Shown here piece by piece: positions 1 to 64,000 of a stretch of DNA of 64,000 nucleotides (positions are counted from its first letter, which is position 1; each line of letters begins with the position of its first letter). The position numbers and the translations under genes were made by a program. This DNA comes from Octopus vulgaris (Eukaryota), in the NCBI GenBank assembly GCA_951406725.2, contig OX597819.1:90210001-90274000 (forward strand), read 5' to 3'. The notes beneath the pieces are model-generated. The model worked only from the letters and a program-made list of their open reading frames with translations. It had not been told where the DNA came from and did not search any database.

Positions 1-2160
1 ATAATCTTTATGAAGTTACAAATGATAAATGTTAAGTTGATAAATGATAATATGATAAGTTGCTGAAAGATACCACATCCTCTAAATATAAGGAAACTAA
101 TGTAGAGAGATACTATATCAATGATGAAGCTAAATTCCTCACTAAACATAGTAATATTGATGATAGATTAGAATGCTTAGCTAAGTGAGAAGTGTTTATT
201 ACTTTAAAAGACCATAAGCCCAATTTTCTTCTTGTAGATTGTGAAACCCAGCAAGATCTGAAATTGGGCTAGTAGCTAAAAAGAATACTTAGAAATATTA
301 ATGATACAATTAGGGAAATTACTGGGCTTCAACAATGGAATAACAGATTTACAGTAACAGATTGGTTTAAGAATATCAAGAATAAGGTTAAATTTACCCT
401 CTTTGATATAGACTTTTATCCCTCTATATCTAGATTGCTGCATGATAAAGTTATTGAATTTATTAAATCATATGTTGATATTGACCCTGTAGACCTAAAT
501 TTTATCAGGTATGTGAGGAAAGCACTATTGTTCAATAAAGGATTATCATGGGTAAAAAAGTTGCATAGCAGTGAACTATTTGATGTATCTATGGGGTCAT
601 ATGATATTGCTTATATCTGTGATCTTATGGTTTTATCCATATCAAACACATTGAGATATAGATACCCATCTCATGACGTTGGCCTATAACCATGATGACA
701 GTTTGGGCATTTCCCATGGGTGTGATGGTAACACCCTTGATAGATTTAGAAGGCATCTAATTCCTACCTTTTATAATTTAGGACTTAAAATTACAGATGC
801 TACTAATCTCTCAATAGTTGATTATTTAGATGTTTCTCTAGATTTAAATTCCTTGTATAAACCTTTCCATAAGCCTAATGAGAAACTCGCATATATACAT
901 AAAAAATCTTGTTACCCTCCTTTAGTATTTAAAAACCTGATATTAGTAACAGAGTGTTTAACCTCTCTTCTTCTAAAGAAATTTTCGAGAAAGCTGCCCC
1001 TTATTATAACAAGGCCCTAGCCGATAGTGGCTTCAAAGATACATTAATATAAATCCCTCTAATAATAATCAAAATATTAATAATAGTTCTAGTGGCATCA
1101 AAGATAAAGTTGTACATAACCACTCTAGTATTAATCAGGATAATAAGAAAACTAAAAGTAGGTCAAGGAAAAATTTTTGGCTCCTTCCTCTCTTTTCCGT
1201 TAATATAAAAATTAATATTGGTAAAAGATTCCTGTCTCTCCTAGATAAATATTTTCCAGCCCCTCACAGATACTGGTAAATATTTAATAGGCATTCTGTG
1301 AAATTATCATATTGCTTCTGCCCCAATATGAAGAGTAGCATTACCCGTGATCAATACGAAGAGCCTGAATCCAGTTGCAACTGTCAAGACCCAGGATCCT
1401 GTCAACTTGACCAACGATGTATGACTAAATCTATTGTATATGAGGCAGAAGTTACTGCAACCCTGAATAATAATACAACTGATAAGAAGACTTATATTGG
1501 ATTATGTGAAGGTCAGTTTAAAAATTGCAATGCCAATCACATAGCTTCCTGACATAGAGACAAAAGTAAAGTTCCTAAGTTGGCTAGCTGTGGACTTTGA
1601 AAGATAATGACGCACCACATGTGATTAAATGGAAAGAAATTGAGAAATCCATACCTCATGTGAATGGATTGAATAAATGTAGATTTTGTTTGGCTGAAAG
1701 AATGCAGATCCCGTTCAGCTCTAAGATTCCTAACTCTCTATTGATCTCCAGGTCAGAAATTTTCAGTGGTTGCATGCATATGAATAAATATATTTTGAAG
1801 AATTGAAAAATTTTGCTTATTTGTGACTGACTTGATATCTTTCCAGCTTTATCATTTAAGGTCTAAGGAGGATAGATCTTTTACCTTTTTACTTTATACT
1901 TTTTGAATTTTAGTTTTTGTTTTCTGTTGTTTATTGTCTGCATTTTCTGTATGCTGCCTTCTCAGTTTTTTTGCATTTCTTCTATTATTCAATTTCTTTA
2001 GTTCGTTATGATATGTTGTTTGCACCTGAAGAATAGGTTTGAGTTTTCACAACATATGAAACTATTAGTAGCGCTTTAATACATGTATTGTGATCTTTAA
2101 ATAAATAATAATTATCTCTCACCAGATGGAGTACTTTTTTTGTTGAGTTTTCTAACATGG
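1..2160 (+). mobile_element. Degraded Penelope-like retroelement (RT + GIY-YIG endonuclease + 3' pLTR), cut by the window start
   Basis: Frameshifted ORF pieces: FDVSMGSYD..CDL, HDDSLG (YRDDGL-like), DYLDVSLDL..YKPFHKPNE, C-x-C/C..C then IVYEA..TYIGLCEG (GIY-YIG), and C-terminal SRSEIFSGCMH. A hammerhead motif follows at 2022. Confidence 0.88.
2022..2074 (+). ncRNA. Type I hammerhead ribozyme motif (degenerate) in PLE pLTR
   Basis: gcac-CTGAAGA-ataggtt..aacatat-GAAA-ct att ag-TA-gcgc. The core is intact, stem III is ACT/AGT and the cleavage triplet is GUA. Stems I and II each have one mismatch. Confidence 0.65.
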
Positions 2161-2191
2161 ATCAGTACATTATATATATGTATATATATAT

Positions 2192-2366
2192 ATATTTGAG
2201 GAGTTTCGTTGTAGGTATAAAAATATACCATAAACAAGTATTAAAAATGGAGGCAAAAAAATGTAGAATCAGAAATAGATTTATTAATAAATTTATTTCT
2301 GATTCTACATTTTCTTATACTCGTTTATGGTATATTTTCATACCTATAACAAAACTCCTCAAATAT
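2192..2366. repeat. Long imperfect fold-back (inverted repeat) element next to (TA)n
   Basis: atatttgaggagtttcgttgtaggtat... pairs with ...atacctataacaaaactcctcaaatat. Inner arms are aaaatgtagaatcagaaata/tatttctgattctacatttt. Confidence 0.8.
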
Positions 2367-2510
2367 TAATTTCATATTCTTATTACTTGCTCTGGCTGAT
2401 TTTTATGAATATGATGAATCTTTATTTGAAATCACTTTTTCTCTCTTTCTGGATCCCCCAAAAAGTCTGAATTGTTCTTTTTGAACTCATTTTTTCTCAT
2501 ATATATATAT

Positions 2511-2825
2511 CATCATCATCATCGTTTAACGTCCGTTCTCCATGCTAGCATGGGTTGGACGGTTCGACCGAGGATCTGGGAAGCCAGAAGGCTGCAGCAG
2601 GCTCCGGTCTTATCTGGCAATGTTTCTACAGCTGGATGCCCTTCCTAACGCCAACCACTCCGTGAGTGTAGTGGGTGCTTTTTACGTGCCACCGACACGG
2701 AAGCCAGTCGAGGCGGCATTGGCATCGGCCACGATTCGGATAGTGCTTTTTATGTATCTCCAGTCCAGGGGTCCTGGCATCTGCCGGGTGCCAGTCATAG
2801 GATTGGTTCAATTTCGATTCCGATT
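2511..2825 (-). mobile_element. RTE LINE 3' end (5'-truncated copy)
   Basis: (CAT)n tail plus gtttaacgtccgttctccatgctagcatgggttggacgg, homologous to the 3' UTR of the RTE at 31051. Confidence 0.85.
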
Positions 2826-2871
<46 letters not shown>

Positions 2872-3350
2872 TATATATGTATATGTGTATATATATAAAA
2901 TTAATAACAACAGACAGATGGACAATTATTTATTTATTTATTACCCACCTCACTCAGAACCTGTTCCATTATGTAGATCCAAAGTATACTATGGACTGTA
3001 CATTTACTGAAACTGCATTTCCTAGATTAACCCTAGGGCTCATGGTATACTCAGTCAAGTACAGTTAATCATATAGATAACCTGAATATCTTCCCGAATG
3101 TACTTTGGTACCTGCGTATGTTTTCCTCTATTGTTGTATGCACATTTTATTTTTTGGCCCAACTTGGTGCCTTACCATTTAAGTGCTTGATTCACTGGAA
3201 TCCTGATCTATATATTTTGTGTGTGTGTGTGTGCACCAGTTGAGCATGGGGCAGGAGGTCAATGTACTTAAGTTTCCTCTCTCCTCAAAATTGCTGACCT
3301 TGTTTGAAAATTAGATAGAATAATTACCATCATCATCATTATTATTATTT

Positions 3351-3760
3351 AGGCAGCAAGCTGGCAGAATCGTTAACATGCTGGATGAAATGCTTGGCAA
3401 TATTTCATCTGTCTTTTCGTTCTGAGTTCAAATTCCTCCAAGGTCGACTTTGCCTTTCATCCTTTCAGGGTCGAGAAATTAAGTACCAGTTGCATACTGA
3501 GTTCAATCTAATCGGCTGGCCCCATCCCCAAAAATTTGGGGCCTTGTGCCTAGAATAGAAAAGAATCGTTAGCACACTGGATGAAATGCTTAGTGGTAGT
3601 TCACCCATCGCTACATTCTGAGTTCAAATTCCACCAAGGTTGACTTTGCCATTCATCCTTTCAGGGTTAATAAAGTAAGTACCAGTTGAGTATGGGGGTC
3701 GGTGTAACCAACTTGCAACCTCCCCAAAAAATGTCAGGCCTTGTGCCTATAGTAGAAAGG
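3351..3760 (+). mobile_element. Two tandem tRNA-derived SINEs (family B, Meta-domain-like centre)
   Basis: ggcagcaagctggcagaatcgtta head, gagttcaaattcc B box and the gtcgactttgcctttcatcctttc..aagtaccag core, present twice. Homologous to 57909. Confidence 0.8.
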
Positions 3761-4963
3761 ATTATTATTATTATTATTATTACTACTATTATTATTATTA
3801 TTTGTTGTAGTAGTACATAATAGATTTCTATGTTGTACCATTGTGTAAATCCTGACATTTTCCTCTATTTGTTCTTGGTAAGGAGGAGGGGTTTATTTTT
3901 GTTTTTGGTCCCACACACCCTCCTTTTTTCTATCTTGCATTCACCTTCTTTCTCCTCTCTCTCACATACACTATATATGTCAACATCTATTTCTCACATT
4001 TTCTTTCTGTCTCTCCCCTCTTTCTCGTTCTCTTTTAATCACTCTCTCATTCTCTCTCTTTTTCTTTCATTCTCTTTTAAACACTTTCTCATTCTCATTT
4101 CCTCTTTCTCATTCTCTCTTTCTCTTTCTTTCCCCTCTTTCCCACTTTATTAATCACTCTCTCTCTCTCTCTCCCACTCCCTCTCTCTCTCTCTCTCACT
4201 CCCTCTCTCTCTTTTTCTGCCCTTTCTCTCATTCTCTCTTTCACATGCTAGCCAATTCTTTATTTGCAATTCCTATTGAATTCTTTCAAATATTTTAAGG
4301 TAAAGTTGTTCAGTTAGCCTTGTCATCACAACTAATAAAAATTTCTTTGATCACTGAGAATAGGAAATACAAATGTGAAAAACCAGAAAAAAAAACAACA
4401 ACATTCAGTAGTTTTGTATATTTATTTATTTTTCCAATTCCTAAGAATGTTATAAATATCGAAATTATCGAAAACTGGATGCTAACAATAGGAATATAGC
4501 TTTGATTGGTCAAACATGAATCCCCAAAATAACAGTGTAATTGTAGTATTTACAATTTCATCAATATCTCCATTTCAAAATCATAGCGCCAATAATTCTG
4601 TTCAAAAGGAGAAAACAAGAAAAGAAGTAATGGTTTATTTTTAAATGATAATAGACGTATGAAATAAAAGGGTGATAGACATTGGTATCTCATTCACAAA
4701 AATATCATCTTGATTATTAAATTAGCTGTCTGCTTCTCAGCTTTAACACTTCAATACTTTCTCTGTCAACAGATCCTAAAACTACATTGAAAGTCAAGGT
4801 GTGTGTAGTGGTTGTCATGGTAGGAATGTCCTCTACATGCCAGTGAGGGAAAAATCTACGGGGTTGCTTGAGCCTCATAAAGTTGGTACAGACAACTATT
4901 TTCAAGAAGCAGGATGTATAAGACATGGATCATTTTCAAGGCGGGCCCACATTTCTAAAAGCA

Positions 4964-5383
4964 TTAAACCCTTTAGTATTCAGATTGCTCTGCCAAATCT
5001 AATACTTATTTATTCACATTGTTTTGAATTAATCATATTATGTTATAGCTTCAAAATTAATATAATGTGATTGCATATTTTTAGATTGACCTGGCTGGTT
5101 TGGGCATTAACCCTTTTGTTACCATATTTCTGTTGAGATGCTCTGTGTTTCTTTCAATTAATTTTAAATATAACAAAGAATTTAGTAAAATAACTTACTT
5201 GTCATTAAGCTAGTGTTAGGAATATAAATTGTGACTAAGGTTTGATGTAAGATTTTACTTCAGGACTTTTAAAATAAGACATTTGTACTACAGAACCAGA
5301 GGTGGTTTCAGGTGGGTTTGTATGAAAAGAGTTAAACAGGTAGAATATTTTGGCCAGATTTGGCTGGTTTAAATGCTAAGGGG
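4964..5383. mobile_element. TTAA-associated (piggyBac-like) MITE with a second TTAA MITE nested at 5107-5335
   Basis: Outer ends ttaaaccctttagtatt / aatgctaagggg; inner ends ttaacccttttg / gaaaagagttaa. The outer family recurs at 6701-7856 and 18325-18913. Confidence 0.6.
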
Positions 5384-5785
5384 CTGACTGTGTGGTAAGT
5401 AGCTTGCTTATGAACCACATGGTTCCGGGTTCAGTCCCACTGCATGGCACCTTGGGCAAGTGTCTTCTACTATAGCCTTGGGCCGACCAAAGTCTTGTGA
5501 GTGGATTTGGTAGACGGAAACTGAAAGAAGCCCATTGTATATATATGTATATATATATGTATGTGTGTGTATATGTTTGTGTGTCTGTGTTTATCCCCAC
5601 AACATTGCCTGACAACTGATGCTGGTGTGTTTACGTCTCCGTAACTTAGCGGTTTGGCAAAAGAGACTGATAGAATAAGTACTAGGCTTTCAAAGAATAA
5701 GTCTGGGGGTCGATTTGCTTGACTAAAGGCAGTGCTCCAGCATGGCCACTGTCAAATGACTGAAACAAGTAAAAGAGTAAAGAGT
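5382..5785 (+). mobile_element. tRNA-derived SINE family A (CORE-like motif, internal TA/TG microsatellite)
   Basis: Closely similar to 63131-63541. B box ggttcagtccc, ccttgggcaagt motif, and gaaacaagtaaaagagt tail. Confidence 0.88.
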
Positions 5786-6811
5786 ATGCAATTCAGAAGG
5801 TCCTGCAGTTTGCACATGCCTGCTATTAGGGAACCTATCTGTGTTTGCTTGACGTGCTAGGAATAAAAGCCAAATTTGCCGCAAATCACACTTCTATCTT
5901 AAAAAAGGAATGACAATAATAATTCAATAATGCATTCCTGCTTTCCCTGCCAAAAATACAAGATGGTTATGGCTGGAATGCATTTGATTATAGAGCTGTT
6001 TGTTCAGGTTTGACTTGGAAATCAATAAACAATACTGATAGCAAAATCATTTTGAAAATTGTCATTATAATCATAATTTTCTTCATCATCATCGTCACCA
6101 TCACTACCAACATCAACATTTTTACCATCATCACCACCACCACCATCATCACCACCACCATCACCACCACCACCACCATCATCATCGTCACCAACAACAA
6201 CTACAACAATAACAGTATTATCATTTTTGTCATTATCTATCATGTCCCATATAAAGGAAATCGTTAAGCTCCTACACTAAATTCTGATTTTTGTCACATT
6301 GTTTTCGATAACATGCCAGCTGTTGTCAACTGGCATCATAGAATTATATTCCTCATAGTTCTCATAATGAGGATGACGTATCTTTGACAGACTCATTCCA
6401 TTTGATAGAGCTTCTCTCTCTCTCTCTTTTTCTCTCTGTTCAAGCATTGCTGATATTCCAGTGATAGTGCTGGTTGTTGTCTGCTACTCTCTCTTCAAGA
6501 GATATTCTAATAACTGTGATACTGTTATTGAATATTCAATGAACTAATACTACCACTTTTCTCCAATACCATATGTTCTAGCATTTTCATTATGAACTTA
6601 GCAGAAGAGTAAAGGTTGTGTTATCACTTTCCCAAAACTTGAACACTGTCTAATGAAGGAATGAAGTCTATTACTTCATTACAATACATTTCAATGCAGT
6701 TTAAACCTTTAGCATTTATTCTGGCTATATACAACTCAAATATTCAAAAATTTTCAAATAGTTTTATGCTAAGGCCAGCCAAATCCAGCCTCTTGTATAT
6801 ACCTTGAAATA

Positions 6812-7727
6812 TCATCATCATCATCACCATTGTTTAATGTCCGCTTTCCATGCTAGCATGGGTTGAACAATTTGACTGAGGACTGGCTAGCCAGATGGCT
6901 GCACCAGGCTCCAATCTGATCTGGCAGAGTTTCTACAGCTGGATACCCTTCCTAATGCCAACCACTCCAAGAGTGTAGTGGGTGCTTTTACATGCCGCCT
7001 GCATGAGGGCCAGTCAGGCGGTACTGACAACAGCCACACTCAAATGGTGTTTTTTATGTGCCACCTGTACAGGAGCCAGTCCAGCGGCACTGGCAACAAC
7101 CTCTTTGGAATGTTTTTTCATGTGCCACTGGCACAAGTGCCAGTAAGGCAATGCTGGTAATGATCATGCTCGAATGGTGCTTTTTATGTGCCACCAGCAC
7201 AGAAGCCAGTTTGCTGCTCTGGCAACAATCACACTCGGATGGTGCTCCTAGCTCTCCACTAGCACAGATGCCAGTCATCAAATTTGATTTCAATTTCGAT
7301 TTCACTTGCCTCAACAGGTCTTCGCAAGCAGAGTTTAGTGTCCAATGCAGGAAAGGTACGCATAAGTCAGATGGTTACACCCCTGGCATAGGCCATGAGG
7401 TTATGGTCTCACTTGGCTTGCCAAGTCTTCTCAAGCACAGCATATTTCCAAAGGTCCCGATCACTAGTCATTGCCTCGGTGAGACCTAATGTTCAAAGGT
7501 TATGCTTCACCACCTCATCCCAGGTCTTCCTGGGTCTACCTCTTCTACAGGTTCCCTCAACCGCTAGGGTGTGGCACTTTTTCACACAGCTATCCTCATC
7601 TATTCTCGCCACATGACCATACCAGCACAGTCGTCTCTCTTGCACACCACATCTGATGTTTCTTAGGTCCAACTTTTCTCTCAAGGTACTTACTCTCTGT
7701 CGAGTATGCATACTGACATTACACATC
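6812..7727 (-). mobile_element. RTE LINE 3' fragment (ORF C-terminus + 3' UTR) inserted in a TTAA MITE
   Basis: ORF 7493..7729 (RRLCWYGHVARIDEDSCVKKC..RGRPRKTW) closely matches the RTE C-terminus at 31670. It has a (CAT)n tail. Confidence 0.9.
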
Positions 7728-9114
7728 ATTTTATAAATAAACTATCACATCATCAATATCTTGGAGTTATGAAATAATGCACAATTGATTAATTCAAAAC
7801 AATGTGGATAAATAAGCATTACATTTGAGAAAATAATCTAAATGCTAAACGGTGAAACCTCTTCTGATAGTCTCTATGATATCATCGACATCATCATCAT
7901 TTTAACATCCAAGAATTCATTGAGGCAGGTTTTTCTGTGACTGGATGTCATTCGGTTCACTAGTCATGACTTGCTTTCAAGCAAAGTAACATTTCCCCAT
8001 GACCAGACATGTTTTTGTGGAAGCCTGGAAATGAGTGTCACCACTTATATGAGAATAGATGGTGACACTCATGCACAACTATTACAGGATATCATGATAA
8101 AGAAACATTTACTTACACACACACACGCACGCACGCACGCACACACACACACACACACACACCTTTCAGTTACTGTCTGCCGAAGCCACTCACAGAGCTT
8201 TGACTTTCCTTGGACTATAGAAGATACTTGCCAAAGGTTTTACACAATGGGGCTGAACTAGAAAGTGAATTTCTCAACCAAAAGTCATGCCTGTGTTGTA
8301 AATAAACTAAGTACTAATCATATACTGGGATTTATTCAATGAGCTCACACCTTCTCTGCAAATGTATACTTTATGCTAATCTAATACTTCTTCATGTCAC
8401 TTGCATTTGTTTAACTCATTGCCACAAGGTTTATTCCTTTTATATCAAAGCTTTTTGTGAATACCTGATATAAAGCACATGATGTCATTTACTTATGGGT
8501 TTCCCAGAAGCTAATCAATGTGCTATTATATTTCTATTCATGAAAATGACAAGTAAAGTTGTCATGCAACTTTACTAGAATAAATACCAGAAGGTATTTT
8601 TTGTTCAACATACTGCTTTATCAAAAATTTTCCTGATGACGTATCTTTTGCCTATATACGTATGTGAGTGTACATATGCATATGTGTGTGTCATCGTCAT
8701 CATTATCAATTTCATGTCTGTTCTTCCATGCTTTCATGGATCAGTTGGAATTCATTGGGACAGGTTTTCTACGGCTGGTTGCCCTTCCTGTCACCAACCC
8801 TCACCTATTTCCAAGCAAGATAATATTTTCTTATAGCTGGACATGTTTTCACAGACAACTGGAAACAAAACATATTTTGCATGACAATGATGCTCACACA
8901 CAACCATCACATGACATCAAGACAAGAGTGCACACAAGTATATGCATACACACACACACACACAATGGGCTTTTATTTTTTGCCTATCAAATCTACTCAC
9001 AAGACTTTGGTTGGTTCAGGATTATAATATAGGACTTCACCAATGATGCTAATTCCAACACCATGACCAAGACTACCTTCAGATAGTTTCTTGCTCTATG
9101 TTACTTCCCTTGTG

Positions 9115-9340
9115 GAAGCACATGGTTTAGTGGTTAGGATATTGGACTCATGATCATAAGATTGTGGTTTCAGTTCCTGGACCGGGCGATGAGTTGTGTT
9201 CTTGAACAAAACACTTCATTTCATGTTGCTCCAGTTCACTCAGCTCGCAAAAATGAGTAACCCTGTGATGGATCAGCATCCCGTCCAGTTGGGGAATTTA
9301 TATGCCATGAGAACCAAAAAAGCATCCTTTATGAGTCGGC
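9115..9340 (+). mobile_element. tRNA-derived SINE family C
   Basis: A box tggtttagtgg, B-box-like ggtttcagttcc and gttgctccagttcactcagct. Related to 21585-21905 (-). Confidence 0.65.
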
Positions 9341-9576
9341 ATTTCACTGTGTAAGATAATTCAGTTACTTCCCTTATTATGACATACATGAATAATAATT
9401 AGATAGTTACATGTTTAAAAACAACAGTATTGATAATATAGAGGTAAGGAACTCTAACATCAACACAAGGCCATTATTTTGAAAGGAAGAATCAGTCAAT
9501 TGAATCAACCCCAGAATTTATTTAATCAACTTCCAGAAGGTTAAAAGACAGTCAAGTACAGTAGGATAATAATGGG

Positions 9577-9780
9577 TTTCAAATTTTGGCACAAGGCCAG
9601 CAATTTCAGGGAGTGGGTAAGTTAGTTACCTTGACCCTAGAACTCAACTGGTACTTATTTTATTGACCCTGAAAGGTTGAAAGGCAAAGTCAACCCCTGC
9701 AGCATTTGAACTCCAGAATATAAAACCAGATAAAATGTTGTTAAGCATTTGACCTGGCAGGCTAACAATTTTGCTACACT
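9577..9780 (-). mobile_element. SINE family B
   Basis: Reverse complement of the family B core (ctggtacttattttattgaccc..gaaaggcaaagtcaacc). Confidence 0.75.
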
Positions 9781-9917
9781 GCATTACAGCAGCAGGAAAA
9801 TAATAACAATGCTGAATGACTTCAATAAATTTAGGTTGAAAATTGAGAAAAAGTGACAGGTTAACAAGGTGTATAAACACTGAAATCAAGTTCACAATAA
9901 AAGAAGCAGAAAAAAAT

Positions 9918-10133
9918 CATCATCATCATCGTTTAATATCTATTTTTCATGCTAGCATGGGCTGGACAGTTTGACTGGGGACTAGCAAGCCAGGAGGCCG
10001 CACCAGGCTCCAATCTAATCTGGCAGTGTTTCTACAGGTGGATGCCCTTCCTAATGCCAACCACTCTCAGACTGTAGTGGGTGCTTTTTATGTGCCACCG
10101 GCACGGGAGCCAGTCAGGCCAGCACTGGCATCA
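9918..10133 (-). mobile_element. RTE LINE 3' end
   Basis: (CAT)n tail and RTE 3' UTR homology. Confidence 0.8.
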
Positions 10134-10443
10134 GTATGCATATGTGTGTGTCATCATCATTATCAGTTTCATGCCTGTTTTTCCATGCTTTCATGGATCA
10201 GATGGAATTTCCGCATCGCCCACCAAATAAGGGATCGGGGTCCTGGCAAGAAGTTTACTTGCTTAACATAAGTCTGGATTCAATTCTACTGCATGACACC
10301 TTAGGCAAGTGTCTTCTGCTGTAGTCCCATGCTGACCAGGCTTTGTGACTAGATTTAGTAGATAGAAACTGAAAGAAACCTGTCATATGTATGTATATAT
10401 ATTTATGTATAAATATGTATACGTATGTAAGTATATATGTAAT

Positions 10444-10560
<117 letters not shown>

Positions 10561-11112
10561 GTGTGTGTTTGTATGTCTGTGTATATATGTATATATGTGT
10601 GTTACTATCTCCTTGCTTTGACATTGTGTGATAGGTTTAGATGAATGTGACTGATTTGCAAGCAATGCTTTCCATTCCCAATCTTCAGTGAAAGCATTTC
10701 TAGTTATGAGGAAATATTTCCTTGTTTGGCAACAGGTGAGGGTTGGTAACAGGAAAAGCATCCTAACAAAATTCCATCCAGTCCATGCAAGCATGGAAAA
10801 GTAGATGTTAGAATGATGATGATGATGGTGTTGAACAACTGCAACATATCAAAATGAATGAATTAATGCAAGAGAAATATATCTAATTGACTCGAGTGAG
10901 CCTAATATCCAGAAGGTGAGAAAAATAAGAGAGGATAGTCATCACTTGAAGGCCTTTAATTAAAGGTAACACAGTTAGGGATAACTTGGGGTTAAACAGT
11001 AATAAATCACTCACTCTGATGCAAGTAGTTTTCAAACATGACAAAACAAAATGATGCATTCAATATGTAAAGACGCTCAAGAATGTCAAGCAGAAAGAAC
11101 TTAAACCACCAC

Positions 11113-11645
11113 TAATAATAATAATAATAAACATTGTGTACAGTGCTCAGGTGCACTACAACTCATCTAAAGTGCATATATAATCAGGTGTAGTTTCGAC
11201 GGATTTCGGAAAGCATGAGGGCCTTAAAGGATGCAGTGTCATGGCAGTCAGCAACTGACGCAGGCAGTTTATTCCATGCTTCAGCAACTCTGAGCGTGAA
11301 GAAATGTTTCCGAAAGTCATGGGAGCTGTGTTGTTTTCTGACTTTGTAGGCATGTCCACATGTGTTAGACACATGGAGATCAAAAAGGTGTTCAGTGTTG
11401 TTGTTGTTGGTGAGGTGGTTGATAACTTTGTGGGTGTTTACCAAGTCCGTCGCCAGACGCCAGAGCTTCAGTGAATCCATGCCCAGGGAAACAAGGCGCT
11501 CAGAATATGGTAGGTGTCTGATGGAGGGTATGCATTTGGTTGCACGTCTCTGAACAGATTCCAGGAGGTCAATGTTTTGAGCAAGATAGGGGTTCCAAAC
11601 TGATGATGCGAATTCCAAGTGTGGTCGTACCATAGCTGTATACAG
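11113..11645 (-). mobile_element. CR1-clade LINE 3' fragment
   Basis: VRPHLEFASSVWNPY..LESVQRRATK..YSERL..RKHFFTLRVAEAWNKLP is the typical CR1 ORF2 C-terminus. It has an (ATT)n tail. Confidence 0.9.
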
Positions 11646-11859
11646 CTGTATGATAGGGAGAAGTAAATTGCAAAGGGCAAAGCAATCTGGAAAACAAACA
11701 TAGCTTGCAAATTAAGATCCCTCAATGGGAAATTATCAAATAACTCTATAAATCTAAATTTATCATAAATCTTATGATAAATTACAGAGCTGACTTGGTG
11801 GGCACCCACAAGATTATCCACCATCTTTCCCACAACAATTTTGGGCACCTTTTTGAATT

Positions 11860-12195
11860 CCATGTCTGATACTTGTGGACATGCTTACAAGATCAAAAAC
11901 AAAACAGAGCACCCATGACTTTCAAAAACATTTTTTCATGCTCAGAATTGCTGAAACATGGAATAATCTACCTGCATCAGTTGTTAGCTGTCAAGATACT
12001 ACATCCTTCAAAACTTCCATGCTTCCTGAAATTCTCCAATAGTACACCTGATACACCCACCTTTGTTTCTTCTTTTATTTTTGAAGATATATTCATACTT
12101 CCTGTACATATTCTATGTACTGTTCATGCTGTTTTAGTTACATTTTTGATGAGTTGTAGTGCACCTGAGCACTGTATACAATAAGTTCATTATTT
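11860..12195 (+). mobile_element. CR1 LINE 3' end
   Basis: Homologous to 11113-11400 in the opposite orientation. Shares the gtgcacctgagcactgtatacaat terminus. Confidence 0.8.
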
Positions 12196-12329
12196 AAGCT
12201 GAAAGTCTGATAACAGCTGCTCAGTACCAGTCCCTTCCAACTGAACATATAAAAATCATTTACATCATCAGCGTTTTAACATCCACTTTTCAATGCTTTC
12301 TTGGTTCAGATGTATATATATATAAACAA

Positions 12330-12377
12330 TTGCAGTGAACAGGTCGCAGCCTCAAAGCGACGAAAATATTTTGGCAA
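12330..12377 (+). ncRNA. Candidate hammerhead variant with G3-C8 core
   Basis: ttgca-GTGAACA-g-gtcgc(9 nt)gcgac-GAAA-atatt-t-tggcaa. Perfect stem II and palindromic AATATT stem III. Confidence 0.5.
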
Positions 12378-12515
12378 ATTAAATTTTAATATTGAAGTGA
12401 ATCTAACGGATTTTGTGTGTTTTTAAATGGCTTGTAAACACCTTCCACACTGCAATTATTTATATTTCAGCACACAACCTCAGATCAGGTCACTTGCTAT
12501 GCAAGTACATCTCCG

Positions 12516-12548
<33 letters not shown>

Positions 12549-12551
<3 letters not shown>

Positions 12552-12835
12552 TCATCATCATTGTTTAATGTCCATTTTCCATGCTGGCATGGCTTGATGG
12601 TTTGACTGGGGTCTGGAAAGCCAGGAGGTTGCACCAGGTCCCAATCTGATCTAGCAGTGTTTCTACAGCTGGATGCCCTTCCTAACACCAACCACTCTGA
12701 GAGTGTAGTGGGTGCTTTTTACATGCTACTGGCATGGGGCTCACAACTACAATTTCCATTTGATTTGGTTTTGATATTGCTGATGTTGATGTACTTGACT
12801 CAGCATCAGCCACGTTCTGATGGTGCTTTTTATAT
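12549..12835 (-). mobile_element. RTE LINE 3' end
   Basis: (CAT)n tail and RTE 3' UTR homology. Confidence 0.8.
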
Positions 12836-14064
12836 GCATGCGCATGCAAGCTCAGAATCAGAATATTAGACTTTAATGTTGTGCATCTGTGGTGAATTTG
12901 ATAAAATCTCATCCACATTCTGCTTAGATACTTCATACTGGTCATTACATGTTATATCAAGAGATATGACAGAGTAGTTATCCATCTCCAGTGAAAATAT
13001 GTAAAGCAATAAAGCCTCTTTCTTGGGAATAAAAGAATGGTATAGGTATGTCTAAAGATAAATGTAAGGCATGAAAACAGTATGATTGAATAGCATATAC
13101 AAATATGTGTGTGAGTGTGTGTGTATGCATGTGTATATACACACACACAGATAAAAGAACAACAAACCACTCATATATCATTATAAAGACAATATATCCC
13201 ATTCATGTATACTATTGATGTGTCCTGTCTAACAGATAATAATGTCTTGCTAAAAGAAATTGTAAAGGAGATTGAATAAAAAATAAACAGGCAACACTCT
13301 AAAGAACTGGTTGTAGAAATATTGAAGCTATGGTTTATGGACACAGAAACAATCCTCATAACAATGGCAGTATTAGAAGAAGGTAAGCATGATACAAAGC
13401 AGAAAATTGAGGGACTGCCATATAAAGTCCATAAAATAATACTCCTAGGAAGTTTTCATATTCTTTAAAGCAAATCGATAGAGTATAATAAAAAAAAAAA
13501 AGATGAAATGCTTATAACTGGAGATCTGTATCTCAGAGTTAAAGAATGGCTTCAGTAGAGTATATGTACTTTAAAGAGAATGAGGTTGCAGTGGCAGCAG
13601 TGATGGTGGTGGTGGTGGTGGTGGTGGTGGTGGTGGTGATGGTGGCAGTGGTGGTGAATGGAAGGCTTATAAATGTAAAAAATGTGTAACAAAAAAACTC
13701 TTCTCTATCCACAAGGAAGTTATGAAATACAAAACAGAAACAGATTACACTGAAGCAATAGATTTAGATAAAAAAACAGAAATGGTAAAACATATAATAA
13801 ACTACATGAAAACAAATTACAAAGCAAACTCATGAAAAATGGAAAAGAAAACCACTCCATGGTCAATACACTACAAGGGTATTGACCACGGAGAGGTTTT
13901 CCTTTCCATTTATTCTAGAGGAGAACTAAGCCAAAGAGAAAATCAACAACGGCTTAAAAACTCCAATAAGCAGAAACAGATGAGCTGATGTTTGAAAATG
14001 GAATCATGAAAATGAAACACCAAATACAGGATGTGTGACCAGCATGATGAGACAACTGACTACA

Positions 14065-14497
14065 TCTGGCAGCTGACTTGGCAGACACCCATAAAATTAT
14101 TAACCATCATCATACAAACAATAACTCTGAGCACCTTTTCAAACTCCACCCGTCTTACACTTGTGGGCATATTTACAAAGTCAGAAAACAGCACAGCTCC
14201 CATGATTTTAGGAAACATTTTCTCACGCTGAGAGTTGCTGAAGCATGGAACAAACCACCGGCATCAGTTGTTAGTTGTCAGAGCACTGAATCCTTCAAAA
14301 CTTCCATGCTTTCTGAGATTTTCCAACACTACACCTGATTTTCTCCCCTCCATACACACACAAGCATGTATCTGACTCATACATTGTTCGCTTTCCAGGC
14401 ATTTGTACACTACTGCATACACTTTATATGCACTTTCTGACAAGTTGTGGTGCACCTGAGCACTGTATACAATAATTTCATTATTATTATTATTATA
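14065..14497 (+). mobile_element. CR1 LINE 3' end
   Basis: ORF 14078..14338 (RKHFLTLRVAEAWNK) and an (ATT)n tail. Confidence 0.88.
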
Positions 14498-14883
14498 ATC
14501 TCTAATTGTCTTGCCCTTGCTAAATCTGACTATGTACAAAGGCACGATCATGTTGGCAGCTACATTCACTGGATAATATACTAACACCTCAATGTGAAAA
14601 TAAATAAGAAGTGGTTCAAGCGTATACTGAGTACAATACATGGCACTGACCTGGTCACATTAATCTGGGATATGCCCATCCATACTGACAAGGCAAACTG
14701 TCCAAACATTAGACTTCACAATCCCTTCTGATGAAAATATGGCCAGCAATGAAGTGGAGAAGCTATCAAGATACAAGGCCCTTGAAATTGAAATAGTCAC
14801 GATGCAAAGCATTGGGTTGACAACAATACTAGCAGTAATTGGAGCATTAAGCATGATTTAAAAAAATTTGTAAAGAAACATAA

Positions 14884-15125
14884 AGGCAGAGAGCTGGCAG
14901 AAACATTAGCACACCAGGCGAAATTTTTAGTGGTATTTCGTCTGCCGTTACATTCTGAGTTCAAAATTCCGCCAAGGTCGACTTTGCCTTTCATCCTTTC
15001 AAGGTTGGTAAATTAAGTATCAATTGTGCACTGGGGTTGATGTAATCGACTTAATCCATTATTTTGTCCTTGTTTGTCACCTCTGTGTTTAGCCCCTTGT
15101 GGGCAATAAAGAAATAAGAAAAGAA
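14884..15125 (+). mobile_element. SINE family B, full length
   Basis: Collinear with 57909-58145. Confidence 0.88.
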
Positions 15126-15579
15126 ACATAGAGCTCCATACTAGGTCTCACAACACTGCACAGCCCCAAAATTAACTCTGCTTGGAACAGCCCACATTTT
15201 GTGCAAGACTCTACCAATTCAATAAGATAACTCAAATAGAACAGTCTCCTTATGCAACACACACCCTATACAACAAGCATCTAATAATCTCAAACAACAT
15301 ATACTATACAAGATGAAGGCTTAATAAAATGACAGAACTCACATTACACACACCATGCACAACAGGACAGACACTAATATAACAAGAAACTAAAACCCCA
15401 TAACAAAACCAACCAGTGAGGTACTCCATCAGGAGGAGACTACACTCTCCCATTCCTCACAAAAATAAAAACACAGTGCTGCACACACCTCAAGAACATG
15501 GAGTTCACCAGGTGGTGCAACAGAAATGCATGAAAGCACTAAAGAAAATCTTTTCATCATAATAATATTTCTTTCATAT

Positions 15580-15785
15580 TTTGGCACAAGGCCAGCAATT
15601 TTGAGGAGAAGAACAAGTCAATTACATTGACTCCAGTGCTTGGCTAGTATTTTGTTTTATCAACCCCAAAAACATGAAAGGCAAAGATGATCTCAGTGGC
15701 ATTTGAACTCAGCATGTAAAGAACCAGAAGAAATGCTGCTAAGCCTTTTATCCAATGCACTAACACGTCTACCAGCTCACCACCA
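15580..15785 (-). mobile_element. SINE family B (older copy)
   Basis: Reverse-complement homology to family B. Confidence 0.7.
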
Positions 15786-15859
15786 TAATTATATCAGTAC
15801 TAAATAATGATGATGATGATGATGATGCCACAACAGCAGTAAATTAAGGAGAATCCATT

Positions 15860-16600
15860 ATTAATTGTAGAATATTTCAAGGAGACTCGCTATTTCCTTT
15901 GTTATTCTGTTTAGCACTGTTTCTCCTTAGTAAAATCTGGAATGAAACAAATTATGGATACAAGGTGTATGGAAAAATCTATCAATTACCTTCTCTATTA
16001 TGGATGACTTAAAACCGTTTGCAAAACATGGTCAACAACTGCATAAAGAAAGAAAGCAGCTGGGAATTAATACAATCTCAACTCTCATTGAAAATTACTA
16101 TTGTGTAACTTTCTGCCTGTCTGCAACATACAAATGACTGAATGTTAAATCTGGTTCTGAAATAAGAAGAAATTAAAAGTTGCACTCAGTGATGAAAAAC
16201 ACAAAAGTAGAGCTTCAAGAAATGCAACTAGAAGAACCCAAAGAAAATGTGCCCCCAACTAGTATGGAAAAACAAATAAAATATATAGCCAAAGAAACCA
16301 GTCTCCAGTATACTAAAGAGAAATGGGAGCAAAAACCACTACATGGCAAATACCTGAGTAGAGCCAGGGTCCCTGATGTAGATAAAATCCTTATCCATCA
16401 ATAGCTGACATGCTCTTGTCTCAAACAAGGAACTGGGGAATATATCATTGCTGCACAAGATCAATGCCTCACAGCTAGAAACCAGCAAAATATGTAATAA
16501 AGCAGAATACATTAAGTATCTGCAAAATTTGTGGAGGTTGAGAAGAAACACTTAACTACATTGTCTATGGCTACCAAGTATTCACCAAGAAAGAATATAT
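15860..16600 (+). mobile_element. Degraded RLE-type (R4/Dong-like) non-LTR fragment
   Basis: GIFQGDSL and MDDLK RT remnants, KWEQKPLHGKY..VDK, IIAAQDQ and a CKIC zinc-knuckle remnant. Confidence 0.7.
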
Positions 16601-16625
16601 ATTAATATACTAAAGAAAAAACATT

Positions 16626-16910
16626 CGAGCAAAGTTGTTGCCAGTGCCGCTGGACTGGCTCCTGTGCAGGTGGCACATAAAAAGCACCATTTGAGCATGG
16701 CCGTTGCCAGTATCGCCTGACTGGCCCTCATGGTGGTGGCACGTAAAAGCACCCACTACACTCTCAGAGTGGTTGGCGTTAGGAAGGGCATCCAGCTGTA
16801 GAAACTCTGCCAGATCAGAGTGGAGCCTGGTGCAACCATCTGGTTCACCAGACCTCAGTCAAACTGTCCAACCCATGCTAGCATGGAAAGCGGACGTTAA
16901 ACGATGATGA
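16626..16910 (+). mobile_element. RTE LINE 3' end
   Basis: RTE 3' UTR ending ggacgttaaacgatgatga. Confidence 0.85.
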
Positions 16911-17163
16911 GGATAAAGAAAGAATATGTCTTTTATTTAGATTTTTTCTTGATCAAATGTGGTTAGTGAGCTTGGATGAGCAGCTGAGTTTCTTGAGGAT
17001 GATTCATAAAGCCTTATGGTTGACAATTTCAGCTGCTTTCATCCAGTCAACAAATATGAACTGCAGGTCAGTGATGCTTCTCAAGGTATTTCTTGTATAG
17101 TTACCAAAAGTAAAAATCATTCCTCCATTCAGACCTTAAGTCGCATTGCAATTTAAGGAGGTT

Positions 17164-18060
17164 TATGAGAAAGTATCAAAAAGTTTCCAAACTAAATATG
17201 TTTAATAAAAAAAATAACTTATTTACCTAAGTTTTAACATCATCTCCTTTGGAATAGTCACCTCGCACAACAATATACCAGTCCCATTGTTCCAGCCACT
17301 TTTGGAATCCAACCAGAAAGTCATTTTCCGTGAGCAAATTGAGGACCTTTTGCGATTTGCTCTGGATCTTGATAACAGTGTTAAAACAGCACCCTTTGAG
17401 CTGCATTTTCATCTTGAGGAAGAGATAGAAGTATGCAGGTACTAAATCTGGCAAATAGGGCAGGTGCAGAAGCGATACCATGTTGTTTTTGGTGAGAAAC
17501 TCACAAGTGAGGAGGGCTCAGTGACAGAGTGCATTGTCATCATGAAGAATCCAGTTCTTCACATTCTACAGATTCGGTTGCTATCATTGAATGTCCTCCT
17601 TCAAACGCTTCAAAGCATTTCAGCAGAACTCTCAATTGATGGTCTGGCCCTGTGGGATGAATTCTCAATACACAATATGCACTTCATTGAGCTGCATCTC
17701 TGTCATGCCTTTTGAAGTGCCTGTGCCACTCAAAACATTGCATATGACTCATTGCCTCGTCACCGTAAGCTTGCCAAAATATGCTCAATATCTCTGTAGT
17801 AGACTTCCAAAGTTTAATGCAAAATTTCACATTGGCTCTTTGTTCCAACTTCCTATCCATGGCAAAAACCACAGACTATATAGCATACACATGATCACAA
17901 AAGCAGAAATTTCACAACTTGCAAAGTAAAAACAGTGATGTCACTCAGCACACTATCTCATGAAGGTCACTGTTGGCTCTCACTGCACATGCAACCATCT
18001 GCTAGCCATCTGCTAGCATGCTACAGAACTAGTCTGGGAACTTTTTGATACCACCTTGTA
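17164..18060 (-). mobile_element. Mariner-family transposon remnant with TIRs
   Basis: N-terminal EQRANVKFC..AYGDEAMS..FEWHRHFK and C-terminal HLPYLPDLVPAYFYLF (YSPDLAP-like). TIRs ta..gtatcaaaaagtttccaaacta / tagtctgggaactttttgatac..ta. Confidence 0.85.
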
Positions 18061-18438
18061 CTTTGGATACTGTTAAGACAAGCCATTTAGATGTGAAATA
18101 CCAGGGAATTTGACCACAACAGAAAACAAAGAGATACCTTCATAGTTACTACAGCCTATTTGAGAGCCTTTTTTCTCATATGGAGCTGTTTGCGCAACAT
18201 CTCAATGAAATGACTTGAGAAAATAATGTTACTTAAAAAATATCAATGATCTCTAACCTTTAGTTTATATCTAAATTTATTCTACATTTAAAATTGTTCT
18301 TCGTTACTTACAGAACTTCTGTCTTTAACCATTTAGCATTTAAACTAGCTATATCAGGCCAAATATTCTACTTGTTTTATGTTCAAACTGGCCTGATCTG
18401 ACCTTTCACATCTACCTGACAATGTTATTTTAAAAATA

Positions 18439-18803
18439 AACAAAAGCACTCACAGAGTGCAAACCTCCACTAAGGCAACACCAACATCTTCTCAACGATT
18501 TGCCAGAGATGATTTTTAAAATTCGAATATCTGAAATAAACTTGACTGCTCTCACAAATGTGAATACTAAAAATGAACCTGACCACTCTCAAAAATTAAG
18601 TAAAAAAGCCGGAAAAATAATCCAAAATCTTTATCCGGTACTGGATCAATCCCAAAATCTAACCAGTCATGAGGCCAAACATTCTTGAAAGTTTCAGTTG
18701 AATCCATCTGGCAGTTCTTGAGATATCTTGTCCACAGACAAACAAACAAATAAATAAATAAGACTGAAAACAATACCTCCACCTTAGCGAAGGCAGAGGT
18801 AGT
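18439..18803 (+). mobile_element. Helentron/DINE-1-like non-autonomous element (HINE) nested in a TTAA MITE (18325-18913)
   Basis: 5' subterminal acctccactaagg, internal (ACAA)n and 3' hairpin tacctccacctt-agcg-aaggcagaggta. Confidence 0.6.
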
Positions 18804-18949
18804 AATCACATCATCAAGATCTCAAAGCTACAAGATAATGCTTGATTAATTCAAATCAATGTGAATAGATAAGTATTACATTTGACAGGGTAATCTGAAT
18901 GACAAAAGGTTAAATTCCCTCACCCAATACTTAACAGTTGTATGTGATG

Positions 18950-20550
18950 AAGCATCATCTTTGCTTGTTAACTGGAGTTCCTCTAAGATATCTTTTCCTG
19001 TTCTTTTGCTTTAGTACTAAACACCTGATAATAATTTGATATTCTAAAGGTGGAACACTTCTGAAGAATGCAATAGAACAAGCCATTAAATATTTGACTA
19101 TCTATTAAATATATTATATAAATTTGAAGTATAAATTTTTGCTTTTTTAAAAGAGAAGGAATCAGTTGAATGTTCTTAGAAATGATGAGAAGAAAAAGGA
19201 AAGCAAATGAAGTGCAGTGTAATGATAGCTGGTAAAGTAGGGATAGATAAAGGAAAATTTTGGAAAATGGATAAAAAGTTGCTAGGAGAGAGAGTGGGGA
19301 TTTATTGAGCATATCTTTTCATTGTATATTATATGGAAAAATTAAGATAAAAATATGCAAGATTGTAATAATTTGTTCTTGGAGTGATCATAAGATTGAT
19401 TCTCTATTACAAGCATTCATAATTTTAAATAATTCTTGCTTCTTAGGAATAAATGAGAAAAAGAAAGCCATTTTTTAATCCAGTCTTCTAAATGATCAAT
19501 ATTGTCTTTAAACAAAATCATTCAGTACATCACTTTACAATAATTATTCAGGAAGCGATTTGCTGGCGTTTGATGTCCATTCTTGTATAATACGCTAACA
19601 TTTTTCTTCCCAAAAATACCATTCTATATTTTGTTTTATTATTGAAATTTATGTTAAAATTTTGTAATCTCCATACTTCTAGAAAAAATTTTATCTATAA
19701 ATTCTTCCTCATAATAAGAAAAGAAAATAGCCGGAAATTCTTTACAGATTCTTTTACACAAGAAAGATCTTTAATAATCTGTAAAAACTACCCCATTTGC
19801 AATAGGATATCAAAATTTTTTTGTGTGTGTTTTTATTAAATTTATTGTTCTTTCAATATTTATAAAATTTATTCTTGAATCAATTGTTTGTTTGTTTTAT
19901 ATTGGTTGCTTGCCTTTAATATCGATTGCTTGGCTTTAGTATCGATTCTTGCCTTCAATATTGACTGCTTGCCTCTTATATTGATTGCTTGCCTTTTACA
20001 CTGATTACTTGTCTATTTCAGACTTATTACTTAGTTTGTTGGAAACCTTGTTGCTTTTAAGATCTAAGCTTTCCTCTGCATCTTAAATAACATGTGTCTA
20101 TTACATCTCATTGATGGTTGACAGATTTTCTAAGATTTTGTCTTTCTTGAGGTTGATTTTTATAGTTAAATATTTTAAATCTGCTTCTTCCACTTGTCGA
20201 ACATTGAATGCTAATCAAGAACCATAAACCTGTTATCATATGAGAGCTTCATAAATATTGTAATCAGTTGAAAGGCTATCCATAAAATCTTTCCTACAAG
20301 AAAATGATCTTTAATGATTATAGATCCTTAATGAATATTGTACATAAATAACGCTCTCTTCTTTGAGGCATAATTTAGCCATAGTCTTAGATATCATTGA
20401 AAACAATTCTTCTGTTGATCACTATAAATGAAGCTTTTTTATCCAATAGCTGTACCACATTCCAGATTCTAGATGCAATTGATTTCTGGAATGATCATGT
20501 CAAATTCTTGAAGAATATGGTCTTTTATTGTTATGTTAGAAAAATTATAG
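18950..20550 (-). pseudogene. Highly decayed non-LTR (L1/Tx1-like) APE-RT remnant
   Basis: Faint minus-strand remnants: an SRI motif near 20470 and an RPISLLNxxYK-like stretch near 19540. Many stops and indels. Confidence 0.35.
19900..20015. repeat. Tandem repeat of about 20 bp (tattgattgcttgcctttaa), about 5-6 copies
   Basis: Repeated units seen directly. Confidence 0.8.
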
Positions 20551-21143
20551 TTATTTGAACTTAATCATAAAAATATATACACATACATATAAGCTATAAC
20601 ATAATATATTGGGTAAAATACTCCTTAGACAGTAAGTCATGAACAAACTAACAAGAATTGAACCACATGCCCACAAATTACTACTTAGTTGCAGTAGCTA
20701 ATGTTACCGAGGTGTCTGTTGGTTCCTTGAAATATGTGTATGTAAAAGCATAAAATGCTGATATTTTCTGTTTTTCTTACAAACTTACCTATCCACCCAA
20801 CTTTTCTGTTCCTCTATCTCTATTCTCCGCATATTCACCTTGCACCTTAAGGGTACACCTTCGCCATCACTCTCTCTCTCTCTTACTCTAACATATATAT
20901 ATATATATATATATAGGGATGGATGGTTGGTTGGTTGGTTCCTTATTAGCACTTTCATTCATTTAATTGAAGTCTTCAAGATAAAAATTAAAACCAAAAT
21001 AATTTTTGCCTTGAAGACTTTGGTTAAATGAACGAAAGCACTAAGTAAGAATTATCCAAAATTCTGACTGCCTCCTTTTTCTCAATATACAATATCTGTA
21101 CACCACTTCAAATACACTCTCTCTCTTTATCTCTCTCTCTTTA

Positions 21144-21187
<44 letters not shown>

Positions 21188-21584
21188 CACACAGCACACA
21201 CACACACACACAAACACATTGGTCTGCCTGTCTAGCGGCATCATTTAAATGCTACAACAATTGAGGAGGCACATCATGACCAATAGTATATAACAACATT
21301 TGATTGTCTGATCAATACAATGGTACATATAATTTATATGAGGAACATCAATTAGAAACTTCAACTAGTAACCTATACAGACTTAGCTTTGAATAAATGT
21401 TATCCAACTCTACCTAATAGTATTGAGTACTTCTTTGTTTAATTGCAATTAGCACCAGTATGACACCATAATCCTCTTTCTGCCTGTCAATCAGATTATC
21501 TATCTATCTACCTGCCTGCCTACGTACGTACGTACCTACCTACCTACCTACCTATTTATTTATTAAAAAATTTTAAAAAATACC

Positions 21585-21905
21585 TTCCATCATAAATGAC
21601 CATGGGATTGCACCTAGAATGTTTCCCTCCAAGGCACAAGTCGGGACAAGATCGTTTATGGAAGACCAGCAGTTGCCCATGCATACCAGCCTCCCCTCTC
21701 CACACCACTGATGTTATCCAAAGGAAAGGCAAAGGCTGATACAGCTTGGCACAAGTGATATCGCAATTAATTTCTGTAGATGAGTAAACTGGAGCAGCAT
21801 GAGATAAAGTGTCTTGCTCAAGAACACTACACAACCTGGTCTGGGAATTGAACTGACTATCTCATGATTGTGAGCCCACTGCTCTGACAACTGAGCCATG
21901 TGCCT
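21585..21905 (-). mobile_element. tRNA-derived SINE family C
   Basis: Minus strand reads ggcacatggctcagttg (A box), agttcaattccc (B box) and ttgagcaagacact. Its tail is shared with 26905-27093. Confidence 0.8.
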
Positions 21906-21924
21906 TCATCCATCTATCTCTCTC

Positions 21925-21961
<37 letters not shown>

Positions 21962-22010
21962 CTGTCTGTCTGTCAGTCTATCAATGTAGCTATCTACCTC
22001 TCTCTCTCTG

Positions 22011-22045
<35 letters not shown>

Positions 22046-22150
22046 TCCTTCTTTCCTTCCTTTCCTGAGCGTCCAATAGCACTATACTTGTTCCACGTCC
22101 TCGGTCCTCGCGTTGTTGTATTTTCTCTTTGTGTTTTCATGTTTGGATTA

Positions 22151-22187
<37 letters not shown>

Positions 22188-22197
22188 TTATCTTTCT

Positions 22198-22232
<35 letters not shown>

Positions 22233-22606
22233 TAGAGAGACCAGACAGAATGCAACCAGGCTGATATTCCTGTATATTATTTTTGGATGGTTTAATCAAG
22301 AGCAAAGGGATGTATACAAGACTTTCACAGACTGTTGACCTTCTAAGCTTTGCAATAATGATGTTGTCGACATTTAGGTGACACAACCATTAAGTTGATG
22401 ACTGTAGGAAAAAACAAACTTAGAAAGCAGTATTATTCAGCTGAGGAGGTTGGGTATAGTAGTTAATGTAATGGGGGAAGCTAAATAGATTGAGAGGGTA
22501 ATATAAGCTTGTAGAAGAAGTGAGCTGAGCGTGCCCCAGATAAAATTTGGTGGAGGGGATCTTTAACTAGCTTGTCCTTAGGAACAAATGCATTTACACT
22601 TATGGT

Positions 22607-22975
22607 AGGCATGGCTGTGTGATTAAGAAGCTTACATTCTAACTACATGGTTTTGGGTTCAGTCCCACTCTGCAGCATCTTGAACAAGTGTTTTTTATTA
22701 TATCCCAAGACCAACCAATGCCTTCGGAGTAAATTGGATTGAGAGAAAGTATGTGGAAGCCCATCATATGTGTGTGTGTGCCTTTATCTCTGTGTTTGTT
22801 TCCTCCACTGCATGACAACTGGTGTTAGTTTGATTACATCCCAATAACATTAATGATTCAGCAAAAGAGACCAATATAATAAGTACCAAAGATGAAAAAA
22901 TAAGTATGTTCGACTAAACCCTTCAAGGCAGTGTCCCAACATGGTCACAGTCCATTGACAGAGATAAGTTAAAGA
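22607..22975 (+). mobile_element. SINE family A (older copy)
   Basis: Collinear with 63131-63541. Confidence 0.8.
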
Positions 22976-24171
22976 AAAAAGACAAAGAAACAATGAATTT
23001 GTGAAATAGACATTGAAGTGTGTTGGCAAATGATTCCTTTGCGAAATGGCTGGATGACTTTCTTCAGAATATGGTTTAGGATGTTCATATTCAGCAGCAG
23101 CAGCACTACTACCACCACCACCATCCTAGATGTAAAAGCAGTTTTTCATTGTGGATTTCATTTAAGCTTTATAGTCTTGTAACCATTATTCAGTTGATAG
23201 CCATTGGCAGGATTTGAACTCTGCATAAACTGATGTAGCTAAATACTGTGAGGTATCTTGTCTGTTGTTCTGTTGATGCTGTTATTCCACTGTCCCTCTC
23301 AAATGTCAAACTGTTTGACATTATTCATTCTAACTGCCCATCATCTTGTTTGTGTATGTGTCTGCCTGTATTTGTCGGCATTTTTAAATATTTCTATAGA
23401 CATAAAGTTATTGATTTATATGTAGACCTAGTGTTTCTTTCAAAGCTAAAATATAAATAAATATTTAAACATAGAAAAAGAAAAAAAAAATCCTGGAAGT
23501 GTTCATAAACTGAAAGCTGTATAAACCGTGTTGTTGAATTGTATGTATGAATTATGTTTTGTAAATGATTAATTAGTACATTGACGTAAATATAACTAGT
23601 GCCAACTGTCTTTATGATCTCATCAGCAGTAATATTTCTCATAGAACTAGATCTATTTAGGAATTATTTGTTAATTGGGTGGTAGTCCTAACACAGTTTA
23701 ACACCACCACCTGGTCTTTGAGTGCTTTTTACCAGAATCCACTCTGCAGCATGCATTCAGACCAGACCTCTCCTCTACTCCATCTCCTTCCTTGCTTATC
23801 CATATTTTTTTCCTGCAGACATTGACTGGCAAATGTTCAAATTGGGTATAATTGGACACATCGCTCACGCTAGCATGGGAGGACCTGCAAAGATTTTGTG
23901 TATGGCTTCTCCTTCATCAAATAACATAACAAGCAATGCTAAAGGGGGCCTTTCTCATGGCTGCTTGACCTGCAGGAAATAGCAGCCAAATTTCCCTCGT
24001 ATAACACACAACCATACTGTAAACAGAAGTTCACATTAGATAATGTAGGCCTGAATAAAAGACAGCATGTTCATAACTGAAATCCAATTGATCATAGGGC
24101 CACTTGATTCAGCTAATATATGCTAATATATGTGTGCAAATATATATATGACATCTATACCTGTGCCTTTT

Positions 24172-24207
<36 letters not shown>

Positions 24208-24549
24208 CCCATACCACATTGGCATTCTAGTTGTTTATTATATATTGAACATGTGAGTTACCCACATGTGTATATCTTCCAAGCTCCTGTTTATTTCTTA
24301 TCTTTTCCTCTGTTATTTTTCTTTTTTCCCTAGTTTTTTTCTCTGTATATCTGACAAAAGACTATGTCTGAAACATTTACTTTTACTGCATAACTTTCAC
24401 TTTATAACTCTTTTTCCTTCTTTGAACATCAACATAATGATATTAACTGTGAATGTCCCTTGGGCTTAGTTGCTTTTTGTATTTGACTTTATCTGTTGTT
24501 ATTGATTTACTATATATACATAAATATGTGTGTGTGTATTTATATTAAT

Positions 24550-24760
24550 TTCAAATTTTGGCACAAGATTAACGATTTAGGGGGAGGTTATAAGTCGATT
24601 ACATTAACCCCAGTGCTCAACTGGTACTTATTTTATTGACCCAGAAAGGATGAAAGGCAAAGTTGACCTCATTAGAAATTGAACTTAGAATATAAAGACA
24701 TATGAAATACTGTTAAGCATTTTGCCCAGCATGCTAAAGATTCTGCCTGCTCACTGCCAT
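24550..24760 (-). mobile_element. SINE family B
   Basis: Reverse-complement homology to family B. Confidence 0.75.
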
Positions 24761-24809
24761 AGATGTGTGTGTGTGTGTGTGTGTATTAGCATGTGTGTAC
24801 TTGTACTTG

Positions 24810-25172
24810 TGGCAACATTCACCCTGGGTGGGTTGAGTCGGCTTCTTCTACCATGGAAAAAGTTTCGTGGGAATATGTGGATTTCACAAGCGGTCCCCAA
24901 CAATCCTGCATGTAGAGACATCCTGTTTGCCGCAGATTGTCCGCAGACACAGGGACAGAATGTCCGAGGAGCTGCCGGTTACCAAAACAGACACTCCAAG
25001 GATTTTCACCAGAACCCTGTCTGCTGGGTTGTAGCCTTAATACCACTCGGTGTCAGACCAATCTGCCTTGGGTGGCCCTACCAGGAACCGAAGTTCCCGA
25101 CGGCATAGCTCTGACACTACCCGTTGCCAGCGTCCCCACCATGGTGAGGAGGGGATGGACTTTATGGACGCA
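24810..25172 (-). mobile_element. GC-rich isolated LINE-like 5' leader with extensive RNA structure (HDV-like ribozyme candidate at 25015-25172)
   Basis: Nested helices GCTGG/CCAGC, GTAG/CTAC, GTGTCAGA/TCTGACAC, TGCC/GGCA and GGGAAC-TTCG-GTTCCT. From memory, it resembles RTE-clade 5' UTRs. Confidence 0.5.
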
Positions 25173-26593
25173 ATAAAAACCAGCTTAGCAACCTGTGTAT
25201 CATCATCGTCATTACTTTTACATCTGTTTTTTTTTTATCATACTGGCATGAGTTGAATGAAAGTTATTAAGGCAGTATTCCATGGCCAGATGTCCTTTCT
25301 ATCTCAAATGTTTACTTGTGTTTCAAGATAGTATGACCAAGTCTTAGAAATCTGAGCAAACTCAGCCAGTTGATGAATTGTCTGTATCTATAACCACTTT
25401 CAATTCATCTATCATTATAGAGCTTTGCTTCTATTTTCAATTCCCACAATCTAGTTATTTCTGTTTACAGATCTTTACATTCGGATAATTTCTCAATTTC
25501 TCAAAGAGATATGTCATCTGTTAGAATTGCTTCATTACTCATTATCATCTGTTCATTGGTTGTTATCATTATTAAATGCTCTTATACAGTGTACAGTTTT
25601 TAATGCCTTTGTCTACAATACACTTATTATTTTACACTACTTACTTCTATATATGAATAATAAATTGAACTTCCAAAAGTTTGAAGAAAATTAAAGTGTA
25701 GCTATTTCACAATTGCTTTCTTCTATAGAATTGGCATATTTCTTAAATCATTGACATAATTTCTTTATTTACTCTTCTTTGAAACTATTAGAAAATCCAT
25801 AAAGCTATTAAAATAATATGTGAACCAGCAGGTGTTCTACATTGCCAATATTTCTATTTTTTTCACTGTTTCTTGCATTTTTCTCTTCCTGTCTTGCTAT
25901 CTTTACTCTTACTAATGGTTCTGTATGTAGATATTAACCATTGTCGACATTAAAAATGTGTTTCAGTGTCTGACAACACATTGATATGTATGTGTGTGTG
26001 TGTGTGTGTGTGTATGCTTTATTTTTTTCTCCTATAAAATTGTAATGTCTTTCTATACATATATGCATATACTTAAATATGATTTTCTTTACTTATATGG
26101 TACATTTTCACTTTAAGTATAACAAATATTTATTTTTTTTACTGAACTACTGAAGTGCATATTAAATTTTAACCAATACAGTGTATTCAATTAATGGTAA
26201 TTAGCCAGAACATTAAAGTACTAGAGCTATTGATCACAGTTTAATCAGCTAGAACTTAGCTGCAACTATTTTATTTTGCCCCTTAGGCAAGGCATATTTC
26301 TCTTATTGCTACAATATAGCCTACTTACAAAAATTGCAACCAGTTCTACTTCATGAACAATGGCAAGTAGAGAATCCAACAATATAATACTTCTTACTCC
26401 AAACATTCAGATTCTAAGATCAATTTAGATGTAAATATCAACATCTTCACCTTTACAAGTGAGAGGAAAAGATAGGTTACCCCTATGCAGTCATTCAAAC
26501 TTCTAGAAATATCAACTGAATCTTCCACATATTCTGCATAGTCTGATTTTGTCTGAAGAAGCCATTGCACACCATGGAAAATTCAACATGACA

Positions 26594-27093
26594 GGCCACA
26601 TAGCCCAGTGGCTTGGGCAGCGGACTTGCAGTTGTAGGATCGCAGTTTCAATTCCCAGACCAGGCATTGTAAGTGTTTATTGAGCAAAAACACCTAAAGC
26701 TCCATGTGGCTCCAGCAGGGAGTGGTGGTGAACCCTGCTGTACTCTTTCACCACAACTTTCTCTCACGCTTTCTTCCTGTTTCTGTTGTACCTGTATTTC
26801 AAAGGACCAACCTTGTCACACTCTGTGTCATGCTGAATCTCCCCGAGAACTATGTTAAGGGTGCACGTGTCTGTGAAATGCTCGGCCACTTGCACGTTAA
26901 TAAATGAGCTGCAATGTCACTGGTGCCAAGATGTATCGGCTTTTGCCTTTCCCTTGGATAACATTGATGGCATGGAGAGAGGAGGCTGATATGCATGGGC
27001 AACTGCTGGTCTTCCATAAACAACCTTGCCAGACTTGTGCCGCTGAGGGTAACTTTCTAAGTGCAATCCCATGGTCATTCTTGACCGAAGGGG
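26594..27093 (+). mobile_element. Composite tRNA-derived SINE (distinct head/body plus family C tail)
   Basis: ggccacatagcccagtgg A box and gtttcaattccc B box. 26905-27093 matches the reverse complement of 21585-21770. Confidence 0.7.
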
Positions 27094-27095
27094 AT

Positions 27096-27132
<37 letters not shown>

Positions 27133-27218
27133 GTAGGTCCCGGGTTGATTCGGGGTTAACCACAGTAAATAAGGTACTCAATACATAGCAGAGTAAAATT
27201 AATTTATTATATAGAAGG

Positions 27219-27269
27219 AGCTTCTACAGGACTAGAACTGTTTCATTCAAGAGAAATCTTCAGGAAGCT
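27219..27269 (-). ncRNA. Type I hammerhead ribozyme (inverted pLTR copy)
   Basis: Exact reverse complement of 35624-35674. Confidence 0.85.
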
Positions 27270-27380
27270 AGTTAACAAGAATTGTATTGGCATTTATACA
27301 TTTAGGCAGGTTTAAAGGGGTGTTGGTGGGGGACTTTTTTGGGGTAGGCATAGCGCAAAATATCATACTTGGGGGAGTGG

Positions 27381-28647
27381 ACTTTTCTTTTCTATGATGG
27401 ATCCCACTGGATCAACAAAAAATCTGTGACCCCCTTCGACGTCAGCATGGGTGCTAACGACTCTGCTGAAATAAGTGACCTAGTGGGCCTTTTCATCCTC
27501 CATAGGCTGAAAACCCTATTCACAGGCCTCTCCGGTGGTCTTTACCGCGATGACGGCCTTTTCGCCCTCCACAAAATAAACCCCAGGATCACGGATGGGT
27601 TCCGGAAAAATCTTTACACCTTCTTTAAAAACTTAGGCCTTAGGATTACCTTAGAATCCAACTTAACAAAAGCTAACTTCCTTGATGTCACCCTCGACTT
27701 AAAAACCTCACTTTATTACCCGTACCACAAACCGAATGAATCCCTTAGATATATAGATATTAATTCCAACCACCCCAAAAATATATTAGATAACCTAGTA
27801 AAAAGTGTCTCAATTAGAATTTCTAGCCTGTCCGCCACGGAAGATATCTTTAAGGCCGCAGCCCCCTATTACAACGAGGCCCTGGCCCGTAGTGGCTTTA
27901 AAGATAAGATTACCTATACTAGTATAGCCCCACGCCAACCCAGGAAAAATAGACGAAGACACATTAGCTGGTACAACCCCCCTTCAACCGTGAGGTCGCT
28001 ACACCTGTAGCTAAAATCTTCTTCACTCTCCTACAGAAACACTTCCCCACCCAACATAAGTACTACACTATCCTAAATAAGAATACTATTAGACTCTCCT
28101 ACTCTACCACGCCCAATCTAGCCAGGAACCTAGCCAACAACAATGTGAAAAAACTTAACATATCTACTTTTTCCGAGGCCCATCCAACGTCCGATAGCAA
28201 TTGCAACTTCCCGGATAAAACCACCTGCCCCCTCAACAACAACTGCCTACAGAGGGACCTAGTATATACATGCGAGGTAAGATCAGGCCCTGACGATAAA
28301 AGAAAATCCTACATCGGAATGACGTCAAACAGCTTTAAGACCCGTTGGTACGCACACACACACACTCGTTCCGGCGACAGGATAAATCCAACCAAACTAC
28401 CCTCGCCGCCCACATCTGGTACCTTAAAAGGAACTCCATCCCCTTCAAGACCAAGTGGAAACTACTACAGAAGGCGCGCTCGTACACAGGAGGCCATACC
28501 TGCTGTGACCTCTGCATATTGGAGAGCCTAGAGATCTTGTTCGCCAAAGGCCCTCTCCTTAACAAAATCTCAGAACACTCCCCAAATTGTATGCATAAGA
28601 AGTATGCGAACTACAAGAACTATAGACCTACCCGGCAACCAGATTGA
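27381..28647 (+). pseudogene. PLE reverse transcriptase C-terminal half + GIY-YIG endonuclease (frameshifted)
   Basis: FDVSMGANDSAEISDLVGL, GLYRDDGL, NFLDVTLDL, WYNPP, LVYTCEV..SYIGMTSNSFKTRW, CDLCILE and CMHKK. Two frameshifts, near 27980 and 28360. Confidence 0.92.
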
Positions 28648-28739
28648 TGACACCCCAACCACAACCCCCCCCCAATCCCACCGTTCCCCTAGCACCCCCG
28701 ATTAACTTTTCTCCTAAGACCTTTCACATATTGTATGTG

Positions 28740-31050
<2,311 letters not shown>

Positions 31051-34000
31051 CATCATCATCATCATCATCATCATCATCGTTTAGCGTCCGTTTTCCATGC
31101 TAGCATGGGTTGGACGGTTCTACTGAGGTCTGTGAAGCCAGAAGGCTTCATCAGGCCCAGTCAAATCTGGCAGTGTTTCTACGGCTGGATGCCCTTCCTA
31201 ACGCCAACCACTTCGTGAGTGTAGTGGGTGCTTTTTACGTGCCACCCGCACTGGTGCCAGACAGAGCTGGCAAACGGCCACGAACGGATGGTGCTTTTTA
31301 TGTGCCACCGGCACGAGGGCCAGGCGAGGCTGGCAACGGACACGAAACGGGGCGGTGCTGGCAACGGTCGCGAAACGGAAAGTTCTCTTACATGCCACCG
31401 GCACTGGTAACACATCTGCAATTTCCATTGATCGATTTCCATTGATCGATTTCGATTCTGATCCTCACTTGCCTCAACGGGTCTTCACAAGCAGAGTTTC
31501 GACATGCCACCGGCACTGGTAGCACATCCGCAATTTCCATTGATCGATTTCGATTCTGATCCTCACTTGCCTCAACACGTCTTCACAAGTAGAGTTTTGT
31601 GTCCCAAGAAGGGAAGGTATGCATACGTAGGCTGGCTCCATCCCATGTAGAAGGCCACGGGTTATGGACTCACTTGTCCTGCCGGGTCTTCTCGCGCACA
31701 GCACACTTCCAGAGGTCTCGGTCTCTAGTCATTTCCTCAGTGAGACCTAAAGTTCGAAGGTCGTGCTTCACCACCTCGTCCCAGGTTTTCCTGGGTCTGC
31801 CTCTTCCACAGGTTCCCTCAACCGCTAGGGTGTGGCACTTTTTCACACAACTATCTTCATCCATTCTCGCCACATGACCATACCAGCGCAAACGTCTCTC
31901 TTGCACACCACAACTGATGCTTCTTAGGTCCAGCTTTTCTCTCAAGGTACTTACACTCTGCCGAGTGTGAGTACCGGCATTACACATCCATCGGAGCATA
32001 CTGGCTTCATTTCTAGCGAGCTTACGCATATCCTCAGCAGTCACGGCCCATGTTTCACTGCCATGTAGCATGGCTGTTCGTACACACGCATCATACAGTC
32101 TGCCTTTCACTCTGTGCGAGAGGCCTTTTGTCACCAGCAGAGGTAAGAGCTCTCTGAACTTTGCCCAAGCTATTCTTACTCTAGCAGTTACACTTTCAGC
32201 ACACCCGCCCCCGCTGCTGACTTGGTCACCTAGGTAACGGAAACTATCAACTATTTCTAGTTTTTCTCCCTGGAAAGTGACGGAAGTTGGTCTCAGAGCA
32301 TTTTCAGTGTTTATTGTTCCTGAGCATCTGCCACATACAAAAACCATCTTCCTAGTTAGCCTTCCTTTGACATTGCTGCATCTCTTATGTGTCCAAAGCT
32401 TACACTTGGTGCATCTTATAGAGTTTCTACCTACACCTTTTCTACAGATCGAGCAGGGCCATCTACCTGAAGGTGTTTGTGATTTGTCTACCTTCCTACT
32501 GATTACGACTTTGGTTTTAGCTAGATTGACTCTGAGGCCCTTCGATTCTAATCCTTGTTTCCACACCTGAAACTTCTCCTCCAGTTCTGATAGCGACTCA
32601 GCAATTAGAGCAAGGTCATCAGCATAGAGGAGCTCCCAAGGGCATCCTGCTTTGAATTCCTCCGTTATTGCCTGGAGGACTATGATAAATAGGAGGGGGC
32701 TGAGTACTGAGCCTTGGTGGACTCCTACCTCTACCCGGAATTCTTCACTGTACTCATTTCCAACCCTCACCCTACTAGCGGCGTCCCTATACATGGCCCG
32801 CACAGCTCTCACTAACCATTCATCTATCCCTAGTTTCCTCATTGCCCACCAGATAAGGGATCGGGGGACCCTGTCGAAGGCTTTCTCCATGTCAACAAAA
32901 GCCAGGTACAGGGGCTTATCTTTGGCTAGGTATTTCTCCTGCAGCTGCCTTACCAGGAATATAGCATCAGTAGTACTTTTCCCTGGCACAAACCCAAACT
33001 GCATCTCATCTAAACTAACTCTCTCTCTAATTAGTTGGGCTATGACCCTCTCCGTAACCTTCATCACCTGGTCCAACAGCTTGATACCTCTGTAGTTATT
33101 TGTATCTAGGGCATCACCTTTACCTTTGTAGCAGTTGACTATTATACTGCTACACCAGTCATTGGGTATGACCCCTTTGTGTATCACCTGATTAACTATA
33201 CGGGTGACTAGGCTATAGCCGACACTACCAGACATTTTGAGCATCTCTGCAGTGATTCCTGATGGGTCTGGGGCTTTCCCTGTCTTCATGCTTCTAATTG
33301 CCTTAGCTACCACAGAACTATCAACTCAGATAGCTGGTCCCTCTGTTGGGTCAACATTCGGCAGACTCTCTTTATCCCATTCATTTTCTTCATTCAGCAA
33401 CCTTTCATAGTGGCATCTCCAAACCTCTCTCTTTGCATCCTCATTTAGCGCAAGTGAACCATCTTCCATGCGAACACACTTCTCTCCTACCACATCACGA
33501 TTCTCTCTCACACACTGTCTTGCAACACGAAACACCTCCAGTCTTTGGTCCTCACGGCGCAGAACATTGGCAAATTTTTTCTTATCTGCTTCCCCTCTGG
33601 CTAAATAAACCTGTCTCCTAGCTTCTCTTTTGGCAGTCTGATACAATTCCCTGCTACCCCCATTTTTCCAGACCTTCCAAGCCTGTCTCTTTTCTCTAAT
33701 AGCCCTGTCTACAATATTGTTCCACCACCACGTTATTCTAGGTCGAGAGGGGACTTTGCACCAGCCACAGATCTGGTCAGTGGCTCTCAGCAGGTTGTCC
33801 CTTAGAAACGTCCAGCTGTCTTCTACCCCCTGTGATGCTCTATCCCCTTCTACTTCGTCAGAGGCTTCAAGTAATATGTCCCTAAATCTCTGTCCATTTG
33901 CAGGATCTTTAAGCTTCCAGATCCTTCTTCTCCATATTTGTCGTCTTCTGGTTGTCCTCCTAGTCCTGATCCTAAAGTCACTAACTACCAGTCTATGTTG

Positions 34001-34716
34001 TGGGGTACATTCTTCACCTGGGAAGGTTTTGGCATTTATAAGCAGCCATCTCTCCCTTTGCCTTGTAAGGATGTAGTCAATTTGGCTGGTATGTTGGCCC
34101 GATTGGTAAGTGACTAGGTGGCTGGTAGGTTTCCTGAAGTTAGTGTTGCAAATCATAAGATTATTTGCATCGCAGAACTCCAGCAGCCTGGTTCCCTCCT
34201 CGTTGCGGGAGCCATAGCCATAGCCTCCATGTACGCCATGGAAGCCCCCAGCATGTCGTCCAACGTGACCATTGAAGTCACCAGCCACAAAGATAAGGTC
34301 TCTGTCGTTCGTCAACGAGGTAGTCTGCAGTAGAGTGTCATAGAATCGGTCTTTCTGTCCATCGGGTAGCCCCGACTGAGGAGCATAGGCTGATATAATG
34401 GTTGCTAAACTATGATGAAGCACTAATCTAATCTTAAGTATTCTGTCACATACTCTGATTACCTCAATTACTTTATCTACCCATTTCTCAGCGATAAGTA
34501 TACCCACGCCACCAACCCCGTCAGTGTTCCCTGCCCAGAAAATCTTGTACCTGTGTTCCTTGCCTGTGAGGAACCTAGCTGATCCTCCTCTCCACCTTAT
34601 TTCTTGCATGCAACATATATCCACACATCTCCGTTCAAGCATCTCGACTATCTCACCAGACCTACCTTTCAGAGTGCCAACGTTGAGGGTGCCAACCCTG
34701 AGGGTGTGGGAGGCAT
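31051..34716 (-). mobile_element. Near full-length RTE-clade LINE (APE endonuclease + RT), truncated at the start of APE
   Basis: (GAT)n tail, repetitive 3' UTR and one reading frame from about 34714 to 31670 with a single stop. Motifs: LRVGTLNV, MQE, AGDFNGHVG, SQIDYIL, QHRLV, QFGF, FVDMEKAFD, QGSVLSPLLF, YADD and RGRPRKTW. Confidence 0.96.
31670..34714 (-). pseudogene. RTE ORF (APE-RT with internal PHD-type finger), one in-frame TGA at 33326-33328
   Basis: ORFs 33326..34642 and 31670..33313 are in the same frame (GPAI*VDSSVVAKAI). The frame is also open upstream of 34642. Confidence 0.93.
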
Positions 34717-34978
34717 GAATATAACGCGTGCGTGCGTGTATGTGTATGAGTGTACGAATGAGTGAGTGTACGTGCTAAAGAGTGTGCATGAGTGAATGAG
34801 TGCTTGTTTTCCAGTAGACAGATAAATGGACTGGCTGTCATAGCCAAGATGTTTGTGACCAAGCGGCCAAAGATAACAAAAGTAATAAACGAAGATAATA
34901 AAATTAAAATTAGGGAATGGGTCTGTATTTGTATGTGTATATATATATGTGTGTATGTGTAGGTATGCATAGGTACAC

Positions 34979-35020
<42 letters not shown>

Positions 35021-35623
35021 ATGTATGTGTGTGTATATATGTGTGTATGTGTATATATGTGTATATAGGGACTAGTGTGCTGTGTGTGCATGTGTGTGTG
35101 TGGATTTGTGTGTGTATGCGTGTATGTGAGTATGTGTGTGTATGTGTATATATATTTTTCTGTGTGTATATGTATGTGTGGTCGTGTGTGTATATATACA
35201 TGTGTGTATACGTGTATGCATGTGAGTGTGTGTATGTATACATATATGTGTATGTGTAGATATGTATATGTATGTGTAAGTGTATATATATGTATATATA
35301 TGTGTGTGTATGTATGTGTGTATGTATATGTATATAGGTTTGTATGCGTGTGTATATATGTATACATATGTGCATAGGTATAAGTGAGAATCTCCTTATT
35401 TACCTAAAACTCTATTCCCCTTTTTTTATATATATATTTTTTTATTTTTTTATTTTTTTATTTTTTTATTTTTTTATTTATTCTTCTATCTAATTTAACA
35501 CTGACTCCTTGACCACTCCCCCAAGTATGATATTTTGCGCTATGCCTACCCCAAAAAAGTCCCCCACCAACACCCCTTTAAACCTGCCTAAATGTATAAA
35601 TGCCAATACAATTCTTGTTAACT

Positions 35624-35674
35624 AGCTTCCTGAAGATTTCTCTTGAATGAAACAGTTCTAGTCCTGTAGAAGCT
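35624..35674 (+). ncRNA. Type I hammerhead ribozyme in PLE 3' pLTR
   Basis: AGCTTC-CTGAAGA-tttc tctt gaat-GAAA-cag ttctagtc ctg-TA-GAAGCT. Perfect 6-bp stem I, stem III ACAG/CTGT, and predicted cleavage after A35668 (GUA). There is a U-U at the base of stem II. Confidence 0.85.
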
Positions 35675-35752
35675 CCTTCTATATAATAAATATATATATA
35701 TATAGCAATAATAATTCTCTAAATGAGATATCGACAGTAACTGCTCCATAAC

Positions 35753-35992
35753 ATAAGAGGCATTAGCCATCTGAATATGGCTAGGGACAGGGCAGGGTGG
35801 TGGGGGTGTTACTGTTGCATTTAGCCCCAGGCGAACATCAACGTCACCAGAAAGGCTTGACAACATCACGAGAGAACGCCGTGATGGTGTCAAGCCTTTC
35901 TGGTGACGTTGATGTTCGCCTGGGGCTAAATGCAACAGTAACACCCCCACCACCCTGCCCTGTCCCTAGCCATATTCAGATGGCTAATGCCT

Positions 35993-35997
<5 letters not shown>
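35753..35997. repeat. Near-perfect 245-bp palindrome (118-bp arms, 9-nt loop)
   Basis: 35753-35870 pairs with 35880-35997, with one mismatch seen (35863/35887). (TA)n lies on both sides. Confidence 0.95.
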
Positions 35998-36038
<41 letters not shown>

Positions 36039-36289
36039 TGTATGTATGTATGTTCATGTCTTGCCTCCTGCGCACAATCTGTTCTCCTCTCCCCTACCAA
36101 CAAACCTGGCCCACAACATAACCTCCCAATACTCCATCCTTCCACCTACTCATTACAACTGCCCTCCATCTACCACTCTCCTTTTACAATCTCGTGAACT
36201 CATCCACTCACCCTTTCTAATCCCCAGCCTACTCACCGTCACCACCTCTTTATTTCTCTCACACTCTCTTCCCCCCCCGTCTCTGCCTT

Positions 36290-36468
36290 GTAAAAAGCAT
36301 CCAGTACACTTTGTAAAGTGATTGTCATTAGGAAGGGCATTGTACCATAGAAACCATACCAAAACAGACAGCAGAACTCGGTGCAGTCTTCTGACTTACC
36401 AGTTCCTATGAAGCCATCCAACCCATGCCAGCATGGAAAACGGATGTTAGATAAGGATGATGATGATG
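36290..36468 (+). mobile_element. RTE-type LINE 3' end
   Basis: aggaagggcat..ccatccaacccatgccagcatggaaaacggatgtt followed by (GAT)n. Confidence 0.75.
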
Positions 36469-36569
36469 TATATCAAAGCAAATACAAATAATAAAAAACA
36501 ACAAAAGGCCAGGCGATATTTATGGTTAATATTATTATTATTGTTATTTTTTTTCCTTCTTCAAATTTT

Positions 36570-37019
36570 CTTCCATTTCTTGCCGGGTGTTTTCCGTACA
36601 CCTAGGGCAGAGAAGCTCATTGCATGCATTCCCAGATTACACACGCAAATTCACTGGTAAGATATGTATTTAAAAAAATTAATAAATTCATAAATGGATG
36701 TTGTTTCACAGTGATAATGCTCTTCTCAGTACATGAATTGTTCCAGTTAATACGATTTTTTGCACTTCCTATAGGGATAGTAAGACTGGTATCATTTTCA
36801 AATAGGCTTCAGTGCCTTTTTTTTTATAATTCCTAGAGATCCTACAATCACTGGTACTGTAGTTGCTTTGAGATGCCACATTTTTTTCAATTTCTATTGG
36901 CAAGTCTTTATATTTCTTGATCTTGTCAAATTCTTTCGCCGTTATATTGTAACCGCAAGGAATACTCATGTCAATTAATAAACACACCTTTTTTGTCTGA
37001 TCTTTTATAATAATATCCA

Positions 37020-37020
<1 letters not shown>
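36570..37020 (-). mobile_element. RLE-type (R4/Dong-like) non-LTR 3' fragment
   Basis: DIIIKDQTKKVCLLIDMSIP..KEFDKIKKYKDLPIEIEK, a PD-(D/E)xK restriction-like endonuclease motif. Confidence 0.75.
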
Positions 37021-37070
<50 letters not shown>

Positions 37071-37083
37071 CATTATTATTTTA

Positions 37084-37119
<36 letters not shown>

Positions 37120-37340
37120 TAGTGGGTGAGCTGACAGAATCATTAGTGTGCCAAACAAAATGCTTAACGACATTTCATCTGTCTTTACGTTCTGAGTTCA
37201 AATTCTGCCATGGTTGACTTTGCTTTTCATCCTTTAGGAGGTTGATAAAATAAGTACCAGTTGAGCACCTGGGTGGGCAGGGATTTAATTGACTTTACCC
37301 CTTCCCCAAAATTGCTGGCCTTGTGCCAAGATTTGAGACT
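37120..37340 (+). mobile_element. SINE family B
   Basis: Family B head, B box and core. Confidence 0.8.
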
Positions 37341-37932
37341 AGTATCATTTGTTTGATGCTCAAGTAAGGAATAAGAAGTTAAGGAGTAAAAGTAGAATTA
37401 TTCAGCTATAAGCCCTTGCCGGATACCAGAGAAAAATCCCAGGGGAAATGAGAAAAGACAGAAGATTAAAAAGAAGAGACCCAGGAAAAAACTCATGTAG
37501 GTTAGGTCATAGGTCAAATATATTAACTTTACCCATGAGCATTTTTTGTGCATCTCTTTTTTTTTTTCTCTTTTTATCTCTTCCTTCTCTTCCCAATCTA
37601 TTCTGAACATTCCTCTGGTATCAAACAAAGGATTATCTCTAAGACATCATACTTTTATGCTATGATTTTTATTCCTTCTTTGAGTATCAACCTAATAATG
37701 TTAAATATGGACATACCTTGATTTTTTTATTATTAATATTATTATTATTATTTGTGTTTGCTTTGATTTTATCATTGCATGCTTACATGGACCTTCCACA
37801 TCTATCCAACCAATACATCAGAGTACCTTAATTCTAGGATTATCTTACACTTACACCTTTGATACCTTTGGATTACCATCTTGGATTACATCGGATCTCT
37901 ACCCTTGACTATATATACGTATATGTAGATAG

Positions 37933-37996
<64 letters not shown>

Positions 37997-38103
37997 CGTA
38001 GGTTTGAAATGTAAAAGACTTTTTCTATTCCTGATAATTATACAATACATCTGTTTGTTTTGTACACCACCTGTCTTTGTCTTTTGTTTTTTTCGTAAAC
38101 TCT

Positions 38104-38163
<60 letters not shown>

Positions 38164-38252
38164 GTGTGTGTGTGTGTGTATGTATAGATAGATAGGTAGA
38201 TAGATATAGATAGATATATAGATGTATATATATATATATATACACAAATGTA

Positions 38253-38300
<48 letters not shown>

Positions 38301-38312
38301 AATGTATGTATG

Positions 38313-38347
<35 letters not shown>

Positions 38348-38544
38348 ATGTATGTACATAGATGTGCTCACATTTAAACAAAGCATAGTCTTCATCTGGT
38401 AATGCTTAAATCCAACCAACTTAAGTCATATTTATAAATTTTCTAATAGTATGCTTTACATTTTCTAGAACATAAGTGTTTTCATCTTCACTGTTCTTCA
38501 TTTTTCATTTCAATACTTTTCAACATTCTTTTTTTCTATTACAG

Positions 38545-38584
38545 TTATGATGTGGATTGCAAAAGTGCTAACTTGGATAAACAT
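38545..38584 (+). CDS. CPNE8: Copine exon (C2A domain Ca-binding loop; YDVDCKSANLDKH)
   Basis: A 40-nt exon between a strong acceptor (ttctttttttctattacag) and a gtaagt donor. It translates 1 nt + YDVDCKSANLDKH, matching the copine C2A motif YDVDSKSPNLSKH. It ends in phase 0, compatible with the next exon. The exact paralog (CPNE5/8/9 group) is uncertain. Confidence 0.88.
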
Positions 38585-41016
38585 GTAAGTAAAGCCATTT
38601 CTAATTTGTGTTTATTTGAAATTGTAACTTCTCTAGAAAAAAAATATTAAAATGTCTTAGTTTTTCTGTTTTAGTTTGAAGAACACTTTCTTGGAATATT
38701 TGTTTGTTCAGTAGATTGTACGCAGGAGGCATGACATGAACATACATACATACGTACGTGTGTTTGTGTGTGTATGCTACAGATACACCCTATACATAAA
38801 CACATTCCAGTTTATCACCTGTTAACTGTCCCTTGACAAGATAAGCCAATGAGTTTCAATGCAGACAGTTGTCCTGCTAGAAATATCAGTTAAGTTTCCC
38901 TCAAATCACATTTTTTCTGTATTAAAAGAGTAAGATCACATTAGAAAATGTAGTCTTTTATACACTTAAAAAAGCATGAGTATTGTAGCTGTAACACCTT
39001 TGAATTTAGATCTGCCTGTCCAACATTAACCTGGAGTTAAACTACAAGAACCTTTAAGAATACCTTTTAATTTAGGTGATAGTTAATGGCATATCTATTG
39101 GATTGTAGATACACCACTACAACGTTTGTCTTCATGTTGTGAATTTAGAGCAAGTCTGCTTAGTGGGGCAATATTAGGAACTTTGTCTAAAATCTGTTAG
39201 CCTGGCAAAACATCAGAATTTACTTGGTATATTTTAATAAAAAAAACTTTACTATCTTCTGCTTCTAGTAGACTGATAATGTGAACAATATAACTTCAAT
39301 AAATTTATTAAAGATAATCTCCAAGAATCGGGGATTTTATCTTCATTCATTCATTCATCCACCCTATGACCATAACATCATCTGCTGTCCTTAACAATCG
39401 CCTTCATCTGGTGAGGAACTTGTTGATCCCTAAAGACTTCTAATTCTTTTGTATTATTATCAGTCATCATTATCATCATCATCATTGCAGTGTATCTAAG
39501 ACCATATTATCTAATGTATCCTTTCTGTTTCCAAGACGGTAAGGTGTAATTTGAGAGGAATTTGGTTGATATTTCTAGCAGGTCATGTGACCACATAGAG
39601 GCTCTTTTGTTAGTTCATTATCAACGACAATATTAACAATGGTGAAGTGATACTAGGGGATGATGATGTTGATGATGGCGGTGGCAGTGGCAGCAATCAA
39701 ATGATGCCTTCAAATGGAAAATAAAACAAAACTTTCTTGTGAGAAATTCAGACTATGCACAAAGTGTTTTCAATCGAATCACTACTCTTTTAACTTGCCA
39801 ATTATTTCACTGTGCAGAAAATATTTTTGAATGAGTCACTGCAAATTATATTTTTCTTAACACATGAATAGTTTCAAAAATGATATCAGAAATAAACAAA
39901 CCTCTGTTGTTGCACCCTTCATGTCTAATGATTATAGAAACATCATTTTCTATGTGCTAGCAGGTAGAAAAAAAAAATGCAATTCTTGAAAGACATAAAA
40001 TTGATTGTGATAATGGTTGAACTATACAAAATATTGAATTTTGAGAATCACAGTTTGTCTTTGGTGCATATCTTAAGAAAATTAGTTTTAAAAAAATGGA
40101 AATTAAAACATTGCTGAAATGAAGGTATTTTTGAACAAAAGATATTTATATTTCCCCCAAGAATAACTTATTAATTTACTTGTTCGTGCTGTGTTATATG
40201 AAAGAAGAATACAACTTATAAGCCAATATATATTGTTCTACACTATTATTCTCATTACATTTGTACTAGTGTATTTAACATTACAAGTTGCTCCTGTCAA
40301 GTAGGAAATGTTCAAATTATGTTGCTTCATTAGTTTATTTAAGAAATTTAAAATTTTAATGATGAAGCAGTAAAAATCTCTCAAGAGTCTCTGCCAACAT
40401 TAAAACATAAGATTATTAGAAAATGAACAACTGTCAGCTACCAAGACCTTGACAAGAAAACAGATATAAAACATTTAAATACTAACCCACATGAGACTAC
40501 CCATACCAAAGTGTTTGTAGTGAAATTAAAATCTTGATCAAAATCTCATAACATGAACGAACGATATGTCAGTTGGTCAAAAACCAAATAATTTATTAAT
40601 GATGTAAAGTTACAGAAATTTTCCAAATCTTTATTAATTGAAAATCAAATTAAATTCATGGGTAGTTACTCACTGGAAATAGAGTCACCAAAGGGTTAAA
40701 TATAATATAAAATTATAAAAATAACTCTAGAAAATGTTTTACAGCTAGCTTTGCTCATTTAGCTCCAGTTTCAATTTTACTGACATATTTGATATTTAAT
40801 ACAAACAAGAACACCATAGTGTAAATACTCTGTTAATAAATTTAATAAATCAAATGTAACCCTTGCCCTCTCTATTGAATTATTTATTCTTATTTTATCA
40901 GTAGAGACATTCATCCATAAGAGCAATTCCCCCACATAAAGACAAAAAATAAAATGGAATATGGATGATTCTGTTGCAGCATAGCTTACTGTTGTCAGCC
41001 TTCATAATGTCAATGC

Positions 41017-41503
41017 ATTGGGTCACATACACACTTTGATGATACAGCTCAACACTGATTTTGTTCAATCACTGACAGCCATTTTTTCCTTCATAATTTG
41101 GTGGTTGTCTTACCAGTTTTTGTATAAAATGATCACAGTGTTTTTCAGCTTTTTGGTTCAAGTCGAGCTCTTGAATTTCATTGGACCTTGTTTTCATCTA
41201 ATCAAATATTGACATTAAAAAGGAACGTTCCCTTTTAGTGTCAACATTTAGGTAAAAATCATAGTCTCTACTATGTACACATAATTAGGTAAAAACCATA
41301 GCCTCTACCATGTACACATAAATGAAGTCCAATGAAATTCAAGAGCTTGGCTTAAGCCATAAGCCCCCAAAAAATTTCTTTTTTTTTTCTGTACACAAAC
41401 TGCTAAGGTATCCATCATACTATGTATGAAAAATAATTGTTACTGATTGGATGAAATCAGTTTCAAGAGGTATATCATGGAAGTAAGTGTATATGTGACA
41501 CAG
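41017..41503. mobile_element. MITE-like element with imperfect TIRs of about 170 bp
   Basis: gtcacatacacact../..agtgtatatgtgac and gagctcttgaatttcattggac/gtccaatgaaattcaagagctt. There is an internal 37-bp direct duplication at 41248-41320. Confidence 0.65.
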
Positions 41504-42299
41504 AATATTTATGTAGCCATGACAATGAATTGTGTTACTCCAATTCCAATATAGAATATTGATATAACAAGTTTCATCATCATCATCATCATTGAGAGCA
41601 GTAGCAGTATTAGGTCATCATAATGATCATCCTTATCACACCATTTAAAATCTATTTTCCCATACTGGCATGAGGTGGTAAGGTCTACAGTATAGCATCT
41701 GTATTGACTAGTATTGACCTTATCATTGATCTTTGTATTATCTTTATCGATCTTGTGTCATCTTGCTTATGAACCCCAACATTCTCAGAAGTGATTTGAT
41801 TACTCCCTCCCAAGTTTTCCTTCGTCTTTCTTTGCTGCAAGGTTCATCAATACATACCATCTTTTCCATCCAGTTTGTACCATCTATTTACATTATATAC
41901 CCAATCCAGCATGGTTGCCTATTCTGCTAATTTCATTTAACTATTCTCTTAAATTAACACTACACATCCAACAGATCATACTAAATTTATTTTACTCTAG
42001 TTCTCTTGATTCATTTTCCATCTTCTACTGTCAGGCAACATGATATCAAAGAAAAGAGGCTAGCACATGTGTGCACACACACACACACACACACACAACG
42101 TACATATATGATAGGCTTCTTTTCAGTTTCCATCTGCCAAATCCACTCGCCAGGTTTTGGCGATATTTGCCCAAGGTGCCATGTAGTGGGACTGAACCAG
42201 AAACCACATGATTGTGAAGTAAACACAGCCATGCCTGCATCCTATATACATGCACACACAAATGTGCTTATGCACAAACAAGCATGCGTTTGTATATGT

Positions 42300-42520
42300 C
42301 TGTATGATGTTTTGTGCCTGTGTATGTCTCCCCCATCACCACTTGACAACCAGTGTTGGCGTGTTTACGTCCCTGTAACTTAGCAGTTCGGCTAAAGAGA
42401 CTGATGGAATAAGTACTAGACTTACACAGAATAAGTCCTAGGGGTTACTTTGGTTGACCAAAACACTTCAAGGTGGTGCTGCAGCATGGCTACAATCAAA
42501 TAACTGAAACAAGTAAAAGA
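42300..42520 (+). mobile_element. SINE family A 3' half (an inverted family A head lies at 42110-42240)
   Basis: Homology to 63131-63541. Confidence 0.75.
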
Positions 42521-43796
42521 ATAGAAGAATTCTGCTAAAAAAAGAAAGAAAAACAAACAAAATGTAATAAGAAATCCAATCATTATGTTAATTTGTTTGT
42601 GGGTCACTTCTAAATATTTGATTGGCTGAAATCTGTGCTGCAAGTCTGCTTTGATCAAAACCTGCTGTGGTTCTCTACTAACAATAACATCATTTCCAAG
42701 ATAGCTTTTACATTGCTCAGATGATGTAACTAACAGACTATCAATATACTATAAGCCAACATTACAACTAAACGTTATTAATTTATGACTCGCTGTGATA
42801 CAAGCAGAATTCAACAGAATCTGACAAATAAAAATCTACTGGAAGGAATAAAATGTTTTCCAATGGACAGTAATGTACATTATATCATGTTGTAAAGCTA
42901 AATTTAATTTTGGTCTTACCTTACATAAACTTCAATTAGGATCTTTAATTAAATTTTAACATATACTTTGTTGTTGTTGTTGTTGCTTGTCATTGCATTA
43001 TTTTAGAAAGTATTTGTAGATTTTTGTATCTTACATTCTAAATATTTACAGATTACATCAAATTCTAATTAACAATAACCAGGTTCTATTTAGGAAAGAA
43101 AATATATTTCCTTAAGACAAATTCATGATTAGCTGTTTCTGTTGCCAAAAGTTAATATTATTTTCATCATCATTACCACCACCACCACCAATATCATTTG
43201 TTGTTGTCTCCACCATCATCACTATTATCATCATTATCATCACCATTATCATCATCAACACCACCACTACCGCTATCATCGTCATCGTTGTCATCGTCAT
43301 TATTGCTAGTACAGATTTTGCTGTTATGATCACCATTACCATATTACTGTTGTTGTTGTCAGCATCATCATTATCAGCCAAAAGTCAAATATTATTTTTA
43401 TCATCATTACCACCACCACCACCACCATCATTGATGTCACTATCATTATGACCATTACTATCACCATCATCATCATCTTGACCATCACCAACATCATCGT
43501 CACTAATCAGCAGCAGCATCATCATCATTATTGTTGTTACATATGTTGTTATCATTCATCCCCTCTACCACCGCCACTACCATCCTTATAGCTCCTACAA
43601 CTACAACTACTACTACTGCTGCCATTCTTACTGTTTTTGTTACTGCCACTATTTGGCATTGTATATGAATCTGGAAAATTGCCTCTCCCCACCTGTTGCT
43701 ATCTATGTTTGGTTATTTCTTTTCTTTATCACAATGTTTCTTAGATATGTATAAATTATTCTCCTCCTTCTCCTCTGGTTTTTCTTCTTCTTCTTC

Positions 43797-43828
<32 letters not shown>

Positions 43829-45638
43829 GTTTACTTCTTACTGTCATACCACTCCACTGCCATTAATGACAACAACAATCGACCACTAACATATTTGTAT
43901 TCATTTTTTCATTGTCCATTCTCTCCACATTAAGCTTCCATAGTCTTTGAGTGTTCATCATCATTGTCATTTAATATTATTCATCCAAAAAACAATATGG
44001 CAGCATTACGCTAAACCAATGAAGGAGCAATTATGAGGCTGCTTGACTTGCCACAAATAGCAGCCAAATTTCCCTCAAATACCATCCTGTCATTTAAATA
44101 AAGGGAAAACATATTTAACAATATAGTGCCTGATATATATATATATATCATCATCATCATGTGTTTCCACTGTATAGAGTATGCGCTGTTGCACAAGCAG
44201 CCCGGCATAATTTTCTGTGCAGCTTTGTTCAGGATCTTTCAACCAGCTTGGCTGGAACATAGCTGAAAGCTACCACAATATCCACCCATATAATATATCC
44301 TTCTAAACTCACACACACATGTATTTATTTGTGTGTATGTATGTGCATGTGTGTGTGTGTACATATAGATATGTATGTTTGTATGTATATATGTACATAA
44401 TGGCGATGCCCCAGCATGGCCACAGCTCGTGAGCTGAAACTAGAATCAATCAATCATAAGTGTGGAATTTGGCTTATTGGATGGTTTGGAGGAAAAAATT
44501 GCTTTTTAATCAATCATTTCAATTATGTCTCAATAACTTGTCAGTTAATCAATGGAAAGGTCATGGGTTAACCACTGTTGGACTGTGCTTAGACTTTAAT
44601 CCAGCCCTATCAGTACAGGAGGGCCTAGAATGGCTCTAAATTCTGTCCTTTGTTTTCCGTCTAATAGGGCCAAAAAATAACAAAGAGGGTAATATCAATC
44701 CAATTTTTACTTATACAAAATTTGGTATTCATAATAACTATTATGATTGGTTCCAAGAATTAGAAAATTGTTGCTAAGAGACATGGCAAATATCAATGAA
44801 GCTAATATGTGTTGCAAAATAATGACTTTATGTTGGCTGAATTCTAGCACAGTTACTACAGCAGGAGAAAATGTCAATGTCATGTTGAGGTTTTTGTAGT
44901 CTGAACCTAACCATTAGATTTATGTATTTCCTGTATGTATGTGTAGTTAAGTAATTAAATTAATGGTATATATTAGTTATCCTGTCAAACAACAGGAGTG
45001 AGAAGTTAAACAATATCAACCTCACCCTCCACCAACATTGCCATGCAGTCAATGCCATTCACTCTTTTATGCAAGAATTGGTCTCCAGAGTCATCAACAG
45101 TATTAGCATAAAGAAAGCGTTCAGCAAAGAAAGAAAAGAGATAAAGCTGCTACCACCACCGCTGCTGCCAGTATGTTAGTAAAATAATTAGTTATCAATG
45201 GGGGGGGGGGGCCTCTAAAACAAGAGGTGTTTAGGCACATTGTTTATGAGCAGTATTTATACACTCTGTTTATATACAGTGTTTCTTTACAAAATGAGTA
45301 ATGACTGGAAAGACCTTCCAGCAATATTTCTTGTTTTAAAGAACAGAATGTGTATCTTAAAGCAGAAATAGTTTGTGCTATTTTAGAAAGATTAAAGAAC
45401 TGGAGTAAAAATTCTTGGCTTCTTTCTTAAGATTGCACCTATTTTGAGCAACCAGAAATCTAACAATCTAACTGCCATGCCACAGTCAAGGGACATTGCT
45501 GTGACAGAATTTACAAAGACATTTATCCTGCTTGCTATTCTTAAACAATGCCAGAAAAATTGCTGTCGCATATTTGTCATCAGTCTTCTTCTGAGATCAC
45601 TAATCTCACAATGTCATTTCTTATTGATTTCATTGCAG

Positions 45639-45709
45639 GACTTCCTTGGAAAATTGGAATGTACTCTTGCAGAAATTATGATAGCAAATCGATATGTGAA
45701 AAGATTGCA
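45639..45709 (+). CDS. CPNE8: Copine exon (end of C2A domain; DFLGKLECTLAEIMIANRYVKRL)
   Basis: A 71-nt exon (tttcattgcag acceptor, gtaagt donor) starting in phase 0. DFLGxxxCTLxEI is the copine motif that directly follows ...SKH. Confidence 0.9.
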
Positions 45710-47132
45710 GTAAGTAAAAAAAAAATTATATATATATATATATATATGAATATAAATATATATATGTTTATATATGGATGTATACTGAAATAATAATAAC
45801 CAAAGAATCCATTTTTATTAACATTTAATAACTTTGGGAAAACAACAATGTTCTATTTTGGTTCTCTCCATATAAATGACTTTGTATTGCTGAAGTTAAT
45901 TCTTCTAACTTCATACTCCAGTGTTTCTTGCATTTCAACATAATTTCCTCTAAAACTGCTTTTTCTTTCTCTCTTTCTTTTTTCTGTCTCTTTATTCTTT
46001 CTTCCATTTTTTTTTTCAATGATTTCTTTTTGTGCTTTTCTTTTTTTTTCTGATATATTTTCTTCCTTCATTACTTTTCTTGTTAATCTATTTACAATAC
46101 AATTTAAGTGATTTTTTTTAGAAACAAGACAAAAAAAAAATAAAGATTTTTTTTTTAAAGAAGAAAATTATCTCACTACTAAAATAACACAGAAAATAAA
46201 GTATTTTCATTATCAAATAAGGCAATTATAATAGTGTGTATACACATGTTTATATATATTTACATATATTTACACACGCACACACACACACATAACATGC
46301 ACATATGTGTGTGTGTGTGTAAGGAAATATCAGTTTAAAAAATGTAAGCAAAAGTCAAATGAAATAAAACAAGACAAAGGTTTAAAAAATAGTAGACAAA
46401 GTGAATTTTAAGTAAATCACTCTTATGAATATCAGGAATTACCATTCATCCATATTAATAGATACTAAGTGTTAAAGAAAAGCAACTCATTAAATAATTC
46501 TAATAGAGAAAATGTGATTGTTTTTACCCTTCTATTTATTCCTCTATCTTATTTGTTTCAGTTTTTATTCCATACCTTTTAATTATAATTCCTATGTGGT
46601 GACCATCTCTGGAAATTACATTTTTTAATAACTGAATTATTTATCATATGATATTATTTGGATATTGTAAAGGTTAAGTTGATTTTTTTTTGGGGGGGGG
46701 GGGGTCCAGTTCTAGTTGCTCTTTAAGAAATCTTTCTGCAAACGTAGATTTGAAAGTAGGTCATTAAATGATCAGCATTTTGAAAGGCAATTCTTTGTCT
46801 TGAGTAGTATTCTAATTACAACACTTCACTGATAAATACAACCAAAGAACTTTTCTATGTGTATGCTTGAGCAAGGTTCACCACCCTTTTTGCACTATTT
46901 TTTTACAAGTCTAGCTTATTTTTACTATATATAAGTTGTGGGTAGTAAGATTTCAAATGACACAACAGGTACATTACTATGAGTGCTCAGACTGAATTTG
47001 TGTTTAAACTCTAGCTTTAAGTGCAGGGATGTGATGCCTCCCTAAAGAAGATTGGCTACAAGCAATGTATCAATTGAGCTGGTATATGTATAGTAGAGCA
47101 AGATCATAAACAGGCAATCAACATTATATATA

Positions 47133-47463
47133 TAATTGTCTAAAAATGCATCAGACAAAAAAAGGCACTCATATATTAGGTAATAGAGTGGCTATATTAC
47201 TATCATCATCATCATCATTATCATTATCTAAATAATATTGTATTGTTGTCTCATGATAGCCAAATTGTCAAATGGTTTCATGCTAGATACTAAGATCTAA
47301 ATCTAGCAATCATCAGAAATAGCTAAAAAGATTAAAATGGCTATACTATTCCTTTCAGCTAAATTGCTATATAATATTATATTATTAATAATATAGCCAC
47401 TCTATTACCAAATGTATGAGTGTCTGTTACTTTTTATTTTTACTCGTGGATTTTAGACAACTG
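47133..47463. mobile_element. Tc1/mariner-type MITE (TA TSD)
   Basis: ta|taattgtctaaaa..ggtaatagagtggctatatta pairs with taatatagccactctattacc..ttttagacaactg|ta. Confidence 0.7.
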
Positions 47464-49332
47464 TATATAAATATATACTCACACACACACCAATCTCATT
47501 AGAATATAGTAGTCAGTATTAGGAAGACTTATTTCACCAATGTCAGAAACAACGGGCATAAACTGGAGTTTAGAAATGTTATAAAAAACAGGGAAACTAA
47601 GAGATATTGTAAGTCAATGTTATTTCATTGAAATTAATTATTTAATGAAACTAAGTTTTCTAAGAGATTGGTATTGGTGATCTTTGGGTAAGAATTCAGG
47701 AAAAAGATTCTTTTATGGTGAATTTTAGTGATCCAGTTTTGTGATGATGATATCATCAACACCATCATCATTATCATTATCATCATCATCAACATCATCA
47801 TTATCATTGTCATCATCATCACCATCACCACCACCATCATCATCATCATTATTATCATCATCATAATTTGCTAATAAGTTGTTAATTACTCACAGGTCAG
47901 CTCTGTTTCAGTGTACCCATGATCAAAAGCATTCTATATATGACCATCCAGTCTTTTATTCAGGTAGCGCATCTATTGAGGGCTACATTATGTGATGTCT
48001 TCAATCTTTGACTGCTAATTCTGCTAGGTTCAGCAACCACATAGAGAATTCTTTGTTGGCTGATAGATGAGTTGATTTGATTGGTTAGTTCTCTGCAGCC
48101 CCACTCCAACTTCATTGAACAAACTGACATGAATAAAAGGAAATGTTTCTAAAAATATCTCCAATTTTTATCTTACTTTAATATCATTTTATTCCTTCTC
48201 AATAATAAATGATATTGAGAGAATTATTGATATCCTTCCACATGCCTACTGTATCTTCTATAATCATGGCTTATCTCCTGGTTTCCATTGAGATTAATCT
48301 TCTGATTACATTAATTGTCTATATCAGCTTTAATCTTCCATACAAACCGGCCCCCATTTCCCTAACATAGCTAAACTGATGCAATCAATGTCAAGTGCAA
48401 TGTCTCTACAAGGCTACAACTTTATCAGCATGATTATTTCTAATACAATCGGTTTGTGGTACCACACTGGTTGATGTGAGGCTTTACATACATGCTTCAA
48501 TGCTACTCAAACTTGGAAAAAAATAAAGAAAGTTAAGATTTTCAAATAATTTAAGTACCACTTACAAGATGTCTGTGTCAGTTTATCAGCATTTTTGATC
48601 TCAAAAAAAAAATAGAAGGAACCAACTCCTCTTGTGTATGTGCATGTGTATATATGTGTGTGTGTGTATATGTGCGTTTGTGTGTATGTTATAAAGTTTG
48701 TTTTGCCTGGAACTCCAAGTCTTGAACAATGACATTTTCAACTGGTCAAAAAAATCTCCATGTGATCGGCTTGAAAAATTGTTAAGATATGAAGATATTT
48801 TTCTTAACATGAAACCAATGGTAGCTTTAATACACAAATAAAAAAAATTTATCCACCAATGCACCCATTCGCACACACACACACACACACACATCTTTTC
48901 TGTGGAAAGCAATATCCTTTAGTGAAAATTCTAAGTTAGTTTATCCTTTGTGTAAGGCAGTCAAAGTACCAGAAGTGTTGGAGAAGAAAATCCTTTCTCT
49001 TTGTGAGGGTCATATTATCAATTAATTGTAGGATTCACCTGAATCAAGCTATTTTAATAATGAGGACACCAAGTCGGGGTCAAGATCATCATATCTGTCT
49101 GTGTATATACCATATGCAGACACTCCCGCATTTATCTATGCATATACAAACATGTCCAAACACTTAGATATACAGATACATGAACATATCAATATGCACA
49201 TACATATAAATATACTTGTATATGAAGTTATTTGCCCATGCATGCCAGTATGCAGTTTCATGATCGATTGTAAGTTTCAGGTTAGGTGTTTACATAAAGA
49301 AAGAACACGGATGGATTAAGATAGTTATGACC

Positions 49333-49390
49333 GGTTACCCATGGTTTCACATCCATAAACCTCTTGGTTTTACATACATCTTGTCAGACC
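49333..49390 (-). ncRNA. Decayed hammerhead motif in a small fold-back insertion (49320-49461)
   Basis: Minus strand reads ggt-CTGACAA-..-GAAA-cc atg gg-TA-acc. The G8-to-A change is at a CpG site. Confidence 0.45.
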
Positions 49391-49484
49391 CTAATGACTG
49401 GTGGCCTATAACCTCTCTTCAGATTTTGAAGGGTAACCCTATGAACTGGCCATAACTATCTTTATCTATCTATCTATCTATCTA

Positions 49485-49516
<32 letters not shown>

Positions 49517-49520
<4 letters not shown>

Positions 49521-50082
49521 GTTGTCCAGAAAGTTTGTGCTGATTTTTAAAGGAAAGAAAAAGGTCAATAAATACTTGCCATTACATTCTTAATCAACCA
49601 AATATGAACCATTTTGTTGCACAATGTGTCTCCATCTTTCCTTTAACTTGAAAATACCCACTTCCCAGAATTGAGGTGGCTTCATGGCAAAGAATTCATC
49701 ACGGTATCTTTTTACATCATCCAAGGAATTGAAATTTTTACCATTAAGACTATTCTGCAGAGTCCTGAATAAGTGTAAATCCAAAGGAGCAATATCTGGT
49801 GAATATGGAGGGTGGGGTAACACATCCCAGCCAAGCTGCAGCAATTTTTGTCCGGTTCCCAAAGCATCAAGTACCGAAAATGAACTTTCTTATCTTCCAT
49901 TTTAAAGGGTTACAGAATTAATGCAGGTTATAGGAACATAAACCTTCTTCCACAAAAAGATAGCTTAAACTGTGCTCTAAATGGAGGTGTAGTCAAATCC
50001 CATTTTATGGACCCAACCATGTTCTAAAATAAGTCAAAAGGTAAGCTACTATAAATCAGCACGAACTTTCTGGACAACCCAA
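49517..50082 (-). mobile_element. Internally deleted mariner element with intact 30-bp TIRs and TA TSD
   Basis: TIR ttgggttgtccagaaagtttgtgctgattt / aaatcagcacgaactttctggacaacccaa. The N-terminal MEDKKVHFRYLML is joined to C-terminal LGWDVLPHPPYSPDIAP. Confidence 0.92.
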
Positions 50083-50114
50083 TATAAATATATATATATA
50101 CACACACACACACA

Positions 50115-50152
<38 letters not shown>

Positions 50153-50413
50153 TATGCATGTGTATTTATAAAAGATTGCTTCCCAACTCCCTGGTTCCAG
50201 GTTCAGTCCCAATGTGTGGCACCTTGGTCAAGAGTCTTTTATTATTGCTCCAGGCTACCAAAGCTGAGTGATTTGGTAGACTGAAACTGAAAAAAGCCCA
50301 TTATACATATATATATATATATATATATATAAAATTTTTTTTCTATGTTCAGTTATAGTAAAAATAATTTTACTTTAATCTGATGGGTTACTCTATACTT
50401 TTGTTGAGTACAA

Positions 50414-50516
50414 ATTTATTATTTTCATACAAGAATGTTGTTGACAGTGACTTTGGCTTAGCTGGCCGAAACTTCAAAGTCACTGTCAACAACATTTTTG
50501 TATGAAAATAATAAAT
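50414..50516. repeat. Hairpin with 42-bp arms containing the 3' half of a hammerhead
   Basis: Arms are 50414-50455 and 50475-50516, with one G-T. The centre reads ggc ttagctg gcc-GAAA-ctt ca aa-GTC-actgtc. Confidence 0.8.
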
Positions 50517-50579
50517 AAATATATATATTTATGTATTTGGTTTTTCAAGATTCTTGATGTGAAATCATGTGTTGAAACT

Positions 50580-50945
50580 GATATTGTTATTCTTGGGGAT
50601 GGTCATTTTTTGCCAATTAAACACACTATATATTTGGTCTTCACTTCAGCTTTATTATTATTATTATTATCATTTTAGTTCCTTTGTGTCAAATCTCTTT
50701 TGTCACATATTTTGTGACCTTTTCAATGACCTTTTATCCCACATGTTTCCTCTTGTTCTGCTTATTCCATTTTGTCAAAAATGGAATAAGCAGAACATAG
50801 GATAAAGGGTTGTTGAATAGTTCACAAGATGTGTAATGAAAGAGCTTTGACAAAGAAACTAAAATAATAATAAAGCTGAAGTGAAGACCAAATATTTAGT
50901 GTGTGTTTAATTGGCAAAATATGACCATCCCCAAGTATCACAATA
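50580..50945. repeat. Imperfect fold-back of about 365 bp with U3-A8 hammerhead-like motifs in both arms
   Basis: cttggggatggtcat/atgaccatccccaag and gttctgcttattccatttt/aaaatggaataagcagaac. Motifs lie at 50688-50730 (-) and 50809-50851 (+). Confidence 0.8.
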
Positions 50946-51324
50946 TATGTATGTATCTATCTATCTATCTATGTGTGCTTGGGTTTGTCTCCCCTCACTG
51001 CTTGACAGCCAGTGCTGGTTTGTTTACATCCCGGTAAGAAACTGATAGAATAAGTACCAGCTTTAAAAGAATTAATTCATTCAACTAAAACCCTTCAAAG
51101 TAGTGCTCCAGCTTAGCTGCATTGTATGTTAAAGAGTTTGTTTCCTAACTACATAGCTCCAGGTTCAGCTTCATTGCATGGCACCTTGGGTAAGTGTCTT
51201 CTATTATAGCCTCAGGCTGACCAAAGCCTTGTGAGTGGATTTGGAAGATGGAAACTGAAAAAAGTCTGTGTATGTCATATATATATATATATATATGTGT
51301 GTACATATACGCAGTGCTATGCGT

Positions 51325-51615
<291 letters not shown>

Positions 51616-52196
51616 ATATATACATACATATGTGTATCTGTGTGTATAGATAGATAGATAGATAGATAGATAGGTAGGTAGACAGGCAGGCAGGCAGATA
51701 GATAGATAGATGAACAAATGTGTTTTTGTGTGTATGTTGGTAGTCCATCAGTGTCCAACGATGACAAGGTTTGTGATCTCAGTGATGAGAGTGCATATAA
51801 GTTCACATTCCAAAGCTGAAAACAGACTGGCACCCACAGATGTCACAACAATAATCTGTTGACTGGACTGAGGCAGATGCTACCCTGTAACATCTGTGTA
51901 CATATGTGTGCATGGAGCCCCTTTCTCATTAGGTCTTTGCTGCCTTGACATCCTCCTATCTATTCATTTCTCTCTCTTTCTCTCGCTTTCTCTATGAAAA
52001 GAGATAGTGAGAGACAGAGTGAAGGCTTGGAGAGGGATGGTCTCTGCCATACTGACCTGGTTTAGAAATATTGCAGAAACATGAAGTGTTCATGTTGTGC
52101 CTCCCTCTCTCTTTATGTAGAGATCATTTCAAAATATTATTAAATTATTTTATTAAATCACAAGTTTTGTTTAGACATACAAATATAAGTTGTGTT

Positions 52197-52340
52197 ACAA
52201 ATGCTCTTGATTTAGATACAAACGTTCTTGATTTAGATACAAACGTTCTTGATTTAGACACAAACGATCTTGATTTAGACACAAACAATCTTGATTTAGA
52301 TACAAATGGTCTTGATTTAGATACAAATGCTCCTGATTAG
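52197..52340. repeat. 21-bp minisatellite (cttgatttagatacaaacgtt), about 6.5 copies
   Basis: Seen directly. It gives the spurious DLDTNVL repeat ORF. Confidence 0.92.
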
Positions 52341-53240
52341 AAGTAAGGTCCTGGAGATATATAATCTTCAAACCCAGTTTCTCTTGTAAGTTATAGTCAT
52401 TTCTTTTTGTCAGTAATAGTTTTGAAAAATACACGAACACCACACAATTTCATTTTCTCTCCCTTCTTCTATATCTGAGAATGTTTACATTTGTAAAAAT
52501 TATCAATACAAAGATGATAATTTTCTGCAGTAACACTATCTTTAGCATGTGTATAATTACAATATTTGTATTTACCCTCCATTTTTTATTGGTTCACTAT
52601 TAAAATCCTTTGTTTAGGAAGAAAATTTTCTTATTTCAGAGATGTACTTGCCAGGCAGGTGATTTGATCTAAGAATGTGTGTTGAAACTGAAACAATTAC
52701 AGAATGGAAGATACATATTAGCTATTCAAAAATACACAAAGATTGTATATACTTTACCTAAATGTTTATTATTTGGTGTCCTCTCAGCAGAATTGCATCA
52801 GTGAACAGTATGCAGTTGGTGCGACAAAAGTTTTAGCGCCAAATCTGAGTGATGTTAACAGTCTTTGTGTGTTTTCAAATGGCTGATATGTGTTTTCCAC
52901 CCTGTAAAAGTTTGTTAGTTTGGGTAAATATACATATTCAGTAATAAGACACTCAATGATCAGAGATTAAACCAACTGAAATATAGTGTCTGCTAATCTT
53001 GTAAATATATACTTTAAAGATGAAATTAATAGTCTAAAGTTTATTGTGGATCTTGAAATATTTAATCAATAAATCTATATATTTCTAGGTAATTTACAGT
53101 CTCTATTACCTAATAATTCATTTAAAATACTCTTTCAAAATACTAATAGCTTGGCTAAAACATTTTGTTACCTCATTATAAATGCTATTTTAGTTTTGTT
53201 ATGTGCGTAGGAAACTCATTATAATTTCCAGTAACTTATT

Positions 53241-53340
53241 GCATATTGTTTCAATATGTTGTTAACTCAACAAAAAACATGTTGTTTCAATATGTTGCTA
53301 ACTCACTGAAAGCATATTGTCTCGATATGTTGCTAACTCA
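53241..53340. repeat. Tandem repeat of about 33-35 bp x3 (catattgtttcaatatgttgctaactca)
   Basis: Seen directly. Confidence 0.8.
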
Positions 53341-55399
53341 GTTTGGAAGACACCAAAGAATGGAGGAAACCTGGATAGTCGTGATTTCTGATTGAAACTA
53401 GTAATGTCTCTTATATTGCTAATGTACTGTTATATAGCCACATTTTACCTTCTTTATAGACATGAGGTTTTCTAATAACTCATAAATCATTTGAAATATT
53501 GCTTCAATATGTTAATGTATTCAGGAAAAAATATTTCACGAAATATGAAGTAACTTGCTAAGCAGTGACTTTTTGATGTGGTAATTCATTTAGTAATTCT
53601 ATTTTGCTGTATCGATAATTCACTTAGTAACTTTTGTTTTGACATATCAAAGTATACGAGTAAGTCTGTTTTAATGCATTGATAATTTATATCAAATATT
53701 TGGTGAATGTTTTATTTAAAATCTCTGTTTTCCTATGCTAATATTTCAATAAACTTTCTACATTGCAATTGTCCGAAAATGTATTATTCACAAAAAATGT
53801 CTGAAAGTCATAATACTTATTTAGTTAGTCTTTTTTTTTTTAAATTTCTGTTAACGAAGCTACATCCTTTTCACATACAGAATTTAAATGTTTTGTTAAA
53901 GGTGTTCTAATTAAGAAAATAAGGTACTCCCTTGGTTTTCTCAATTTGCATCATTATGCAACAAATTTTAGAAGTTTTAATCCACGATTTAGTTAAAGAA
54001 TTTTGCAGAATATAATTTGGTGGTTTTAAAATTTCAAACTCACATGCAATAATCCATTTGAGAGCTTCATATTCATGCATGCATGCATACATGCACATGT
54101 TATGTAACTAGTGAACAAAGAAAATTAAACTGTACACAAAGAATTAAATATCTTTTATTCAAAATAGGCCAATGGTTCAGACACTTGTGATGATAAATAA
54201 CCAAAATTTAATGCAATGTTAAATGTACTGCATATTTAAGATCTTTAAAACATTACATGCAAATTTATAGGCTTGGGAGAAACTAGCTAAAATTATCTTA
54301 ATTTTGTCAGATTTATTACATTTAAGAATTCAGCACATAAATATTTTATTGTCACTGTGAAAAAATTACACACCATAAAATTTTGTGCACATAGGACATT
54401 AAAAATCAAAGAGAGCATTGCCTGTGTGCACATAATTGGAAGGCTTTGTCATTTGGTTACTACACCTATCACTTGTATTTATTGTATTTTACTGCAGTTT
54501 CAAGCATGTTAAAAATAAAATCAAACTTTATGTTAAGGTGGATAAAGAAACCATGAGATTGTTATCTAAAAATGGTGCTTTCAAGTTGATTGATGAAATA
54601 CTTCCAAACCCATCAAAAATGAAAGATATGTTAATGTTAACATTTCATGAAGGGAGCATTAAAAAGCAAACTAGAAATAATTATACAAACAAAAAAAGGA
54701 ACGTTTTTATTTTTCTGGTATGTACTGGAGTTAACTTTGGATCTGACTGGCCAGAGGATTGCATTTTGCTCATGTGTTTCATTTGTGGCTTGGTTTCTAC
54801 AATCGGATGCTATGCTCTTCCTAATAGCAACTTCTTTACCGAGAGTACGGGGTGCAGTTTTTGTGGCACCAACTCTAAAGATGATGTTATGGCCTTGACA
54901 AGACTGAAGGATCCTCTGAATCCAACACTTGACAGAGTATGTGAAGTGCATCTTTTCATGGTTCTAGCCCTAGGGCGATAGCCATGTCCTCAACAAGACC
55001 CTGCATCTCTGCTCACTCACCATCCACTTTACAAGCATGAATGATAGTGATAAGTAATAAGTGGGATGTATGACAAAAGGATGAGTGATATGGAGTACTC
55101 AGTATTCTGAGATGTACATGAAGCCATTCATATGAGTAGGGAATAGAATGATGACAGAACACAGTGACACTCAAGAGATAGGACAATGACAGAGGAAGAG
55201 TGAGGGTGTATAGGTGAAAAGGGGCAAGAGTATAATAGCAGACATTGAGAGACTGGGTGATTGCTGGTAGTACAGGTAGAGCAGTCAAAGGTAGTGGATA
55301 CAATAGGTTTCTTTATCCACCTTACATAAACATCAAGATAGGACAGAGAGTTCATGTGATGAGGAGGCAGTATTAGTGGACTTACTAGAAGCAACAGCT

Positions 55400-57640
55400 C
55401 CTTCAACTTTTACCATTTTTGCTACACTCTCTGGATACCTATCCCCACTGTTAATTAAGTCACCTAAGTAACAGAAGCTATCATCTACTGTATTTATCAG
55501 TGTGTAAGACATACTCTCACATAAGTTGCTTTACAAGCTTACATTGTGTAAAAAAAAAAAAAAAATTAATGATTTTTCACTCACTCATACACTTGGTATC
55601 CCATCCATAATATGGTCTCATTAGATGCATTACAATGTTTTATGACATTTAAGAATAAAAAAAGTGTGTCATATGCTGACATATATGGTATTTTTAAGGA
55701 GTTTTTTGGGCATTTAATTGTATGTATCTCTTGTGAACTCTTAGTCTTCACTGTTCCCATGCATCTTCTACATATGAAGTGTACCTTATCTGTTAGTCTA
55801 CCTCTGATCCTGCTATAGCCTTTATCCATAGTTTTAAAAAGTTGCACCAGATGGAATTCTGTCCTATTACTTTCCTGCAAATTGGGAATGACCATTTTCC
55901 TGATGTTAACAGGCTACTATTTTCTCTTTTATTTACTTTACTAATACTTTAGTCTTTGTTAAGTTAAGTATGAAGCCTTTCAGTTCTAGATTTTACTTCT
56001 ACTGTTGTAAATTTTGTGCAGATTCTGCCTTAAGTAGGTCATCAGTAGAGTAAAGTTCCAATGGACAGCTACTCTAAAACAACTCTGTTATAGTTTGGAA
56101 GGCTATAATGAATGAATGGGAGAAGGCTGAGGATAGAGCTTTGATGTATCCTCATTTGAATCCTAAATTTATTGTTGAACTCTTATCTTGCTGTCTGCAT
56201 TTCTGTACAGGGCTTGTATTGCTCTCACAAGCCAACCTCCCGACCTCAGAGTCCAGCAGATCACAAAGCCATGAACCTTCAAAGTGCTTCACTAAGTCAT
56301 CAAATGCCTGTTACTCCTGGCTAAATACTTCTTCTGCAGTTGCTTCACTAAGAAGGTGGTATCAGTAGTGCTTCTCCCAAGTACAAAGTTCCACTGCATT
56401 TCATTTAGTTTAATTTTCGTCTTCATTATTTAAGCTATAACTCTTTCTGTAATTTTCATACCCCGGTTCGATAGCTTGATATGTCTAAAACTACACCTCT
56501 CTAAAGCATTGCCTTTGCCCTTATAGCAGTTGACAATAATGTTGCTTTGCCAGTTATTAGGTATGGTGTCTTCCTGAATCATCTGATTGATTATCATAGA
56601 GACTAACCTATCCGCTGACATTTTAAGCATTTCAGTGGTGATTCCTGATACACTGTTTTCTTCATTTAGCAACCTCTCTTAATAGCACTCCCACAACTCT
56701 TTCTTTTCAGCACTAGTAAGGGCAAGAATTCCACTGTCATTACAAATACACTTCTCTCCACTGTTGTTGCACTGTTTCTGGCACACCGTTTTGCAGCACA
56801 GAAGGACCTAATGATCAATGTAAAATGTGAGTGAAGAGTGATAGTGTTAAGAATGAAGGAAGGATGTCAAGTGAAGTGGCTTGGAAGGAAGATTACTAGT
56901 ATCACAGAAAAAGATAATGAAATATGTAGTTCTACCTTCCTTTAAATATAGTAACAGAATACTACAATTAGGCTACTAGTGGAGCAATCAGTGACTGAGA
57001 GATGAGGAAAGGTGAGAAAGACTTGAGGAAATCTAGCAAGGTGCCCAGTTGTGTATATACAATTATGCTTCTCAGGAACTGGATATTACCAATCATCCTG
57101 GTTCTTTGTCATCTTCTCTGTGACATTCAGAGTCCTAGGATCAGCATTCACTATTTCTTTCTGTAAGCAATCAGCATTTCATTATGCATCTGTCCTCATC
57201 TGTATACATCACATGACTATACTGGCACACAGTCTTCTTTCTTTTACATCTGATTTTTTATATCCAGTTTTTCTCTCAACACATTTGTACTTTGTCATTC
57301 ATGCACACTGACATTGCATATCTAGTGGAGCATGCTAGCATCCTTTCTTTCTAGTTTTCGCATGCCCACTGCAATCAGGGCCCATGTCTCACAACTACAT
57401 ATTATTGTTATTTGTACACAAGTAATATATAATCTGCCTTCCACTCTGAGAGAAAGCTTTTCTGAGAGAAACAGTGGCAATAACTCTCTAAAGTTTCTCC
57501 AGCATGTTCTTATACTAGTAACCATACTTTCAGAGCATTCTCTTTCACTATTAATTAGGTCACCTAGGTAACATAAACTAACTACTCTTTCTAAGCATCC
57601 TTCTTTGCAGTTAATAAGATATATTTTCTTTATTCTCTTA
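55400..57640 (-). mobile_element. Old, fragmented RTE LINE copies
   Basis: SGITTEMLKMS..NIIVNCYKGKGNALE..TERVIA, RGRLTDKVHFICRRC and FRELLPL..VEGRLY..ETWAL are homologous to the RTE ORF at 31670-33313. Confidence 0.8.
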
Positions 57641-57908
57641 GTAGGTGTGTGTGTGTGTATTTATGCATGTATGTGTATCGTCTTAATTTTCACTTCTCAG
57701 TTGTCATATGGGTCAGACAGGATTAGTTAAGACAGATTTTCTATGGCTGAATGCCATACAAAATACCCTTCCTGTGGTCATGGTCAACACTCACTTGTTT
57801 CAAAACAAGGTAATATTTCCCTATGGCCGGATATATTTTCATGGAAGATTGGTAATGTGTATGGATGCATATGTTCACACATATATGCATGTGTATATAT
57901 AAATATAA

Positions 57909-58145
57909 AGGCGGCGAGCTGGCTTGAAACATTAGCGCGCCAGGCGAAATGCTTAGCGATATTTCGTCTGCCGCTACGTTCTGAGTTCAAATTCCGCCGA
58001 GGTTGACTTTGCCTTTCATCCTTTCGGGGTCTATAAATAAAGTACCAGTTACGCACTGGGGTTGATGTAATCGACTTAATCTGTTTTTCTGTCCATCCTT
58101 GTTTGTCCCCTCTATGTTTAGCCCCTTGTGGGCAATAAAGAAATA
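57909..58145 (+). mobile_element. SINE family B, young full-length copy
   Basis: ggcggcgagctggc head, gagttcaaattcc B box, Meta-like core and gccccttgtgggcaataaagaaat tail. Confidence 0.9.
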
Positions 58146-58964
58146 TATATATAAATATATGTGTGTGTTTATATATATATTTGTGCCTGTGTGTATATAT
58201 ATAAATATATGTGTGTGTTTATATATATATTTGTGCCTGTGTGTATATATATATATATATGTATGCACACACACACACATATATATTTTTTCCAGATATA
58301 TTTATTCAGATTATGTGTATGTATATGTGTTTTGTTTATTCAGAAATATATTAATATTCTTGTTTCGACTCTCATAAGGATCTATAATCACACCATGCCA
58401 ATGGCCAACCAAATTTCCCAAAATAACAATTACTGCTGCCCAGGTTATCTATAGCTCTGTAGTTATATCTTCACTTGAATAATCCTTTGCAAAATATTGA
58501 AAAATGGAATATTACAAAGCTGACTAGCATTGAAGGAAAAATGGAGCAATATTTCATAGGAACTGGAAGATACTGTAAAATTCAGAGTATACCTGCATTC
58601 CACCAAGTGTTGCAAGTTATGCATAGCAAAAAGGAAATCATACAGGCCTAAATGATGTGTAGAAGACAGGCTTGTGCCATAATACCAGATCAGAAACTAC
58701 CCCACCCAGCATACACAAAGGGAAATTATTACTTGGACTCAGGTCATGATTCCTTTCATCTATGAATAAATTTTATCTTGCCTTTGTAAACACTTTGCTC
58801 AACTAACTTTTCAGCTCAGTATATGTTTTGTAGGTTTATATACTTTTTATATGATTATAGTATATCACCTGCCACCATTTTCCCAAAATCTTTCCTGGAT
58901 TTCAGGTATTTCTTGAAGTCTCTCTTCTCTGTCCCTCTCTTTCTTTCTCTTTATCTGTCCCCAT

Positions 58965-59026
<62 letters not shown>

Positions 59027-59735
59027 ACATCTCTAGCATGTTCATGGATATTTTTGTATGCCAATGTGTATACATGTAAATGTGTATGTGTGTATGCACA
59101 TATGCATACAGACTGTGAGAAGGAAGATAACTTCCTTCCCAAAGTGCATATAGTCCCTTCCAAGTATACTAAAAGAAAAAAATATTCTTTTAACTTCAAA
59201 TTTTCTGCATGCATGCTCTGAATGCAGTGAAAGATAATTTCTGCATAACCATAACAATTGTTTTGCAAATTCTAATCTGTCATTGGCATGGACAGTTCCT
59301 ACAGCCTGATGAGAGTTTGAATAACTTTTGGATTCAAAACTAGTAGTTATTAACAGTTTGTACAAGAATTTTTATATATTTCTGATTCAGTACTAATTTT
59401 GCCCTTGTATTTTTGTAAGTGCATGTTTTTTTTTTTAGACTATTCTAACCAGAATTCCTATATGTATGCACATGTGTGTATGTTAGTGTGTGTGACCATT
59501 CATGTGTGTGTGTGTGTGCGTGCATGTTAGTTTATCTCTACAGATTTTCTGTAGAATTCAGAGCCAGTATTGAAAGTTATGATGCTTCATTTACAAATAT
59601 GTTTATGTACAGATAAACTTAAAAATGAAAACACACTGCTAACACAAAAGTAGGGTACAATATTGACTTTAATATACTTGGTGGTATATTATAGTGGCAA
59701 AAGTGGTTAAAAGCAGGTGTTATTCAAATTCTTTT

Positions 59736-59824
59736 ACTTCCGACACATGTTTCGAAGATATCACTGGTATTATTCTAAAGGAATAAAATAGTGTAAAACA
59801 ATGTAATCCTCTCTTCAGGGAAGT
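59736..59824 (-). ncRNA. Type I hammerhead ribozyme with long stem II, in fold-back 59707-59937
   Basis: Minus strand reads ACTTCC-CTGAAGA-gaggat..atcttc-GAAA-c atgt-GTC-GGAAGT. Perfect stem I, G10.1-C11.1 pair, GUC triplet and palindromic ACATGT stem III. Confidence 0.85.
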
Positions 59825-60086
59825 GAAGAAATGAAACTCGCCAATAAGACATTCTAATATATATATTGGAATAATACCAGTGATATCTTCGAAACATGTG
59901 TCAGAAGTAAAAGAATTTGAATAACACCTGCGTTTAATTCCATTTAATTATTTATATATATTATACAAAATATTTCACTTAAATCCGAAGTTTCTACCTT
60001 TTTATTTGTGTGATTTTTTGCTTCCCTGGTAACTATTTATATACTTTTCCCATGTTAATTGTTAACAAGGGAAAAATACACACATC

Positions 60087-60128
<42 letters not shown>

Positions 60129-61346
60129 TATGTACATATAAGAGATAAATGGAAATTAACTGTGTAGCTGAATATTTCTATGGTAATGTTCATGAGTAAT
60201 ATGATATTTAAAACCAAACTCACACACATACACTACACGCACCCATACACATATTTATGACACCAACATAGAAGGCAGATATTAAATGATGATGATGTGT
60301 ATATATATATATATATAAACACAAATATACACTATTTTAAATGCAATATTACTCATGGACAGCATTTCAAAATATCTCTTTCAAATGAAATATGAGAAAA
60401 ACATTTCTTTAGTTTCATCTTATTTAATATGGAATAGTTCCCGAGTTTCATTGTCCTTTAATTTTCTTTAACCGTTTTTTTTTTTCCTATTTCTTTACTT
60501 TTTGTTTTTCATTTCTTGCTTCCCCCGTTCCCACATCTCACCACTCATGCCTGTAATTTTGAAGCACCATAAATTCTACAGTTTAATGTATTGATATATA
60601 TATATATATGTCTGCAATTGTTGATTGAAAATTTGAGAGTTTCATGCTAAGTTCATGAATTAAGGTGAAACCAAAGCATATCCTTTCCTTCAGAGACGAC
60701 ACTGACTCGAGTGAGGCCAAGAAAAACAATCAACAAGGGTAAGATGAATTGGTGTACTCTATTATTTTCTCCTTGTTAATCTTTTATTTCACATTGCTTA
60801 CATTACTTCAGTTCTTTAGGGTCTTCTGTTGCACGTTCCCATTTACTCATTTGCTAGTCTTTTTCACACTTAGTAACATCTTTTCTCATCAACATCACCT
60901 AACTAGTTGTTCCTAACACATTTCATATATTATCTAATTTTCAGAGATATCTGTATCATTTTGAGATATTGCAAATATCTTCAGGAATTTTGGATGTTCT
61001 AGATTTTTCACTCTAGACTTGTCGTCTGTGTAGAAAAAAAAATAATAGATTCAAGCTGGTGTGTATATGTATGTATCTATATGTACACATGCTGAAAGTT
61101 GGATATGCATTTTTCATGTACAAACACTCACAGTTGTATATGATGTCACGTTTTTCTTATATATAAATGTGTGTACATTTGTGTACATGTACGTATGAGT
61201 GTGTGTGTGTATGCACATATATATATTCATATATATATGTGTGTGTGTGTGTATGTATATATATATATATATACATATATTTATATATATATATATATAT
61301 GTATATATGCATACTTTATTTAAAAGCAGCAGAAATATAACAAAAG

Positions 61347-61384
61347 CTGTTACTCAGAGTTACACATTCCTGTTCGTCAGACAG
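61347..61384 (-). ncRNA. Minimal hammerhead motif with one core mutation (GTAA for GAAA)
   Basis: Minus strand reads CTGT-CTGACGA-aca ggaa tgt-GTAA-ctc t gag-TA-ACAG. All three stems are perfect. Confidence 0.7.
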
Positions 61385-61459
61385 TTTTGTTAAAATCTAC
61401 CGCTGGTATTTGAGTACTCTTTTTTCCACCTTGTTTCACATTTATGTGCTTACTCCGGT

Positions 61460-61518
<59 letters not shown>

Positions 61519-61713
61519 TATATATATTTATAAATGATAAATTATGATAAATACAAGTTTATATTATTTGTGACCTTTGTGTTGGATGTTCCTAGTACAC
61601 TTGGATGCTGAACTGCAACATATCATCAGGGAAACATTTTATTGCATTATGCTACACAGAACATATGCCTGAAGTTCTATGGGTCTGAAGACATACATAC
61701 ATATATATATATG

Positions 61714-61870
61714 TATTGGGTTGGTGCATAATTATTGCGACTTTTTTCAACAAATTTTATTCAACAAAACCAACAACAATATTTCACAAAAACATCTTTA
61801 AATGATGGTCTGACCGTCTGCCAAGCAAATGGAAACAGTTATTGAAGTAGATGGTGAATTTTTTTATGTG
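61714..61870 (+). mobile_element. Mariner remnant (TIR plus transposase C-terminal piece)
   Basis: ta-ttgggttggtgcataattattgcg TIR and a ..TVIEVDGEFF C-terminus. Confidence 0.6.
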
Positions 61871-61888
61871 AGTTTGCATGTTGAAGCA

Positions 61889-63110
61889 TATACTGTTGTG
61901 TCTAGGGAGAGTCATTCTCTTTTAGTGCCTTTTAATTTAACACACTCACCAGTAAAATTTCCACTTATTTCTTTATTTATTTTTCTAAAATTTTCATTGT
62001 GTCTTGTAACCTTTTCAATAGTTTTGACCCTGTCAGTTATTCACACTGCGTTCCTTTTTGTTTGTTTGTGTGCATGTGTGTGGGTTAGTGTGTGTGTACA
62101 TATACACGCATCTATGTATGTAGTGATATGATCAGAAAGATAGCGTTCGAGTATACAGGGGTGCTAGAAAGAAATTAGATAACATTATATGTAATGATAC
62201 CAGTGGTACCTGCCCTTGATATAGAAACAAAGATTGGAATAGGATACAAAGAACTTGTGACGAAGCAAACAGAGTGAACACATGGTATAAAACTGAAAAA
62301 TATCAAGGAGTGATGTTTGTAGATGTCACAGCCCATGGAGAACTCACCCGTAGATTTAGAAAAGCTCTGAAGGAGACCAAACTCAACATTAAGATTGTTG
62401 AAAAGCCAGCAAATTCCATCAGATCACAACTATGTAGGATGTACTCCTTTGAGAATACCATATGTGCCAATGATAACTGCATGGTATGTAGGATTAGCCC
62501 TGGTATTAACTGTAGAACTAGAAATGTAGTTTACTGCATCAGATGCATAGAAGGTGCTTGTAAAGACATGAACATGGCATACATAGGAGAGACATCTAGG
62601 AGCATTGCAGAATGACTAAATGAACATTTGAGACAATATGACAACAAAAGACAGTCATCCATACTCTACCAACATGGAGGCAACCTGGGTCAACTTAACA
62701 TCCGCATCTTATCCACACACACATTCAGACATGCACACACAATGAGACAGAGGTACACACACACATATACAAACACACATACATAAAAACACACAAATAC
62801 CGACACGCAAACACATAAATATGCAGAATACATACATACAAATGTAGACACATACATAAATACATGCATACACACACATATGCATGTATATGCACACACA
62901 CACACACACACACACTAAGCCACACACATGCACACAAACAAACAAAAAGGAATGCAGTGTGAATAATGGACAGTCAAAACTAATGAAAAGGTTGCAAGAC
63001 GCAATGAAAATTTTAGAAAAAGGAAAGAAATAAGTGGAAATTTTACCAGTGAGAGTGTTAAATTTATAAGGTACTAAAAGAGAAGGACTCTCCTTAGACA
63101 CAACAGTATA
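61889..63110 (+). mobile_element. 5'-truncated Penelope-like element (GIY-YIG region) with inverted pLTRs
   Basis: Inverted repeat 61889-62097 vs about 62903-63110. Coding sequence reads C..C..C..CRTRNVVYCIRC..AYIGETSRSIAE*LNEH. Confidence 0.88.
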
Positions 63111-63130
63111 TATATATATATATATATATA

Positions 63131-63541
63131 GGCGCAGGAGTGGCTGTGTGGTAAGTAGCTTGCTTACCAACCGCATGGTTCCGGGTTCAGTCCCACTGCG
63201 TGGCACCTTGGGGAAGTGTCTTCTACTATAGCCTTGGGCCGACCAAAGCCTTGTGAGTGGATTTGGTAGACAGAAACTGAAAGAAGCCCGTCACATATAT
63301 GTATATATATATATATATATGTGCGTGTGTGTTTGTGTATCTGTGTTTGTCCCCCTAGCATTGCTTGACAACCGATGCTGGTGTGTTTATGTCCCCGTCA
63401 CTTATCAGTTTGGCAAAAGAGACCAATAGAATAAGTACTGGGCTTACAAAGAATAAGTCCCGGGGTCAAGTTGCTCAACTAAAGGCGGTGCTCCAGCATG
63501 GCCGCAGTCAAATGATTGAAACAAGTAAAAGAGTAAAAGAA
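63131..63541 (+). mobile_element. SINE family A, full length
   Basis: tRNA-like head (A box tggctgtgtgg, B box ggttcagtccc), CORE-like ccttggggaagt, internal microsatellite and (agtaaaag)n tail. Confidence 0.9.
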
Positions 63542-63587
63542 TATATATACACAGACACATATATATATACATACATGTATATATATG

Positions 63588-63627
<40 letters not shown>

Positions 63628-64000
63628 TGAGTGTGTGTATCTATATAATCAATGTCTCTAATTAATCCTCTCTATTCAACATTTCTCTGAGGAAGGTTTT
63701 TCCAAAACATTGGGTTTTTCCACTCCCTATGGTATTTTCACTGTACTCTTCCTATGGAGTTTACTATGTAATGTAAGTCTTGCTGAACAGACCAAAACCA
63801 TCTTCATTGGGGTCAGTTTGATCATGTGTGTGTTTGTGTTTGTGTGTGTACTCTTGTCTGCACATACACATGTATGCATGTGTGTATGTTTGTGTACTGG
63901 GTTATTTGTTTATCTCTAAATATACATGACCCTTTTACACTATTACATCTTTGTATATTTTTTTGTTTCTGTATTTAACTTGTATCTGTTTGTATTAATG

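Follow-up and report, generated by a model that had tools for sequence, protein, structure and literature searches.

A hammerhead-like motif with a G3-C8 core pair in an abundant repeat of Octopus vulgaris, likely the terminal repeat of a Penelope-like element

The full-length hammerhead ribozyme structure revealed, as its central result, a pair between residues 3 and 8. Inversion of this pair has served as a laboratory rescue control, and the only natural exchange in the literature searched is U3-A8. A stretch of 64,000 nucleotides of Octopus vulgaris DNA (contig OX597819.1, positions 90,210,001 to 90,274,000, forward strand; the whole stretch is referred to here as the window) contains a hammerhead-like motif with G at position 3 and C at position 8. 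This locus raises the question of whether the flipped pair is the decay of one copy or the state of a repeat family, and whether such a family could be a natural ribozyme of a Penelope-like element (PLE).

At 12330-12377 the letters of the motif, copy 1, are ttgca GTGAACA g gtcgc agcctcaaa gcgac GAAA atatt t tggcaa. Most of the parts named in the preliminary description are present in the letters of the window, namely the GTGAACA core (12335-12341), GAAA (12362-12365), the AATATT palindrome (12365-12370) and an insertion following (TA)6 at 12313-12324. The perfect stem II, gtcgc/gcgac (12343-12347 with 12357-12361), was upheld on folding, with pair probabilities of 0.82-0.94 in contexts of 61-131 nt. 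The element had been thought to end at 12455, which proved too short: family contigs and nhmmer/blastn comparison carry the repeat to about 12515. Copy 1 sits between (TA)6 and (TA)16. Its parts are as follows, with the basis of each in brackets.

12313..12324, no strand: (TA)6, left flank, likely the target microsatellite (sequence)
12324..12335, minus strand: 12-nt inverted piece of the copy's own 3' part (12450-12461), source of a false stem I strand (family letters upstream of 12333 differ)
12333..12334, plus strand: what remains of the 5' strand of the true stem I (its last two letters), a strand that is TTTGTCA in the family (contig loose ends before 12333)
12335..12341, plus strand: core strand G3 U4 G5 A6 A7 C8 A9, with the 3-8 pair flipped (sequence and contigs)
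12342, plus strand: extra nucleotide G between 9 and 10.1 (sequence; described as typical of PLE minimal hammerheads in PMC4209133)
12343..12361, plus strand: stem II, 5 bp, G10.1-C11.1, 9-nt loop (folding)
12362..12371, plus strand: G12 A13 A14 A15.1, palindromic helix III AATATT (12365-12370) and U17 (sequence; published-consensus numbering)
12372..12378, plus strand: stem I 3' strand, TGGCAAA in copy 1 (contig variants)
12379..12515, plus strand: AT-rich rest of the repeat; close to its 3' end a 6-bp hairpin, 12492-12506 (contigs, comparison and folding)
12518..12549, no strand: (TA)16, right flank (sequence)

In this numbering G3 is 12335, C8 is 12340, A9 is 12341, G12 is 12362 and U17 is 12371, and the predicted cut would fall after U17, between 12371 and 12372. 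The surroundings are rich in other repeats. A clipped piece of another high-copy repeat lies directly upstream (12252-12311, plus strand), and a related-looking repeat begins at 12551, past copy 1. The 3' ends of repeated LINE reverse transcriptase (RT) ORFs lie at 11184-12050 (minus strand), where several stand in tandem, and at 14060-14338 (plus strand).

Stem I is the part of the preliminary description that did not survive. The pairing ttgca/tg(g)caa is a junction artefact, as the family contigs diverge from the window at 12333; before this point the family letters are ...GAATTTTGT, in 164, 224, 167 and 18 contigs of four sequencing runs, among the loose ends listed. The upstream loose-end consensus comprises 30 letters with an agreement of 0.58-0.66. 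From this consensus and the contig variant table the family stem I was read by hand as TTTGTCA/TGACAAA, a helix of 7 bp, where a type I PLE minimal hammerhead calls for at least 3 bp. Copy 1 is clipped inside stem I: its letters 12324-12335 are those of 12450-12461 in reverse complement, fused to the motif at a shared CAG, and the copy retains two of the seven stem I pairs. The chance expectation for an 11-mer with one mismatch at most is about three per window, and about 0.01 inside the element. An exact 11-mer at 60612 was discarded as a chance match, and the family upstream motif has no other occurrence within the 64-kb window. In the full context of copy 1 the inverted piece pairs with 12448-12465 and the probability of stem II falls to 0.12. 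Copy 1 itself is probably inactive, with its two remaining stem I pairs and an inverted piece that can pair over the core.

Evidence on the state of the family comes from contigs of four public runs, aligned to 12180-12516 at 80% likeness. Three of these (X1, X3 and X9, under three organism labels) are guessed to be DNA runs. The fourth (X15) is guessed to be an RNA run, and its contigs were left out as expression evidence because its RNA status is only a guess. The numbers of aligned contigs were 4163, 7183, 5841 and 594, counts that include the different repeat at 12252-12311. Summed depth rose from 9.6 in the unique flank to 5.5e5 over the motif in X1, and from 56.6 to 2.4e6 in X3. These depths were discarded as a copy count, since overlapping contigs inflate depth; the repeat is nevertheless very abundant, probably with thousands of copies or more. 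It is 200 nt or more in length, with homology to about 12515 followed by unlike, AT-rich ends. The suggestion that the motif belongs to a repeat family is thus borne out by four runs with three organism labels and by the homology of a second copy in the window.

Within the family no change at 4% or more is listed over 12335-12373 in any of the four runs, a span that includes G3, C8, stem II and AATATT. The lone change listed over 12335-12378 in the four runs is A/G at 12374, where A accounts for 55, 51, 37 and 77% of depth; the exchange turns U-A into U.G and pairing is retained. No two-sided compensatory change was seen within the main family. Conservation of GTGAACA, on which the preliminary description had staked its reading, was found except in a minority with A3. 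In X9 at least 20 contigs have A3 versus 167 that run through G3, among the loose ends listed, and A3 is also seen in one X1 row, among the rows listed; the alignment ends 3 nt away from position 3, and changes at this position are therefore undercounted and surface as loose ends. Both the contigs and copy 2 indicate that G3 with C8, the inverted pair noticed at the outset, is the family state and not decay of copy 1. In addition, no decay is listed for the three CpGs of stem II and G12, whereas a CpG at 12407-12408 varies in up to 12% of depth. This steadiness is suggestive of constraint on the source copies, and is open to reference bias. The low variation may reflect only a young family and the 80% likeness filter.

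A second, diverged copy lies some 40 kb downstream. Homology of the downstream part of copy 1 to this region had been proposed, and it was recovered with blastn at 52848-52907 (E 1e-5) and with nhmmer at 52799-52911 (E 1.9e-5). Moreover, the motif segments of the two copies align with each other better than any of 2969 random window segments. Two features are recognised here.

52790..52911, plus strand: copy 2, diverged (about 70% identity), GTGAACA at 52801-52807, G12 lost (blastn, nhmmer and alignment)
52637..52746, minus strand: 3' half of the repeat in inverted orientation, adjoining copy 2 on its upstream side (E 5e-16)

The inverted half stops at the same 3' point as copy 1. Copy 2 retains GTGAACA in all seven positions, together with TGCGAC, and its loop II is completely different, a pattern that fits constraint on the fold. 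The stems are broken, G12 is gone and the helix III palindrome is degenerate, losses that fit decay after insertion, and the copy has no clear (TA)n flank. A weak, possible fragment of the middle part of the family was also noted at 50869-50933 (plus strand; nhmmer E 0.17, blastn E 0.001).

How often such a motif could arise by chance was judged against 40 Mb of simulated order-4 Markov sequence. A minimal-hammerhead descriptor with loose settings matches the window three times, and copy 1 alone has a 5-bp stem II. The simulated sequence contained two matches with a G-C 3-8 pair, stem II of at least 5 bp and stem I of at least 2 bp, and 11 with any Watson-Crick 3-8 pair. At the level of the family fold, with stem I of at least 7 bp and any Watson-Crick 3-8 pair, there were none. 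A looser pattern of core plus stem II is common by chance, with about 0.2 G-C matches per window, and a single copy is therefore only moderately surprising; the case is carried by the family evidence and not by the lone copy. The free energy of copy 1 is not outstanding (z of -0.45 and -1.39), as expected for a minimal hammerhead. Rfam gave no hammerhead match in the window, among the matches listed, or in 12300-12520. The strict pattern had no matches in metagenome, prokaryote-genome or viral contigs. The looser pattern had none in viral contigs and seven loci in metagenomes, of which three share one stretch and two share another; the fold and further homology are missing from all seven, which are chance matches.

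The closest known counterparts are the minimal hammerheads of PLEs, for which Cervera and de la Pena (2014, PMC4209133) describe the consensus CUGANGAH-stem II-GAAA-palindrome-UH. The family has the type I PLE core residues U4 G5 A6, A9, G12 A13 A14, A15.1-U16.1 and H17. It departs from the literal C3-G8, since both window copies and the contigs have G3 and C8, and the pair remains Watson-Crick as G-C, the A3 minority apart. It shares with the hammerheads described in PMC4209133 the extra nucleotide, G10.1-C11.1, a palindromic helix III and a loopless short stem I, as well as an AU-rich 3' flank and the occurrence of dispersed single and close opposite-strand copies. Two differences stand out from the same source. 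Among its 56 PLE minimal representatives (Fig. S3), 53 have C3-G8, two U3-A8, one U3.G8 and none G3-C8, which the descriptors excluded; and the extra nucleotide, G in the family, is H in the PLE consensus and G in one of the 56.

Natural U3-A8 variants, described by Perreault (2011, PMC3088659) and in the Schistosoma Cercyon element (PMC4209133), show Watson-Crick covariation of the 3-8 pair, as here. However, U3-A8 involves two transitions and keeps the pyrimidine-purine order, whereas the G3-C8 of the family involves two transversions and inverts it. The same core change has been engineered as C3G/G8C, also in the Anolis Poseidon element (PMC11167929; review, PMC8495972), and is reported to restore activity in part. 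That double mutant was made in the laboratory, whereas the G3-C8 pair described here belongs to a natural multi-species repeat, predicted to be weakly active. In the literature searched, mostly non-subscription text and not figures, engineered mutants were found and no natural G3-C8 case. The supplements of PMC13282606 and PMC8967140, neither of which has a repeat library, contained no matching sequence.

The family probably represents the terminal repeat (pLTR) of a Penelope-like retroelement, with copy 1 a 5'-clipped, dispersed copy; the link to PLEs is inferred from the layout and the type of motif. According to Craig et al. (2021, PMC8557442), PLE copies are heavily truncated at the 5' end, have inverted copies beside them and target microsatellites, and the pLTR proposed at the outset fits with the 5' inversions and, at copy 1, the (TA)n flanks. 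Both window copies have 5' truncation with an inverted 5' piece and a fixed 3' end, a trait that is not unique to PLEs, and the 3' loose ends of the family contigs are AT-rich. Of the 15 joints listed (of 29), eight invert the strand at 12333-12343, and their far ends are spread over 12368-12485; joints of this kind can arise from repeats in contigs. These joints were rejected as evidence of cleavage: three of the eight end within 8 nt of the predicted cut, each on one or two contigs per run, and stem I microhomology explains them equally well. No PLE-like ORF adjoins copy 1 or copy 2 within the window; as a rule, PLE minimal hammerheads are single or on opposite strands, far from any ORF (PMC4209133). 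Naiads, a group of PLEs present in cephalopods, are described in PMC8557442 as having a (TA)n preference, inverted 5' copies and no canonical hammerhead. The layout of (TA)n and inversion is common to canonical PLEs, and gives no pointer to Naiads. The family motifs are absent from the supplementary consensus file of PMC8557442, which is line-wrapped, so that a split match could escape.

The window contains other elements as well, among them PLE remnants with canonical-core motifs and (TA)n ends, whose presence counts in favour of the PLE reading. A broken PLE-like RT and GIY-YIG ORF (276-1803) is followed by a degenerate canonical-core motif and a (TA)n end, together spanning 276-2170 (plus strand); its hammerhead-like motif has CTGAAGA at 2026-2032 and GAAA at 2058. 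A second PLE-like remnant within 27130-28647 (27354-28647, plus strand) is GIY-YIG-like by Atlas and has an inverted terminal repeat upstream with CTGAAGA...GAAAC on the minus strand (27263-27257). The terminal repeat of 27130-28647 resembles 2020-2170 (1 of 500 shuffles). The G3-C8 family is not detectably like these two canonical-core pLTRs, as 147 and 88 of 500 shuffles score equally. A fragment at 62220-62612 (plus strand), with a Cys-rich linker and YIGETSR, appears by eye to be a GIY-YIG piece of another PLE clade and shows no similarity to the other two PLE-like remnants. A long imperfect palindrome at 2198-2361, seen by eye and MITE-like, adjoins (TA)n, and a nearly intact LINE ORF with one stop (31673-34774, minus strand) has endonuclease, RT and PHD-like finger domains (Pfam). 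Pfam searches of 8, and then 95, of the 222 ORFs listed found no host gene and left the PLE pieces unnamed.

The reading preferred here, with a probability of roughly 0.6, places the family motif in a PLE-type terminal repeat, as a ribozyme with weak activity. That the repeat has the same PLE origin and its ribozyme is dead throughout the family, the fold being a relic of a cleavage that transposition does not need, is considered unlikely. Hammerhead mutants of the lizard PLE left insertion in vitro unaffected and no RNA-seq reads are reported to have ended at its cut site (PMC11167929), Naiads spread without a canonical hammerhead (PMC8557442), and the A3 minority was amplified or arose often, all of which would suit a dead motif. 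Against it, the flip of the 3-8 pair takes two transversions, each inactivating alone, and arrival at exactly the rescuing pair is likelier under functional selection; moreover, the core and stems are steady in the family and copy 2 retains the core.

There is only a small chance that the motif is something other than a PLE ribozyme, weakly active or dead. A non-autonomous DNA element (MITE- or Helitron-like) or a SINE, with hairpins that merely look like a hammerhead, is distinctly improbable. In both copies the motif does lie between inverted repeats (18 nt and 56 nt), a 6-bp hairpin lies 9 nt from the 3' end of the repeat, and no ORF link was seen in the window. Nevertheless, a MITE comprising 12320-12465 was rejected, since the inverted arms differ in length between the copies and the element ends lie beyond them, the family extending to 12515. 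The family also has other letters upstream of 12333, with inversion points scattered over 12368-12485; the 3' end of the repeat is not CTRR; and chance is a very unlikely source of the full hammerhead pattern. A retrozyme-like non-autonomous element, a short unit carrying a type I hammerhead that is copied via circular RNA by a PLE protein and is not the end of a coding PLE, is very improbable. The very high copy number with no ORF seen is in keeping with it, as is one contig with a go-back joint from 12465 to 12351, and animal retrozymes are described as non-autonomous PLE derivatives (bioRxiv 10.64898/2026.07.22.740005). However, the window copies are dispersed and inverted, with no head-to-tail arrays in the window, and in helix III and the extra nucleotide the motif follows the minimal hammerheads of PLEs, not the canonical retrozyme type.

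If the family motif is a weakly active PLE ribozyme, a transcript with two repeat copies could allow the AAUAUU palindromes of two motifs to pair and form a helix III dimer, as has been proposed for PLE hammerheads (PMC4209133; PMC6765202); alternatively, the protein of the element may assist folding. Stem I, of 7 bp, and stem II, of 5 bp, would close the junction, and G3-C8 would preserve the tertiary pairing that positions the 2'-OH of residue 8. A weak self-cut after U17 might then free the element RNA from a longer transcript, and target-primed reverse transcription into (TA)n would spread copies with clipped and inverted ends. In the Anolis PLE hammerhead, single C3G and G8C mutants are reported to be dead, and the double mutant to be partly active and to need the protein of the element (PMC11167929). 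Minimal PLE hammerheads are described as weak even with a canonical core (PMC4209133). A G3-C8 variant is stated in passing, with data not shown and in a G17 context, to have higher activity when a nucleotide other than C stands at residue 17 (PMC3884650); G3 could mispair with C17, and the U17 of the family would fit with this. The palindrome extends to 10 nt (AAAAUAUUUU; -3.8 kcal/mol), and this longer duplex could, in the model, trap A13, A14 and U17 in an inactive form.

A bolder extension is doubtful: that an active natural G3-C8 hammerhead marks a whole PLE lineage scored as 'hammerhead-less', that each genome has thousands of copies of it, and that it cuts in vivo and has left a DNA record of its cut site in the inversion junctions at 12368-12379. 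Such scoring would follow from published descriptors that demand C3-G8 or U3-A8. Craig et al. are described as having searched for hammerhead cores as 'cuganga' (PMC8557442), and the prediction is that searches anchored on CUGANGA miss whole families.

The role of PLE hammerheads has been called unclear (PMC8557442), and hammerhead cleavage is reported to be dispensable for insertion in vitro (PMC11167929). If there is no cleavage, the repeat would be an ordinary transposon relic. If the family cuts, it would be a new natural hammerhead variant in which the core pair is G-C instead of C-G. A natural, multi-species and high-copy G3-C8 motif, if true, would mean that evolution got past two inactive single mutants and retained the pair at the active site, and the family would then be a direct argument for functional selection on PLE hammerheads.

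Follow-up and report, generated by a model that had tools for sequence, protein, structure and literature searches.

In the window, i.e. the whole stretch of 64,000 nucleotides of Octopus vulgaris DNA analysed here, two inverted copies of a short hammerhead-like motif flank the remnant of a Penelope-like element (PLE). The locus raises the question of whether these motifs are ribozymes with a variant U3-A8 core and, if so, whether such a core is new at the place where PLEs keep their hammerheads and whether it could still cut. We consider it quite probable that a PLE with an endonuclease inserted here in 5'-truncated form and is now dead, and that each of its end repeats holds a decayed minimal type I hammerhead (min-hammerhead or min-HHR); in the parent this motif likely had a U3-A8 core and would have cut as a dimer only.

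Structure of the element

The whole element is a 1.2-kb stub in which inverted pLTRs flank a broken thumb/GIY-YIG remnant. Its features, with the basis of each in brackets, are the following:

61888..62097, minus strand: left inverted pLTR, which repeats the 3' end of the element in inverted form and is 5'-truncated (repeat comparison)
61985..62021, minus strand: left min-hammerhead motif, with a U3-A8 core (sequence and covariance model)
62127..62720, plus strand: remnant of the PLE ORF, with the end of the RT thumb, a C-X4-C-X2-C-X7-C linker and GIY-YIG (VVY...YIGET) (tblastn to P0004)
62721..62916, plus strand: CA-rich low-complexity stretch replacing the C-terminus of the endonuclease and the beginning of the 3' UTR (sequence)
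62906..63111, plus strand: right pLTR, the element's 3' end, finishing in a (TA)n run (repeat comparison)
62980..63016, plus strand: right min-hammerhead motif, with an A3.A8 mismatch (sequence and covariance model)

The direct or inverted pLTRs expected of an EN+ PLE are found at 61888-63111 in the inverted form: compared by blastn within the window, 61888-62097 and 62906-63111 are 89.6% identical over 211 nt, and past the left pLTR a fainter similarity continues in CA-rich sequence up to about 62121. Both ends of the element run out in a palindromic TA run, where a target-site duplication and the repeat itself look alike. A second copy of the unique part of the element was absent from the 64-kb window (blastn). 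In the left flank (61710-61887) we take the sequence to resemble a fragment of mariner type; that of the right flank (63130-63560) presumably resembles a short repeat common in octopus. A terminal-inverted-repeat DNA transposon was also considered, and rejected because the ORF is that of a PLE.

The ORF remnant is 57% identical over 203 aa (tblastn, E 9e-77) to P0004, a protein of Octopus bimaculoides; another relative, P0006, is from O. sinensis. It contains two in-frame TGA stops, at 62217 and 62613, both opposite an Arg of P0004. Of the CCHH motif the CxxC and the first His are kept, and the second His falls in a gap of five residues. Homology to P0004 stops at 62720, where the CA-rich stretch begins, and the C-terminus of the remnant is unrecognisable. 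In full-length homologues a single ORF holds the RT and, downstream of it, the endonuclease; tblastn against P0004 found no RT core between the pLTRs. The Pfam GIY-YIG model matches the relative P0002 (E 2.8e-5), and recognised none of three window fragments. Thus, where the first-pass annotation had announced a bona fide GIY-YIG Penelope element, a GIY-YIG PLE is indeed present, but as a dead, 5'-truncated stub without RT and with a Nematis-type linker.

Decay is also apparent from the CpG content of the element, with 5 where 21.9 are expected; of the 12 transitions between the arms, 6 are of the CpG type. In the history that we propose, the left arm would have been derived at insertion from the element's 3' end, in inverted form; after insertion, CpG decay and point changes would have broken the ORF, position 3 of the right motif and stem II of the left one.

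Two unequal copies of a min-hammerhead

The letters and coordinates first given for the motif in both inverted pLTRs agree with the sequence, and the canonical CTGANGA, noted earlier as absent, is found in neither arm on either strand; two occurrences exist in the scanned region, both in the left flank. The earlier statement that both pLTRs carry U3-A8 holds for the left arm and fails for the right. The left copy has the U3-A8 pair, with stem II down to 3 of 5 bp; the right copy has a complete stem II (5 bp), but its 3-8 position is A3.A8, unpaired. Neither arm is an intact U3-A8 ribozyme. Common to both are a G at 9.1, G.U at 10.1-11.1 (a position that in its canonical G-C form is a CpG site), GAAA, U16.1 and U17. 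The description of stem III as a loopless AATT palindrome and of stem I as 3 bp proved exact for both arms: helix III is a loopless 4-nt palindrome, A-A-U-U, and helix I has 3 bp, within the 2-5 bp expected of a min-HHR. As for the published min-HHRs, an intact version would need a dimer to work, in line with what had been proposed.

Hammerheads of related elements

In metagenome contigs we identified 33 loci coding for relatives. A covariance model, R1, trained only on the motifs of 10 relatives, matched 21 of the 33 at E<0.01, 10 of these 21 being the training rows. The other 12 gave no match at this threshold, and four of them have less than 150 nt downstream. Six of the matches lie upstream on the opposite strand, which is the inverted layout of the window. 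None of 38 pattern matches in genome contigs and none of 15 in viral contigs was a relative, and with 94 nt of the right arm as query the 33 loci gave only a chance match of 14 nt.

As in the relatives, the window's motif lies in the pLTR on the sense strand of the ORF. Position 3 of the right copy follows YIG at 403 nt, that of the relatives at 351-417 nt (17 downstream matches, one of them with E 0.63; YIG found in 14, of which five are near-identical copies), an agreement that may be partly luck since the 403 nt cross the CA-rich stretch and the deletion. Judged from its sequence and position, the motif is of the min-hammerhead type, real, and placed where PLEs keep theirs.

In the 10 aligned relatives, which were chosen as intact (the decayed L007 and L024 being left out) and several of which are related to one another, the 3-8 pair is C-G in seven, U-A in two and A-U in one. 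Pairing at 3-8 holds in 98.7% of cells vs 25-66% when the alignment is slid, and all three pairs of helix I covary. The G at 9.1 is shared by 9 of the 10; G10.1-C11.1 is invariant (10/10), where both arms of the window have G.U. The closest metagenome relative, L005 (38% aa), has U3-A8 and U17, with a helix I of 3 bp and a helix III that lacks a loop. L001, which belongs to the same supported seven-row clade as L005, is C3-G8; C-G and U-A cores thus coexist within one PLE subclade.

Other relatives depart from these forms. L004 has at 1472-1513 (plus strand), 171 nt past the ORF match, a single copy with an A3-U8 core, an 8-bp helix I, a 6-nt palindromic helix III and A17. Decayed hammerheads are found in L003 and L006, in the five near-identical copies L007-L010 and L014, which lost G12 at the CpG closing stem II, and in L024, whose core became C3.A8 through CpG decay. 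The CpG losses in L007-L010, L014 and L024 indicate that CpG decay can mimic core variants.

The parental core

Was U3-A8 the core of the parent? CpG decay as its origin was rejected, neither site being a CpG. With two copies only, in which U3 and A3 are one substitution apart, a parental U3 rests on the logic of pairing and on the relatives; on this basis the parental core was likely U3-A8.

Otherwise, the parent may already have held a dead relic, either A3.A8 or a C3-G8 core with its G8 gone, the U3-A8 of the left arm being an accident of one substitution. The two arms do share A8 and the G.U at 10.1-11.1, and one of them is unpaired. Families of copies with a shared dead core also exist among the relatives (G12 lost in L007-L010 and L014, C3.A8 in L024), and cleavage was dispensable for insertion in vitro, at least in the part of PMC11167929 considered here. 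Against this, a change of G8 to A8 would have occurred here outside a CpG context, and the remaining core, the palindrome of helix III and helix I are intact in both arms; U3-A8 moreover recurs in L005 and in an unrelated stub of the same window. We therefore regard a relic parent as unlikely, though deserving of some weight, and keep to a parental U3-A8.

Is the motif beyond chance?

The motif is AT-rich (23-28% GC), its helices are short and the left copy has no stable fold, all features that a chance match in AT-rich repeat DNA would also have, the family then having no hammerhead, or having it elsewhere. Rfam gave no hammerhead family in the best 150 of 219 matches, those shown being low-complexity noise, and the pLTR sequence covered is that of the two arms. 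Yet among 20000 dinucleotide-shuffled versions of the left arm only one matched a relaxed min-HHR descriptor, whose U3-A8 form matched once in the window and 0.03 times on average in 30 block shuffles; these tests are partly post hoc, since the descriptor was drawn up after the motif was seen. R1, trained independently of the window and run over the whole of it, puts the left motif at the top of its 12 matches (24.3 bits, E 0.0017); the right one comes third (17.2 bits, E 0.093, not significant alone), the E-values being rough. Strand and distance to the endonuclease are, besides, both correct, which makes coincidence very improbable, and a decayed min-hammerhead remains the reading we retain.

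Dimer formation and fate at the locus

In a parent with tandem copies, two motifs of the same sense would swap strands, their 4-nt palindromes pairing as helix III, and each core of the dimer would cut after U17, weakly and probably helped by a protein of the element. In the parts considered here, PMC4209133 reports no in vitro cleavage by one min-HHR alone and weak cleavage by dimers, and PMC11167929 a PLE hammerhead that needed protein to cut; the scheme is consistent with both.

At the locus itself the copies lie on opposite strands, so that a transcript would hold one sense copy and no dimer could form within it. In the predicted fold of the complete element, the other arm is the pairing partner of 36 of the 37 motif bases on the plus strand and of 34 of 37 on the minus strand. 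Crude energies of the strand-swapped dimers, which leave out tertiary terms, are -1.6 kcal/mol for the right copy and +13.6 for the left; the same calculation gave -6.6, -19.6 and -23.7 kcal/mol in three relatives. Since a transcript would have a single sense copy, and this copy is predicted to be held in a long hairpin formed with the second arm, cleavage is not to be expected at this site, and these models suggest that the locus is most likely inert. That it is transcribed and its motif still cuts, by pairing in trans with RNAs from other copies of the family, is hardly credible: helix III palindromes permit intermolecular pairing in principle and copies with a single motif occur in large numbers in animal genomes (PMC4209133, in the part considered), but each copy bears a damaging change, either arm is predicted to be paired to the other, and in the same paper in vitro cleavage was poor even for intact min-HHR dimers.

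Comparison with known systems

The first-pass annotation tied a variant core to the position where PLEs keep their ribozyme. The position is borne out by the spacing and strand of the relatives; the novelty is not, since U3-A8 in pLTRs has been published. In the parts of Cervera and de la Peña 2014 (PMC4209133) considered here, the loopless min-HHR is defined and placed in PLE pLTRs, U3-A8 cores are reported in the Cercyon elements of Schistosoma (about 1,300 matches), pairs of motifs on opposite strands are on record, and the loopless AAUU helix III, the 3-bp helix I and U17 are already described. Among 44 rows of its alignment we counted by hand two with U3-A8, six with G.U at 10.1-11.1 and one with G at 9.1. 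U3-A8 min-hammerheads in pLTRs, and their need for a dimer, have thus been in print since 2014 and are not new here.

The row S. mansoni(4) of that alignment is like the window in its 7-nt U3-A8 core with A7, unpaired 9.1, U17 and 3-bp helix I; both are PLE-linked, with a loopless palindromic helix III. Cercyon differs by its helix III, A-C-G-U instead of A-A-U-U, and by its host and PLE lineage; unlike Cercyon, the window has G at 9.1, G.U at 10.1-11.1 and two decayed copies. The Crassostrea gigas row, also from a mollusc PLE, shares with the window the loopless A-A-U-U, U17, the 3-bp helix I and a 5-bp stem II with a 5-nt loop, but has a C3-G8 core and G-C at 10.1-11.1. Natural covariants from C3-G8 to U3-A8, stated to be active in vitro, were reported by Perreault et al. 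2011 (PMC3088659); in the part of that paper considered here they are given without a tie to PLE pLTRs, whereas the window's motif sits in pLTRs.

The stub itself has published parallels, again within the parts of the papers considered: 5'-truncated EN+ copies with inverted pLTRs are described for Pen2 of Adineta vaga (PMC3846280), and the EN+ PLEs of that paper and of Craig et al. 2021 (PMC8557442) share with the window the ~210-bp inverted pLTRs, the truncated ORF containing stops, the (TA)n at the insertion end, the short Zn-finger linker of Nematis type and the GIY-YIG with CCHH. For octopus PLE hammerheads our search found no paper; supplementary tables might list cephalopod cases, or cases of A3-U8 or G3-C8.

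Other motifs in the window

Three more hammerhead-like motifs were met in the window. At 12327-12379 (plus strand) lies a single-copy, min-hammerhead-like motif with G3-C8, a perfect 5-bp stem II, a 6-nt palindromic helix III and U17, whose helix I is irregular; it is the second-best match of R1 in the window (19.4 bits, E 0.026) and sits between TA runs inside a ~200-bp stub, of which one part is found again at 52632-52740. In the literature searched, G3-C8 was seen in a single paper, as a made variant. A U3-A8 motif unrelated to the element is found at 50684-50734 (minus strand), within the inverted repeat 50414-50946; it has a 5-bp stem II, a 4-bp helix I and a non-palindromic helix III, has lost G12, and scores 13.3 bits (E 0.82) with R1; it is probably the second U3-A8 motif hinted at in the first-pass annotation. 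The motif at 59736-59818 (minus strand) is a canonical C3-G8 type I hammerhead with a 6-bp helix I, an 8-nt palindromic helix III, C17 and an unusually long stem II region (58 nt), in an inverted-repeat stub of 231 bp (59707-59937). Other LINE-like RT scraps occur at 55581-57660 (minus strand).

Placement among PLEs

The linker of the remnant is short, of the CX2-5CxxC form with few residues before the next Cys, as is typical of Nematis; its 4-2-7 spacing, compared by eye, is that of Nematis_C4 and Nematis_Cr in Fig. S2 of PMC8557442. Three other placements were rejected: the Penelope/Poseidon clade, as the linker before the endonuclease is absent in that clade and present here; Naiad, as the endonuclease is C-terminal in the relatives; and Hydra, as CCHH is present.

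The window copy lacks the region between RT motifs 3 and 4, so that this spacer is known from the relatives only. Both motif patterns were found in 12 of 156 stored proteins (P0043, P0073, P0082, P0086, P0094, P0100, P0104, P0112, P0136, P0149, P0155 and P0156), and in all 12 the spacing is 127-130 residues, with conserved ExGLYL and CPxR blocks. L001 and L002, which belong to the subclade of the window, have spacers of 129 and 127 residues. The canonical rows differ: for Penelope and C. remanei, a hand count in Fig. S1 of PMC8557442 gave about 58-60 residues between motifs 3 and 4. In a structure model of the relative P0104 (pLDDT 84), the best matches are telomerases; a PDB sequence search with the profile of the relatives returned two weak RT matches and nothing else. 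To our knowledge, an insertion at the IFD position is absent from canonical PLEs. We tentatively raise the possibility, on balance doubtful, that the stub stems from an undescribed marine clade of PLEs with a C-terminal endonuclease, which would be defined by a conserved RT insertion of ~70 residues at the position of the telomerase IFD and by min-hammerheads freely swapping their 3-8 pair.

The locus adds a probable cephalopod example, decayed, of a U3-A8 min-hammerhead in pLTRs. The G3-C8 and A3-U8 cores would matter for the tolerance of the hammerhead core, each being drawn from few copies or from relatives only. If the clade proposed above exists, it offers a natural series (C-G, U-A, A-U, G3-C8) for asking which core pairs cut as dimers, and the long RT insertion of the relatives would bear on the link between PLEs and telomerase.
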